Below the pieces are notes generated by a model. The model saw only the letters and a list, made by a program, of their open reading frames with translations, was not told the origin of the DNA and ran no database searches. From contig NZ_JBEPMB010000001.1 of the NCBI RefSeq assembly GCF_040545545.1, positions 807,002 to 871,001 of the forward strand: a stretch of DNA of 64,000 nucleotides, given 5' to 3'. The number at the start of each line of letters is the position of its first letter. The first letter of the stretch is position 1. Below are positions 1-64,000 of the stretch, piece by piece. This DNA comes from Rhizobium aquaticum. Its GTDB lineage: Bacteria > Pseudomonadota > Alphaproteobacteria > Rhizobiales > Rhizobiaceae. The translations under genes were made by a program, and so were the position numbers.

Positions 1-134
1 GCCGCGCAACGCCGGAAGGCCTGATTGCCGGCGACGCCAGACGGCCGAGGCGGGTCAATGATCCGCTTCGGCAGGCGACCCCGTCAGATGGTTTCGCGGG
101 TTCGATGGCCTTCTGGGTGGCCATGCAAATGAAA

Positions 135-171
135 GAGCGCTTTCGGTTAGCCACAACCGCCGAAAGCGCTC
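135..171 (-). terminator. Stem-loop (12-bp GC-rich stem, gagcgctttcgg...ccgaaagcgctc) downstream of the 273..599 minus-strand gene
   Basis: Inverted repeat read directly. It sits just past the stop of the small secreted-protein gene. The A/T-rich flank is weak. Confidence 0.35.
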
Positions 172-272
172 ATCTATTCTGAAGCCGGCGACGATGCAGG
201 AACCTGCCGCCGTCGGCTTTGCAATATCGCGAAGGATAGGGTCGCGAAGGATAGGCTCGTGATATCAGCTGC

Positions 273-599
273 TTACTGCACGGCCATGTTGCAGTTCATC
301 TTGGGGTCGTCCCAAATCTTTTGCAGATTGGCCGGCAGGCTCCCCCAGGATTTACCCGCTTCGACATCGTATTTCTGCTCCATGTAGAGGCAGACGTTGC
401 GGTTGCAGTTCTTGTCTTCCCAGGCCTTCTTGTCGTCGGCGCTGGCCGAACCCCAGGACTGGTAGGGAACGATGGAGAGATCTTCCATCATGGCACCGCA
501 GCTATCGACTTCGTCTGCAAGCGCCGGAGCCGCATAGGAAACGGCCAGAGCGACGGAGGCAGCGAAAAGGCTGAGGTAAAATTGGGTAGCCTTTGTCAT
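273..599 (-). CDS. Small secreted cysteine-containing hypothetical protein (108 aa, N-terminal signal peptide)
   Basis: ATG with an aaggaa RBS 9 nt upstream. Hydrophobic N-terminus ending AAPALA, then a 5-Cys mature part. The upstream region is AT-rich. Confidence 0.5.
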   Translation of the reverse strand: MTKATQFYLSLFAASVALAVSYAAPALADEVDSCGAMMEDLSIVPYQSWGSASADDKKAWEDKNCNRNVCLYMEQKYDVEAGKSWGSLPANLQKIWDDPKMNCNMAVQ

Positions 600-774
600 G
601 AATAAAATTCCTTATAATTCAATAGCTTGTTATCTAATGCAAAACATATTTCGTAAATTTGCAGGACGCAACAGCAGCGCCACGCCAAACGGCATCGTCC
701 CGGAAATATTATAAATTGCGTATACTGGCCGGGCAGCGCAGCAGGAGCGGTTCTGCCGGCCGCAGTCGCCGCGC

Positions 775-1470
775 TCAGGCTTTCCGCACCGACAGAAAGA
801 GAAATCGCGGCTCGGTTGAGAGCAGACCATGCGCCTCCGGAAAGCGGGAGCGTGCCTCTTCATCGGGTTGAGGTTCGCTCAGTGCTTCAAGTTGAAATCC
901 AGCGGATATCAGGGCATCGAACATGGCATGAAGTGGGCGATGCCAGAAGCGCATCGTGACAGTCTTCGCTCCGCGCCGCCAGGTTTCGTTGAAACTGTAT
1001 GTCTCGAAATAATTGTGGTGGCCGGACAGTTTGTGATCCATGAAGGGATGATGGGTTGAAAAGACCAGCCGGCCACCCTTAGCCAAAAGACGGGCGAATT
1101 CGGAAAGGGTGTGCGACCAGTCGGGAAAATAATGCATGACCAGCGACGCCATGATCAGATCGAAGGCGCCGTTGTCGAAAGGAAGCGGCTCATTCAGATC
1201 CGCCACTGCAAACCGTGCGCGATCCTGGAGGCGGTGTCGCGCGAGTTTCAGCAGTTCGGCGCTGGCGTCGATGCCTGTCAGGATTGCTCCGCGCTCCACG
1301 AGCGCTGCGGCATGAACGCCGCTGCCACAGCCTGCATCCAACACTCTCAGGTCAGCCACATCCCCAACCATCGAAAGAATGGCCGGACGCTCGTAAAGAG
1401 CATTCCACGCATTGTTTTCGTTGTCGGCGTCATAGGCCGCAGCAAACGCGTCGTAGTCGTTCTCGGGCAT
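775..1470 (-). CDS. Class I SAM-dependent methyltransferase
   Basis: VLDAGCGSG motif I. ATG at 1470 with a GGGAG RBS. 231 aa. Confidence 0.85.
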   Translation of the reverse strand: MPENDYDAFAAAYDADNENNAWNALYERPAILSMVGDVADLRVLDAGCGSGVHAAALVERGAILTGIDASAELLKLARHRLQDRARFAVADLNEPLPFDNGAFDLIMASLVMHYFPDWSHTLSEFARLLAKGGRLVFSTHHPFMDHKLSGHHNYFETYSFNETWRRGAKTVTMRFWHRPLHAMFDALISAGFQLEALSEPQPDEEARSRFPEAHGLLSTEPRFLFLSVRKA

Positions 1471-1509
1471 CAGTCACTCCCTGGCCAGCGCCCTCATTGA
1501 GAAACGAAT

Positions 1510-2007
1510 TTACCCCTTGCTGCCCTTGGCGATTGGCTCCTGATAGGTGAAGCCCATGTCCCAGGGGAAGTAGATCCATGTGTCCTGGCTGACTTCGGTC
1601 ACAAACGTGTCGATGGTCGGCACGCCCTTCGGCTTGGCGTAGACGCAGGCGAAATGCGCCTTCGGCAGCATGGCGCGGACTTCCAGCGCGGTCTTGCCGG
1701 TATCCGTCAGGTCGTCGACCACGAGCACGCCGGCGCCGTCTTCCGTCAGCAGGTCGCTGGCAATGCCCTTCAGGAGGTTCATGTCGCCCTGGTTCACATA
1801 GTCATGGTAGGAGGCGATGCAGACCGTATCGATGAGGCGGATGTTCAATTCGCGCGAGATGATGGCCGCCGGCACGAGGCCGCCGCGGGTGATGCAGACG
1901 ATGGCGCGGAACTCCTGGCCTAGACCTGCCAGCCGCCAGGCGAGCGCGCGGGCGTCGCGGTGAAACTGGTCCCAGGAGACGGGAAAGGCTTTTTCGGGCA
2001 GGGACAT
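1510..2007 (-). CDS. gpt: Xanthine-guanine phosphoribosyltransferase
   Basis: PRTase PRPP-binding motif [13 protein letters not shown]. Small XPRT/Gpt-like protein. ATG at 2007 with a GGAG RBS; the upstream in-frame extension was rejected. Confidence 0.8.
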
Positions 2008-2249
2008 CAGCAATCTCCAATCGGCTGGGCTGGGCAATGGTGGGGCCAAAATAAAATGCCACGCCCCGGAAAACAGGGCGTGGCACTTTCTCTAACCGGA
2101 AAATTCGCGGCTTTGCAACGGGTGCGACCACCCGGCCTGTGGGCAAATGTGAAAGTCTGCCGGGTTCAGGTTGAACCCGGCAGACTCAGGATTCTTTGAT
2201 TTTCGTTTGTCTGTCGGGAAAACCGGTGCCCACTTTTCCCCGACAAACT

Positions 2250-3092
2250 CTATCGCGACATGAGCGTCAGCGTGGTCATCGAGCCCAGCAGCGTCTTGGT
2301 GGCGCCGCCGAAAATGCGTTCGCGAATGCGCGAGTGGGTATAGGCACCCATGACGAGCAGGTCTGCAGAGAAATCCGAGGCGCGGTTCTCGATGACTGCG
2401 CCGACGGGCTTGCCGCCGGATTCGACATTGTTGGCGTTGACCTTGATGCCGTGGCGGGCAAGCGTCACACCAAGCTCGGAGCCGGCGAAATCGGCCGACT
2501 GGTTCATGTCGTTGCGGGCATCGACGGAGAAGATTTCGACTTCCTTGGCGCCGAGCAGGAACGGCATGGCGTCGAAGACGGCGCGGGCGGCTTCCCGCGA
2601 ACCGTTCCAGGCAATCAGCACACGCTCGATCGGCTTCGGCGTGGTCTGGATATAGGGCACCATGATGACCGGGCGGCCGCATTCGAAGATCAGCACTTCA
2701 ATGTCGGCGCGCTGCGCGGACGAGGTCTTCTCATCAAACTGGGCGCAGAGCACCAGATCGGTGCTGCGGGCGCTATCGACCACGCCGGCAGACGAATAGC
2801 CACCGGCCCCGCGGAACTTGCGCCATTCATGCGAAACGCCTTCGCGCTCGGTGATCGCCAGGAACTTCGCCTGGATGGTGGTCGCGCGTTGTTCGGCGGC
2901 TTCCTGCAGAGCCATGATGGCGGCGGGGTCCGGGATTTCCATCGGCGCGTAGATGAAGACCTGTTCCGGCGCTTCTGCATAGACGGCGATCAGATGCGCG
3001 TCGTGCTTGTTGGCAAGCGCCACGCCTGTCTCGATGACGCTGTCGGCAGCTTCGGGGGAGTTGAGAACGGCAAGTATGGTTTTGATGGACAT
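2250..3092 (-). CDS. Universal stress protein, tandem UspA domains
   Basis: 280 aa with two Usp-like halves, each carrying a G-x2-G-x9-G(S/T) ATP motif. ATG with an AGGAGG RBS. Confidence 0.8.
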   Translation of the reverse strand: MSIKTILAVLNSPEAADSVIETGVALANKHDAHLIAVYAEAPEQVFIYAPMEIPDPAAIMALQEAAEQRATTIQAKFLAITEREGVSHEWRKFRGAGGYSSAGVVDSARSTDLVLCAQFDEKTSSAQRADIEVLIFECGRPVIMVPYIQTTPKPIERVLIAWNGSREAARAVFDAMPFLLGAKEVEIFSVDARNDMNQSADFAGSELGVTLARHGIKVNANNVESGGKPVGAVIENRASDFSADLLVMGAYTHSRIRERIFGGATKTLLGSMTTLTLMSR

Positions 3093-3250
3093 GGTGTGCC
3101 TCCTGATCTTTTAGCGATCTGCGATCCGGCGATAGGTGTTTTCTATAAGCGCGCGAGACGCCTTGCCGGTTCCATGGGTACACCTTCGCGCTTCGGGGTG
3201 AGGCGCGCTTTGACCTTGGTCAAGTGGGGAGCGGAGCAGGTGGCCGTTCG

Positions 3251-4011
3251 TCAGGCTCTGGCCGAGTCGCGTGTCTGGCGAATGGCATCGAGCATGGCTT
3301 CAACATCCGCAACGGCCGCCTGGAGCACGGCCTCATCGCGGGCTCTCACGACAATCTCGGTGTAGAAGCCGTTTCCGTCGAATTTGGGGTAGGAGCCGAT
3401 CGAGGTGTCGGCATGGTTCTTCTGGACCTCGGTGAGCGGCTTGCCAATTTCGCCTTCGCCGAAGGGAGACACGACGGTGCGGCTCATCACGGGGACGCCT
3501 GTCGGCAATTGTGGAAGCAGCCATCCGACCATGGCCTGAAAGACCGACGGAACGCCGGCCATGACATGGACATTCCCGACAATGAAACCCGGCGCGGTGG
3601 ACACCGCGTTTTCGATGTGCCGCGCGCCTTGCGGCATGCGCGCCATACGCTGGCGGGCCTCGTTGAACTCGATCCCGCGACGCTCGTACATTGCGCCCAG
3701 CAGCCGCATGGCCTCCGCGTCGTGTACGCAGGGCAGGCCAAAGGCCGCCGATATGGCATCTGCCGTAATATCATCATGAGTCGGCCCGATGCCGCCGGAG
3801 GTGAAGACGAGATCGTATTTCATCCTGAGCGCATTGACGGCCGCGACGATCGCGTCCTGATCATCGGCGACGATGCGCACTTCCTTGAGATCAATGCCGT
3901 AGATCGTCAGGTTTTCGGCAAGATAGCCGATATTCTTGTCCTTGGTGCGGCCGGAGAGGAGTTCGTCGCCGATGGCGAGAATGGCGGCGGTGACAATCTT
4001 ATGCTGGGTCA
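3251..4011 (-). CDS. CinA-like competence/damage-inducible protein (MoCF/molybdopterin-binding domain)
   Basis: AAILAIGDELLSGRTKDKN and GGIGPTHDD motifs. The start was set at an in-frame TTG at 4011; the longer upstream extension has no homology. Confidence 0.65.
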
Positions 4012-4225
4012 AGGTCTCTCTCCGGGCGTGCGGGTGAAGCCCGAAAATGATGTCCCGACCGGCGATATGCAAGGGAATTTTGCAGCGCAATATATGAACG
4101 ATGGGTGAAATTTTTCCGCGTTCTTGTGAACACTGCGTTTCAATCGGGCCAGTATTAATGAACAACGCAACGGGCTATTGTCCCGTCATTCGTCTTGACC
4201 GGTTGTTCCACGAAAGGACCCCACA

Positions 4226-4825
4226 ATGGCAAAAGTTCTCGTTCTCTACTATTCTGCCTATGGCCATATCGAAACCATGGCTTATGCCGTCGCCGAAGGC
4301 GCAAAGTCTGCCGGCGCCGAAGTCACGGTGAAGCGCGTTCCGGAACTGGTGTCCGAGGAAGTTGCCAAGGCATCCTACTACAAGTTGGACCAGGCTGCTC
4401 CGATCGCAACCGTTGACGAACTGGCCGAATACGACGCCATCATCGTCGGCGCTGGTACGCGTTACGGCACCGTTGCCTCGCAGATGCGCAATTTCTGGGA
4501 CCAGACGGGCGGCCTTTGGTTCAACGGCAAGCTCGTCGGCAAGGTCGGCTCGATGTTCACCTCGACCGCCACGCAGCATGGCGGCCAGGAAACCACCATC
4601 ATGGGCTTTATCCCGACCTTCCTGCACCACGGCATGATGTATGTCGGCCTGCCTTATGCCTTCCAGGGCCAGATGGGTGTTGAAGCCGTCAAGGGTTCGT
4701 CCCCCTACGGCGCTTCCACGATCACCGACGGCGACGGCTCGCGCCAGCCTTCGGAAATCGAACTCGAAGCCGCTCGCTTCCAGGGCGCCCATGTCGCCAA
4801 GATCGCGGCCAAGCAGACCGCTTGA
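4226..4825 (+). CDS. wrbA: NAD(P)H:quinone oxidoreductase WrbA (flavodoxin-like)
   Basis: [19 protein letters not shown]... N-terminus and overall WrbA architecture, 199 aa. Confidence 0.9.
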
Positions 4826-4949
4826 GTTTCAACGTCATGAATTTGAAGAGCGCGCGGCCGAAGGGTCGCGCGTTTTTCGTTGCGGGTGTACGCTCAGATG
4901 TGGAAACGGGCTTGATCGGAACCGCATGCTCGGATACGCGAAAGGTCGC

Positions 4950-5034
4950 GCGGGCGTGGCGAAACTGGTAGACGCAAGGGACTTAAAATCCCTCGGCCTT
5001 GGCTGTACGGGTTCGACCCCCGTCGCCCGCACCA
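4950..5034 (+). tRNA. tRNA-Leu (anticodon TAA)
   Basis: Cloverleaf read by hand: 7-bp acceptor stem gcgggcg/cgcccgc, anticodon loop ctTAAaa, long variable arm, GGTTCGA T-loop, discriminator A plus encoded CCA. Confidence 0.85.
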
Positions 5035-5047
5035 GTCGAATTTCCCC

Positions 5048-6340
5048 TTGTCTCTCAGGCCAAGGGCGGCAGGCAGACGAGGGCCGATTTTGAACAGGCA
5101 GACTATCGATGACGCGCTTGCCGCGATGCGGGGGCTGTTTCCCGAAACGCCGCTGCAGCTCAATGATCACTTGAGTGCAAGGTATGGCGCCGAGATCTGG
5201 CTGAAGCGCGAGGACCTGTCGCCGGTGCGCTCCTACAAGATCCGGGGCGCGTTCAACTTTCTTCGAAAGGCGATCGGTAAGGGCGGGACAGGGCAGACCT
5301 TCGTCTGTGCTTCCGCCGGCAACCACGCGCAGGGTTTTGCCTATGTCTGCCGCCATTTCGGCGTGCGCGGCACCGTCTTCATGCCGGTGACGACGCCGCA
5401 GCAGAAGATCGAGAAGACGCGCATCTTCGGCGCCGGCTTCATCGAGATCAAGCTATTCGGCGACTTCTTCGACCAGTGCTACAAGGCCGCCCGCGACCAT
5501 GCCGAAGCAACCGGCGCGATGATGGTGCCGCCCTTCGATCATCCCGATATCATCGAGGGACAGGCGACTGTCGCGGCAGAAATTCTCGCACAACTGCCAG
5601 ATGGCAGCGTGCCGGATCTGGTCATTATCCCCGTCGGCGGTGGTGGATTGTCCTCCGGCGTCACCGGATATCTGGCGGGAACCGTAGTGAGGGAGGGCTT
5701 TACCTTCTGCGAGCCGGAGGGCGCGCCGAGTCTGAAGCGGGCGCTGGAGGCGGGCGGGCCTGTGACGCTCTCCAAGGTCGACAATTTTGTCGACGGAGCG
5801 GCGGTCGCCCGGATTGGCGATCTGAATTTCGCGGCGCTTTCGACCTTCTCGCCCGATCAAGTCATGACTATTCCCGAAAACGCCATCTGCGTCTCGATGA
5901 TCGAAATGCTGAATATCGAGGGCGTGGTGCTGGAGCCTGCCGGGGCGCTGTCGATAGCCGCGCTCGCGCAGATGCCGGCGGAGCGATTGAAGGGTAAGCG
6001 CGTCGTCGCCATCGTATCGGGTGGCAATTTCGATTTCGAGCGGCTGCCGGATGTGAAAGAGCGCGCCATGCGCCACTCCGGTCTCAAGAAGTATTTCATT
6101 CTGCGGCTTGCCCAGCGTCCCGGCGCGTTGAAGGATTTCCTGAACCTGCTCGGTCCAGAGGATGACATCGCTCGTTTCGAATATCTAAAGAAATCCGCCC
6201 GCAATTTCGGCTCGATCCTGATCGGGATAGAGACGGCCAAGCCTGAGAATTTCGGACGTCTCACTGAAGCCTTCGAGGCTGCAGGCCTTGGATATCAAGA
6301 CATTACCGAGAACGAAATCCTATCTAGTCTTATTATCTGA
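5048..6340 (+). CDS. ilvA: Threonine ammonia-lyase, biosynthetic (PLP enzyme with C-terminal regulatory domain)
   Basis: TPLQ...LKREDLSPVRSYKIRGAFN PLP-lysine region, 430 aa. The start is uncertain: TTG at 5048 or TTG at 5090. Confidence 0.85.
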   Translation: MSLRPRAAGRRGPILNRQTIDDALAAMRGLFPETPLQLNDHLSARYGAEIWLKREDLSPVRSYKIRGAFNFLRKAIGKGGTGQTFVCASAGNHAQGFAYVCRHFGVRGTVFMPVTTPQQKIEKTRIFGAGFIEIKLFGDFFDQCYKAARDHAEATGAMMVPPFDHPDIIEGQATVAAEILAQLPDGSVPDLVIIPVGGGGLSSGVTGYLAGTVVREGFTFCEPEGAPSLKRALEAGGPVTLSKVDNFVDGAAVARIGDLNFAALSTFSPDQVMTIPENAICVSMIEMLNIEGVVLEPAGALSIAALAQMPAERLKGKRVVAIVSGGNFDFERLPDVKERAMRHSGLKKYFILRLAQRPGALKDFLNLLGPEDDIARFEYLKKSARNFGSILIGIETAKPENFGRLTEAFEAAGLGYQDITENEILSSLII

Positions 6341-6364
6341 ATATTCTATAATCGAAATATCAGA

Positions 6365-6712
6365 TTATAGAATTTCTGCCACCTGCTCCTTCGGACGGCC
6401 CAGGCGGATGCCTTTTTCGGAGATCACGATGGGGCGCTCGATGAGGATCGGGTTGGACAGCATTGCGTCCAGAAGATCGTTGTCCGTCAGCGACGGATCG
6501 TCGAGGCCCAGTTCTTTGTAGAGCGGCTCCTTGCGGCGCATGATCTGCCGCGGATTCATCTCGAGCGCCACAAGCATGCGGACAAGCTCGGCGCGCTCCG
6601 GCGGGTGCTTCAGATATTCAACGATCGCGGGATCGTGACCCGCTTCACGGATCATCTCCAGCACGGCACGGGAGGTTGAGCAGCGGGGATTATGCAGGAT
6701 GGTGATGTTCAA
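6365..6712 (-). CDS. arsC: Arsenate reductase, glutaredoxin-coupled ArsC family
   Basis: MNITILHNPRCSTSR...LINRPIV-type ArsC signature with the catalytic Cys in HNPRCS. TTG start. Confidence 0.8.
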   Translation of the reverse strand: MNITILHNPRCSTSRAVLEMIREAGHDPAIVEYLKHPPERAELVRMLVALEMNPRQIMRRKEPLYKELGLDDPSLTDNDLLDAMLSNPILIERPIVISEKGIRLGRPKEQVAEIL

Positions 6713-6754
6713 GATGCGTTCCGGGTCATGCGTTGCCGATGCCCGACGCGTCCG

Positions 6755-8173
6755 TCAGGCATCCGTGTCATACCCGGTCTGGCCGGCGTCGATGAGCGCT
6801 TTCAGCGTTTTCAGCCCGTTTTCAACATCTTTCCGGTCCTGGGGCGAGGAATAGCTGATACGCACGGCGTGGTGAACCTTGTCGGAGCGCGCCGGCTTGA
6901 ATTCGTCCTCGTCGTCGATGAGGATGCCACGGTCAAAGGCAGCCTGCTTGTAGGTGCCGGCGTGCCAGGGCTCGGGCAGCCGCAGCCAGAAGAAGGGCGC
7001 GCCGCGCTGGTGGCTGATGTCAAGATCGCCGAAGATCGCCTCCACCATTTCCTCGCGCGCCCGGCATTCGGCCAGAACCTGCCGGCGGATCGTGCTTGCG
7101 GTGCCGGACAAGACGAGTGACGCGCAGAGTTCGAAAAGCAGGAAGGGAATGCCGCCGGTCGAGAGCTTGTGGGTGATGTTGACGCGTGCGGCGAAATGCG
7201 GCGGGCAGGCGACCCAGCCGCCGCGCACGCCGGCGGCCACGGACTTCGAAAGCCCGCCGATATGGAAGGTCTTGTCGGGCGCGAGTTCGGCGAGGAAGGG
7301 CAGGCCGTCCTCGGCCATGGCGCCATAGAGATTGTCCTCTATCAGCCAGACATTATGGGTCCGCGCGATCTCCGCAATCGCCTTGCGCCGCTCGACCGAC
7401 AGCGTGACGGCGGTCGGGTTCTGGGCAGACGGCATGAGGAAGATGGCCTTGGGATGCTTCTGGGCACAAACGCGCTCCAGATCGTCCGGCAGAATGCCGA
7501 CCGCATCGGAGGCTACGGTGACAATGCGCCGGCCGGTCATGGCTGCTGCGCGCGACACCTGGGCATAAGTCAGTTCCTCGAAGGCGATATAGTCGCCCGG
7601 CTGCGAAATCGCGTGGATGACCGACATGATACCGGCATGCGCGCCAAGAACGGGAACAATGCAGTCGACCGTGGGCTGCCAAGAGGCGTTGGAAAGCCAC
7701 TTGCGCCCCGCTTCCTTCCAGCGTTCCGGTATGATGCGGGTGTAGCTCGAAATCTCGTCGCGATAGTCGCGCACGGTGCGCGTCAGGAATGTCTCGATCG
7801 GGCCTGATTGTCCCACATCGGGCGCTGCGGTCGTATCAAACCGCAGCTTGCCCGCAGGCGGGACGGGCAGGCGGGTGCCTGAGAAGGCGCTGACGATGCG
7901 GTCGCGTCCGTCATTGGCCGGCTCCTCCTGTTGCTGCAGGACATACGTGCCGCGCCCAACCTCGCCCGAGACAAGGCCACGTTCGCGCACCAGGGCATAG
8001 GCCCGGCCAATTGTACCGATTGTCACCTTGATGTCATAGGCCAAGTCGCGCTGGGGCGGAAGCTTTGCGCCGGGCGGCAGAATGCCGGCGGCGATGTCGG
8101 CCTCGATCTGATCGGCCAGCCGCACATAGAGCGGTCCCGAACCTTCCTGCAGTGATGGTAGCCAATTTGTCAT
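6755..8173 (-). CDS. MocR-family transcriptional regulator (GntR HTH + class I aminotransferase-like domain)
   Basis: N-terminal GntR wHTH (LPPQRDLAYDIKVTIGTIGRAY) fused to a PLP aminotransferase fold. The start was taken at ATG 8173 (MTNWLPSLQEG); the upstream extension was rejected. Confidence 0.8.
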   Translation of the reverse strand: MTNWLPSLQEGSGPLYVRLADQIEADIAAGILPPGAKLPPQRDLAYDIKVTIGTIGRAYALVRERGLVSGEVGRGTYVLQQQEEPANDGRDRIVSAFSGTRLPVPPAGKLRFDTTAAPDVGQSGPIETFLTRTVRDYRDEISSYTRIIPERWKEAGRKWLSNASWQPTVDCIVPVLGAHAGIMSVIHAISQPGDYIAFEELTYAQVSRAAAMTGRRIVTVASDAVGILPDDLERVCAQKHPKAIFLMPSAQNPTAVTLSVERRKAIAEIARTHNVWLIEDNLYGAMAEDGLPFLAELAPDKTFHIGGLSKSVAAGVRGGWVACPPHFAARVNITHKLSTGGIPFLLFELCASLVLSGTASTIRRQVLAECRAREEMVEAIFGDLDISHQRGAPFFWLRLPEPWHAGTYKQAAFDRGILIDDEDEFKPARSDKVHHAVRISYSSPQDRKDVENGLKTLKALIDAGQTGYDTDA

Positions 8174-8267
8174 GGTGACAATTATCCGTATTGCAGCAAT
8201 CTGCGAGTCAATTGATAAGGCATTATAGCTAGGTTTCAGCGGTAGGCAAGAAAGGTCCGCAAGAAGG

Positions 8268-8504
8268 GTGACAATGATGGAAACGATGGAGACAATGATG
8301 GACGGTGTATCGCTCGAACGGGCCCCGGTCACGACCGTGACATTTGGTACCCGCGTTGCGAAAGTCCTTGCCGCACTCCGCTGGGCCTTCGTTCTCAATC
8401 GCTCGCGCATTGCGCTTTCGGAACTGACCGACGAGCAGCTCGCGGATATCGGGGTCAGCCGGTATGAGGCCGAGCGCGAGTGCCGCAAGGTGGGGCTGTT
8501 TTGA
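8268..8504 (+). CDS. DUF1127 domain small protein
   Basis: C-terminal LSELTDEQLADIGVSRYE motif diagnostic of DUF1127. Met-rich N-terminus; the true start may be internal. Confidence 0.6.
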   Translation: MTMMETMETMMDGVSLERAPVTTVTFGTRVAKVLAALRWAFVLNRSRIALSELTDEQLADIGVSRYEAERECRKVGLF

Positions 8505-8631
8505 GTCGCGCCTCTCCCCGTGTGGGAGAGGACGGAAAATCAGCACCTTAGCTTTAGCTAAGTGCCAGATTTTCCAGGTGAGGGGTCCCGATTGGGCCCC
8601 CAAGCATCTGACGCAATCACACCTCACCAAG

Positions 8632-8677
8632 CCTGCCGGGCCAATCGCCTTCGGCCTGCCGGGCCAATCGCCTTCGG
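8632..8677. repeat. Perfect 2 x 23-bp tandem direct repeat (cctgccgggccaatcgccttcgg)
   Basis: Read directly. An inverted partial copy (cgattgggccc) lies at 8589-8600, and nested GGGAGAG/CTCTCCC hairpins follow at 8700-8750. Confidence 0.8.
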
Positions 8678-8759
8678 CTTATTGGGGCATGCTATCCTCT
8701 TCCACAAAGGGAGAGGAGGGCGTCCTCCCTTGCCTTCCCACTCTCCCTATGCAATCTCC

Positions 8760-9718
<959 letters not shown>

Positions 9719-9736
9719 TTTCCCATTTCATTAGGC

Positions 9737-10174
9737 TTATGGCTTCAGAAGAAGGGCACCGGAGCCCGATTCTGCAAGGTGGTCGTCCTTGTTCAGCAAG
9801 GGACACCTCTCCACGCTGAGACATCCGCAGCCGATGCACAAGGACATCTTGTCCCGGAGCGCCGTCAGAAGCGCGATGCGTCTGCTGAGGCTGTCATGCC
9901 ACCGTTCCGCCAGACGCGCCCAGTCCTGTGTAGACGGCATTTCGCCGGACGGAAGGATCGCAAGGGCAGCAGCGATCTCCGAAAGCGGAATGCCTACGCT
10001 CTGAGCCACCTTGATGACAGCAATTCGCCGCAGGACGGCGCGGGGATAGATCCTTTGTTTCCCGGCCGTGCGCTCGGCCGCGATCAATCCCTTCCGCTCG
10101 TAGAAATGCAGCGTCGAAATCGGCAATCCGCTGCGCCTTGCTACTTCGCCGATGCTCAATCGTGTCTTCGGCAT
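9737..10174 (-). CDS. soxR: Redox-sensitive MerR-family activator SoxR ([2Fe-2S])
   Basis: MerR HTH plus a C-terminal CIGCGCLSVERCPL cluster motif. ATG at 10174. Confidence 0.85.
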   Translation of the reverse strand: MPKTRLSIGEVARRSGLPISTLHFYERKGLIAAERTAGKQRIYPRAVLRRIAVIKVAQSVGIPLSEIAAALAILPSGEMPSTQDWARLAERWHDSLSRRIALLTALRDKMSLCIGCGCLSVERCPLLNKDDHLAESGSGALLLKP

Positions 10175-10189
10175 GAGATTCTCCTTGAT

Positions 10190-10205
10190 CTCAACCAATG
10201 TTGAG
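10190..10205. promoter_or_regulatory. SoxR-box-like palindrome CTCAACcaatGTTGAG in the soxR/transporter divergent promoter
   Basis: 6-4-6 inverted repeat resembling the E. coli soxS operator CCTCAAGTTAACTTGAGG, between the divergent start codons. Confidence 0.55.
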
Positions 10206-10241
10206 GTTGTAGAAGCAGGCTGTCAACTCCGGGAGACAGGC

Positions 10242-11225
10242 ATGACGCCAGCAGAAAAGTCAGGTTTAGACACGCCGCAACCCTGCGATCACAGCGGCGA
10301 GCCGCCCGCTTCATCGCGATCCGGCCTGAAGGTCGGCCTTCTCATTCTGCTGGGCTTTCTATGGAGCTTCCGGATCGTCGCGATCAAGGAGGCAAGCCTC
10401 GCCGGAATTTCGACGCAAGTAACAGTTTCCGCTTCAATCATTGGGATGGCCATTGTCTTCTCGACGATCGCGCTTATCCGCGCCTCATGGCCGCCACTCG
10501 ATCGAGCGACCATCACATTTTACATCATCGACGGCATTCTGGGGTTCGTGATGCCCTTTATCCTGGAAGGCGTCGTTGCGCCCAGACTGCCGGTTTTCGT
10601 GTTTGTCGTCATCATTTCCACCATGCCGGTGATCACCCTTGCGCTTGCGGCGGCCACCGGTACGGAGCGCGTGACGGCGATTAAGCTGCTGACCATCGGA
10701 CTCGGTTTCTGTGTCGCGCTTCTCGTGGCCTTCGACACGGGTTTTTCCGGATCGGTGCCGCATTTCGATTGGGTCTTCCTCCTGCCTGCTTTTGGCGTGC
10801 CCGTGTTTTATGCGGCCAACACCGTGTTCGTGGCGTCGCGCTGGCCCAAGTCGGCGGATGCGATCCATGTGGGGCAGGCGCAGGCTTTGGTCCTATCGGT
10901 AGCGGCACTGCTCGGATTTGCGGTGTCGGGTTCTCTCGGGGAGCTGGCGGAGGTCGGTCGCAACATACCCGCGGTCATGTCGATTTCGCTGGGCGAGGGC
11001 GTGGCCCTGCTGATCTATCTGAAGATTATCCGGGATTTCGGCGCCACGACTGTTGCATTCGCAAACTATATTTCTCTCGTGTTTGCGGCAGTTCTTGGTG
11101 GACTTCTGTTTGGAGACAGGCTGACTTGGCTGTCGGCTGCCGCAGCCCTGCTTCTTATGCTGGCACTCTCCATTCCGAGCCTGCATGCAAAGCTCCGGGG
11201 CCGCATCGATGCGTCGTCAGCCTGA
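10242..11225 (+). CDS. EamA/DMT-superfamily transporter (10 TM)
   Basis: Ten hydrophobic segments and a duplicated EamA-like layout. Divergent from soxR. Start at ATG 10242. Confidence 0.7.
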   Translation: MTPAEKSGLDTPQPCDHSGEPPASSRSGLKVGLLILLGFLWSFRIVAIKEASLAGISTQVTVSASIIGMAIVFSTIALIRASWPPLDRATITFYIIDGILGFVMPFILEGVVAPRLPVFVFVVIISTMPVITLALAAATGTERVTAIKLLTIGLGFCVALLVAFDTGFSGSVPHFDWVFLLPAFGVPVFYAANTVFVASRWPKSADAIHVGQAQALVLSVAALLGFAVSGSLGELAEVGRNIPAVMSISLGEGVALLIYLKIIRDFGATTVAFANYISLVFAAVLGGLLFGDRLTWLSAAAALLLMLALSIPSLHAKLRGRIDASSA

Positions 11226-11230
11226 GCAGG

Positions 11231-12346
11231 TCAGTTTGCCGTCGCATCCTTCGGGTGCCGGAGGTCCATTGTCGTATCCTTGCCGGGCAAGAATTGCGGG
11301 CCGACCTTGCGGACGTTTGCCTTCGAGGGATCGTAGGGCAGGGCCGGTCCCGGCTCGGGCGCGGCTTCTGTCTTAGCCGCGGGCTTTGGCGCCGGTTTGG
11401 GCGGGGTTTCGGCGTCGGGCCTCTTCGTATCGAGTTTCAGGATCGAGGAATACGGCTCTTCGGGCTTTGGAACAGGTTCAGCCAGGGAATTTCCCTGCGG
11501 GGCGATCTCCGCGCCGCTCGCCTTTGCGGCTTCCCGTTTCATCATCTCGCGGTAATAGGCGGAGAAATTGCAGCTGCAGGACTTGTCCGGCTTGCGGGCA
11601 GAACTGCGGAACTGGAAGGCATAGGGCTCTTCCCGGTAGGGCATGCCGCCGCTGGCCGAGACCATCTCCGACATCTCCTGGGTGCCGAGGCCGTGATAGA
11701 AGAGTTCCGTTTCCACGCCCGGACACATCATCGAGCAGACCTGTGCGTCGCGCTCGAAACTTGCGGGGCTGGTGTTGGTGGAGACTGGAAAGAAGCCACC
11801 GTCGCAGGTGCGCACGCACACCGTCTGCAGATTGCCTCCGCGGTCGCCGCCACCGAGATTGCGGATGCCCGGCGGACGTTGCTCCTGACGCCGCTGCGGA
11901 TCGTAGCTTGCCGGCTCTGGTGGGGACGTGTCACGGGATGCATGCGGCGTATCGGGCACGTCGTTGCAGCCATTGCGCTCCAGTGCGTCCAGGAGTTTCG
12001 CGCGGCGAGCCGGGCTCATCGACCGGGTGACAATGGGGATATCGTGGTTCTGAAGTTCCGCGAGGTTGTCATACATGCGGTCCAGCGTCCCGCTCAGCAT
12101 GTCGCAGGTCTGGGCATTCTGGCCGCCGAAGACCAGAAAGCTGCCCGAGGTGCATCCGAAGCGCCGGAGGTCGCGCTGCACACGGTCTATCTCGTTTTGC
12201 TGGCGCGAGATGGCCTGCTGGTAGACGCGGGTTTCCCGCGTGTTGCCGATCGTTTCCACATCCGTGTTCAGCTCCATGCGGATCGAACCGCATATGGAGG
12301 TCGCGCCGGCATGTCCGGCCACGGCAAGACCCGCCAGGAGGGTCAT
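11231..12346 (-). CDS. DUF2865-family secreted protein with Pro-rich C-terminus
   Basis: Signal peptide MTLLAGLAVAGHAGA and the conserved CVRTCDGGFFPVS block. Pro/Ala/Lys-rich tail. Start ATG 12346 (alternative TTG 12391). Confidence 0.6.
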   Translation of the reverse strand: MTLLAGLAVAGHAGATSICGSIRMELNTDVETIGNTRETRVYQQAISRQQNEIDRVQRDLRRFGCTSGSFLVFGGQNAQTCDMLSGTLDRMYDNLAELQNHDIPIVTRSMSPARRAKLLDALERNGCNDVPDTPHASRDTSPPEPASYDPQRRQEQRPPGIRNLGGGDRGGNLQTVCVRTCDGGFFPVSTNTSPASFERDAQVCSMMCPGVETELFYHGLGTQEMSEMVSASGGMPYREEPYAFQFRSSARKPDKSCSCNFSAYYREMMKREAAKASGAEIAPQGNSLAEPVPKPEEPYSSILKLDTKRPDAETPPKPAPKPAAKTEAAPEPGPALPYDPSKANVRKVGPQFLPGKDTTMDLRHPKDATAN

Positions 12347-12513
12347 CGCGCCCGCGCAAATTCGTTGACTAAGTCTTGTGGACCAAACCAAGTTGGCGGC
12401 TCCCGTGGGTCAGACAATGCATGTGATGAGAACCCATATTGTGGGCCAATCGGCCCGAGGTCGCAATCGCCACGTGCTTTTGTGCTTAACAATGCCGGGA
12501 GCCGCTCTTTGTT

Positions 12514-13179
12514 TCAGGCCGCCGCTGCTATGCGCATTTCGGGCGGCGTGGCCAAGAGCGCGCCCGAAATTCCGGCGATTGCCTTCATGTCGGCAAGCAG
12601 CCGGTCGTCCACATCCCAGCTGACGGCGACGGCGTGCACGCTGCCGATCTTCTGCGGTTCGCCGATGCGTGTGCCGGGGCAGCCCATGCGGCGGAACATG
12701 CGCTCCAGGAAGACATCCGTAACGGTGACGATCTGGCGGATGCCGGAGGCAAGGCCGAGTTCCCCCACCGCACACATGAGTTCGGCGGCTGCCACCGTCA
12801 CCTGATTGGAAGCGCGGTCCTGCGAAATCTCGGGATCGATGCAGAAGCGGCTCGATTCCCAGATATCAGTCCGCCGGATGGCGGCCCGCCCGCCAAGGAG
12901 CGATGGAAAGGTGTCGTCGAGCATGTTCGGCCCCAGCGTCGGCAGGAGCCGGAGTGCGCCGCGCAGGTGGCGGGTGCCCGGCGTGTAGGACAGGACATAA
13001 ATCGGATTGACGTCGTCATATTGGTCAATTTCCACGTCGCCACGCACCGTAACGTCCCATCCTAGCAGGTCGTGAAAGACCCGCTTGCGCAACTGGAACA
13101 TCGGCGCGAGTGCCTGGGGTCGGAAATGGCGCTCGAGGCCTGAAAAAATTTCGATCAAGGGAGTTCTCCGGAAGGTCAT
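12514..13179 (-). CDS. Acyl-homoserine-lactone synthase (LuxI family)
   Basis: FQLRKRVFHDLLGWDV, EIDQYDD and SSRFCIDPE blocks typical of LuxI autoinducer synthases. 221 aa. Confidence 0.85.
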   Translation of the reverse strand: MTFRRTPLIEIFSGLERHFRPQALAPMFQLRKRVFHDLLGWDVTVRGDVEIDQYDDVNPIYVLSYTPGTRHLRGALRLLPTLGPNMLDDTFPSLLGGRAAIRRTDIWESSRFCIDPEISQDRASNQVTVAAAELMCAVGELGLASGIRQIVTVTDVFLERMFRRMGCPGTRIGEPQKIGSVHAVAVSWDVDDRLLADMKAIAGISGALLATPPEMRIAAAA

Positions 13180-13218
13180 CGACCGGAGAAATTCATCACA
13201 ACCCTCAAGGCGTGCATA

Positions 13219-13234
13219 TTGTCTGTATAGACAA
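13219..13234. promoter_or_regulatory. 16-bp palindrome TTGTCTgtatAGACAA upstream of luxI (candidate lux-type box)
   Basis: Perfect 6-4-6 inverted repeat centred ~47 bp upstream of the luxI ATG in an AT-rich spacer. Confidence 0.4.
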
Positions 13235-13279
13235 CTTTAAATATTGAAACTTTGGTTGTATGTGTTTCGGGCGGCGCAA

Positions 13280-14044
13280 TTAAGATGGTGCTGAAGATCG
13301 AACCTGCCGGACGGCGATCAGCCCGCCGACCACCGCTTTGGCGACGGCCTGCTTGTTGGAAACCGCCTCCAGTTTTTCCCGAGACCGCGCCATGAAGTGC
13401 CGCACCGTGCGCTCCGAAATGTCGAGAATGCGTGCGATCTCCCAGTAGGTTTTTCCGTCCGCGACCCATTGCAACACCTCCCGTTCCCGGTTCGTCAGGT
13501 GGGGCTTCGAGTGGTTTGTCGGCGAAGGCGGGGGCGCAATGCCGGATGTTGCCAGTTGCTTTGCGTGGAAGAGACCGGCGAGCGCGGCAAGATCGCGCAA
13601 CAAGACGGTCGTCGCCCTTTCGTTCGACAGCTTCTCATTGATTGTGCAGGCGAAAAAGGCCAGACCCGGCCGTGACGGCGCAAGCGGAAAGACAAGCATT
13701 CTTTGGTCGAGACCGGCGGCAGCGAAGCCGTCACGGCTGCCGGGTACGGTTTCGAAGAGGTGCCGCCGGTCGATTTCCGATGGGCCGAGAATGGTCGCAA
13801 GGCCCGTAAAAACAGGTTCGAGTGCAGCCGTCCCCTTCGTCCCGATCAGGCGTTCCAGTTGGGGATTTGCATCATGAATGAGCTTGAGTGGACGAAGCAT
13901 CTCACCCTGCCGCTCGAGATCGGCGTAGAGAATATGCGTGAGATCGTAGGCTTCCAGAAGCGCCGTCAGAAAGGGTTGCGGGTCCGATACCGGTGTCACC
14001 GCAAGCGTGTCCAGGAGCGTAAGGTAGCCTGACAGGCCCGGCAT
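13280..14044 (-). CDS. LuxR-family autoinducer-binding transcriptional regulator
   Basis: C-terminal LuxR HTH (LTNREREVLQWVADGKTYWEIARILDISERTVRHFM) with an N-terminal autoinducer-binding-like domain. 254 aa. Confidence 0.85.
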   Translation of the reverse strand: MPGLSGYLTLLDTLAVTPVSDPQPFLTALLEAYDLTHILYADLERQGEMLRPLKLIHDANPQLERLIGTKGTAALEPVFTGLATILGPSEIDRRHLFETVPGSRDGFAAAGLDQRMLVFPLAPSRPGLAFFACTINEKLSNERATTVLLRDLAALAGLFHAKQLATSGIAPPPSPTNHSKPHLTNREREVLQWVADGKTYWEIARILDISERTVRHFMARSREKLEAVSNKQAVAKAVVGGLIAVRQVRSSAPS

Positions 14045-14114
14045 GATCTATCCCTAAAAATCTACGGGATAAACAAAGGCCGGGCCCTTGGCAACTGCGC
14101 GCTGTTCTCAGCTC

Positions 14115-16436
<2,322 letters not shown>

Positions 16437-16627
16437 GCTCTGCCAGCCTCCGGTGGTCTTTTTGGTGTCGGAATCTTCCATACACCAATTGTTCGTCGGC
16501 GGGAGTCCTTTGTGGCAACTGTCGCAATTTTATGACACCCGGCGGGCGCGGCCCGCTCTGTCATCATCCTGAAACACGAGTCTGGTTTTGAGAACTATGA
16601 CACGCGCAGCGATGAAAGGCTGAGACG

Positions 16628-17461
16628 ATGAGCGTCGAACCCGAAGCAAGGACATTCCGCACCATCTTCATTTCCGACGTCCATCTGGGCTCGAAGGCGG
16701 CCAAGGCGGACTTTCTCATCGACTTCATGCGCTATCACGAGGCGGAAACCTATATTCTGGTCGGTGACATCATCGACGGCTGGCGGCTGAAGCGCAGCTG
16801 GCACTGGCCGCAGAGCTGCAACGACGTCGTGCAGAAGCTCCTGCGCAAGGCGCGCAAGGGCGCCCGCATCATCTATGTGCCGGGCAATCACGACGAATTC
16901 CTGCGCGATTTTCCGGGTATGCATTTCGGCGGCATCGAAGTGGCGCTGAACTGGATTCACGAAGCCGCCGACGGCAAGAAATATCTCGTCATCCATGGCG
17001 ACGAATTCGACATCGTCGTGCGCAACTACCGCCTGCTCGCCTATCTCGGCGACTGGGCCTATGACGCGGCCATCCTCGTCAATCGCGGTCTGGCCGCCGT
17101 GCGCCGCCGCCTCGGCCTGCCTTACTGGTCGTTCTCGGCCTGGGCGAAGCTGCAGGTCAAGCATGCCGTCAACTTTATCGGCGAATTCCAGCACTTTGTC
17201 GCCGAAGAAGCCCGTCGCCACAAGGTGGATGGCGTCGTCTGCGGCCACATTCACCACGCGGTGATGGAGGATATCGAGGGTATCCGCTACATCAACACGG
17301 GCGACTGGGTGGAAAGCTGCACGGCGGTGGTCGAGCATTTCGACGGGACGATGGAACTCATCCACTGGACGCCGGCATCGGAGATCGTTCCGAAGCCCAA
17401 GGTTCTTCAGCTCGCAGTGCGCGGCGAAAAGGCCCAGGCAGCGGAAGCTGAAGCAGCTTAA
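16628..17461 (+). CDS. Metallophosphoesterase, LpxH-like (putative UDP-2,3-diacylglucosamine diphosphatase)
   Basis: TIFISDVHLG, GDIIDGW and GNHDE calcineurin-like motifs. Confidence 0.7.
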   Translation: MSVEPEARTFRTIFISDVHLGSKAAKADFLIDFMRYHEAETYILVGDIIDGWRLKRSWHWPQSCNDVVQKLLRKARKGARIIYVPGNHDEFLRDFPGMHFGGIEVALNWIHEAADGKKYLVIHGDEFDIVVRNYRLLAYLGDWAYDAAILVNRGLAAVRRRLGLPYWSFSAWAKLQVKHAVNFIGEFQHFVAEEARRHKVDGVVCGHIHHAVMEDIEGIRYINTGDWVESCTAVVEHFDGTMELIHWTPASEIVPKPKVLQLAVRGEKAQAAEAEAA

Positions 17462-17465
17462 TCGG

Positions 17466-17918
17466 TCAGGCGAACATCTGCCGATACTGGATGAAGCCGG
17501 ATTTCGATGCGATGCGGTCATACAGCTTCATCGCGTCCGTATTCGTTTCATGCGTCAGCCAGTGGACGCGCGAGGCTCCCTTGGCTATGGCGTCTTCGTA
17601 GACGAATTCGATGAGCTTGCGGCCGATGCCGCCGCCGCGTGAGGCTTCGCCGACATAGAGATCCTGCAGATAGACATAGTCACCGGGCGTCCAGCACGAG
17701 CGGTGGAAGATGTAATGCACGATGCCGACTGCGCGCCCGTCGATGAAGGCGAGGGCGGCAAACATCGGTTCATCCGGATCGAGGAAGCGGCGCCAGGTGA
17801 TGGCGCTGGTCTCGTCGGGAATATCGGTCTTGTAGAAGCGCTGATAGCCCTTCCAGAGCGGCATCCAGATGTCGTGATCTTCTCGGGTGATGGGACGGAT
17901 GGTGACTTCGGCGGACAA
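17466..17918 (-). CDS. GNAT family N-acetyltransferase
   Basis: Acetyl-CoA motif RGGGIGRKL. Start moved to the in-frame TTG 17918, which has an AGGAGA RBS 6 nt upstream; the TTG at 17933 lacks an RBS. Confidence 0.75.
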   Translation of the reverse strand: MSAEVTIRPITREDHDIWMPLWKGYQRFYKTDIPDETSAITWRRFLDPDEPMFAALAFIDGRAVGIVHYIFHRSCWTPGDYVYLQDLYVGEASRGGGIGRKLIEFVYEDAIAKGASRVHWLTHETNTDAMKLYDRIASKSGFIQYRQMFA

Positions 17919-18024
17919 GTGCGTTCTCCTCAAATGGATGAGAGAGGCTATTGCGGCTGAATTTATCCGTCCAATTCAACATGCTGCTAGTTCATGAGCG
18001 CAGTTGATTTGGTCTTCGCCTCAC

Positions 18025-18324
18025 CTAGCGAAACAGTTCCGGCCGCAAATTCACCCGATGGTTCAAGACCTGTCTTATGAAAACACCGGCTTCCGAAGTT
18101 GTATAAAAGATGATGTGAGCCTGAAATGTGAACTGGCGAAGGCCCGGGAACAAATCTTGAGCCATTGGACCCATCAGAGGGAAATCGCTGAGAAGTTCGA
18201 ATGTGCGGGCGAGGCCGGAATGATAAGCCTTGGCTTGATAGGGACCAAACATCTCCGCGGTATATGAGACAATTCCAGATATCTGGATTTGCGCTTTCCG
18301 GGAGATCTTGTAGCGTTCACTCAT
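18025..18324 (-). CDS. Type II toxin, RelE/ParE superfamily
   Basis: ~99-aa ParE-like protein. Overlaps the upstream antitoxin gene by 8 nt. Local GC is lower. Confidence 0.7.
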   Translation of the reverse strand: MSERYKISRKAQIQISGIVSYTAEMFGPYQAKAYHSGLARTFELLSDFPLMGPMAQDLFPGLRQFTFQAHIIFYTTSEAGVFIRQVLNHRVNLRPELFR

Positions 18325-18532
18325 GTTTGCTTTTGGCGAGCGCGCTTTCCAAAATCTCTGCCATCGTCATGGTGCCTACACGCGAGCAGTCTGGATCCTC
18401 AAAACTTGCACGCAGCCGCTGCAATTGCTCGTCGCGCGAGAGCGCGTCCCATGCGGCGATCTCCGCCGGGCTCGGCGTGGCACTCGGCATCACATCAAGA
18501 TGCATTTTTTCTTTCGTGCTCATGGCGCTCAT
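18317..18532 (-). CDS. Type II antitoxin (putative addiction-module component, ParD/CHP02574-like)
   Basis: 71-aa acidic protein directly upstream of and overlapping the ParE-like gene. Confidence 0.6.
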   Translation of the reverse strand: MSAMSTKEKMHLDVMPSATPSPAEIAAWDALSRDEQLQRLRASFEDPDCSRVGTMTMAEILESALAKSKHE

Positions 18533-18595
18533 TCTAACAGATAGTCCTGTGATCCGCCAACTTGCAAATGTCAGCAGAGGCCTCGAGACGTTCGT

Positions 18596-19000
18596 TCACA
18601 AATGCGCAGCCGCATGTATCGTGAACTTCGAAACCTTATCCGGCAAAGCATCGATATCGAACCAGCCGAATTCGGGGAGCTTTTCGGGCTCCATGACGCG
18701 CGGTTCGCCGGTGAAGTCGTCCGTCACGTAGATCAGTGACACCCAGTGGTGACCGTCTTCGGGGAAGCGGTTTTCCGACACGCAGAGGAAGCGGATCTCG
18801 CCGATCGTCAGGCCGCTTTCCTCCTCCGCCTCGCGGCGCACCGCATCGATACAGGCTTCCATGTGGTCGACCTTGCCGCCCACGATGTTCCATGAACCGG
18901 CCTCGGGAAAGCGGGTGCGCCGGTAGAGCAAAATGGAACGGCCCCGTCTGATGATGAGGCCGACACCCAGTCCCGGAAAGTCTGTTCCCGGAAGACCCAT
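18596..19000 (-). CDS. NUDIX hydrolase
   Basis: Nudix box GGKVDHMEACIDAVRREAEEESGL. ATG 19000 abuts the helicase stop at 19002. Confidence 0.8.
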   Translation of the reverse strand: MGLPGTDFPGLGVGLIIRRGRSILLYRRTRFPEAGSWNIVGGKVDHMEACIDAVRREAEEESGLTIGEIRFLCVSENRFPEDGHHWVSLIYVTDDFTGEPRVMEPEKLPEFGWFDIDALPDKVSKFTIHAAAHL

Positions 19001-19001
19001 A

Positions 19002-20543
19002 TTACTTGCTGTTGGCAACAATCAGCATGAATGCCGGAATGTCGTCGCCGAAGCCGACCGGCGTCGGACCGTCGTCGTCGTTGCGGCGGTGGTTGCGCTG
19101 ACGCCGCTCGCGATGATCGTCGTTGGCCGGGTTGACGCGATAGTCGCGCGGCTGACGATTGCTCTTTTCGGCTTCATTGCGTGCGGGTCTTGCCACAGGT
19201 GCTTCCTCGATTGTTTCCTGGCGCTTCTCGGCCACGACCTCAGCGTCGCGTTCCGGTTTTCTCGTCTCGGCGCGGTTCTCGCTCCGGTCAGGACGGCCTT
19301 CCGACCGGCTTTCGGAGCGGTCCCTGCGGCCCTTGCCGCCACGGCTGCGATCATTGCGATCGCGACCGCCGCGACGTTCATCCTCTTCGCCGGCCACGCT
19401 CGGCGGCAGCGCCGAGAGATCGCCATTCAGCCACTCGATCTTCTTGTCGATCAGCTTTTCGATCGCATCGAGCGCCTTGCGGTCGCGATTGGCAACGAGG
19501 GTGAAGGCGGCGCCCGAACGGCCGGCACGACCGGTGCGGCCGATGCGGTGGACATAGTCTTCCGCATGGATCGGGACGTCGAAGTTGAAGACGTGGCTTA
19601 CGTCAGGAATGTCGAGGCCGCGGGCCGCGACGTCGGAGGCAACCAGAAGCGTGATCTGGTTGTCCTTGAAACCTTGCAGCATGGCCATGCGCGAGCGCTG
19701 GTCCATGTCGCCGTGCAGCGCGCCGACCGAGAAGCCGTGGCGCTCGAGCGAACGGAAGAGGTCGGCGACATCCTTCTTGCGATTGCAGAAGATGATGGCG
19801 TTCTTCAATTCTTCCTGTGCCTTGATGAGATCGCGCAGTGCCGCGCGCTTCTCGTAATCCTTGGACTGCACGGCAACGAGGCGCTGCGTGACGGTCAAGG
19901 CCGTCGAGGAGCGCGTCGAGACTTCGATACGCTCGGGGTTCTGAAGGAACTGGTCGGCGAGAACCTGGATCTCCTTCGGCATTGTGGCCGAGAAGAACAG
20001 CGTCTGGCGCGTGAAGGGGATGAGCTTGGCGATACGCTCGATATCAGGGATGAAGCCCATGTCGAGCATGCGGTCGGCTTCGTCGATGACAAGGATTTCT
20101 ACGGCGCTCATCAAAAGCTTGCCGCGCTCGAAATGGTCGAGCAGACGGCCGGGCGTCGCGATCAGCACGTCGGCGCCGCGTTCCAGCTTCTTTTCCTGGT
20201 CGTCAAACGAAACGCCACCGATCAGCAGCGCCACGTTCAGCTTGTGATTCTTGCCGTACTTTTCGAAGTTCTCGGCGACCTGGGCTGCAAGTTCGCGCGT
20301 CGGTTCGAGGATCAGCGTGCGCGGCATGCGCGCTCGTGCGCGGCCCTTTTCCAGAAGCGTCAGCATGGGCAGCACGAAGCTCGCCGTCTTGCCGGTGCCG
20401 GTCTGTGCAATTCCCAGAATATCGCGTCGTTCCAAGGCCTTGGGGATAGCACCCGCCTGGATCGGCGTCGGGATTGTGTAACCTGCATCGGTTACAGCGG
20501 AAATGACTTTGGCGCTCAGGCCGAGATCAGAAAAGGTGGTCAA
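19002..20543 (-). CDS. rhlE: DEAD-box ATP-dependent RNA helicase (RhlE-like) with Arg/Gly/Asp-rich tail
   Basis: Q-motif, AQTGTGKT, DEAD, SAT and HRIGRTGRAG motifs. Basic low-complexity C-terminus. Confidence 0.9.
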   Translation of the reverse strand: MTTFSDLGLSAKVISAVTDAGYTIPTPIQAGAIPKALERRDILGIAQTGTGKTASFVLPMLTLLEKGRARARMPRTLILEPTRELAAQVAENFEKYGKNHKLNVALLIGGVSFDDQEKKLERGADVLIATPGRLLDHFERGKLLMSAVEILVIDEADRMLDMGFIPDIERIAKLIPFTRQTLFFSATMPKEIQVLADQFLQNPERIEVSTRSSTALTVTQRLVAVQSKDYEKRAALRDLIKAQEELKNAIIFCNRKKDVADLFRSLERHGFSVGALHGDMDQRSRMAMLQGFKDNQITLLVASDVAARGLDIPDVSHVFNFDVPIHAEDYVHRIGRTGRAGRSGAAFTLVANRDRKALDAIEKLIDKKIEWLNGDLSALPPSVAGEEDERRGGRDRNDRSRGGKGRRDRSESRSEGRPDRSENRAETRKPERDAEVVAEKRQETIEEAPVARPARNEAEKSNRQPRDYRVNPANDDHRERRQRNHRRNDDDGPTPVGFGDDIPAFMLIVANSK

Positions 20544-20684
20544 TGAGGGGTATAATCCATTCGCGTTCAGAGGAACGACTGGTTAATCGACAGCGTGTGC
20601 ATGCGATGTTGCGACTGCGGATTAGTCCTCTTGCCTTGGAAAGTCAAGTTTTCCGGGCCTTCCAAGGTTAATCTCGATGAAATT

Positions 20685-21305
20685 TCATCTGTTTGACAAG
20701 ATTGCCACACCCGTTGCGGCCATGATGGCACCGGCAGCCCGGTTCATGCGGCGAATGACGGTTGTACTGGCGGCAAGTGCGCGCGCTTTCAGCGCGAGCC
20801 CGGCATAGCTACCGATGACCAGAACCTCCACTGCGAGAATGACGAAGACCAATTCGGCATAGCTGCCAAAGGTGACGCCCGAAATGGCGACATTGGGCAG
20901 GATAGCGAGATAGAAGAGCGGCATTTTCGGGTTGCCGATATTCAATGCCACGCCTGTCACATAGGTTTTCAGCAGCGAGCCGCGCGATAGGCTGACGTTA
21001 TCGGCTGCGGGGGAGTCTGAGGGCGTCGAGAACCAGAGCGAGATGCCCATCCAGATCAGATAGACGGCGCCCGCCATGCGGATGAACACCATGTAGGGCG
21101 CCAAGGTCTCTGCGGCATAGCTGAGCCCGGCGAGGCCGAGTGTCAAAAAGACGAGAATGCCGGTGACTGTGCCGAGACCATAGGCGACACCGGCCTTGAG
21201 ACCGCCGGACATGGTGCGGGTAAAGATCGTGAAATTGTCCGGACCCGGACTCGCGGCGAAGACAAAAAAGGTCAGCGCGAAAGCGACAAGCGTCGAGAAT
21301 GTCAT
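20685..21305 (-). CDS. LysE/RhtB-family amino-acid efflux translocator
   Basis: ASPGPDN motif and a 6-TM profile. ATG at 21305. Confidence 0.85.
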   Translation of the reverse strand: MTFSTLVAFALTFFVFAASPGPDNFTIFTRTMSGGLKAGVAYGLGTVTGILVFLTLGLAGLSYAAETLAPYMVFIRMAGAVYLIWMGISLWFSTPSDSPAADNVSLSRGSLLKTYVTGVALNIGNPKMPLFYLAILPNVAISGVTFGSYAELVFVILAVEVLVIGSYAGLALKARALAASTTVIRRMNRAAGAIMAATGVAILSNR

Positions 21306-21382
21306 CTGGAAGTCTCCGGTTGCAGTCGGACTTGCATGCTGGACGCAAAAATGCCGCCTGTCAAAGGCGGCAGTCATCTGTT

Positions 21383-22696
21383 TCAGAGCAGCGACGTGAT
21401 CTTCAGGCCGGCATTGAGGAAGCCCGAGGGGTCGATGGCGACGCCGTTGCGGCGGACTTCGTAATGCAGGTGAGGGCCGGTGGAGCGACCCGTGTTGCCG
21501 ACGCGGCCGATCGTATCGCCGGTGTCTACATGCTGTCCGACGCGTACGAGGATTTCAGAGAGGTGGCCGTAACGCGTGGTGATTCCGTTGCCGTGGTCAA
21601 TCTCGATCATGTTGCCATAGCCGGAAGCCTGGCCTGCGGTGACCACGGTGCCGGCGCCGGAAGCGCGTGCAGGATCGCCGATGCTGCCTCGGAAGTCGAT
21701 GCCGGGATGCAGTGCCAGCGTGCCAAGGAAGGGGTCCTTGCGATAGCCGAAGCCGCTGGTTTCCATGGCGCCGGGGATCGGGTTGCCGAAGGGATAACGC
21801 ATGGCCTGTGTGCGGATTTCTTCAAGACGCTGCAGTGCCAGGTCGAGCTGGGTGAGCTTCAGGTCGAATTTGTCACCCGTCGGATTATTGACTGGAATAT
21901 AGGGGCCGCCGGTGTCTGCCGTGCTGTCTTCGTCCTTGGGCTGGATGCCGGTGCGGCGGAGGATCGTTGCAATCGCGTCTGCCTTTTCGGAGGCACCAAG
22001 GCGCAGGTTTTCGATCTTGGCGATCTGCTGCTGCTCTATGGATTTGAGCGACAGAGAGACATTGCTGAAGATGCGGTCGGCGCGGTTGGCGGGCGATTCG
22101 GCGGCCGCCGGCGCGAAGCCGAGGGCACGCGTCGTGATCGGATCGATCGCTGCGGTTTTCTGGTCTGTGCCGAGAATGGCGTCGAAGGGAGAGCCGGCAC
22201 TGGCGCGGCGGTCATCTGTCGTCGGCTTGGTGGCGGGGACCGGGACTTCGGGCTGCGCTGCACCTACGCTTTCGGCACGCTCGATCAGTTCGTCGATCTT
22301 GCCGTGGCGGTCGGTGAGCGCCGACTGGCGCTCCATCAGCTTCTCGACCTTCTTCTCGACCACCTGCTGGTCAAGAAGCTGGCGCGAAGTGACCCGGTCT
22401 ACCTGCGCTCTGAGCGCCGAGATACGGTCTTCATATTCGTGCTGGATACGGGCCTGTCGGGCGATCGATGCACCCAGCAGGTCGTCGCGCAGGACGAGAT
22501 AGGTCGTCGCGCCGAAATATCCCATCGTCAATGTTGCGGCCACCGCAACGCCGAGCGCCGTCATCCACGGCTTGACCGTCAGATGCCGAACCTTGTCGCC
22601 CGATGCCAGGATCAGCACTGGTGCTTTACGACGTTTGGCAAAGACGCTTTTTCCGGCTTCACTGCCCAAGAGGCTACCCCCAAACCAAAAAACCAC
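21383..22696 (-). CDS. M23 family metallopeptidase (EnvC-like, coiled-coil + LytM domain)
   Basis: HxGxD and HLHYE M23 motifs in the C-terminal domain, a long coiled coil and an N-terminal TM. The start is uncertain (GTG 22696). Confidence 0.8.
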   Translation of the reverse strand: MVFWFGGSLLGSEAGKSVFAKRRKAPVLILASGDKVRHLTVKPWMTALGVAVAATLTMGYFGATTYLVLRDDLLGASIARQARIQHEYEDRISALRAQVDRVTSRQLLDQQVVEKKVEKLMERQSALTDRHGKIDELIERAESVGAAQPEVPVPATKPTTDDRRASAGSPFDAILGTDQKTAAIDPITTRALGFAPAAAESPANRADRIFSNVSLSLKSIEQQQIAKIENLRLGASEKADAIATILRRTGIQPKDEDSTADTGGPYIPVNNPTGDKFDLKLTQLDLALQRLEEIRTQAMRYPFGNPIPGAMETSGFGYRKDPFLGTLALHPGIDFRGSIGDPARASGAGTVVTAGQASGYGNMIEIDHGNGITTRYGHLSEILVRVGQHVDTGDTIGRVGNTGRSTGPHLHYEVRRNGVAIDPSGFLNAGLKITSLL

Positions 22697-22786
22697 ACGT
22701 TTTCATGGAGGAATTACACACCGTTAAGGTTAATAAATCGTTCCAGGTGGTTCCCGACAGCCGCGAAAAGCTCCTGCAAGCCTCTG

Positions 22787-23623
22787 TCAGGCCGAGCTTG
22801 TCGAGGTGAGTGCGCGGTAGAAGGAGGGCGTCAAACCGGCTTCCGCGCGAGCCACATCGTTAAAGGGCGCCTTCAACGGTCCGCGGAAGTTGATGCGCAC
22901 GAGCGACTGGAAGGTGGCGGCCGGATCCTTCTTCTCGCGGGCGCAGAGAAAACGGAACCACTTGGCGCCGATCGCCACATGGCCTTTCTCGTCATTGTAA
23001 ATGATATCAAGCACTTCTGCGCTTTCCATGTCACCGGTTTCGCGCATCTTTTCCTGCAGCGAGGGCGTAACGTCGAGGCCACGGGCCTCGAGAATCAGCG
23101 GCACCACGGCAAGCCGTGCAGTCAGGTCGTTGCGGGTGTCGTGGGCCGCCTGCCACAGGCCATCGTGAGCGGGCAGGTCGCCATAGTCGGCACCCAATGC
23201 CTTCAGGCGTCCGCGCACGAGGTTGAAATGCTTGGCTTCCTCGAAGGCGACCTGCATCCAGCCATCGAAGAAGGAGCGCGGAACCGGTTCGGAGGCGAAT
23301 CGGGCGACGATGTCGAGGGCGAGATCGACGGCGTTCAGCTCGATATGGGCGAGCGCATGCAACATCGCTATCCGCCCTTTCACCGAGCCAAGGCTGCGGC
23401 GCTTCACTTGCGTTGGCGGCACGAGCAGAGGGCGATCCGGCCGGCCGGGGCGATCGGGTACTACAGCGTCGCCTGGATGACGGAGAGAGAGCGTGCGGCC
23501 ATACCACGTTTCAGCGACCTTCGAGGCGAGCGCTGTCTTCAGGTCGAGATCGGCTGCGCGGATTGCCTGAACGGCGCCGTCGCGGAGAGACTTGAAATGC
23601 GGGATGGCCGGCTTCTCTGTCAC
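22787..23623 (-). CDS. Ferritin-like DUF455 family protein
   Basis: HIELNAVDLALD and EEAKHF blocks. Start set at GTG 23623 to avoid the overlap with bcp. Confidence 0.6.
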   Translation of the reverse strand: MTEKPAIPHFKSLRDGAVQAIRAADLDLKTALASKVAETWYGRTLSLRHPGDAVVPDRPGRPDRPLLVPPTQVKRRSLGSVKGRIAMLHALAHIELNAVDLALDIVARFASEPVPRSFFDGWMQVAFEEAKHFNLVRGRLKALGADYGDLPAHDGLWQAAHDTRNDLTARLAVVPLILEARGLDVTPSLQEKMRETGDMESAEVLDIIYNDEKGHVAIGAKWFRFLCAREKKDPAATFQSLVRINFRGPLKAPFNDVARAEAGLTPSFYRALTSTSSA

Positions 23624-23624
23624 G

Positions 23625-24095
23625 TCAGGAGGCTGCCTTGACGGCGGCAAGCACCTCTTCGGCATGGCCCTTCACCTTCACGCCGGCCCATGTCTTCAGG
23701 ATATTGCCGTCCGGGCCGATCAGATAGGTGGTGCGGGCGACGCCCATGTATTTCTTCCCGTACATGCTCTTTTCCTGCCAGACGCCGTAACGCTGCAGCA
23801 TTTCCGTCGATTCGTCCGAGCCGAGTGCGACGGAGAGGTTATGCTTGGCGGCGAACTTCCCGTGCTTCTTGACCGGGTCCGGCGACACGCCGATGACGAC
23901 CGCGCCGGCGTTTTCGAAATCGGCCTTCAGCGCACTGAAATCGACCGCCTCGGTCGTGCAGGCGGGTGTATCATCCTTGGGATAGAAATACAGCACCACT
24001 TTCTTGCCAGAATAGTCCTTTAACGACAGCGTCGTTCCACCGTCCGCCGGTATTTCGAAGTCGGGTGCAAGTTCGCCGGGCTGCAGTTCGGACAT
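23625..24095 (-). CDS. bcp: Thiol peroxidase Bcp (peroxiredoxin)
   Basis: YFYPKDDTPACTTE peroxidatic-Cys motif. ATG with an AAGGAAA RBS. Confidence 0.9.
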   Translation of the reverse strand: MSELQPGELAPDFEIPADGGTTLSLKDYSGKKVVLYFYPKDDTPACTTEAVDFSALKADFENAGAVVIGVSPDPVKKHGKFAAKHNLSVALGSDESTEMLQRYGVWQEKSMYGKKYMGVARTTYLIGPDGNILKTWAGVKVKGHAEEVLAAVKAAS

Positions 24096-24194
24096 TGGAT
24101 TTCCTTTCCCTTCGGGAGACAGTCTTAACGGTTCGGGCTATATAATCTGGACGTGAATCGCCCACAAACTCATACGGGAGGAGACCCTGATCGG

Positions 24195-27100
24195 ATGACT
24201 GACGTCAACGGCGGAAACGCCGGAGATCAGGGCGACACTGCGCCACATGAACCGGTTCCGGCGCCTGCCGTGCCGGCCGCGAAGCCTGTGCGTCGGCGAA
24301 AGAGCGCGTTCCGGCGCGTCTTCGTGGCCGTCATGGAACTGGCGCTGCTGGTCGCGCTTATTCTTGGCGGTGTCTATTACGCGGTCGAGCGCGGCCTTTT
24401 CGACGACATCCTGAAACGCGAGGCAGTCTCTATTCTGGCACGCGCCGCCGGCGCCGAGAATTATGCGGCCGACGTGGGGTCCGCCACGTTGCGCTTCAAC
24501 TCTCAATGGCAGCTGGTGATTGACGCCAGGGATGTGTCCATTCGTCCTGCCGAATCCCAGGGAGCGACGTTCCGCACGGGTCATGTGAAGATTGCGCTCG
24601 AAACCGTCTCGTTGCTCAGCGGCCGATTGAGCGTGGCATCCGTTTCTGTCGACGGAACCGGCATCAACTTCGACGCCCTGCCGCAACAGCATGGGGGAGC
24701 CGAGGCATTCCGGATCGACAGCCTTCCCCATATTCTGGATCGAGTTTTTACCGCGCTGGATGCGTTCGATAACGCCAGCGGGAAGACAGATATTCGCAGG
24801 CTGAAGCTGACGGGGATCAACTTCGAACTCCGGGCGCAGCAATTGCGTCGCTCCAAGGTCGCCGTCCGTCAGGTGTTGCTGGAGCGTGGCGACGATGGCA
24901 ATATTTCCATCTCAGGCGACTATGCGGTGGATGGATCACAAGGCACGCTGCACGCGGTGACGCAGCGCGGTGACAAGGGCATCGACGGCCTGTCTTTCGA
25001 TCTGGAGCGCTTCACGCTCGGGTCCTTGCTGATGGAGCATAGCCGCGCCGGCGAGCCGGTGATCGGACTTGCCGGCGATCTGTGGCTCAAGCTGGAAGCA
25101 AAGCGGAAAACCGCGGACCAGCCTGCCGCGCTGAAAATTGCCGCGCGACTTGAGAACGGCACGTTTTACGGAGAGGCAAAGGCCTCGCCGATCACAAGGG
25201 GCGAGCTTCTCGCGCATTACGACTTTTCTGCGCAGAAGATCGAGGTCGAGCCTTCGGTGTTCGAGTTCGGTGAGACGCGGCTGCCCTTTACCGGCGGCTT
25301 TATCGATATCGACCGCCTGGACCGACCGGAAAAGCAGGGTATCGCCATCGACCTGATGATCGACCGCGGCCATGCGGCCCCTGGCAATCTTGGCGATCAG
25401 CCAGTCGATTTCGTCGGCAAGGCTTTCGGTATTTTTCATCCCGACACCAAGGAGCTTGTTGCGCAGGACATCGTGATTTCCTCGCAGTCCGGCTTCATCG
25501 GTGGATCGGTGACCGTGAAATTTGGTATTCCCAAAACCGGAAACATGATCAGCGACTCGCCTGAGATCAGCCTCGGGCTGTTCACGCAGAATGTTGCCGC
25601 CAATACGATCCGGGCACTCTGGCCATTCTGGATGGCGCCCGACGGGCGCAACTGGGTCTACACCAATCTCTTTGGCGGGACGATCACCAACGGGTCGCTT
25701 GCGGTTTTCCTGCCGGCAGGACGGCTTCCCTTCTATCCCGAAGATCATGTCACGCTTGACGAAAGCGAGCTGAAGATCCGCTTCGATATCGATGGCGCGC
25801 GCGTGAGCATCGCCGGCGACATCCCGCCGATGCGCGATACCGTTGCCCATTTCGAAATGATGGGCGACCGGATTCAGACGGCGATCAAGAAGGGCACGGC
25901 CTATTTTCCGTCGGGGCGCAGCATTGACGTAGCCGAGGGCAGCTTCATCATCGACAGCGTGAGCGAGAAGCCTGCGGTGGCCAGAACCGAATTCAAGCTT
26001 GCCGGCGATGCATCGGCACTTCTCGAACTCACAACCTATCGGCCCATCTCGTCGCTTCAGGACACCGGCTTCAAGCCCGAGGATTTTTCGGGACAGGCTC
26101 ACGTTGCCCTCAAGGCTCGCTTTGCGCTGAAGAACGCTCCCAACGCGCGTCCGCCGGAATGGCTCGCGCTGCTCAAACTGTCCGACGTGGCGGTGAGCAA
26201 GCCGCTTGGAGGCCACAAGATCAGCAATATCAATGGCGAGATGAAGATCAATCCGCTCTCGGCCAAGATGGAAGCGGATGCGAAGGTTGAAGGCGTGCCT
26301 CTCCATTTCAGCCTCGTGGAGCCGCTGAGCAAGGCAAGCCGGCAGAAACGTCAACGCGTGGTGACGGCCAATCTTGAGGCAAAGCAGCTTGAGAAGCTGG
26401 TGCCGGGCGTGTCCGATCTGGCGACCGGGCCTCTGACACTCAGGACCGAGTTGCGCGACGATGGCTCGCAAGCCGTCTCGGCGGGCCTTGCCAAGGCGAA
26501 GATCGTGATACCCTGGGCCGGTTGGGAGAAAGGTGCGGGCGTCCCGGCGACGGTGGACTTCGTGACCAAGAAGGATGGCGATCGTTTCCTCATTTCGGAC
26601 TTCGACTTCTCCGGGGACGGTTTCGGCGCGAAGGGAACGTTGCAGACAGACAATCAGGGTGTGGCCATGGCAGAGTTCTCCAAGGTGAGGCTGGCGCCCA
26701 GCGACGACATTGCTGTCAAGATTCAACGCACGGGCGGACGCTATGCCATCACTGCTTCCGGCAAATCCGCCGACGCGCGCGGCCTGCTCACGCGACTGAA
26801 GTCGCCGGGCGCGACCGAAGGCAGTAGTATCGATTTTTCAGTCAATGCGAAGATCTCCTCCATCATCGGCTTCAACAACGAGACGCTGAAGAATGTGGAT
26901 GCGGCCTATTCGGTGAAGAATGGGAAGCCGGTCGCGGTCAAGCTGACGGCGGTGACGGGCAATGATCAGGCCGTGGTGGCGAAGCTTGCGCAGGACACGG
27001 GTATCGCGCGCTCCATCGACCTGACCGCCACGGATGCCGGCGCGCTATCCCGCTTCACCGGACTCTACAACAACATGCGCGGCGGGCTTTTGAACGTTGG

Positions 27101-27605
27101 CATGCGCTATGTGGCGGACGGCGTGTGGCGGGGGGTGATTGATGTGCGCGACTTCCAGCTCGTCAACGAACAGCGCCTTCAGGAAATCGTCTCGACTCGC
27201 TCCGGCAAGGACGGCAAGAGCCTGAATGATGCTGTGAAGAAGAATATCGACGTCAGCAGCCAGAAGTTCTCGCGTGGCTATGGCCGCGTTCTCATTGACG
27301 GCGAGACGGTGCGGATCGAAAACGGTGTGGTGCGCGGAGAGCAGGTCGGCGCGACCTTCCAGGGGATCCTGCGCGATGGGAATGGCCAGATGAACATGAC
27401 CGGCACGTTCATGCCGGCCTATGGTCTCAACCGCCTGTTTGCCGAACTGCCGATCATCGGGCTCTTTCTCGGTAACGGCAAGGATCGCGGCCTGATCGGC
27501 ATCACATTCAGGCTCTCCGGCCCGGCGGAGCAGCCCGGCCTGCAAATCAATCCGCTGTCTCTGATCGCGCCGGGTGTGTTTCGGAGCATTTTCCAGTTTC
27601 AGTGA
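24195..27605 (+). CDS. AsmA-family/DUF3971 large envelope protein (~1136 aa, N-terminal TM)
   Basis: ATG 24195 with a GGGAGGAG RBS. A single N-terminal TM followed by a long beta-rich body. The C-terminal ...PLSLIAPGVF end is typical of AsmA-like proteins. Confidence 0.65.
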   Translation: MTDVNGGNAGDQGDTAPHEPVPAPAVPAAKPVRRRKSAFRRVFVAVMELALLVALILGGVYYAVERGLFDDILKREAVSILARAAGAENYAADVGSATLRFNSQWQLVIDARDVSIRPAESQGATFRTGHVKIALETVSLLSGRLSVASVSVDGTGINFDALPQQHGGAEAFRIDSLPHILDRVFTALDAFDNASGKTDIRRLKLTGINFELRAQQLRRSKVAVRQVLLERGDDGNISISGDYAVDGSQGTLHAVTQRGDKGIDGLSFDLERFTLGSLLMEHSRAGEPVIGLAGDLWLKLEAKRKTADQPAALKIAARLENGTFYGEAKASPITRGELLAHYDFSAQKIEVEPSVFEFGETRLPFTGGFIDIDRLDRPEKQGIAIDLMIDRGHAAPGNLGDQPVDFVGKAFGIFHPDTKELVAQDIVISSQSGFIGGSVTVKFGIPKTGNMISDSPEISLGLFTQNVAANTIRALWPFWMAPDGRNWVYTNLFGGTITNGSLAVFLPAGRLPFYPEDHVTLDESELKIRFDIDGARVSIAGDIPPMRDTVAHFEMMGDRIQTAIKKGTAYFPSGRSIDVAEGSFIIDSVSEKPAVARTEFKLAGDASALLELTTYRPISSLQDTGFKPEDFSGQAHVALKARFALKNAPNARPPEWLALLKLSDVAVSKPLGGHKISNINGEMKINPLSAKMEADAKVEGVPLHFSLVEPLSKASRQKRQRVVTANLEAKQLEKLVPGVSDLATGPLTLRTELRDDGSQAVSAGLAKAKIVIPWAGWEKGAGVPATVDFVTKKDGDRFLISDFDFSGDGFGAKGTLQTDNQGVAMAEFSKVRLAPSDDIAVKIQRTGGRYAITASGKSADARGLLTRLKSPGATEGSSIDFSVNAKISSIIGFNNETLKNVDAAYSVKNGKPVAVKLTAVTGNDQAVVAKLAQDTGIARSIDLTATDAGALSRFTGLYNNMRGGLLNVGMRYVADGVWRGVIDVRDFQLVNEQRLQEIVSTRSGKDGKSLNDAVKKNIDVSSQKFSRGYGRVLIDGETVRIENGVVRGEQVGATFQGILRDGNGQMNMTGTFMPAYGLNRLFAELPIIGLFLGNGKDRGLIGITFRLSGPAEQPGLQINPLSLIAPGVFRSIFQFQ

Positions 27606-27763
27606 AGAACGCGCTGCCAGACAAGCAACTTGACAGTTGTTAGTAAGGGTGCAGTATTTCCTCGGTTGTCTTGGCTGCCGCGTCTCGCGTATTGATTGGC
27701 GGAGCGCTTTCGGGGCGTTGGCGGGGTCGCGGACAGGTCTTGTGTCAAAATGTGGAGGATCAC

Positions 27764-28306
27764 ATGCGTTGGATGAAGTTAGTTCGTTGCATTGGGCTCG
27801 CAGGTGTAGTCGCGGGTTCTCTGGCAGGCGCGGCAGCCGAGGCCGCCGAGATCGTGGCTCTTGGTGCCAGCAACACTTACGGGCGGGGCCAAGGTTCGCA
27901 TCATGACGGAGTGGACAAAGGGCAAGCCTTTCCCGCGCAATTGCAGGCCATGTTGGCCGCGCGAAATTGTAAGGCGACCGTCGTCAATGCCGGTGTTCCC
28001 GGCGATACGACGGGTGGAATGCTTGCGCGGGAAGCCGCGCTTCTGCAGTCCGACACGAAGGTTCTCATCTTGCAGCCCGGCGGTAACGACGAGCGCAAGG
28101 GGCAGGGCGACAATTCAGCCAATATTGCAAAAATCAAAGCGCTCGCGGCTTCCAAGGGCGTGAAAGTGGTCATGCTTGACCATCCAGGCAAAATTGCCGG
28201 CGGCAACCGCCTTCCCGATGGTCAGCACTTTTCAGCCGCTGGCCATACGCTTTTCGCACAATACCTTCTGCCGAAAGTGTTGGCGACGGGCGTTTGCAAA
28301 CGATGA
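27764..28306 (+). CDS. SGNH/GDSL hydrolase (arylesterase-like), secreted
   Basis: Signal peptide, GASNTYG block I and a DGxH catalytic end. ATG 27764 with a GGAGGA RBS. Confidence 0.75.
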   Translation: MRWMKLVRCIGLAGVVAGSLAGAAAEAAEIVALGASNTYGRGQGSHHDGVDKGQAFPAQLQAMLAARNCKATVVNAGVPGDTTGGMLAREAALLQSDTKVLILQPGGNDERKGQGDNSANIAKIKALAASKGVKVVMLDHPGKIAGGNRLPDGQHFSAAGHTLFAQYLLPKVLATGVCKR

Positions 28307-28447
28307 GCCAGGAGAATCCTGCGGCTTGATGAACAGCTAACGATACCCGGCTTAGACCGCTTCTGCGTTTCATGGAAACACTGAAACGGTCTATCTGTTT
28401 TCCAAAGTCGGGACGTGAAAGCCGTTGTCGCTTTCGATGGTCTCGCG

Positions 28448-29701
28448 TCAGGCCGGGCGCACCAGAACGTGCTTCTTCTTGCCCATCGAGACCTTGATGA
28501 CGCCGTCGGCGGTGACGTCGCGTGAACCGATCGTCATGCGCTCGTCCGAAACGGCCTTGTCGTTGATGCGGATTGCGCCGCCCTGGACGTGACGACGGGC
28601 CTCGCCGTTGGAGGCGGCAAAGCCAGCCTTGACCAGAAGCGCGAGCAGACCGATGCCGGCGTCGAGTTCAGATTTGGCGACATCGACGGAAGGCAGGTTT
28701 TCGGCAAGCGCGCCTTCCTCGAAGGTCTTGCGTGCGGTTTCGGCGGCTTCTTCAGCCGCTGCGCGGCCGTGGAGCATGGTGGTGACTTCGGTCGCGAGGA
28801 TCTTCTTGACCTCGTTGATTTCCGAGCCAGCGAGCTTCGACATGCGTTCTATTTCAGCCATCGGAAGCTTGGTGAAGAGCTTCATGAACTTGATGACGTC
28901 GGCATCTTCGGTATTCCGCCAGTACTGCCAGAAATCGTAGACCGGCAGCAGGTCGGCGTTTAGCCAGACGGCGCCTGAAGCAGACTTGCCCATCTTGGCG
29001 CCCGACGACGTGGTCAGAAGCGGTGCTGTCAGCGCATAAAGCTGCGGCGTCCCCATGCGGTGACCGAGGTCGATGCCGTTGACGATATTGCCCCACTGGT
29101 CAGAGCCGCCCATCTGCAGGCGGCAGCCGTAGCGCTGGGAAAGCTCAACGAAATCGTAGGCCTGCAGGATCATGTAGTTGAATTCGAGGAAGGACAGCGA
29201 CTGTTCGCGGTCGAGACGCGTCTTCACGCTGTCGAAGGACAGCATGCGGTTGACCGAGAAATGCTTGCCGACATCGCGCAGGAATTCGAGGTAATTGAGC
29301 GAACGCAGCCATTCGGCGTTGTTGATCATCAACGCGCCCTTGGGGCCTTCGCCGTAATTCAGGTAGTTTGCAAAGACGCGCTTGATGGAGGCGATGTTGT
29401 TTTCGATCGTCTCGATCGTCATCAGTTGACGGGCTTCCTCCTTGAAGGAGGGATCGCCGACCATGCCTGTGCCGCCGCCCATGAGCGAAATCGGACGGTG
29501 GCCGGTTTCCTGGAACCAGTGCAGCATCATGATCTGCATCAGGTGGCCGACATGAAGGCTCGAGGCCGTCGGGTCATAACCGATATAGGCCGTCACGGTT
29601 TCCTTGGCGAGCAGGTCATCAAGGCCGCTCTCGTCGGAGACCTGATGAATGAAGCCGCGCTCGGAGAGCGTGCGAAGGAAATCGGACTTGAAACCGGACA
29701 T
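28448..29701 (-). CDS. tyrS: Tyrosine--tRNA ligase
   Basis: HVGHL (HIGH) and KMGKS motifs plus a C-terminal S4 domain. 417 aa. Confidence 0.9.
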
Positions 29702-29813
29702 GGCTAATCTCTCTGCACTGGACGTGTAACGGGCGGGCCTTTAGCACTGTTTTCAGGCGATTGCACCCGATTCCGCATCGAATGCGATCTTTGGGATGGG
29801 AGTTTTATGCATG

Positions 29814-30935
29814 CTGGAGACCATGACGGCGATCGGCCTGATGAGCGGGACGTCGATGGACGGCGTCGATGTGGCGCTGATCGAGACCGATGGCGAGATT
29901 TACGTCAAGCGCGGGGCGGCGATGGAATTTCCCTATGCGCCGGATTTCCGCCGGCGGCTGGCGGCCTCGCTGGAGGACGCCAAGGCGATCAAGGAACGCA
30001 GCGAGCGTCCAGGGAGCCTTGGCGCGATCGAGCGCGAGATTACCGATCTGCATGCGGATGCGGTGACACGGTTTCTTTCCGCCAACTGGCTGAAAGCGGA
30101 GGATATCGGGGTCGTCGGTTTTCATGGCCAGACCGTGATCCACCGTCCGGATCAGGGCTACACGGTGCAGATCGGCGATGGTATTTCGCTGGCTAAACAA
30201 ATCGGCATTCCGGTCGTCTTTGACATGCGTGCCAACGACATGGTGCATGGAGGGCAGGGCGCGCCGCTGGTGCCGGCCTATCATGCGGCACTCGCGCGCG
30301 GGCTTTACTGGGACCAGTTTCCGGTCGTCTTCGTCAATATCGGCGGGATATCAAACCTCACCTATATCGGTGCCGATGGCGAGATCGTCGCCTTCGACAG
30401 CGGGCCGGGCAATACGCTGATCGACCAGTGGGTGGAGGCGGAAGCCGGCATTCCCTTTGATGCGGGCGGGGCGATTGCCTCGGAAGGCGCGGTGATCGCA
30501 TCGCTTGCCGAGCGCTATCTGTCGCACGCCTTCTTTACCGATGAAAAGCGCCGCTCGCTGGACCGTAGCGATTTCCGGCCGCCGGAAAGCCACGAGATCG
30601 GCCTGCATGACGGCGCGCGTACACTCGCCCATGTCAGCGCCGCCGCGATCCTGAAATCGGCGCGTCACCTGCCGGTGAAACCGCGTACCTATATCATCTG
30701 CGGCGGTGGCCGGCTGAACCGCTCCATCGTTGCCGATCTCGACCGGATGGCGGGTGAGGAGGGCGCGAAGGTGGTGATCGCCGAGGATCTGGGCTTCAAC
30801 GGTGCGGGCATGGAGGCGGAGGCCTGGGCCTATCTCGCCGTGCGATCGCTGAAAGAGCTGCCGCTGACTTATCCGGGGACGACGGGAGTTAAGGTTCCCG
30901 TCACAGGCGGCGTGCTGGTGCATCCAGAGGGCTGA
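29814..30935 (+). CDS. anmK: Anhydro-N-acetylmuramic acid kinase
   Basis: [16 protein letters not shown]-terminal motif; full-length AnmK. Three candidate ATGs lie between 29796 and 29826. Confidence 0.85.
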
Positions 30936-30983
30936 CAGGCGTGAAGGCCGGATGTGTCCGGCCCTCACGTTTGGTTGGCTGCG

Positions 30984-33017
30984 TCAATCCTCGGCTTTTG
31001 CAGAGGGTGCCGCAAGCTCCTTGCGTGCCTTGTCGGCCACCAGCATGCTGAGCAGCATTTCGACGAGACCGTTCGCGCTGCCGTTGCCGCCGGACGTGCC
31101 GACCTGGATTTGCGGGACCAGCGGCAGCTTGCCGTTTTCGATCGCTTCGGCAAAGCGCATCAGCACCTGCGAGTTGAGCTGGTAGTCCGGGCCGCCGAAG
31201 GCCGAGACCTTTTTCTCCGTCGCTTCTGCTTCCGCGAGACCGATAGCGCGAACCTTTTCGGCATCGGCCAGACCCGTCACCTTGATGCGTTCGGCTTCGG
31301 CCTGCGCGACGAACTTGATGCGGTCGGCCTCGCCCTGGCCGGAAAGCTTTTGCCGCTCGGCTTCGGCCTTGGCCTGGACCTGGATGGTTTCGGCCTCCTG
31401 ACGAGTGAGCGCCAGTTTCGCCTTGCCCTCGTTTTCACTGACCTCGATGGCGAGCATGGAGGAGGTGATGCGGGCCTGCTGTTCGGCGAGCGCCTGCTTT
31501 TCGCGCAAGGTTCGTTCCTGCACGGCAGCGATCTCCTGCAGCTTGTAGGTCTCAACCTTTTCGACCGCCACCTGACGGTCGCGCAACTGGGCGAGGATCG
31601 TCTCGATGGCGCCCTGGCCCTGTTCGGCGCGTGGTGTGCCGATCAGCACCTCTTGAAGCTCCAGCGAATAGGCCGCGAACTTCTCCCGCATCTCCTCGCC
31701 GGAGGTGCGCTGGATCTCGTTGCGCTCCTGCAAGAGCTGGATCAGCGTCTTGGTCTGGGCGATGTTCTTGAAATAGGCCGAGACCATCGGATCGAGCGTC
31801 TGTTCGACCAGCTTCTTGATGTCGCCGAAACGCTGCACCACCATCGGCGCCTTCATGTAGTCGATATGGACGACGACGGAGAGCGGCAGGACGGGTTCGA
31901 AGGCATCGCGGGTGATCAGGCTGACTTCGGACAGGTTTTCGTCGAGCTTGTGTTCGCCGGATTGCTCCTTCGTCCATTTCAGCACGAAGTTCGTGGTCGG
32001 CACGATCACGATGCTGCCTGCATAGGTGTTGAAGGCATATTTGCCGGGCAGAAGCGGGGTCGACCAGACACCGCGCGCGCCCTTTTCCACGAGTTCGCCG
32101 TGGCGATAGGCCGAGCCGGAAAGGTCGTCGCCGAGGCGGCCGGTATAGGAGACGACGACGCCGACCGTGCCGACTTCGATGATCGTCTTTTCCACCAGCT
32201 CGACCGTGGCAAAGAGGCGGTTCAGATAATAGGAGCCATCGGCCAGAACCTGGAGCTGGCGGCCGCGATAGCCGCCGGCCTGAAGAAACTTCTCCGGGTC
32301 CTGGAAATTGTTGTGAAACAGCGGGTTCTGGGGTTCGTTGGCGACCGTCGGCGCGATGATTTCGCCATCCGCCAGCGCCGGGCCGTCATGGATGGTGACG
32401 ATGCCGATCAGGTCTTCGGAATCCTTGATGACGACTGGCTGGAAGCCGCTGCGCTCGGCAATCAGATGCTTCATCTCGTCGAAAAGCGTGGCTTCCGAGG
32501 TCGAGAGGTTGATGGCGTAGGTCCGCTGTTCGGTGAGCACGACGAATTGCGCGAGGTTGATCGCATAGGTGCCTTCACGCAGGATCTTGCGCTGCGGGCC
32601 CTTCTGGCCGCCTTTCAGGAGAAAGGCGCGCGTATCCTGGAAATCGTCGGCCTCCGTGTTGCATGCGAGCGTCTGGGTCGGCGGCAGTGCCTTGCCGTCG
32701 CGGGCAAAGACATAGCCGATCTGGCCCTGCGGGATCGTCACCAGATTGGCGGTGTGCAGGCTATACTGGAACGGCACGAAGAAATGCAGGCCGCCGCGGA
32801 TGATGTCGGGCTGGTAGCCGGCTTCGCCGTTCAGCGCGATAAAGCCGCCATCGATGGAGCCGCCGAAGCTCCAGAGCTTTTCGGGAATGCCGATGCGGTC
32901 GTTGGGCATATAGCGGACGGCGCCGCTGAGCCTGAGAAGCACCAGTGCGGCGACGACAGCCAGGATGATCACGGCAATGCGCCAGTCGGCGGCTGTCCAG
33001 TTGAGATTGTAGTCCAT
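30984..33017 (-). CDS. Flotillin-family SPFH/band-7 protein (677 aa) with coiled-coil/Ala-Glu repeats
   Basis: N-terminal TM, an SPFH domain, and a long AEAEA-repeat coiled coil (QAKAEAERQKL...AEAERIK...AEAEATEK). Confidence 0.8.
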   Translation of the reverse strand: MDYNLNWTAADWRIAVIILAVVAALVLLRLSGAVRYMPNDRIGIPEKLWSFGGSIDGGFIALNGEAGYQPDIIRGGLHFFVPFQYSLHTANLVTIPQGQIGYVFARDGKALPPTQTLACNTEADDFQDTRAFLLKGGQKGPQRKILREGTYAINLAQFVVLTEQRTYAINLSTSEATLFDEMKHLIAERSGFQPVVIKDSEDLIGIVTIHDGPALADGEIIAPTVANEPQNPLFHNNFQDPEKFLQAGGYRGRQLQVLADGSYYLNRLFATVELVEKTIIEVGTVGVVVSYTGRLGDDLSGSAYRHGELVEKGARGVWSTPLLPGKYAFNTYAGSIVIVPTTNFVLKWTKEQSGEHKLDENLSEVSLITRDAFEPVLPLSVVVHIDYMKAPMVVQRFGDIKKLVEQTLDPMVSAYFKNIAQTKTLIQLLQERNEIQRTSGEEMREKFAAYSLELQEVLIGTPRAEQGQGAIETILAQLRDRQVAVEKVETYKLQEIAAVQERTLREKQALAEQQARITSSMLAIEVSENEGKAKLALTRQEAETIQVQAKAEAERQKLSGQGEADRIKFVAQAEAERIKVTGLADAEKVRAIGLAEAEATEKKVSAFGGPDYQLNSQVLMRFAEAIENGKLPLVPQIQVGTSGGNGSANGLVEMLLSMLVADKARKELAAPSAKAED

Positions 33018-33288
33018 CGAGTTCCTCTCGAATGAAGGCGCGCGGGCACGCTTTCGCCGCCGCGGAACGCGGGCGGAGGTTGAAGGAAGGGTGCTGGCGG
33101 GCGTGACGTCTTGAAATTTTCTACATGCGTTTCCGGCCGGGCGGCCGGAGTTTGCCTCATGACCCGGACGGGCCAGAAGGCGTGCTGCAAACAGCGGTTA
33201 CATGCGATGTGTCCTTGAAAAATTTTGACATTTCATACTTGGTAGATTCGCTCATAGGTTTAAATGGGGTGCTACATTAATTCGGATA

Positions 33289-33308
33289 TCCTTTTGATAT
33301 CAAAAGGA
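33289..33308. promoter_or_regulatory. Perfect 20-bp AT-rich palindrome TCCTTTTGATATCAAAAGGA
   Basis: Read directly. It lies in the AT-rich spacer between the patatin stop and the flotillin start, so it is a candidate operator. Confidence 0.4.
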
Positions 33309-33390
33309 GAAATCGGACTCCGGCTGTTGTTGTCCGGTGGTTTTTCAGCCTTGATGCAGTGGGCTGGCCCTATCTGCTATTTTAGCGGTT

Positions 33391-34242
33391 TCAGACCTGA
33401 AGCGTTTTTGCAAACCGCTCGCCATCCTTCAGCCCGATCTCGTAGGCGCGGCGCAGGCCGTTGGGATCGCGGATGGTGAAGTTGTTGACGGTGACTGGCT
33501 CGGAAGGGCTGACGATCGAGCGGTTTGGCGTGGCGGGTGGCACACGGCCGTGGCGGGTGGTCAGCAGCAGGGTACGCCCGCCTTCCGCTTCCGTCTCTTC
33601 CAGCATCAGGAGCGGAGGGTTGTCGACCAGTCCGCCATCGAGGCAGGGCCTGCCATGAATGCGGCCGACGCGCATGAAGGGCGGCACGGAGGCGGTGGCG
33701 AGAATTCCGTCTATGAGGTCGCGCGCCGTCTGCATCTCATGCGTCGAGACCCACGCTGGCGAAAGGCCGAGATAGCGCCCGGCCTTGGAATAGGCGCCGC
33801 CGGTGATGCGCTTTTCAAGCTGATAAGCGGCAATCGATCCGAGCGCGGCAAGCGACGAGGGCATGAGCGGCGGCGGGCGCGAGACCTGCATGAAGATTGG
33901 CGGCTGGGCTTTCAGAGTTTCAAGGTCGCCATCGTCGAACATGGTCGTGAGAAACTGGTCGAACAGTCCGCCGACAACGAAGGGCGAGCGGCCGTAGATG
34001 AGGTTCTTCCATTCGATATCCTGGCTACCCTCTTCCGCAAACGCAATCGCCGCCTCCCGCACCTGCCGGGCCTTGCCCGCAAGGTTGATCGCGCAATGAT
34101 AGGCGCCCGCCGAGACCGTGACATAATAGTCGGGACGTTGTGGATGCAGCCCTGCAAAGGCTTCCCAGAATCCGGATTGCCAGTAACAGCGATTGCCGCC
34201 ACCGGCAAAGCCTATGGCATCGAAGCGTATGGGTGCAGACAT
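33391..34242 (-). CDS. Patatin-like phospholipase
   Basis: GFAGGGNRC (GxGxxG) and VSAGA (GxSxG) motifs, with a DGG motif later. Confidence 0.8.
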   Translation of the reverse strand: MSAPIRFDAIGFAGGGNRCYWQSGFWEAFAGLHPQRPDYYVTVSAGAYHCAINLAGKARQVREAAIAFAEEGSQDIEWKNLIYGRSPFVVGGLFDQFLTTMFDDGDLETLKAQPPIFMQVSRPPPLMPSSLAALGSIAAYQLEKRITGGAYSKAGRYLGLSPAWVSTHEMQTARDLIDGILATASVPPFMRVGRIHGRPCLDGGLVDNPPLLMLEETEAEGGRTLLLTTRHGRVPPATPNRSIVSPSEPVTVNNFTIRDPNGLRRAYEIGLKDGERFAKTLQV

Positions 34243-34352
34243 GGTGTCAGGCGATGGATTGACGAAGACGTAAAGGGAAGATCATTCAGAGCAAGTGGGG
34301 TGGGGTTTGTCAATGTGGGGTGAGGTAGCTGGTTTCTTGAGGGCCGACCGTT

Positions 34353-34559
34353 CTATTTGCGAAGAAGTGCCAAGCCTTCTTCTTCGCGGCCTTTTCCGCG
34401 TTCGGCGCGATCCATCATCCGCTTGCGCGCTTCCGAGTCACGAACCACAGCTTGCGTGACGTTCAGGTAGAATTCTTCGAGCTGGACTCCATTCGCGCGC
34501 GCAAGGGCTTCGACCTTGTCGTGCAGATCGCCGGGCAGATTCAATACGATCTTGTTCAT
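34353..34559 (-). CDS. Putative type II antitoxin (68 aa, RHH/CopG-like?)
   Basis: Small charged protein whose ATG overlaps the PIN-gene stop (ATGA). Located downstream of the toxin. Confidence 0.5.
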   Translation of the reverse strand: MNKIVLNLPGDLHDKVEALARANGVQLEEFYLNVTQAVVRDSEARKRMMDRAERGKGREEEGLALLRK

Positions 34560-34978
34560 TGCGCTATCCTGTTCATGATCTCGATAGGCGTCAGAATTTC
34601 GATGTTTCTGAACTTCAGTTCTGATCCGAGAAAGTCACGCTTGTTGAATGTGGCTATGCATCTGCCACTTCCCGCGACCGCGAGTTCCATCAGGTGGTTG
34701 TCCGCTTCGTCGCGGAGATTGGGCCTCCAGAGGAAATATATGTCACAGATGACGCATTTGCCAAGGAAGATGTCGAAAAGGGCTTGCCTCTCGTCATAAC
34801 CTAGTCTGGCATCGGTGAAGATGCCGCTACGGTCGAGAACATCTTCATACTCCAGATAGAGCGCATTGCTCATCAGTGGAGTCAATTTGCCACCAAGGCA
34901 CGCCTCGATGACCTGCGAGGCGGGGCCGCGGCCGATGCAAGCGCCGATGAAGACGTTTGTATCGACCACGATCCGCAT
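34556..34978 (-). CDS. PIN-domain toxin (TIGR00305-like)
   Basis: MRIVVDTNVFI start with conserved acidic residues. ~48% GC, against ~61% for the genome. Confidence 0.7.
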   Translation of the reverse strand: MRIVVDTNVFIGACIGRGPASQVIEACLGGKLTPLMSNALYLEYEDVLDRSGIFTDARLGYDERQALFDIFLGKCVICDIYFLWRPNLRDEADNHLMELAVAGSGRCIATFNKRDFLGSELKFRNIEILTPIEIMNRIAQ

Positions 34979-34984
34979 GTCACA

Positions 34985-35662
34985 TCACCGGATACGCTTG
35001 GCAGCCGGTTCCGGGACCAGGTCGCCGGCCAGGCGGCGGTCGAGGTAGTCCTCGCATTCGGCCATCAGCGGTTCCATCTGGTTGGAGAAGAAGTGGTTGG
35101 CGCCGGGGATGGTCTTGTGGGTGATGAGAATACCCTTCTGCGCCTTCAGCTTTTCGACCAAGCCGTTCACGTCCTTTTCAGGCGCAACGCGGTCGGCGTC
35201 GCCCGAAATGATCAGGCCCGAGGACGGGCAGGGGGCGAGGAAGGAGAAGTCGTAGATGTTCGGCTGCGGGGCGACAGAAATGAAGCCTTCGATTTCCGGG
35301 CGGCGCATCAGAAGCTGCATGCCGATCCAGGAGCCGAAGGAATAGCCGGCAACCCAGCAGTTCTTCGAATCGGTGTGCATGGACTGCACCCAGTCGAGCG
35401 CCGAGGCCGCATCGGAAAGCTCACCGGCGCCATGGTCGAATTCGCCCTGACTGCGCCCGATGCCGCGGAAATTGAAGCGGAGCGTCGTGAAACCGCGCTT
35501 CTGGAACATATAGAAGAGCTGGTAGACGATCTGGTTGTTCATCGTGCCACCGAATTGCGGATGCGGATGGAGGATGATGGCGATCGGGGCGTTCTTTTCC
35601 TTGGACGGCTGGTAGCGACCTTCAAGACGGCCGGCCGGGCCATTGAAAATAATTTCGGGCAT
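34985..35662 (-). CDS. Alpha/beta hydrolase fold protein
   Basis: GYSFGS nucleophile elbow (GxSxG). 225 aa. Confidence 0.75.
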   Translation of the reverse strand: MPEIIFNGPAGRLEGRYQPSKEKNAPIAIILHPHPQFGGTMNNQIVYQLFYMFQKRGFTTLRFNFRGIGRSQGEFDHGAGELSDAASALDWVQSMHTDSKNCWVAGYSFGSWIGMQLLMRRPEIEGFISVAPQPNIYDFSFLAPCPSSGLIISGDADRVAPEKDVNGLVEKLKAQKGILITHKTIPGANHFFSNQMEPLMAECEDYLDRRLAGDLVPEPAAKRIR

Positions 35663-35714
35663 TTTTTCTCCGGTCTGTTGCCGGTTCTAACCGGGAAAAG
35701 GACGTGTTAGTACT

Positions 35715-35752
35715 TGACGAAACAAGTCAGCTTTTCTAAACCTAGTTTAGAA
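35715..35752. promoter_or_regulatory. Iron-control motifs upstream of the suf operon: TGA-N9-TCA (IRO-like) plus TTCTAAAC-cta-GTTTAGAA (ICE-like palindrome)
   Basis: TGAcgaaacaagTCA at 35715-35729 and a perfect 8-3-8 inverted repeat at 35734-35752, ~120 bp upstream of the nifS-like start. Confidence 0.5.
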
Positions 35753-35873
35753 CCATTCGAAAAAGCCGGGCGCGGGCCCGCTTTCCTGATGGGCATGTCT
35801 CTTACGGCATGCGATGCTGAAAATTCAAGAAAAATGCGCCATGCGGTGAGCTTGGCGAAAGACACGGCAAGTG

Positions 35874-37040
35874 ATGGCTGCAAAGCGCACATATCTGGAC
35901 TGGAATGCGACCGCGCCGCTTCTTGCCGAAGCGCGCGAGGCGATGCTGTCCGCTCTGTCGCTGCCGGGCAATGCTTCCTCCGTTCATGTTGAGGGTCGGG
36001 CTGCCCGCGCGGCGATCGACCGGGCGCGCGACAAGGTGGCCGCACTGGTGGGTGCAAAGCCCGCGAATGTTGTCTTCACGTCGGGAGCGACGGAGGCTGC
36101 CAATCTGGTGCTGACCCCGGATTTCCGCATGGGTCGGTCGGCGCTGAAGGTTTCAAAATCGTATGTTTCGTCTATCGAGCATCCTGCCCTACGCGAAGGT
36201 GGCCGGTTTGCCAAGGACGATGTCGTTGAAATTCCGGTGACGGCGGCGGGTGTTGTCGATCTCGATGCGCTGGCAGCGCTTCTGGCTGCGCATGATATGA
36301 CGGCCGGTTTGCCGCTGGTCGCTGTCATGTTCGCCAACAACGAGTCGGGCATTGTCCAGCCGGTGGCCGAGGTTGCGGCGCTCACGCGCAAGGCAGGCGG
36401 CGTTTTCGTTTGCGACGCGGTCCAGGCCGCCGGGCGTGTGCCGGTGTCGATTGAGGCCATCGGCGCGGATTTCCTGATCTTGTCGGCCCACAAGATCGGC
36501 GGGCCCAAGGGTGCGGGTGCGCTTGTCTCGCGTGGCGAAGCGATGATGCCGGCTCCATTGTTGCGCGGTGGCGGACACGAGAAGGGGCACCGGGCGGGTA
36601 CCGAGAATATCGCGGCGATTGCCGGCTTTGGTGCGGCGGCGGAATATCAGCTTCAAAACCTTGAAGCGCGGGTCGCAAGCCTCCAATTCAGGAGGGACCG
36701 GCTGGAAAGCGCCATGCGGCGCATCTGCCCGGATGTTATCGTCCATGGTGCGGATGGCCCGAGACTGCCCAATACATCCTTCTTTTCCGTGCCGGGGCTG
36801 AAATCCGAGACCGGGCAGATTGCGTTTGATCTCGAAGGGGTAGCACTCTCGGCCGGCTCCGCCTGTTCGTCTGGCAAGGTTGGCGAGAGCCATGTGCTGG
36901 CCGCGATGGGCTTCGACCCGAAGCTGGGCGCGCTTCGTGCCTCCATCGGGCCGGAGACGTCGGACGAGGAAATAGACCACGCCATTGCCGCCTTTGAACG
37001 GCTTCTGGCGCGGCTCAACCGGCAGGGTGCTGCCGCTTGA
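35874..37040 (+). CDS. Cysteine desulfurase, NifS/IscS-like (class V aminotransferase)
   Basis: PLP-lysine region (SAHKIGGPKG) and active-site Cys (SAGSACSSG). First gene of the suf cluster. Confidence 0.85.
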   Translation: MAAKRTYLDWNATAPLLAEAREAMLSALSLPGNASSVHVEGRAARAAIDRARDKVAALVGAKPANVVFTSGATEAANLVLTPDFRMGRSALKVSKSYVSSIEHPALREGGRFAKDDVVEIPVTAAGVVDLDALAALLAAHDMTAGLPLVAVMFANNESGIVQPVAEVAALTRKAGGVFVCDAVQAAGRVPVSIEAIGADFLILSAHKIGGPKGAGALVSRGEAMMPAPLLRGGGHEKGHRAGTENIAAIAGFGAAAEYQLQNLEARVASLQFRRDRLESAMRRICPDVIVHGADGPRLPNTSFFSVPGLKSETGQIAFDLEGVALSAGSACSSGKVGESHVLAAMGFDPKLGALRASIGPETSDEEIDHAIAAFERLLARLNRQGAAA

Positions 37041-37173
37041 GGAATGCGTGACGATTAAGACTTGAGGAAAAGCAATTTTCCTTGCGGAGCCGCTGCAATC
37101 GCTGCAAAAGCTCCGGCCAACAGATGAAGATGACAAGCTGCCGGTTCTTGAGCCGGCGAGATTGGAGCACACC

Positions 37174-38643
37174 ATGGTCGCCGTTCAGGAAACCATCGAT
37201 CAGGTCCGCAAGATCGACGTGGACCAGTATAAATACGGCTTCGAGACGACGATTGAATCCGACCGCGCGCCGAAGGGCCTTTCGGAGGATATCGTCCGTT
37301 TCATCTCCGCCAAGAAGCAGGAGCCGGACTGGATGCTGGAATGGCGTCTGGAGGCCTATCGCCGCTGGCTGACGATGGAAGAGCCGACCTGGGCGCGCGT
37401 CAACTATCCGAAGATCGACTTCAACGACATCTATTACTATTCCGCGCCGAAGTCCGCTTCCGGTCCGAAGTCGCTGGACGAGGTCGATCCGGAGCTGCTC
37501 AAGACCTATGAAAAGCTCGGCATTCCGCTGAAGGAACAGGAAATCCTGGCCGGTGTGAAGCCGTCGCGGATTGCCGTCGACGCCGTGTTCGACAGCGTGT
37601 CCGTCGTCACGACCTTCAAGGAAGAGCTGGCCAAGGCCGGCGTCATCTTCATGTCGATCTCGGAAGCGATCCGCGAGCATCCGGATCTCATCAAGACGTA
37701 TCTGGCCACCGTCGTGCCGGTCACCGACAACTATTATGCGACGCTCAATTGCGCCGTCTTCACCGACGGGTCCTTCGTCTATGTGCCGAAGGGCGTGCGT
37801 TGCCCGATGGAACTGTCGACCTATTTCCGTATCAACGAGAAGAATACGGGCCAGTTCGAGCGGACGCTGATCATCGCGGAAGAAGGCGCTTACGTTTCCT
37901 ATCTGGAAGGCTGCACCGCGCCGCAGCGCGACGAGAACCAGCTGCATGCGGCTGTCGTCGAGCTGATCGCCATGGATGACGCCGAAATCAAGTATTCCAC
38001 CGTCCAGAACTGGTATCCGGGCGACAAGGACGGCAAGGGCGGCATCTACAATTTCGTCACCAAGCGCGGCGATTGCCGGGGCAAGAATTCCAAGATCTCC
38101 TGGACGCAGGTCGAGACTGGTTCGGCGATCACCTGGAAATACCCGTCCTGCATCCTGCGCGGCGACGGCTCGCGCGGCGAGTTCTATTCGATTGCCGTGT
38201 CGAACGGCCATCAGCAGGTCGATAGCGGCACGAAGATGATCCATCTCGGCAAGAACACGTCGAGCCGCATCATCTCCAAGGGCATCTCGGCCGGCTTCTC
38301 GCAGAACACCTATCGCGGCCAGGTGGCGATCAACCGCCGGGCGGACAACGCGCGCAACTTCACCCAGTGCGACTCGCTCCTCATCGGCGACAAGTGCGGC
38401 GCGCATACCGTGCCCTATATCGAGGCGAAAAACGCATCGGCGCAGCTGGAGCACGAGGCAACCACCTCGAAGATCTCCGAAGACCAGCTCTTCTACTGCC
38501 TCGCCCGCGGCATCCCGGAAGAGGCGGCGATCGCGCTGATCGTCAACGGGTTCGTGAAGGATGTCATTCAGGAACTGCCGATGGAATTTGCGGTTGAAGC
38601 GCAGAAGCTGATCGGGATTTCGCTTGAGGGTTCGGTGGGGTGA
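37174..38643 (+). CDS. sufB: Fe-S cluster assembly scaffold SufB
   Basis: Full-length SufB. ATG 37174 with a GGAG RBS. Confidence 0.9.
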
Positions 38644-38646
38644 GGC

Positions 38647-39549
38647 ATGTCCAGTCCGGAAAACGAGGACGAGATATCTGTTGAAATTGCCTCAGACAAG
38701 GCGATTGTGTCGGTAAAGGGGGCTGCGGCATCTCGGCTTGGCCACTCCCTGGCGGACGTGCTGTCGCCATTTACGAATAGTCTTGGATATGTTGGCGATT
38801 TACTAGCAGTGAAGCGCGAAATGGGAGCTCTCATTGCGGCAAAGCGAGCGAAAGAGAAGCTGGAAAAAGAAGGAATTATTTCCGCTGACATTCCGCCTCG
38901 GGTTCTGCTGCCTTGGCTTGAAGGGGCATCGCTTGTTGATCCGGGGAAAGAAGACACGCTAGTAGATGCCTGGGCGGGACTATTAGCTAGAGCAGCGAAG
39001 TCGTCGGACGCGGCTAACGTATCATACATTGAGACATTGAAGAAGCTGGGCGCGGAGGAAGCAGAACAACTTGCCTTCTTTGTGACGGATACCTCGCCTT
39101 CTTTCGGTGTGAAATTCTATGCTGCTAAGCTTGGTGGTGAAGATACACTGGAAAGCGGCTACTTCGTAGAAATCCAAAAGTACATCAATGAAAGACGTGA
39201 CGGAGTCGAATTAGGTGAAATTCGCGCGAAATTTGAGAATCTCCTTATCCAGAAGATGGCTCAAGTTATTTTTTTTGCGATAAATGGAAGCACCCTGCTG
39301 TCGACTGAATACTATAGGAAGTACGAGCACGCTGTGTCAAATCTTGAGCATCTGGGTTTGATTGAAATAAAGAAGAGCAACGTAGAGATTCCGGTTGGCT
39401 CAGTCGTTGTAATTTGGTTTCAGGTTACAAAATATGCCTTTGATCTATTTTGGGCCTGCCAAGGAGTAGTCACAGCTCACGCTGATTATGGTGTAGATTC
39501 GTTGCAAAAGGCTATTTCGACGCCACCCTTAACCAGAAGAAAGCGCTAG
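38647..39549 (+). CDS. Low-GC hypothetical protein inserted between sufB and sufC (possible Abi-alpha/DUF4393-like)
   Basis: ATG 4 nt after the sufB stop. GC drops to ~40% in the 3' half. No recognisable Fe-S function. The LLPWLEGASLVDPGKEDTLVDAWAGLLARAA block is reminiscent of abortive-infection alpha family proteins; this is a recollection, not verified. Confidence 0.55.
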   Translation: MSSPENEDEISVEIASDKAIVSVKGAAASRLGHSLADVLSPFTNSLGYVGDLLAVKREMGALIAAKRAKEKLEKEGIISADIPPRVLLPWLEGASLVDPGKEDTLVDAWAGLLARAAKSSDAANVSYIETLKKLGAEEAEQLAFFVTDTSPSFGVKFYAAKLGGEDTLESGYFVEIQKYINERRDGVELGEIRAKFENLLIQKMAQVIFFAINGSTLLSTEYYRKYEHAVSNLEHLGLIEIKKSNVEIPVGSVVVIWFQVTKYAFDLFWACQGVVTAHADYGVDSLQKAISTPPLTRRKR

Positions 39550-39611
39550 CGCACTGACTAACGCTCCAAATGCGTGTCGCGTAGGCTTTTCGAAGATAGA
39601 AAGTGAACAAA

Positions 39612-40367
39612 ATGCTTGAGATCAGAAACCTTCATGCGCGGATCGCCGAGGATGGCACCGAGATCATTCGTGGCTTGAACCTGACGGTGAAGGCCGGCGA
39701 AGTGGCGGCCATCATGGGGCCGAACGGGTCGGGGAAGTCGACGCTGTCCTATATCCTGTCGGGCCGTGAGGACTATGAAGTCACCGAGGGCGATATTCTT
39801 TATAACGGCGAGAGCATTCTGGAGCTTGATCCGGCCGAGCGCGCGGCACGAGGCATTTTCCTCGCGTTCCAGTATCCGGTCGAAATTCCGGGCGTTGCGA
39901 CTATGCAGTTCCTGAAGGTGGCGCTCAACGAGCAGCGCAAGCAGCGTGGCGAAGCCGAACTGACAACGCCGGACTTCATGAAGCGGGTCAAGGATGCGGC
40001 GGCGCATCTGAAGATCGCGCCGGAAATGCTGCGTCGTCCGCTGAATGTCGGCTTTTCGGGCGGTGAGAAGAAGCGCGCCGAAATCCTGCAGATGGCGCTT
40101 TTGGAGCCGAAGCTTTGCGTGCTCGATGAAACGGACTCTGGCCTCGATATCGACGCGCTGAAGATCGTGTCGGATGGCGTGAACGCGCTGCGTTCGCCGG
40201 ACCGCGCCGTGATCGTCATCACGCACTACCAGCGCCTGCTGGAACACATCGTGCCGGATACGGTTCACGTTCTCTACAAGGGCCAGATCATCAAGTCGGG
40301 CGACAAGTCTCTGGCACTCGAACTCGAAGCCAACGGCTATGCCGACGTGATCGAAGCGGCGGCTTGA
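39612..40367 (+). CDS. sufC: Fe-S cluster assembly ATPase SufC
   Basis: Walker A GPNGSGKST, ABC signature FSGGEKKR and Walker B. ATG 39612. Confidence 0.9.
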   Translation: MLEIRNLHARIAEDGTEIIRGLNLTVKAGEVAAIMGPNGSGKSTLSYILSGREDYEVTEGDILYNGESILELDPAERAARGIFLAFQYPVEIPGVATMQFLKVALNEQRKQRGEAELTTPDFMKRVKDAAAHLKIAPEMLRRPLNVGFSGGEKKRAEILQMALLEPKLCVLDETDSGLDIDALKIVSDGVNALRSPDRAVIVITHYQRLLEHIVPDTVHVLYKGQIIKSGDKSLALELEANGYADVIEAAA

Positions 40368-40377
40368 GGACAAGGCG

Positions 40378-41652
40378 ATGAGTGCTCAACCCCAGATCAA
40401 GCTGACGGAAGCCGAGAACGCGCTTCTGCTTGCTTATACCGAACAGGTCGGCGACCTGCCGGGCAATGGCGATGTGCTGATTGCCCGCGACCGCCTGATC
40501 ACCGATATCAAGACCAGGGGCCTGCCGACGCGCCGCGTCGAGGCCTGGCATTATACCGATATGCGCAACCTGCTGCGGCAGGTTCCTGCGAACAACGACG
40601 GCGACGTGGCGGCCATTGAGCCGCTGATCTCCGGCAGTGCGGTGTTCTCGCTGTCGAACGGCAAGGTTGAGCGCAAGGCGAAGGCCGAAGGCGTTTCCGT
40701 TCGTGGCATCGAGGCCATGCTGGAAGACGGCACTGGGGCGTTTCTGATGTCGCCGCGCGGTGACGATGATGCCATTGGCCGTATCAATGGCGGCTTCCTG
40801 CGCGACGGCTTGGAGATTGCGGTGGCCGATGGCGCGGCTCTGGCCGAGCCGATCGAATTGCAGGTTCTGCATTCGGGCGGTCAGTCGCATGCGCGCTTCG
40901 TCGTGACGGTGGGTGCCGGTGCGTCGGCGCGGTTGATCGAGCGGCAGCAGGGCAACGGCTCGTCGGCGGCGCTCGTTTCGAGCGTTTCGGACCTGACGCT
41001 GAAGGCCGGCGCAGATGTGAGCTGGGTGATCGTTCAGGAGCGGGGCGTTTCCGATACCCATCTCGGCCAGATCAATTTCCGGCTGGAAAAGGACGCCAAG
41101 CTTCGTCTCTTCATTGTGAACGCCGGCGGCAAGCTGGTGCGCCAGGAAGTGCATGGCGTGACGGTGGGCGAGGGTGCGGATTTCACCTTCCGGGTGATCA
41201 ACCTGCTCGGTGGCGAAAGCCACACAGATGTCACCATGACGCTCGGCCATGACGTGCCGGAGACGACGTCCACGGAAATCGTCCGCAATGTCGTGTTCGA
41301 CAAGGCGAGCGGCGTCTTCCAGGGCCAGATCCGGGTTGCCCCTGATGCGCAGAAAACCGACGCGCGCATGGCTTGCAACACGTTGCTGCTTTCCGAAGAG
41401 GCTGATTTCTCGACCAAGCCGGAGCTGGAAATCTTTGCCGACGACGTGCAATGCGCTCATGGCGCGACGGTCGCCGACATCGACCGCAACCATCTCTATT
41501 ACCTGATGGCGCGCGGCATTCCGGAAAAGAAGGCACGCGCGCTTCTGGTGCAGGCCTTCGTGGCGGAAGTGGTCGAGGAACTCGACGACGAGCCGCTGGT
41601 CGAAGCGCTGGAGGCGGTGATCGAAGGCTGGCTCGAAAGGCATGGGAACTGA
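40378..41652 (+). CDS. sufD: Fe-S cluster assembly protein SufD
   Basis: SufBD-fold C-terminus. Placed between sufC and sufS. Confidence 0.85.
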   Translation: MSAQPQIKLTEAENALLLAYTEQVGDLPGNGDVLIARDRLITDIKTRGLPTRRVEAWHYTDMRNLLRQVPANNDGDVAAIEPLISGSAVFSLSNGKVERKAKAEGVSVRGIEAMLEDGTGAFLMSPRGDDDAIGRINGGFLRDGLEIAVADGAALAEPIELQVLHSGGQSHARFVVTVGAGASARLIERQQGNGSSAALVSSVSDLTLKAGADVSWVIVQERGVSDTHLGQINFRLEKDAKLRLFIVNAGGKLVRQEVHGVTVGEGADFTFRVINLLGGESHTDVTMTLGHDVPETTSTEIVRNVVFDKASGVFQGQIRVAPDAQKTDARMACNTLLLSEEADFSTKPELEIFADDVQCAHGATVADIDRNHLYYLMARGIPEKKARALLVQAFVAEVVEELDDEPLVEALEAVIEGWLERHGN

Positions 41653-41653
41653 G

Positions 41654-42883
41654 ATGGACGTGACCGCTTACGACGTCGAGGCCATTCGCCGGGACTTCCC
41701 GATCCTGTCGCGGGAAGTCTATGGCAAGCCGCTCGTCTATCTCGACAACGGCGCTTCGGCCCAGAAGCCGCAGGCCGTGATCGATGCGGTCTCGCACACC
41801 TATAGTCATGAATATGCCAACGTTCATCGCGGCCTGCATTTCCTGTCCAATGCCGCGACGGAAGCTTACGAGGCGTCGCGCGAAAAGGTGCGCCGCTTTC
41901 TGAACGCCGGTTCGGTGGACGAGATTGTCTTCACCAAGTCGTCGACCGAGGCGATCAACACAGTCGCTTACGGCTGGGGCATGCCGCATATCGGCGAGGG
42001 CGACGAGATCGTGCTCACCATCATGGAGCATCACTCCAATATCGTGCCGTGGCATTTCATCCGCGAGCGGCAGGGTGCGAAACTCGTCTGGGTTCCGGTC
42101 GATGACGACGGGGCCTTCCATATCGAGGATTTCGAGAAGTCGCTGACGGAAAAGACGAAGCTTGTCGCGATTACCCATATGTCGAATGCGCTCGGCACGA
42201 TTGTTCCGGTCAAGGAAATCTGCCGCATTGCGCACGAGCGCGGCATTCCGGTTCTGGTCGATGGCTCGCAGGGTGCCGTGCATATGCCGGTAGACGTGCG
42301 CGATATCGATTGCGACTGGTATGTCATGACTGGCCACAAGCTTTACGGCCCGTCGGGCATCGGCGTGCTTTATGGTAAGATGGACCGGATGAAGGCCATG
42401 CGGCCCTTCATGGGCGGCGGCGAGATGATCGTCGATGTCAGCGAAGATGTCGTGACCTATAACGACCCGCCGCATCGTTTCGAGGCAGGAACGCCGCCCA
42501 TCGTGCAGGCGATCGGGCTCGGTTATGCGCTGGACTATATGGAGAAGGTTGGCCGGGCGGCGATTGCTGCCCATGAGGCGGATCTGACGGCCTATGCGAC
42601 GGAGCGTCTCCGGGCGGTGAATTCGCTGAAAGTCTTCGGCAATGCGCCGGGCAAGGGCGGCATTTTCTCCTTCGAGCTTGAAGGCATCCATGCCCATGAC
42701 GTGTCGATGGTCATCGACCGGCAGGGTGTTGCGGTTCGGGCGGGCACGCATTGCGCCCAGCCGCTCTTGAAACGGTTCGGCGTCACGTCCACATGCAGGG
42801 CGTCGTTCGCCATGTACAACACGCGTGCCGAGGTCGACAAACTGGCCGAGGCGCTGGAACAGGCGCGCAAGTTCTTTGCCTGA
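41654..42883 (+). CDS. sufS: Cysteine desulfurase SufS (group II)
   Basis: RAGTHCAQPL active-site Cys and PLP-Lys (TGHKLYGPSG). The ATG is adjacent to the sufD stop. Confidence 0.9.
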   Translation: MDVTAYDVEAIRRDFPILSREVYGKPLVYLDNGASAQKPQAVIDAVSHTYSHEYANVHRGLHFLSNAATEAYEASREKVRRFLNAGSVDEIVFTKSSTEAINTVAYGWGMPHIGEGDEIVLTIMEHHSNIVPWHFIRERQGAKLVWVPVDDDGAFHIEDFEKSLTEKTKLVAITHMSNALGTIVPVKEICRIAHERGIPVLVDGSQGAVHMPVDVRDIDCDWYVMTGHKLYGPSGIGVLYGKMDRMKAMRPFMGGGEMIVDVSEDVVTYNDPPHRFEAGTPPIVQAIGLGYALDYMEKVGRAAIAAHEADLTAYATERLRAVNSLKVFGNAPGKGGIFSFELEGIHAHDVSMVIDRQGVAVRAGTHCAQPLLKRFGVTSTCRASFAMYNTRAEVDKLAEALEQARKFFA

Positions 42884-42896
42884 AAGTGAGAGTGCC

Positions 42897-43304
42897 ATGA
42901 GCGCAAATGAAGCAACCACCGCGAATGATGCCGTCACCGACGAGGCTCAGGCCGAGATTCGCGAAGGCATCATGCAATCCTCCATCCCGGCGGATGAACT
43001 CGCCCGCCTGTCGGACGACATCATTGCCGCGTTGAAGACGGTCTACGATCCGGAAATCCCCTCGGACATCTTTGAACTCGGGCTGATCTACAAGATCGAT
43101 GTCGAGGATGACCGCATGGTCAAGATCGACATGACGCTGACGGCGCCGGGTTGCCCGGTTGCCGGAGAGATGCCAGGTTGGGTGGAGAATGCTGTGGGTG
43201 CGGTCGAGGGCGTGTCGGGCGTCGAGGTCAAGATGGTGTTCGAGCCGCCGTGGTCTCCTGCCCGCATGTCGGAAGAGGCGCAGGTGGCGCTTGGCTGGTA
43301 CTGA
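42897..43304 (+). CDS. sufT: SufT-like DUF59/MIP18 Fe-S assembly protein
   Basis: DPEIP...DIFELGLIY...LTAPGCP motif. ATG 42897. Confidence 0.75.
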   Translation: MSANEATTANDAVTDEAQAEIREGIMQSSIPADELARLSDDIIAALKTVYDPEIPSDIFELGLIYKIDVEDDRMVKIDMTLTAPGCPVAGEMPGWVENAVGAVEGVSGVEVKMVFEPPWSPARMSEEAQVALGWY

Positions 43305-43401
43305 TGCCTTTTCGGTGGCTGCGTATTGAAGGCTTAACCGGGCAGGACTACATTCAGACCACGAAGCGCGGGCCTTGAACCCGTTGCGGAAGGAGAGACA
43401 A

Positions 43402-43782
43402 ATGGCTTTTCAGGTCATGACATTGAGCGATGCTGCGGCCGACCGGGTCAAGGCAATCGTTGAAAACAGCGGTCCGGATGCGCAAGGCATTCGCGTGTCG
43501 ATCCGCAAGGGCGGCTGCGCCGGCATGGAATATGCCGTCGATCTCGTCTCCGAGCCCAATGCCAAGGATGATTTCATCGAGCGCGATGGCGCGAAGGTCT
43601 GGGTCGATCCGGCTGCCATCCTCTATCTCCTCGGCACGCAGATGGACTTCGAGACGACCAAGCTGCGCTCCGGTTTCGTCTTTAACAACCCGAACCAGAC
43701 ATCGGCCTGCGGTTGCGGCGAATCGGTCGAGCTGAAGCCGGCGGACCTCGCCAAGCTTGCCGGTCTTGAGGCGCGCGTCTGA
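43402..43782 (+). CDS. sufA: A-type Fe-S carrier SufA/IscA/ErpA family
   Basis: GGCAG...CGCGES three-Cys motif. ATG with an AAGGAGAGA RBS. Confidence 0.85.
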   Translation: MAFQVMTLSDAAADRVKAIVENSGPDAQGIRVSIRKGGCAGMEYAVDLVSEPNAKDDFIERDGAKVWVDPAAILYLLGTQMDFETTKLRSGFVFNNPNQTSACGCGESVELKPADLAKLAGLEARV

Positions 43783-43917
43783 TCATATGCAGATCGGCAT
43801 ATTCTTTGCCGATTGCCGGTTCCGCGCATTGACAATTGCAAGCCTTCAACGTTTCTTGCGGTTCGGTAAGCCCGCAAAGCCGGGGGCGCTCACAGCTTCT
43901 TCCAAACCACACGAGCC

Positions 43918-45774
43918 GTGTGTACGAAGCCGCCCGCGAACGGGATCGAAAGGCCTGAACGCGTGTTATCTCTCTCTGTCATTTCGCATGCTGTCGCCGC
44001 AGTCATTCCGGAGCCGGCTTTCATCGTGCTTCTCGATGGCAGATACATGACCGACAACAAGCAGTTCCGCGCCCGTTTCGGTCTTGCGGAAGGAGAGCTG
44101 AGCGGCAAGCGCATTTCAGATATCAGTGTGAGGGTGCTGGGCTTCAGCGCATTCACTCGTATGCGACTCTCGCTGCCGCCCATCGCGGAGGAGGTGAACG
44201 TCATCGTTCAGCCGTTTCTGGTGCGAAATGTGGCGGTCGGCTATTGCGTCCGCCTTGACGAGGCTGCCGGTAACGAACTGGCCCTTGAGGATATAGGCAG
44301 TTTTGTTCAGCGGGCCATCGATGGTCTCGCCTCTGGGGTTACGGTCTGGGACGCCGGCGATCGGCTTCTTGTCGCCAGTAGGCAGGTCGTGGAGCGCTAC
44401 GCACGGTTCGGTATCGCTCTGCTGCCGGGCGTGGATCGCGTAGAGACGATCCGGGCAGCCTTGAAATCCGGCGTATTGGGTGACCGATATCGCGGCATGA
44501 CCATCTCCGCGCAGGAGCTTTCGAGACAGCGCGGATTTAACCGGCCCTTCATTTCCGGGACCTCGACCATCGAACGGGTTTCCGCAGACGAGTGGATCAA
44601 GGTCACGTCCCATGTCTGCGATAGCGATCTCATCGTCAGCTTTTACGAGACAATCGAAGAGCCGCACGAAAACCAGATCAAGCCAGCGGAGACGGCGGAG
44701 TATCTTCTGACGCTGTTGCGGTATCTTCCCGATTTTGTCGTTCATATGGACATGAATGGAAAGCCGGAATTCATCAACGCCCCCTTCGCCGAGGCGCTTG
44801 GGCTCGATGGATGGGAGGCCGCGCAGGCTCTTTCCGAGGAATTTTTTGCCGATACATTCGGGACCTCGCTGCGGGATAGGGTTCAGGAGCTCACCGTGAA
44901 TGGTCCGCCGATCTCTTTCGACCAGCGCCTGCGCAAGGCCGACAATACGTTCATGTGGCTGCGCTGGAGCGCGCACGGGCTGTTTCACGGCGACAAGCCC
45001 TTGGGGATCGTTGCGACCGGGCGCAATATCACGCTCGAATATTCGCAGCAGCAGGAGCTGAAGCACCAGAGCGACGAGCTTGCCAAGAAGAACAAGTCGC
45101 TGGAGCAGTTTGCCGCTGTCGTATCCCACGATCTCAAGGCGCCGCTTCGTCATATTTCGGTGTTTTCTGACATGATCGTGGAGGAGGCGGCCCAGGGCAA
45201 TCTGGCCGATGTGCAGGTCTACGCACAACAGGTGCGCAACTCCGCGCAGCGTATGGACCGGGTGATTCGCAGGTTGCTCGAATATTCGCAGATCGCCTAC
45301 AAGATAGCCGCTTTCAGCCGGGTCAATCTGGCCGATATCGCCATCCAGGCTATCCAGAACCTCGAAAGCCAGATCGACGAAGCAAAAGCCGAACTTTTGC
45401 TGTCAAAATTGCCTTCGATCAATGGCGACCCCGATTTGATGCGTCATCTGTTGCAAAACCTGATCGCTAACGCGGTCAAATATCGTCGCAAGGGGGTTGC
45501 GCCGCGGGTGCGGATCTATGCAACCGACAAGGGGGCCATGGTGAATCTTGTAGTCGAGGATAACGGCATCGGCGTCGATCCGAAATTTGCCGACCGCATA
45601 TTCACGGCGTTCCAGCGCCTCCACAGCGATGACAAGACCTATGAAGGGTTTGGCGTCGGGCTCGCGCTCTGCAAGCAGATCGCGGAAAGCCATCGCGGCG
45701 TTATCGAACTCGACACGACCTACCGCGGCGGCGCCCGCTTCGTCGTTCGTCTGCCGCAGCATGTGAATCAATAG
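43918..45774 (+). CDS. PAS-domain sensor histidine kinase
   Basis: HisKA H-box VSHDLKAPLRHI plus HATPase N/G boxes, with PAS-like repeats upstream. The start is uncertain: GTG 43918 or ATG 44047. Confidence 0.75.
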   Translation: MCTKPPANGIERPERVLSLSVISHAVAAVIPEPAFIVLLDGRYMTDNKQFRARFGLAEGELSGKRISDISVRVLGFSAFTRMRLSLPPIAEEVNVIVQPFLVRNVAVGYCVRLDEAAGNELALEDIGSFVQRAIDGLASGVTVWDAGDRLLVASRQVVERYARFGIALLPGVDRVETIRAALKSGVLGDRYRGMTISAQELSRQRGFNRPFISGTSTIERVSADEWIKVTSHVCDSDLIVSFYETIEEPHENQIKPAETAEYLLTLLRYLPDFVVHMDMNGKPEFINAPFAEALGLDGWEAAQALSEEFFADTFGTSLRDRVQELTVNGPPISFDQRLRKADNTFMWLRWSAHGLFHGDKPLGIVATGRNITLEYSQQQELKHQSDELAKKNKSLEQFAAVVSHDLKAPLRHISVFSDMIVEEAAQGNLADVQVYAQQVRNSAQRMDRVIRRLLEYSQIAYKIAAFSRVNLADIAIQAIQNLESQIDEAKAELLLSKLPSINGDPDLMRHLLQNLIANAVKYRRKGVAPRVRIYATDKGAMVNLVVEDNGIGVDPKFADRIFTAFQRLHSDDKTYEGFGVGLALCKQIAESHRGVIELDTTYRGGARFVVRLPQHVNQ

Positions 45775-45798
45775 GAGCAGCCCTTGAGCCTGGAACCC

Positions 45799-46191
45799 AT
45801 GCGTATTCTGGTGATTGAGGATGATCCGATCGACTTCTCGCTGGTCAAGAAGGGATTTGAAGGCGTCGATGCGCCTGTGGAACTATTCCACTGTCCCTCG
45901 GCCAACCGGGTGAAGGAAATGCTGGAGGCTAGAGCCTGCAAGATTGTGCTGCTCGATCTCAGCCTCGGTCGTGACACCGGCATGGATGTTCTGCGCATGA
46001 TCCGCGCCGACGAGAGGTTTGCCGCGCTTCCCGTGATCGTGCTTTCCTCCTCGTCCAATCATCGCGACGTGTCAGAGGGCTATGCGGCGGGCGCAAATGC
46101 CTATGTCGAGAAGCCCCTGACGATGGAACTCTATAGGCGATTTGCGCGCGCCTTCTGCGCTTTCTGGGTCGATGTCGCCGTGATGACCTGA
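45799..46191 (+). CDS. Stand-alone response-regulator receiver domain
   Basis: MRILVIEDD...LLDLSL...KP receiver motifs. No output domain. Confidence 0.8.
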   Translation: MRILVIEDDPIDFSLVKKGFEGVDAPVELFHCPSANRVKEMLEARACKIVLLDLSLGRDTGMDVLRMIRADERFAALPVIVLSSSSNHRDVSEGYAAGANAYVEKPLTMELYRRFARAFCAFWVDVAVMT

Positions 46192-46215
46192 ATGGCCAAT
46201 CACCCGCCCATATCG

Positions 46216-46704
46216 CTATTTCGGTGGGACGATGGTGAACTTGTACTTGCCCGAAATGGCGATCATGGCTTCCACGTCCGCCATCGAGAGCGGTGGTGCC
46301 TGGACGTTGCGGATGCCCGGATGGCCGATCTCGGTGAACATGCCTTCCATGCCCGGCGGGTTGTACATGAAGAGCATCTTGGCATTGTTCTTGTCGACAT
46401 TCTTGAAGCTGTGAACCATGCCGCGAGGAACGAAGACCGTCGTGCCGGGCAGAGCGTCGATGACCTCGTCACCCACGCTGAACGTCACCTTGCCCTCCAG
46501 AAGGATGAAGGTCTCATCCTCGGCATTGTGGTGGTGCGGCGGCGGCCCGGTCTCCGGAGGCACGATGGCCTCCAGCAAAGTGAAGGCCCCGCCCGTCTGG
46601 GCACCGCTCAATAGGATCGTGTAGGTATCGCCGACCAGAAAGACGGTCTCGCCGCCATCGGGACCGACACAAACGGGCTTCAGCCCGGACGTTTCAATCG
46701 ACAT
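46216..46704 (-). CDS. Cupin-domain protein
   Basis: HHHNAEDETFILLEG...G-x-x-H motifs. ATG with an AGGGGGAAA RBS. Confidence 0.75.
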   Translation of the reverse strand: MSIETSGLKPVCVGPDGGETVFLVGDTYTILLSGAQTGGAFTLLEAIVPPETGPPPHHHNAEDETFILLEGKVTFSVGDEVIDALPGTTVFVPRGMVHSFKNVDKNNAKMLFMYNPPGMEGMFTEIGHPGIRNVQAPPLSMADVEAMIAISGKYKFTIVPPK

Positions 46705-46824
46705 AAGATTTCCCCCTGTTATGCCGAGGGAAAAATATCAAATTTCTAATGTTATGCCAGCTTGAATCTTGATGGAATGCAATTCAAGCGGGCACAACAG
46801 CAGTTTCGGAATTAATGGCAGAGC

Positions 46825-49689
<2,865 letters not shown>

Positions 49690-49765
49690 CGGGGTTGGTT
49701 CCGGTTCTTGGAATGGGTTGTCTTGTGCGAGGGGCCTATCTGGTCCCTCGTCTTTGCGCTTCGTT

Positions 49766-49873
49766 CGGCCCTTTCGGGCCGCCCCCTCATCTGCCTGCCG
49801 GCATCTTCTCCCCTATGGGGAGAAGCGTGCTGGAGCCGCAGCCTGTCGGATCTCCTCGCCCCTTGGGGAGAGG
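49766..49873. repeat. Cluster of REP/RIME-like GC-rich palindromes in the gcvH-gcvP spacer
   Basis: Hairpins cggccctttcgggccg, cttctcccctatggggagaag and cctcgccccttggggagagg. The GGGGAGAG core recurs in the hairpins at 8700-8750. Confidence 0.5.
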
Positions 49874-49916
49874 TCCGCCGAGCGGAGCGGAGGAGGGGTG
49901 AGGGGTGGCCTCTGGC

Positions 49917-50279
49917 TCAGGCGATCAGCGCCTCATAAGCCGCCTTGTCCAGCAGTGCTGCGGCATCGGCCGGGTTGGCGAGCTTCAGCTTGAAGAACCA
50001 GGCAGCACCTTCCGGGTCGGAGCCGACGAGCGACGGGTCGTTGACGATGGCCTGATTGACTTCGACGATCTCGCCGTCGAGCGGGCAGTAGACTTCCGAG
50101 GCTGCCTTGACGGACTCGACGGTTGCGGCGGCGGCACCCTTGGCGAAGGCTGCACCTTCCTCCGGCAATTCGACGAAGACGAGATCGCCGAGCTGTTCGG
50201 AGGCGTGGGTGGTGATGCCGACAGTCGCGACATCGCCTTCAACGAGTAGCCATTCGTGTTCTTCGGTGAATTTCAGCAT
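49917..50279 (-). CDS. gcvH: Glycine cleavage system H protein
   Basis: Lipoyl-lysine context ESVKAAS. 120 aa. Confidence 0.9.
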
Positions 50280-50317
50280 GGATTTCCCCTTATGTGTTGA
50301 TGTCTGGGAGTTTGAAA

Positions 50318-51475
50318 TCAGCGTTTGTAGCCGGGTGTGATGAAAGGAAGGGCGCAGACGCTGACGGGCAGGTATTTGCCACGGACTTCTGCGTAGAGCG
50401 TTGTGCCGGGTGCGGCAAACTCGGAGCCGACATAGCCCATGGCGACCGGGCCCTCGACCGTCGGGCCGAAGCCGCCGGAGGTGACTTCGCCAACTTGTCT
50501 CGCGCCTGCCTCATCGGCAAAGAGCGCGGTATGGCCACGGACCGGGGCCTTGCCTTCGGGCTTCAGGCCGACACGGAGGCGGGTGACGCTCTCATCCAGA
50601 CCTTTCAGAACGGCATCGGCACCCGGAAAACCGCCGGCGCGCGCGCCGCCTGTGCGACGGACCTTCTGGATGGCCCAGTTGAGGGCTGCTTCCGGAGGCG
50701 TCGTGGTCGTGTCGATGTCGTTGCCATAGAGGCAGAGGCCGGCTTCGAGACGAAGCGAGTCACGCGCGCCAAGACCGATCGGCATGACACTGTCGATGGA
50801 GAGCAACGCGCGGGCCAGTTCCTCGGCCTTCTCGTTCGGCACGGAGATTTCATAACCGTCTTCGCCGGAATAGCCGGAGCGGGAGACGATACAGTCGGCG
50901 CCGACGAGGGTCACGGACGCGACATCCATGAACTTCATGGCGGCGGTTTCAGGGGCGAGGCTGGCAAGCGCTGTTTCCGCCTTCGGGCCTTGAAGCGCGA
51001 TCAGCGCGCGCTCGGGCAACGGCGTGACGGTGCAGTTGTTCCCGATATGCTTTTCCAGATGCGCGAAATCCGCGTCCTTGCAGGCGGCGTTGACGACGAA
51101 GAAGAAATGGTCGCCGCGATTGACGATCATCAAGTCGTCAAGAATGCCACCGGTCTCGTTGGTGAAGAGTGCATAACGCTGGCGGCCTGGGGTAAGGCCG
51201 AGCACATCGACGGGGACGAGCGTTTCGAGCGCCTTGGCCGCATCGGCATTGTCGCCGGATTTTGCCTTCACGATAACCTGACCCATGTGGGACACGTCGA
51301 ACAGGCCGGCATTGGTACGCGTATGCAAATGCTCTTTCAGCACACCGGCGGGATATTGCACGGGCATGTCATAGCCGGCAAAGGGCACCATGCGGGCGCC
51401 AAGCTCCAGATGGAGCGCGTGAAGCGGGGTCTTTTTCAGATCTGTCTCGGCGCTCAAGAGCGGGTCTCCGGGCAA
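50318..51475 (-). CDS. gcvT: Glycine cleavage system aminomethyltransferase T
   Basis: [30 protein letters not shown]-terminus. TTG start. Confidence 0.9.
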
Positions 51476-51524
51476 GGGCGTGATTACGCCGGCTCATTCG
51501 ATTGGGCGCGGATGCGCCGGTTTC

Positions 51525-51700
51525 TCCTTGAGCCCCCTCTGTCCCTTTTGCCTGAGATTGTTATCCCTTCGGCATGCGGGTCTGACCCGCCATTCTCCAG
51601 AGTGCAGTTCCGATCCGTTGGTCCTTTGGCCTGAGAGTTTCCGGGGCGGTTGCTCCTTCGGCACCAGTCGTGATCAACGACTGGATTCTCCCAACGGGGT
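51525..51700 (-). ncRNA. Tandem glycine riboswitch (two aptamers) in the gcvT leader
   Basis: Minus-strand GGAGA...ACTGGTGCCGAAGGAGCAA...CTCTCAGGCcAAAGGACC, then CTCTGGAGA...ATGCCGAAGGGatAA...CTCAGGCAAAAGGGACAG. Confidence 0.8.
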
Positions 51701-51859
51701 GGTCCAATTATTTGGTCGGCATGGCATTTGACAAGAGGGAAATGACGTTGTGACACAAAAAAATGTCGCAACAGAGATTCGCATAAACGCCAACGAGCGC
51801 GGCATCGCTGCCACGCTTGATCCAAAACGCCGAACGGGTACGTCCGGTTTTACTTGCCG

Positions 51860-52141
51860 TTACTTGCCGTGACCATTTGCCAGATACGCGGCTGTCGCGT
51901 GCTGAGGCGTCGACTGCGGCACCTTGTGGTGGCTCGCCGTCAGGAATGTCAGAGCCAGTGATGGCGGATGCACCAATTGCAGAAGCGATCGATCGGCGAT
52001 GTCTCCATCGGCGATTGCCTTTGCATGCCAGTCTTCGATGGCTGCGACCATCGGATTGTATGTCGCGGTCCGAACCGCTGCCTTGTAGTTGTCACTAACA
52101 GCTGCAGCGGTAGGAGCCGACACGGTGATTACCTGTGCCAT
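51860..52141 (-). CDS. Orphan hypothetical protein (93 aa)
   Basis: ATG with an AGGACA-like RBS. No recognisable family. The gene ends in a 10-bp tandem duplication. A 220-bp AT-rich region lies upstream. Confidence 0.3.
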   Translation of the reverse strand: MAQVITVSAPTAAAVSDNYKAAVRTATYNPMVAAIEDWHAKAIADGDIADRSLLQLVHPPSLALTFLTASHHKVPQSTPQHATAAYLANGHGK

Positions 52142-52367
52142 GTTCGATTGTCCTGTTGCTCAAGGACCCTCTGTTTCATTGACAGGTGCAGAATAGCGCA
52201 ACTTCTATTATCTGCCGTAAAACAACTTGGTAAAAGTTTATAGAATCCTAAATTGGTTATATTCCCGTTGTTTACCTGTGTGGCGAAGGAAAACTAAGGT
52301 TCGACTGCGGTCTTGAATTCCGTGCGGGAACGTTGCACATCAGGCGCGACGAAGGAGAGGTTCAGCG

Positions 52368-53252
52368 ATGTCCGGTTCGAGAGCAATCGATCATCTTGTC
52401 CTGGCAGTGACGGATCTCGCGACCGGGCGGGCGCGGCTGACCTCGCTGGGATTTACCGTCGCGCCGGATGCTCGCCATCCGTTCGGCACTGAAAATGCTT
52501 GTGTTTTCCTCAAGGACGGAACCTATCTGGAGCCGCTGGCAATTGGCTCTGGTGCAGATAGTCTCGCGACAGCACGCGCTGGCAATGTCTTTACTGCCCG
52601 CGATCGCGCATTTCGGTTCCGTCATGGACCTGAAGGGCTCGAGGCTGTGGTCTTCCAAACCACCGATGCGCAGGCCGATCATCATGCCTATGAGGAAGCC
52701 GGCTTTTCGGCCGGCCGGATGCTGGATTTTTCGCGACCCTTCCGCACGCCGGACGGCGCGGAAAGTGTTGCCTCGTTCCGGCTTGCCTTTGCCGCCGATC
52801 TCCGATCGCCGGATTTCTACGCATTCACCTGCCAGCGCATCAACACGCCGGCTGCGGATCGTTCGGCGCTGATGGCGCATGAGAATGGCGTGACCGGATT
52901 GGCCGGCGTGACCCTGTGTGAGCCGCATCCGCAGGATTTCGCAGATTTCCTGGGTGTTGTCTCGCGCGGCGGTCGGCCCGAGCCGATCGGAGACAGGTTG
53001 GAAATGCCGGCGGGTGGCGCGGGTCTCTCCGTGGTGACGCATTCCGAATTCGAATCACGGTTCGGCCGGAAATATTGCGGTCATGCCCGCGGCTTGAGAG
53101 GCCGTGCAGTTTCGTTTCATGTCGGCTCGCTTGCAGAGACGGCAACACTTTTGCGCCGCAATGGCGTGGTTCACGAGATGATCGGCAACAGGCTGGTCGT
53201 CCCCGAGGCGTCCGGGCAGGGCGTGCTCTATAGCTTTGAGGAACAGGCATGA
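52368..53252 (+). CDS. VOC-family (glyoxalase/dioxygenase-like) two-domain protein
   Basis: Paired betaalphabetabetabeta VOC-like halves. RBS GAAGGAGAGG. The stop overlaps the kdsA start (ATGA). Confidence 0.7.
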
Positions 53253-54097
53253 CTGACGTGAAGACCAGTGCGAGCGTGACGATCGGTTCGGGCGCGGGTG
53301 CCGTGACATTTTCCAACACGGGCCGTCTGTCGCTGATCGCCGGCCCCTGCCAGATGGAAAGCCGCGACCATGCCTTCGAGATGGCCGGTGCGCTGAAGGA
53401 CATCTGCGCCAAGCTGAATATCGGCTTTGTCTACAAGTCATCCTTCGACAAGGCGAACCGCACGTCGCTTTCGGCCGGACGCGGGATCGGGCTTGAGAAG
53501 GCGATGGAGGTCTTTGCCGATCTGAAGAAGACCTTCGGTTTCCCGGTCATCACCGACATTCACACAGAGGAACAATGCGCCATCGTCGCCGAGACCGTCG
53601 ATGTTCTGCAGATCCCGGCCTTCCTGTGCCGTCAGACCGATCTTCTGGTTGCTGCAGCCAAGACCGGCAAGGCAATCAACGTCAAGAAGGGCCAGTTTCT
53701 GGCACCCTGGGACATGAAGAACGTGCTCAACAAGCTGAACGCCAGCGGTAACCCGAATGTGCTGCTCTGCGAACGCGGCGCCTCCTTCGGCTACAATACG
53801 CTCGTATCCGACATGCGCTCGCTGCCGATCATGGCGGCAATGGGCGCGCCGGTGATCTTCGATGCCACGCATTCTGTTCAGCAACCGGGCGGGCAGGGTG
53901 GCTCGACGGGCGGACAGCGTGAGTTTGTCGAAACGCTGGCGCGCGCCGCTGTTGCGGTGGGCGTCGCGGGCGTCTTTATTGAGACGCATGAGGATCCCGA
54001 TCATGCACCTTCCGACGGGCCAAACATGGTGCATCTGAAGGATATGCCGCGGCTTTTGGAAAAGTTGCTTGCCTTTGACGCCGTCGCCAAGGGCTGA
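53249..54097 (+). CDS. kdsA: 3-deoxy-8-phosphooctulonate (KDO-8-P) synthase
   Basis: [10 protein letters not shown]...DIHTEEQ...KKGQF...[17 protein letters not shown]8P-synthase blocks. Confidence 0.9.
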
Positions 54098-54101
54098 TCT
54101 G

Positions 54102-54857
54102 TTGCGCTGGCGCCGCGTTCTGGGATTCGCCGCAGGCCTGTTGGCCGCTGTTCCCGTCGCGGCCCATGCGACAGCCAATTGCGAATGGACCGGCTATCTC
54201 GGCAACGACTATGCCGTCTGCACCTTCGATCCCGCCAGGGACAATATCCGGCTTTTTAACGCGGATGCGACCGGCAAGGCCTATGGCGGGTTCCGGGCGC
54301 TCGGGCGCGATATCTGGTTTTCCGGCAAGCATGTCATCCGCTTCGCCATGAATGCCGGCATGTATCATTCGGACTTGAGCCCTGTCGGACTGCATGTCGA
54401 GGAAGGCGTCGAGAAACACGGTCTGGTGCGGGGCGGCGGATGGGGCAATTTCTTCCTGCGGCCCAACGGCGTCTTCTATATCGGCAAGGATGGCAAGGCG
54501 GGCGTCATGGAGACAGAGGCCTATGCGGCCACCGGCATCCAGCCGAGGCTTGCAACGCAATCCGGTCCCATGCTCGTCGTCGACGGGAAGATCCATCCCG
54601 CCTTTCTCCCCCAGAGCGACAGCCTGAAACTGCGCAACGGCGTCGGCGTCGATGACAAGGGCAGGGTGGTGTTCGTTGTCACCAGGGGGCCTGTGCGGTT
54701 TTACGATTTCGCGCTGTTCTATCGCGATGTGCTGAACTGCCGGAACGCGCTCTTTCTCGACGGGTCCATCTCCAGCATGATGGTCCCCGCCTGGGGCCGG
54801 CGCGACGAGAGCGAGCCGCTGGGGCCGATCATCGCCGTCACCGACAGCCTTCCCTGA
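54102..54857 (+). CDS. Phosphodiester glycosidase / DUF2233 family secreted protein
   Basis: Signal peptide then a YigE/DUF2233-like body. Start guessed at TTG 54102, just after the kdsA stop. Confidence 0.6.
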   Translation: MRWRRVLGFAAGLLAAVPVAAHATANCEWTGYLGNDYAVCTFDPARDNIRLFNADATGKAYGGFRALGRDIWFSGKHVIRFAMNAGMYHSDLSPVGLHVEEGVEKHGLVRGGGWGNFFLRPNGVFYIGKDGKAGVMETEAYAATGIQPRLATQSGPMLVVDGKIHPAFLPQSDSLKLRNGVGVDDKGRVVFVVTRGPVRFYDFALFYRDVLNCRNALFLDGSISSMMVPAWGRRDESEPLGPIIAVTDSLP

Positions 54858-55724
54858 TCAGCCCAGCGCCTTGCCCTGACGGCCCGCCTCGTCCTGGACG
54901 AACTGCCAGGCGACACGGCCAGAGCGCGCGCCGCGCGTCGTTGCCCATTCGAGCGCCCGGTGATGCAGGTCCTCGCGGCTTCCTTCCAGCGCGAAATGGG
55001 CGGCATAGCCGTCGATCATGCCGAGATAGTCGTCCTGGCTGCATTTGTGGAAGCCGAGCCAGAGGCCGAAACGGTCGGAGAGCGAGACTTTTTCTTCGAC
55101 CGCTTCCGACGGATTGATCGCGGTCGACTGCTCGTTTTCGATCATGTTGCGCGGAAGCAGGTGGCGGCGGTTCGACGTCGCGTAGAAGATCACATTGTCC
55201 GGTCGCCCTTCAATACCGCCGTCGAGCGCGGCCTTCAGCGACTTGTAAGACGTGTCGTCATTGTCGAAGGAGAGGTCGTCGCAATAAAGGATGATACGGA
55301 CCGGGCTTGTCCGAAGGATCTCCATGAGCGCCGGCAGGCTGTTGATGTCCTCGCGGTGGATTTCAACGAGCTTGATGGCGAGCGCCGGGTTTTCGCAGAG
55401 CCGCGCATGGACAGCCTTGACGAGCGACGACTTGCCCATGCCGCGCGCGCCCCAGAGGAGCACGTTGTTGGCCGGGAAACCGTCGGCAAAACGCTTGGTG
55501 TTTTCGAACAGAATGTCGCGGACATGATCGACACCGTGGATCAGTTCCAGCTTGACGCGGTTCGGGCGGCTGACGGGCTGCAGGAAGCTGCGGGCCGGAG
55601 ACCAAACGAAGCAGTCTGCGGCCGACCAGTCGTTTTCGGCAGGCTTGGGCCCGGCGATTCTTTCCAGAGCCTCGCGCAGCTGCCTGATCTCGATGAGAAG
55701 TTCGCGTGTCGTTTCATCAGACAT
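54858..55724 (-). CDS. DUF815 AAA-type ATP-binding protein
   Basis: Walker A GARGMGKSS. ATG 55724 with a GGAGGA RBS. Confidence 0.75.
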   Translation of the reverse strand: MSDETTRELLIEIRQLREALERIAGPKPAENDWSAADCFVWSPARSFLQPVSRPNRVKLELIHGVDHVRDILFENTKRFADGFPANNVLLWGARGMGKSSLVKAVHARLCENPALAIKLVEIHREDINSLPALMEILRTSPVRIILYCDDLSFDNDDTSYKSLKAALDGGIEGRPDNVIFYATSNRRHLLPRNMIENEQSTAINPSEAVEEKVSLSDRFGLWLGFHKCSQDDYLGMIDGYAAHFALEGSREDLHHRALEWATTRGARSGRVAWQFVQDEAGRQGKALG

Positions 55725-55917
55725 GCCGTTTCCTCCTGGGTATTCTTGAGTTTTACCGGGCCTAACATGCTGCAAATTTCGTCGAAAGGCCGATAAGTCC
55801 GGAAAACGTTCGCAAGCGGTAGCTATTTGTTGCATTCATGACCGCGGACACTATATTCCGGCGGCTTGAGACCAGGGGCGGCAATCGCGCTCCACACATG
55901 AATTGCAAGGAGTTTTC

Positions 55918-56265
55918 ATGTTCTTCACCGAAGCATTCGCCCAGAGCGCTGCCGCGCCTGCAGCAGGTGGCGGCCCGGCCGAGATCCTGCTTTCGATCGC
56001 GCCCTTCCTCCTGATCTTCGTCGTGATGTATTTCCTCATCATTCGCCCGCAGCGGACCCAGATGAAGCGCCGCGAAGAAATGCTGACCAACGTGCGCCGT
56101 GGCGACCAGGTCGTGACCGGCGGCGGCATCGTCGGCAAGGTGACCAAGGTGTTCGAAGACGAGAAGGAAGTGGAAGTCGAGATTGCCGACGGCGTGAAGA
56201 TCCGCGTCGTGCGTTCGCTGATTACCGAGGTCCGCGTCAAGGGTGAGCCCGTCGCCAAGCAGTGA
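55918..56265 (+). CDS. yajC: Preprotein translocase subunit YajC
   Basis: Single TM plus RPQ...GD-V-T-GG-VG-V YajC motif. Confidence 0.85.
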   Translation: MFFTEAFAQSAAAPAAGGGPAEILLSIAPFLLIFVVMYFLIIRPQRTQMKRREEMLTNVRRGDQVVTGGGIVGKVTKVFEDEKEVEVEIADGVKIRVVRSLITEVRVKGEPVAKQ

Positions 56266-56323
56266 CATTGCGCCCGTCCGGCATCACCGGGCGGGCTTCT
56301 TCTTCTGAAAGTCCGAGAGTCCC

Positions 56324-58879
56324 ATGCTCTATTATTCCCGTTGGAAGTCCATCTTCATCTGGCTTGTCATCGCCGTCAGCGTCATCATCGCGCTGCCCAA
56401 TGCGATCAGTGACAAGACGCTCTCGGGCCTTCCGTCATGGTTCCCGAAACACAAGATCACGCTGGGTCTCGACCTGCAGGGCGGCTCGCACGTCATGCTG
56501 CAGGTGGACCGTAACGACATCGTCAAGGAACGGCTTCAGTCGACCGTCGATGACGTTCGCACCAAGCTGCGCGAAGCCAATGTCGGCTACACGGGTCTTG
56601 CCGGCACGGGACAGACCGTTCAGGTTCGCATTCGTGACGTCGGCCAGCTTGACGCCGCCAAGAAGGCGCTTTCGACGCTGACGCAACCGATTTCTGCCGG
56701 CACGATCACGGGTGGTTCGGTGGTCGAGGCGACCCTGACGGATGCCGGCGATGGTCTTCTGAAGCTTACGATCACCGATCAGGGCATCGAATATCGCATG
56801 ACCTCGGCCGTGACGCAGTCAACCGAAGTCATCCGCCGCCGCGTTGACGAACTTGGCACAACGGAGCCGACCATTCAGCGCGAGGGTGCAGACCGCATCA
56901 TCGTTCAAGTTCCCGGCCTGCAGGATCCGCAGCGCCTGAAGAACATTTTGAACCAGACCGCAAAACTCTCTTTCCACATGGTGGATCAGACGATGTCGGC
57001 GCAGGATGCGCTGAACGGCCGCGCGCCAGCCACGTCGGAAGTGATGTATTCCAATGACGACCCGCCGGTTCCGTATCTCATCGAAAAGCGCTCGCTCGTC
57101 TCGGGTGAAGACCTCGTCGATGCGCAGGCGAGCTTCAATTCGCAGACCAACGAGCCGGTCGTGACCTTCCGCTTCGATTCCAAGGGCGCTACGCGCTTTG
57201 CGCAGGCGACCAGCGAGAATGTCGGCAAGCCCTTCGCCATCGTGCTCGACAATGACGTTCTCTCCGCTCCGGTCATCCGCGAGCCAATTCTTGGCGGGTC
57301 GGGCCAGATTTCAGGCAGCTTCTCGGTGCAGTCGGCGAACGACCTTGCCGTTCTGCTGCGCGCCGGCGCGTTGCCGGCGAAGCTCACGGTGGTTGAAGAG
57401 CGTACGGTCGGTCCGGGTCTCGGTGCCGATTCGATCAAGAGCGGCGTGATCGCCGGTGCCCTCGGCTCCGTACTCGTTATCGTCTTCATGATGGTCTTCT
57501 ACGGTCTGCTCGGCTTCATCGCCAATGTGGCGGTGACGCTCAACGTCATCATGATCCTCGCGATCCTGACAATGCTGGGCGCGACGCTGACGCTGCCGGG
57601 TATCGCGGGTATCGTTCTGACCATCGGTGTTGCCGTGGACGCGAACGTTCTTGTCTACGAGCGTATTCGCGAAGACTTCAAGAACGGCAAGTCGTTCCTG
57701 CCGGCGGTGGAGAGCGGGTTCACCCGCGCCTTCGCAACGATCGTCGATGCCAACGTCACCCACTTCATCGCCGCTGCCGTGCTCTTCTTCCTCGGGTCCG
57801 GCCCCATCCGTGGCTTTGCCATCACGCTGATGATCGGTATCGTCACGACCGTCTTCACCGCCTACACGCTGACCCGCTGGCTGGTGGCCATCTGGGTGCG
57901 CCGTGCGCGTCCGAAGGCCGTGCCGAAGGGCGTTCGCACCGGCTTCTTCGACGGTTCGAACATCCGCTTCATGCGGCTGCGGAACTTCAACTTCGGCCTG
58001 TCGGCCATGCTTTCGGTCGCTTCCGTCGTGGGCTTCATGACGCTCGGGATGAATCTCGGCATCGACTTCACCGGTGGCTCGATCTTCCAGGTGAAGTCGA
58101 TCCAGGGCGAGGCCAATCTGGAGAACCTGCGAACGCGGCTATCCGGGCTGAACCTCGGTGAAGTCATGGTGCAGGGTTTTGGTTCGCCCTCCGAAGCACT
58201 CATCCGCGTGCAGGCGCAGAACCGGGGTGAGAATGCCGAGCAGTCGGTGGATTCGCTGGTGCGCGGCGAGCTCGAGAAGGACTACAGCTTCTCGCGCGTC
58301 GAGGTCGTCGGTCCGACCGTTTCGGGCGAGCTTGCCAAGACGGGTACCATCGGGGTGACCGTCGCGCTTATCGGCATCCTGCTCTATGTCTGGCTGCGGT
58401 TCGAGTGGCAGTTCGCGGTGGGGGCGATCATCGCCACGGTCCACGACGTGCTCCTAACCATCGGCATGTTCGTGATAACCGGGACCGAATTCAACGTATC
58501 GAGTATCGCGGCGGTGCTGACCATCGTGGGTTATTCGCTGAACGATACTGTCGTCATTTACGACCGTGTCCGGGAGACGATGCGACGATACAAGAAGATG
58601 CCGATGTCGCTGATCATCGACACGTCGACCAACCAGACGATGTCGCGAACGATCATGACCTCCATTACCACGTCGCTGGCCATCCTCGCGCTGGTTATCT
58701 TCGGCGGCGAAGTCATCCGGTCTTTCACGATCGCCATGCTCTTCGGCGTGATCGTCGGTACCTATTCGTCGATCTATATCGCAGCGCCGATCCTCATCCT
58801 CTTCAAGCTGCGTTCCGACGATGGCGCGAATTCCAAGGATGACGAGGAAGACGCGGCATTGCCGGCTGGCGCGAAATGA
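56324..58879 (+). CDS. secDF: Fused protein-export membrane protein SecD/SecF
   Basis: 851 aa: SecD periplasmic domain plus 6 TM, followed by SecF (MRLRNFNFGL...). Confidence 0.9.
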   Translation: MLYYSRWKSIFIWLVIAVSVIIALPNAISDKTLSGLPSWFPKHKITLGLDLQGGSHVMLQVDRNDIVKERLQSTVDDVRTKLREANVGYTGLAGTGQTVQVRIRDVGQLDAAKKALSTLTQPISAGTITGGSVVEATLTDAGDGLLKLTITDQGIEYRMTSAVTQSTEVIRRRVDELGTTEPTIQREGADRIIVQVPGLQDPQRLKNILNQTAKLSFHMVDQTMSAQDALNGRAPATSEVMYSNDDPPVPYLIEKRSLVSGEDLVDAQASFNSQTNEPVVTFRFDSKGATRFAQATSENVGKPFAIVLDNDVLSAPVIREPILGGSGQISGSFSVQSANDLAVLLRAGALPAKLTVVEERTVGPGLGADSIKSGVIAGALGSVLVIVFMMVFYGLLGFIANVAVTLNVIMILAILTMLGATLTLPGIAGIVLTIGVAVDANVLVYERIREDFKNGKSFLPAVESGFTRAFATIVDANVTHFIAAAVLFFLGSGPIRGFAITLMIGIVTTVFTAYTLTRWLVAIWVRRARPKAVPKGVRTGFFDGSNIRFMRLRNFNFGLSAMLSVASVVGFMTLGMNLGIDFTGGSIFQVKSIQGEANLENLRTRLSGLNLGEVMVQGFGSPSEALIRVQAQNRGENAEQSVDSLVRGELEKDYSFSRVEVVGPTVSGELAKTGTIGVTVALIGILLYVWLRFEWQFAVGAIIATVHDVLLTIGMFVITGTEFNVSSIAAVLTIVGYSLNDTVVIYDRVRETMRRYKKMPMSLIIDTSTNQTMSRTIMTSITTSLAILALVIFGGEVIRSFTIAMLFGVIVGTYSSIYIAAPILILFKLRSDDGANSKDDEEDAALPAGAK

Positions 58880-58892
58880 GCAGGGGCGCCAA

Positions 58893-59273
58893 GTGAGCAG
58901 GGGTGAAGGCCCCGGCTATCTGCCCGAGCAGGCGCAGATCGACGTCTATGGCAATGGCGGCTTCCGCTTCGCGGACATGTCGCATCGCGGCTCCATCCTC
59001 TGCCTGCCGTCCGGCATTCATGCCTGGACGGCAGTGGAGGGGCAGCCGCTCAAACCTGACGATTTTGACAAGGTGATTGCCGAAGCGGAACGGATCGAAT
59101 TCCTGCTGGTTGGAACAGGCCTCGATATCAAGCCACTCTCGGCGGAACTGAAAGCGCTTTTCCGGTCGCATGGGATGAATTCCGATCCGATGAGCACGGG
59201 GGCTGCCGTGCGCACCTATAATATCATGCTGTCGGAGAAGCGGCCGGTCGCAGCGGCCTTCATCGCCGTTTGA
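58893..59273 (+). CDS. Mth938-like domain protein (DUF498)
   Basis: IDVYGNGGFRF...LLVGTG... Mth938/NDUFAF3-like fold. GTG start. Confidence 0.55.
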   Translation: MSRGEGPGYLPEQAQIDVYGNGGFRFADMSHRGSILCLPSGIHAWTAVEGQPLKPDDFDKVIAEAERIEFLLVGTGLDIKPLSAELKALFRSHGMNSDPMSTGAAVRTYNIMLSEKRPVAAAFIAV

Positions 59274-59289
59274 GGCTTGAGGAAACCGC

Positions 59290-60162
59290 ATGCCGATGTC
59301 TGACCCTGCCGCCAAGTCTGCCCTCGACGACGCCTTCGCCTATTGTCTTTCGACACTGCGCGATCTCGACCGTGACCGTTATCTCGCCTGCCTGCTGATG
59401 CCGGAGGCGATGCAGCGCGACATGGCCGCGCTCTATCTGTTCAACGCTGAAATTGCGCGGGTGCGCGATCTGGTGCGCGAGCCCTTACCCGGCGAAATCC
59501 GCCTGCAATGGTGGCGGGATCTCTTCGAGAAATCAAATAAGGGCGAGGATGCCGGGCCGTTGGCCGCAGCGCTTTTCGATGTGATCGATCGTCATAATCT
59601 GCCGCGCAGGGTGCTGATGAGCATGTGCGAGGCTCGTATTTTCGATCTCTATGATGATGCGATGCCGTCACGGAACGATTTCGAGGGCTATGCCGGCGAA
59701 ACGGCCTCCGCGCTGATCCAGCTCGGGCTGATGATTGCAGCATCGGCGCAGGCACAGGCGCATGCGGGGGCCGCTGGCCATGCCGGCGTCGCGCAGGCGG
59801 TCGCCGGCGCGCTTCTCCTGATGCCGCGTCATGCCGTGCGCGGGCAGGTCTATCTGCCGCTCGACATGCTCTCCGCCGTCGGGCTCGACCGTGAGGCATT
59901 TCTGGCACGCGAGGACAAGCCGCGCCTTAATGCGGCCATCGAGATCTTTGCGACCTTCGGTTTGGAGCATCTGGACAAGGCACGGGCGCATCTGCCGGCC
60001 TCGGGCGAAGCTTTCGGGCCGTTCCTGCCGGCCGCGCTGACCCGAGGCGTGCTGAAACGCGCACTGAAAGAAAAGGCAGGCGTTTTCGCGACAAATATTG
60101 CGCCCGGTCCGCTCGGCGCTCAGTGGCGCCTCTGGCGGGCATCGCGCAGGCGGACGCTCTGA
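59290..60162 (+). CDS. Squalene/phytoene synthase family protein
   Basis: Isoprenoid-synthase fold with a DRDRY-like aspartate region. Confidence 0.7.
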   Translation: MPMSDPAAKSALDDAFAYCLSTLRDLDRDRYLACLLMPEAMQRDMAALYLFNAEIARVRDLVREPLPGEIRLQWWRDLFEKSNKGEDAGPLAAALFDVIDRHNLPRRVLMSMCEARIFDLYDDAMPSRNDFEGYAGETASALIQLGLMIAASAQAQAHAGAAGHAGVAQAVAGALLLMPRHAVRGQVYLPLDMLSAVGLDREAFLAREDKPRLNAAIEIFATFGLEHLDKARAHLPASGEAFGPFLPAALTRGVLKRALKEKAGVFATNIAPGPLGAQWRLWRASRRRTL

Positions 60163-60240
60163 ACGCATAGGCAAAATTCGGACAAGCTCCGGCTTTTAAA
60201 GAGAGGGCTTGTTTTCTCGTCGCAACGGTGGAGATAACCC

Positions 60241-60696
60241 GTGCCCGCCACCTATGTCTGGCTGCTGGCGATCTTCCTGATCACCATGTTTTCCATCTAT
60301 TCGATGCAGCTTGCCGCGCGTCATCGGGAAGAGGACGAGGATGCCGGGCCTGCACTGATCGAGTTCGGCCGCGCGTTTCCCAAGGAAGCCGTGCGCGACG
60401 TGGTGGCGACCGCCGACCGGCAGACGGTGTTTCTCAGGCTCTTCGACAACAAGGTGGGCTGCGTGCATTATCGCGGTCGAACATTGGCCTGCCGGCTGCT
60501 GCATCCGGGAACTGTCACTGTGTTGCCGGGCGAGAATGAATACACCGTTCGGCTTGATTTCAAGAAAAACACGTCCGAAAGCGGCGAGTTCATATTTGCC
60601 TCCGAAAGGCAGGCGGCGGAGGTGTCGCTCTGGCTGCTCGGTAGCTTCGCCGCCAGTGGCGGCGGCGATGATTCGACGGCACTGAGCCCGGCCTGA
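60241..60696 (+). CDS. Hypothetical membrane-anchored protein (151 aa)
   Basis: GTG with a GGAG RBS 9 nt upstream and an N-terminal TM. No recognisable family. Confidence 0.4.
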   Translation: MPATYVWLLAIFLITMFSIYSMQLAARHREEDEDAGPALIEFGRAFPKEAVRDVVATADRQTVFLRLFDNKVGCVHYRGRTLACRLLHPGTVTVLPGENEYTVRLDFKKNTSESGEFIFASERQAAEVSLWLLGSFAASGGGDDSTALSPA

Positions 60697-60761
60697 GTGG
60701 CCCGGATATCACCAAATTCAGCGCATCGTGTCGCTGAAATTTTTCGTTTGTCTGGCTTTCG

Positions 60762-62180
60762 TTACGCCGTTTCCAGCCAGGCTTTGCAGGCACTCAGCGC
60801 GCGGGCGCTCATCGCCTTCTTCTTGGCGATTGCCTTGTCCTTGCCGCGGAAGCGCTTGAGGCCTTCCGGTCTCACGATCGCGCCCGCTTCCAGCTCCGGG
60901 AACAGGCCGAAATTGACATTCATCGGTTGGAAGGAGCGCTTGCCCGGTTCTTCATCGGTCGTCAGATGCCCGCCGGTGATATGGCCGAGGAGGGCGCCAA
61001 GCGCAGTTTCCGGCGGTGGCGGCACGATGTCGCGGCCGAGCCGTTCTGCGGCGGCGAAACGGCCGGCGAGCAGGCCGATGCTGGCGCTTTCGACATAGCC
61101 TTCGCAGCCGGTGATCTGGCCGGCAAAACGCAGACCGGGTCGCGACTTCAGTGTCAGCGAGCGGTCGAGCAGGACGGGCGAGTTGATATAGGTGTTGCGA
61201 TGCAGGCCGCCGAGACGGGCGAATTCTGCATTCTGCAGGCCGGGAATCATGCGGAAGATTTCCGCCTGCGCTCCATATTTCAGCTTCGTCTGGAAGCCCA
61301 CCATGTTGTAGAGCGTGCCGAGCGCATTGTCCTGGCGCAGCTGCACGACGGCATAGGCCTTGACCGTCGGGTTGTGCGCGTTGGTGAGGCCCATGGGCTT
61401 CATAGGGCCGTGGCGCAGCGTCTCGCGGCCGCGCTCGGCCATGATCTCGATGGGAAGGCAGCCGTCGAAATAGGGCGTACCTTCCCATTCGTGGAAACCG
61501 GTCTTGTCGCCGGCGATCAGTGCATCGACAAAGGCATTGTACTGCTCTTCGTCCATCGGGCAGTTGATATAGTCCTTGCCCGTGCCGCCGGGGCCGACCT
61601 TGTCGTAACGTGACTGATACCAGCAGATGTCCATGTCGATGGAATCGCGGTGCACGATGGGAGCGATCGCATCGAAAAAGGCGAGCTGGTCTTCGCCGGT
61701 CGCCTTCTGGATCGCCTTGGCGAGACCTGAAGATGTCAGCGGGCCGGTTGCCACGATGGCGAGATCCCACTCTTCCGGCGGCAGGTCGTCGATTTCCTCC
61801 CGCACGATGGTGATCAGCGGTTCGGCTTCCAGTGCACGGGTTACCGCGTCGGAAAAGCCGTCGCGGTCAACGGCGAGGGCACCGCCGGCGGGAACCTGGT
61901 GCCTGTCGGCACATGACATGATGAGCGAGCCGGCCATGCGCATTTCGGCGTGGATAACGCCAACGGCGTTCGCTTCGGCATCGTCGGAGCGGAAAGAATT
62001 GGAGCAGACGAGCTCGGCAAGACCGTCGGTCTTGTGGGCGTCCGTGCCTTTGACGCCGCGCATTTCGTGCAGGATGACCGGAACGCCGGCGCGCGCGAGC
62101 TGCCAGGCGGCTTCGGAGCCGGCGAGACCGCCGCCGACAACGTGAACGGGGGAGATGGAAGTCGCGAAGATGTTTGTCAT
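60762..62180 (-). CDS. trmFO: Methylenetetrahydrofolate--tRNA-(U54-C5)-methyltransferase TrmFO
   Basis: FAD-binding [16 protein letters not shown] plus TrmFO/Gid body. Confidence 0.9.
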
Positions 62181-62312
62181 GGGCGGCTCCATATCATGAG
62201 CGAAGGGGCAAGCACGACAAAAAATTCACGATCCGATTGAGAGTCTTATCGACAGAATCGAAACGGCGCCGAGATGGCGCCGTTGCAGACATTCAACAAT
62301 CTTACGGACGGT

Positions 62313-62456
62313 TCAGCGTGCCTGGCGGGCAGCGACCATACGGATGTCGTAACGCGTCAGGCCGATGTCGCTGAGCGTGTGCGAAGGCAGATTGCTCAGT
62401 TCGGACAGCGTGCGGCGGTAGGACAGCCAGCTCTTGGCAAGACGGATCGGGTTCAT
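62313..62456 (-). CDS. DUF1127 mini-protein (47 aa)
   Basis: Hand-translated: MNPIRLAKSWLSYRRTLSELSNLPSHTLSDIGLTRYDIRMVAARQAR. Below the 60-aa ORF-track cutoff. Confidence 0.6.
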   Translation of the reverse strand: MNPIRLAKSWLSYRRTLSELSNLPSHTLSDIGLTRYDIRMVAARQAR

Positions 62457-62755
62457 GATGGTTTCCTCAAACGTTTTCTAGATCCACATGCGCCGGTATG
62501 CGTTGCATAACCGCCCCGTCATCGCTGTGGTCTTTCTATGAGTTTGTTATACCGCGTCGCAGCAGCAATGTGCAGTGCGGAATTTCATCATCTGCCATGC
62601 ATTTGTGCAAACGCTTGCCCAAGCCGCAATCGTTGCTCCAAAAATAGGCAGGTCAGCGCGTCGCTTTTAAGATATGGCGCGTCGCTTGCAGTGAAAATTC
62701 GCCTTAGAAACCAAAATGTTAATGATTTATGAGTGCCGAGCTCGAAAAACGGGCA

Positions 62756-62795
62756 GCAAAAAGCCCCGCGGGCAGAGCCGGCGGGGCTTTTCAAA
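62756..62795. terminator. Rho-independent-type terminator hairpin (AAAAGCCCCGCGGGCAGAGCCGGCGGGGCTTTT), potentially bidirectional
   Basis: GC-rich stem flanked by an A-run and a T-run, immediately downstream of the DUF1127 gene at 62815. Confidence 0.5.
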
Positions 62796-62814
62796 TGGGA
62801 GGTGTATGTGCCGA

Positions 62815-62958
62815 TCAGCGAACGGCGGCGCGGGCAACGCGCTGGATTTCCGAACGGGCAATGCCGAGGTCGGTCAGTTCGCGGTTCGACATGCGGTCGA
62901 GTTCGACAACGGTCTGACGGTACTTGCGCCAGTTGTTAAAAGAGCGAGCAATGTTCAT
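62815..62958 (-). CDS. DUF1127 mini-protein (47 aa)
   Basis: Hand-translated: MNIARSFNNWRKYRQTVVELDRMSNRELTDLGIARSEIQRVARAAVR. Confidence 0.6.
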   Translation of the reverse strand: MNIARSFNNWRKYRQTVVELDRMSNRELTDLGIARSEIQRVARAAVR

Positions 62959-63741
62959 GGCCTTTTCCTTCTCTAGGGTTTGGCAACGCGTCTGGCTGCC
63001 TCTTCTTCTCTGAGACCCTTTATATGTTGCATCGCAGCAATGATAAAGCGCAATTCCGGCAGGTCACCCATGCGCCAGATGCATGACGCCTTGCAAAGGT
63101 CCGATTTTGTTAAGAGTTTTTTAACGCGACGTTGTAGAGGCACGTCTGTGCCTGAAGGAAGGATCTTCGCAGTTGCATCGGCGCCGGTCGGTCGAGCACG
63201 TAAACTGCAGGGGCGAAGACGTTTATGGCGGAACGGATATTCCGTTTTGAAACGACGCTTGCGACGATGATCGGAGGATGTTGGAAGGTTATGCCCAGAA
63301 ATTATAACGCCCGCCGCGGGAGGAGGTGCGGCGGGCGTCATATAAGAGACTGACAACTGGGAGGAGGAGTGTTGCCAGTCATAAACGAGACGCCCTGGGA
63401 GGAGGAGTAGGCAATCTCGAATTCAAATTTCGCGTCTCAGCCGGTTCTGCAGTTCGCTGCGCCCGTCTGATGGTTCAAATATAGATCATCTATTCCGTTT
63501 TGTGCACTGCAAAATAGTCATATGTGGCATGCGCTCATCGCATGGCTTTTGTCTATCGTCTTTGGGGACGATAGCAGGCGTCTCTTAAGATCGTGCTAAA
63601 GCGCCCGCTGCTTCTCCCTGTACATATAGGGATGAGGGCGGGAATATGCGCTAATTTCTGTTGCGATCTTCATGCCGGGTGATATAGAGGCGGCTTCCGT
63701 GCGGGCCGGTTTCTTGAGGAGAGGGTGGGCCTGCTGTGAGA

Positions 63742-63826
63742 GCGGGTATGGCGGAATTGGTAGACGCAGTGGATTTAGGTTCCACCGCTGAAAGGCGTGG
63801 GGGTTCGAGTCCCTCTACCCGCACCA
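63742..63826 (+). tRNA. tRNA-Leu (anticodon TAG)
   Basis: Acceptor stem gcgggta/tacccgc, anticodon loop ttTAGgt, long variable arm, GGTTCGAGT T-loop, encoded CCA. Confidence 0.85.
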
Positions 63827-64000
63827 TATATAAAGAGGCAGATTGGCAGGCGAACGAGAGGCTTTTGCGCGCGAACGCGCCATTTTGCTTGCCAAAGTGC
63901 CCGGAATTTGCATAGAAGCCACTCCGGCAAATCGAGGTTCCGGCAGCGCGCCTCGCGATCAATGAGGCAAAAGATACGCGCCGCCGCTTGGAAATGAAGG

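Follow-up and report, generated by a model that had tools for sequence, protein, structure and literature searches.

How does a single low-GC gene come to lie in the middle of a highly conserved, essential operon? The suf operon of Rhizobium (Limnomicrobium) aquaticum raises this question in a 64-kb stretch of its genome, which is called the window here. As the first-pass annotation had read it, the gene order was nifS-like, sufB, X, sufC, sufD, sufS, a SUF-associated gene (SufT-like) and sufA, and SufB, SufC, SufD, SufS, SUF_assoc and SufA all scored above the curated NCBIfam cut-offs. sufB occupied positions 37174-38643 of the forward strand (921.6 bits against a cut-off of 717 for the SufB model). 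Its longest open reading frame ran from a TTG at 37162, and the likely start was the ATG at 37174, which gives 489 aa as in relatives. The gene ended GAG GGT TCG GTG GGG TGA, with the stop codon at 38641-38643, immediately 5' of the start of X. A gap of only 3 nt (GGC, 38644-38646, forward strand) separated this stop from X itself (38647-39549, forward strand), an open reading frame of 300 aa with an ATG start that matched R. aquaticum ABID16_000833 exactly. After X came an AT-rich spacer of 62 nt (39550-39611, forward strand) and then sufC (39612-40367, forward strand; 344 bits against a SufC cut-off of 213). A GTG at 39603 was given as the start of sufC in the list of open reading frames; however, the ATG at 39612 was the most likely one because the resulting MLEIRNL fits the relatives. 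With sufC starting at 39612, the interval singled out at first (38644-39611) exactly fills the distance from the sufB stop to the ATG of sufC. Both the existence of the extra gene and its closeness to its two neighbours thus held.

The insert carried little besides X. No promoter or terminator was found on its sense strand, and no Rfam family was found in the locus. An antisense sigma-70-like promoter match (TTGACA-18-TATAGT, 11/12) was located at 39311-39340 on the reverse strand, within the half of the gene that is rich in AT; this match may be spurious, and promoter-like matches in the region were in total no more frequent than in shuffled sequence. Inspection of repeats and open reading frames at X revealed no flanking direct or inverted repeats, no target-site duplication, no transposase and no integrase, in agreement with the initial description. 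A transposon, insertion sequence or integrative element was rejected on these grounds, X being the sole open reading frame of the insert with neither bracketing repeats nor a transposase or integrase. A type II toxin-antitoxin module was rejected as well, because X is a single 300-aa gene with no partner frame.

X was foreign in composition. Its GC content was 0.480 and its GC3 0.472, against a GC3 of 0.759 +/- 0.040 in the 47 open reading frames of the window with a coding pattern (z = -7.2), and of all 500-bp windows in the 64 kb, the six with the lowest GC fell inside it. The gene had been described as having 38-45% GC through most of its length. Sliding-window GC showed that it is indeed the strongest low-GC feature of the window, but that such values do not hold for most of its length: with 200-nt windows, GC was 0.525-0.555 in the 5' part (~40% of the gene) and dropped to 0.415-0.475 only in the 3' part (~55%).

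The protein belongs to the Abi_alpha/DUF4393 family. The resemblance had been proposed at the outset, and it turned out to be true membership: PF14337 matched residues 67-245 (38845-39381, forward strand) with 54.4 bits against a gathering score of 29 (E 2.1e-14), and the same family was annotated in all 28 relatives of X. This region is a helical core with the invariant motif LPWLEGAS...WAGL..RA.KS.DA..SYIETLK, and the block quoted earlier, IPPRVLLPWLEGAS...WAGLLARAAKS, was the most conserved stretch of X. The family alignment had 35 invariant columns. The description of X as having no Cys ligands needs a correction: it has one cysteine, C271 (codon 39457-39459), which was invariant in 23/23 aligned family members. 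The Pfam match spanned only positions 12-149 of the 196 of the profile, and many distant family members matched the profile in this N-terminal part only. Since the match stops at profile position 149, the C-terminal domain of X (about residues 190-275; 39214-39471, forward strand) is taken to be lineage-specific. It is a predicted alpha/beta domain with the motifs NLEHLGL and TKYAFD..WAC; both domains modelled confidently, and the C-terminal one was the best-modelled part (pLDDT 90-97). Its fold comparisons gave weak PAS/Cache (sensor) and weak winged-helix-like (DNA-binding) matches. No enzymatic fold and no nuclease domain (GIY-YIG, HNH, LAGLIDADG, PD-(D/E)xK, EDxHD) were detected in X. Profile searches did not assign it to any housekeeping family; it matched no Fe-S family in Pfam or NCBIfam and stands outside the known Suf families (SufA/B/C/D/E/S/T/U). 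The PADLOC model PDC-S47 gave partial matches to X with E 1.5e-5 to 1.3e-4 (19.6-22.9 bits), a model that carries no curated cut-off, and was matched weakly by 15-16 of the 23 family members, with a best E of 1.2e-9 among the relatives.

Genes like X were extremely rare. Only 1 of 185,579 species genomes matched it, about 28-30 relatives were found among 5.8 billion proteins (about 28 of them forming the rare lineage to which X belongs, here clade A), and only 15 of 1.84 billion clusters reached E <= 1e-30. A broadened-profile homology search, limited by its word index, added almost no further members. With tblastn, no match was obtained in phage and plasmid collections, and viral contigs yielded one distant N-terminal match only. 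X was a singleton among cultured Rhizobiaceae. It was missing from two close relatives, R. azooxidifex and Mycoplana dimorpha, in which sufB and sufC were adjacent and separated by a spacer of 68-69 nt; a GC-rich orthologue in the same position across the Rhizobiaceae was not found. When the 62-nt spacer after X was aligned globally with three native spacers (L016, L017, L018), z was -1.9 to -0.7, against z = 18 for the control pair L016 and L018. On this comparison the native spacer appears to have been wholly replaced. That the 62 nt are the native sufB-sufC spacer was rejected for want of detectable similarity, a result in which divergence could hide kinship.

The insertion of a single foreign gene had been regarded as unusual. 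It is real here, but it is not unique: at least eight clade A loci and one locus of the sister clade B carried such a gene in the suf operon. All 8 of the 8 distinct contexts that could be read for clade A were alphaproteobacterial suf operons with the gene placed between sufB and sufC. Its start fell within -4 to +8 nt of the sufB stop each time, and the overlaps among the loci took the form ATGA, GTGA or TAATG. The three named hosts represent three families of Hyphomicrobiales. The terminal Gly codon of sufB was GGR in 8/8 loci with X and GGY in 3/3 loci without it (L015 included). Because rare relatives hold the same slot in other alphaproteobacteria, X is a recurrent operon hitch-hiker and not a one-off accident. 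Clade B was found in the suf slot once (L010); elsewhere its members adjoined PIN/FitA, PIN_3 and VapB-like toxin-antitoxin genes, a DNA methylase and a HerA-like gene. The prophage or defence-island setting that is usual for the Abi_alpha family was not observed for clade A; members of the family typically have such surroundings, but these are no criterion of membership.

The similarity among copies of X did not follow that of the host Suf proteins. Across loci, identities of X and of the Suf proteins showed no positive correlation. The window and L010 had the most similar Suf proteins (SufB 0.86, SufC 0.84, SufD 0.56, SufS 0.80) and the least similar X (0.28). The foreign composition recurred in all 8 readable clade A copies, with a GC3 of 0.38-0.52 against 0.75-0.89 in the flanks. 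It has lasted in spite of saturated synonymous sites, and simple transfer among GC-rich hosts does not explain it; it would call for an AT-rich reservoir that has escaped notice or for selection in favour of AT-rich codons. All 12 X frames available as DNA were intact, and the lineage was under purifying selection (pN 0.28-0.39 against pS 0.75-0.89; pN and pS are given instead of dN/dS because synonymous sites were saturated in every pair). A pseudogene was rejected on account of these intact copies and of a pN far below pS. We also scanned for recombination by sliding identity, comparing sufB and sufC of the window with three relatives and with the loci that carry X. sufB of the window was ~85% identical in nucleotides to relatives over its whole length, with no drop at the junction, and neither a junction-proximal identity anomaly nor a donor-derived tract was found in sufB or sufC of the window, in a scan whose power is low at ~85% identity.

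From these sequence comparisons we favour, with modest confidence, the reading that X is a horizontally acquired accessory gene of the Abi-alpha type, probably a defence or selfish gene, that would spread through the suf flanks. X lacks a promoter or terminator for itself and starts 3 nt after the sufB stop, and for these reasons it would most likely share the transcript of the essential suf operon and be translated through coupling to sufB, as the tightness of the gap implies. Such co-expression would yield a steady, stress-inducible supply of X, while clean loss of the gene would be hard because sufCDS lie downstream. By homology and by the surroundings of clade B, X would most likely act as a single-gene abortive-infection or defence-type protein, or one that is otherwise selfish, in which the helical Abi-alpha core is joined to a C-terminal PAS/winged-helix-like alpha/beta domain that may serve as a sensing or specificity part. 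The lineage most likely moves by homologous recombination via the conserved coding sequence of the sufB 3' end and the sufC 5' end, which would explain why the same slot is taken every time with neither integrase nor repeats. Several observations speak against this reading: clade A was not encountered in any prophage, plasmid or defence island, the low GC3 persists among GC-rich hosts, and the low-power scan of the sufB and sufC flanks found no donor-derived tract. A wider proposal, which we put forward tentatively and consider rather unlikely, is that the sufB|sufC gap in Alphaproteobacteria is a privileged slot for hitch-hikers. Clade A would then be a slot-locked selfish or defence gene with no mobility machinery, which borrows the promoter and ribosomes of the operon, is shielded from deletion by the downstream essential genes, spreads only via flank recombination and keeps its AT-richness under selection. 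In a bolder version, X might be a guard with an activity that depends on the state of SufB or of Fe-S assembly during phage attack.

Residence in one operon only is also what would be expected of a dedicated suf accessory factor, and X might be a lineage-restricted SUF accessory protein or regulator derived from DUF4393, made in a fixed ratio with SufB, whose Cys271 or PAS-like domain would help to handle sulfur or clusters or would act as a sensor. The constancy of the slot and of the tight coupling to sufB in 8/8 clade A contexts, the strong purifying selection over a divergence that saturates synonymous sites, the invariance of Cys271 and the weak likeness of the C-terminal domain to PAS/Cache sensor folds are all consistent with such a role; furthermore, other alphaproteobacteria hold unrelated co-transcribed frames in this gap (PMC4618611, PMC11475020). 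However, a SUF factor would hardly be expected to lack counterparts in the closest relatives and in almost all of 185,579 species genomes, to keep a foreign codon composition in every host and to show a similarity that does not follow that of the host Suf proteins. No Fe-S family matched X, and the cysteine together with the whole architecture is shared with clade B, whose members lie near toxin-antitoxin and defence genes, far from suf. We therefore hold a SUF role to be distinctly unlikely. Descent from an early hyphomicrobial ancestor, with X as an original member of the operon that was lost nearly everywhere and with its AT-richness selected, for example for throttling translation, would account for the identical position in three families, for the deep divergence among copies and for flanks with no detectable recombination tract. 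It would require a huge number of independent precise losses, whereas the host pair closest by Suf proteins has the most different X, from two clades, and long residence would lead one to expect the reverse of a GC3 that is foreign in every host; such an origin seems very improbable.

The sharp boundaries with neither integrase nor repeats, the low GC, the sporadic distribution and the use of one intergenic slot between conserved genes by two clades in different host families would also suit a free-standing homing gene, which breaks the empty sufB-sufC junction and is copied in by repair from an X-bearing donor, as would the weak winged-helix-like (DNA-binding) matches of the C-terminal domain. 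No nuclease domain was recognised in X, and we regard homing as very improbable indeed. That X is a decaying remnant or a spurious frame with no function could be argued from its atypical composition and its singleton status in cultured Rhizobiaceae, but none of the 12 DNA copies or of the about 28 protein relatives is disrupted, pN falls far short of pS, 35 residues are invariant and the domains are modelled confidently. The conservation data have effectively refuted this reading already, and we give it almost no credence.

Searches for defence and selfish genes usually turn to islands, prophages and plasmids, and here a lineage of an abortive-infection family was found inside a highly conserved essential operon, in which it is apparently stable. 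If the preferred reading is true, essential operons would be expression platforms and safe harbours for accessory genes, conserved flanks alone may suffice to target horizontal spread, and defence finders based on islands would systematically miss such genes. With one gene, clean boundaries and sister species that have no X, the locus is a tractable system for the Abi-alpha mechanism; it also suits the question why acquired genes stay AT-rich over the long term in GC-rich genomes. Furthermore, anyone who engineers or interprets suf expression in these bacteria should take into account that sufB and sufC are separated by 0.9 kb of foreign, AT-rich DNA in which an antisense promoter may lie.

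Among known systems, the homing genes offer a parallel in distribution. Free-standing homing endonuclease genes of T4-like phages (seg, mob) insert between conserved genes; like X, they are sporadic and AT-rich, have neither integrase nor repeats and show a phylogeny unlike that of their hosts. X shares with them a recurrent single site between conserved genes together with a sporadic distribution. However, X differs in that no nuclease domain was detected, in that its hosts are bacterial chromosomes and not phages, and in that its relatives also occur at unrelated sites.

The slot itself has been occupied before. In Rhodobacter sphaeroides, RSP_0439 is an extra frame in the sufB-sufC gap that is co-transcribed with the suf genes (PMC4618611, PMC6956336); the arrangement was reported to be conserved across Rhodobacteraceae, and the literature labels the product only as 'hypothetical'. 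In Caulobacter crescentus, a small 'ADP-ribosylglycohydrolase' frame in the gap is likewise co-transcribed with suf (PMC11475020). Both share the slot with X, but X is extremely sporadic whereas RSP_0439 is reported as conserved. Neither is detectably of the X family, as judged from their absence among the about 30 X relatives, although Rhodobacter and Caulobacter genomes are well represented.

By family, the closest known systems are defence proteins. The founding member of PF14337 (DUF4393) is Abi-alpha (ef2833) of prophage 6 of E. faecalis V583, for which abortive infection was shown experimentally (PMC6356687). X resembles it in Pfam family, in length (300 against 272 aa) and in standing alone, without an evident partner gene, a TM segment or a catalytic domain that could be recognised. 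However, Abi-alpha and most of its described homologues are borne by prophages or defence islands of low-GC Gram-positives, whereas the host of X is a GC-rich alphaproteobacterium, in which the gene sits in an essential housekeeping operon, closely coupled to sufB and with no phage genes around it. The phenotype shown for Abi-alpha is premature lysis triggered by phage. Moreover, the mechanism of Abi-alpha has not been established (PMC6356687; bioRxiv 10.1101/2025.10.23.684294), so that to say that X works like Abi-alpha tells little in mechanistic terms. DUF4393 genes are enriched among the targets of programmed inversions, together with specificity genes of R-M and BREX systems (PMC9881135). 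PDC-S47 and the DUF2806/Abi-alpha-like 'Belisama' integron cassettes (bioRxiv 10.1101/2024.07.02.601686) are, like X, single-gene candidate defence proteins. X showed weak but consistent HMM similarity to PDC-S47, a relation that is distant and at the level of the family only, because the scores are low; the context of these systems is defence islands or integron cassettes, and that of X is the suf operon.

Behind a nifS-like desulfurase gene, the suf cluster of the window was canonical, and its members exceeded the curated NCBIfam cut-offs (SufB, 921.6 bits against 717; SufC, 344 against 213; SufD, 266 against 222; SufS, 592 against 475; the SUF-associated protein, 153.5 against 143.4; SufA, 162.6 against 136.2). 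An intact 300-aa ORF at 38647-39549 (+), here called X, separates sufB (stop codon at 38641-38643) from sufC, as the first-pass annotation had described. The longest sufC ORF opens at GTG 39603 (MNKMLEI...), but all relatives begin at the ATG equivalent to 39612 (MLEI...), and comparison with them places the sufC start at this ATG. The low-GC interval first reported, 38644-39611, therefore runs exactly from the sufB stop to the sufC ATG. Lengths of 276-283 aa for several SufC entries in databases suggest that over-extended sufC starts are common in annotations of this junction.

X was the strongest compositional outlier of the 64-kb window. Its GC was 0.480 and its GC3 0.472, against a GC3 of 0.759 +/- 0.040 for 47 coding-pattern ORFs of the window (z = -7.2), and the six lowest-GC 500-bp windows all fell within it. 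The low GC had been said to extend through most of the gene; this held for the 3' ~55%, which alone falls to 41-47%, and not for the 5' ~40%, at 52-55%. The foreign composition of X recurs in every host (GC3 0.38-0.52 vs 0.75-0.89 in the flanking suf genes), and all copies are AT-rich in GC-rich hosts despite divergence to synonymous saturation. To account for such lasting AT-richness, one must invoke an AT-rich reservoir that has escaped sampling or else selection for AT-rich codons. Phages, plasmids and viral contigs yielded no reservoir of this kind; codon selection might, for example, hold down the synthesis of a protein that could be toxic, or recruit a silencer. A near-consensus antisense promoter-like element (TTGACA-18-TATAGT, 11/12) was present at 39311-39340 (-) in the AT-rich half of X. 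This predicted element would yield transcripts antisense to X and sufB, and may be no more than a side effect of the AT-rich foreign DNA. Milder low-GC patches occurred at 17800-18400, 51800-52500 and 63000-63700 (500-bp GC 0.50-0.53; window mean 0.604), the first with an atypical 176-aa ORF (18201-18731).

The exact match of X is ABID16_000833 of Rhizobium aquaticum, now Limnomicrobium aquaticum, family Rhizobiaceae (NCBI taxonomy). Among 5.8 billion proteins we found about 30 relatives, nearly all metagenomic, the next-closest being 48% identical, and a scan of 185,579 species with one genome each returned a single relative, in Allomesorhizobium camelthorni. In the nearest SufC relatives, R. 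azooxidifex and Mycoplana dimorpha (SufC 90% identity), the sufB-sufC interval is a conserved spacer of 68-69 nt that holds no gene. X is therefore not an ancestral member of the Rhizobiaceae operon, and together with the GC3 deviation this bears out the foreign origin first proposed for it.

The resemblance to Abi-alpha proteins noted in the first-pass annotation proved to be real membership of Abi_alpha/DUF4393 (PF14337; 54.4 bits vs a Pfam gathering score of 29). In PADLOC, 15-16 of 23 family members weakly matched the candidate system PDC-S47 (E 1.5e-5 for X, reaching 1e-9 among relatives), while NCBIfam and PHROGs searches with X yielded no meaningful match. In an AlphaFold model built on 28 relatives (mean pLDDT 74.8), the N-terminus was poorly defined, the helical core carried an invariant LPWLEGAS...WAGL..RA.KS.DA..SYIETLK block, and the C-terminal alpha/beta domain (residues ~190-275) was very confident (pLDDT 90-97). 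X had been described as having no Cys ligands; it has one cysteine, C271, which is invariant across the family. When 1.84 billion representatives were searched exhaustively by profile, the wider family came to 3,330 clusters at E <= 1e-3, and many of the best-listed matches covered the N-terminal ~145 profile positions alone. This fits a conserved core with a variable C-terminal module, an arrangement which also fits the strong enrichment of DUF4393 genes, alongside R-M and BREX specificity genes, among programmed-inversion targets (PMC9881135).

The insertion, first thought to be a single oddity, is a recurrent one. The identity matrix of X split the relatives into two clades. Clade A comprises the window and seven lineages with 39-61% pairwise identity, and 8/8 of its contexts are in the sufB-sufC gap. 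The order sufB-X-sufC was seen in every clade-A relative whose contig is long enough to read, namely a Roseibium MAG (L001) and four distinct metagenomic lineages on long contigs (L002/3, L004, L005-9/13 and L024); the short contigs L011 and L012 encode the SufB C-terminus in their flanks, and in L012 the SufC N-terminus is encoded as well. Between clade B and clade A, identity is 27-35%. The clade-B member from A. camelthorni (L010) also sits in the suf slot, and thus two clades have colonised it. The three named hosts represent three Hyphomicrobiales families (Rhizobiaceae, Stappiaceae and Phyllobacteriaceae), and the metagenomic hosts are at least as distant (SufD 35-47% identity among them).

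Other clade-B genes, together with toxin-antitoxin modules, gather in gaps by other conserved metabolic genes. Two lie just downstream of a pccB-like acyl-CoA carboxylase gene (L014:1-300 and L019:3-125), adjoining a VapB-like gene and a PIN/FitA toxin-antitoxin pair, respectively. Those of L021-23 adjoin a PIN_3 toxin-antitoxin module, CoA-metabolism genes, a DNA methylase and a HerA-like gene; in L021:5852-9507 the neighbours are MM_CoA-mutase-family and alcohol-dehydrogenase-family (ADH_N/ADH_zinc_N) genes, taken to be ecm and ccr. The window has its own PIN_3 toxin-like gene (34556-34978 (-); 74.3 bits, cut-off 27), like the modules neighbouring clade-B genes in L021-L023. It lies in a lower-GC patch (~0.52-0.53), 7 nt downstream of the conserved alpha/beta-hydrolase gene preceding the suf cluster.

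All 12 DNA copies of X were intact, pN (0.28-0.39) was far under pS (0.75-0.89, saturated), and 35 columns were invariant in clade A, of which 17 remained once clade B was added. These features mark X as a functional gene; a pseudogene is excluded by conservation. The window and L010 had the highest Suf identities of any pair (SufB 0.86, SufC 0.84, SufD 0.56, SufS 0.80) and the lowest X identity (0.28). Across loci, X and Suf identities showed no positive correlation, so the history of X does not follow that of its hosts.

X starts -4 to +8 nt from the sufB stop in every locus, through an ATGA or GTGA overlap, TAATG or a 3-8-nt gap, a geometry which implies translational coupling to sufB. The last sufB Gly codon (38638-38640 in the window) was GGR in 8/8 X-bearing loci (window, L001, L002, L004, L005, L010, L011, L024) and GGY in the 3/3 without X (L015, L016, L018). 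In this small sample the split suggests a junction co-adapted to ribosome binding or to an overlapping start codon. A purine-rich GAGGGGAG stretch is also common to the final sufB codons of several X-bearing loci; both features could reflect start-overlap/Shine-Dalgarno co-adaptation or co-transferred donor sequence. The 62 nt between X and sufC were unalignable to the relatives' native spacer (z = -1.9 to -0.7; control z = 18), so that the foreign segment seems to span the entire sufB-sufC interval, although divergence alone could yield the same result. The flanking sufB and sufC coding sequences have a native appearance, and their identity to relatives does not fall towards the junction. Inside the insert, neither a promoter nor a terminator was found on the sense strand. 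Since X has neither of its own and essential sufCDS lies downstream, it must, we infer, be transcribed together with the operon.

We propose that X is a horizontally acquired Abi-alpha-type accessory gene hitch-hiking in the suf operon. Given family membership and the toxin-antitoxin and defence neighbourhoods of clade B, the likeliest role is defence, abortive infection or some other selfish activity, with the PAS/winged-helix-like C-terminal domain as a candidate sensing or specificity module. Its strict residence in the operon and its invariant Cys would also suit a dedicated suf accessory factor, but the extreme rarity of X, its foreign composition and its mismatch with host Suf similarity speak against one, as does the presence of the same motifs in clade B outside suf. 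Massive loss after vertical inheritance from an ancient ancestor is contradicted by both the clade pattern and the composition.

As first noted, the insert carries no mobility gene or flanking repeats. Recurrent occupation of one site fits a homing-endonuclease-like element, yet X lacks any nuclease signature. The constant slot, the absence of mobility machinery, the sharp boundaries and an X similarity unmatched by host Suf similarity are best explained by a presumed spread of the hitch-hiking gene through homologous recombination, for which conserved coding sequence at the sufB 3' and sufC 5' ends would supply the arms. No recombination tract was detected in the window's sufB and sufC flanks.

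The founding member of the family, Abi-alpha of E. faecalis prophage 6, makes phage-infected cells lyse prematurely (PMC6356687), and its mechanism is still not established (PMC6356687; bioRxiv 10.1101/2025.10.23.684294). We found no published description of an Abi-alpha-family occupant of the sufB-sufC gap or of its recurrence; here a rare Abi-alpha lineage, present in several bacterial families, is apparently locked in a single slot of an essential operon. The slot can carry more than one cargo gene. At L005:6888-7382, and also in L006, L008, L009 and L013, X and sufC are separated by a 164-aa cupin (Cupin_2, 61.5 bits), and two ~72-aa ORFs without Pfam match take this position at L024:5849-6349. 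In the closest relative by SufC (L015, Logan SRR31342692; 92% identity), an unrelated 334-nt AT-rich insert occupies the same place (L015:3667-4000). Its ORF-like frame, with CFYC...CRKCGIDSVI (two CxxC pairs) and no in-frame ATG, had no Pfam match and is a different occupant of the slot or its remnant. With these loci, and with the co-transcribed hypothetical gene RSP_0439 in the sufB-sufC gap of Rhodobacter sphaeroides (PMC4618611, PMC6956336) and a small ORF in that of Caulobacter (PMC11475020), an occupied gap thus has precedent.
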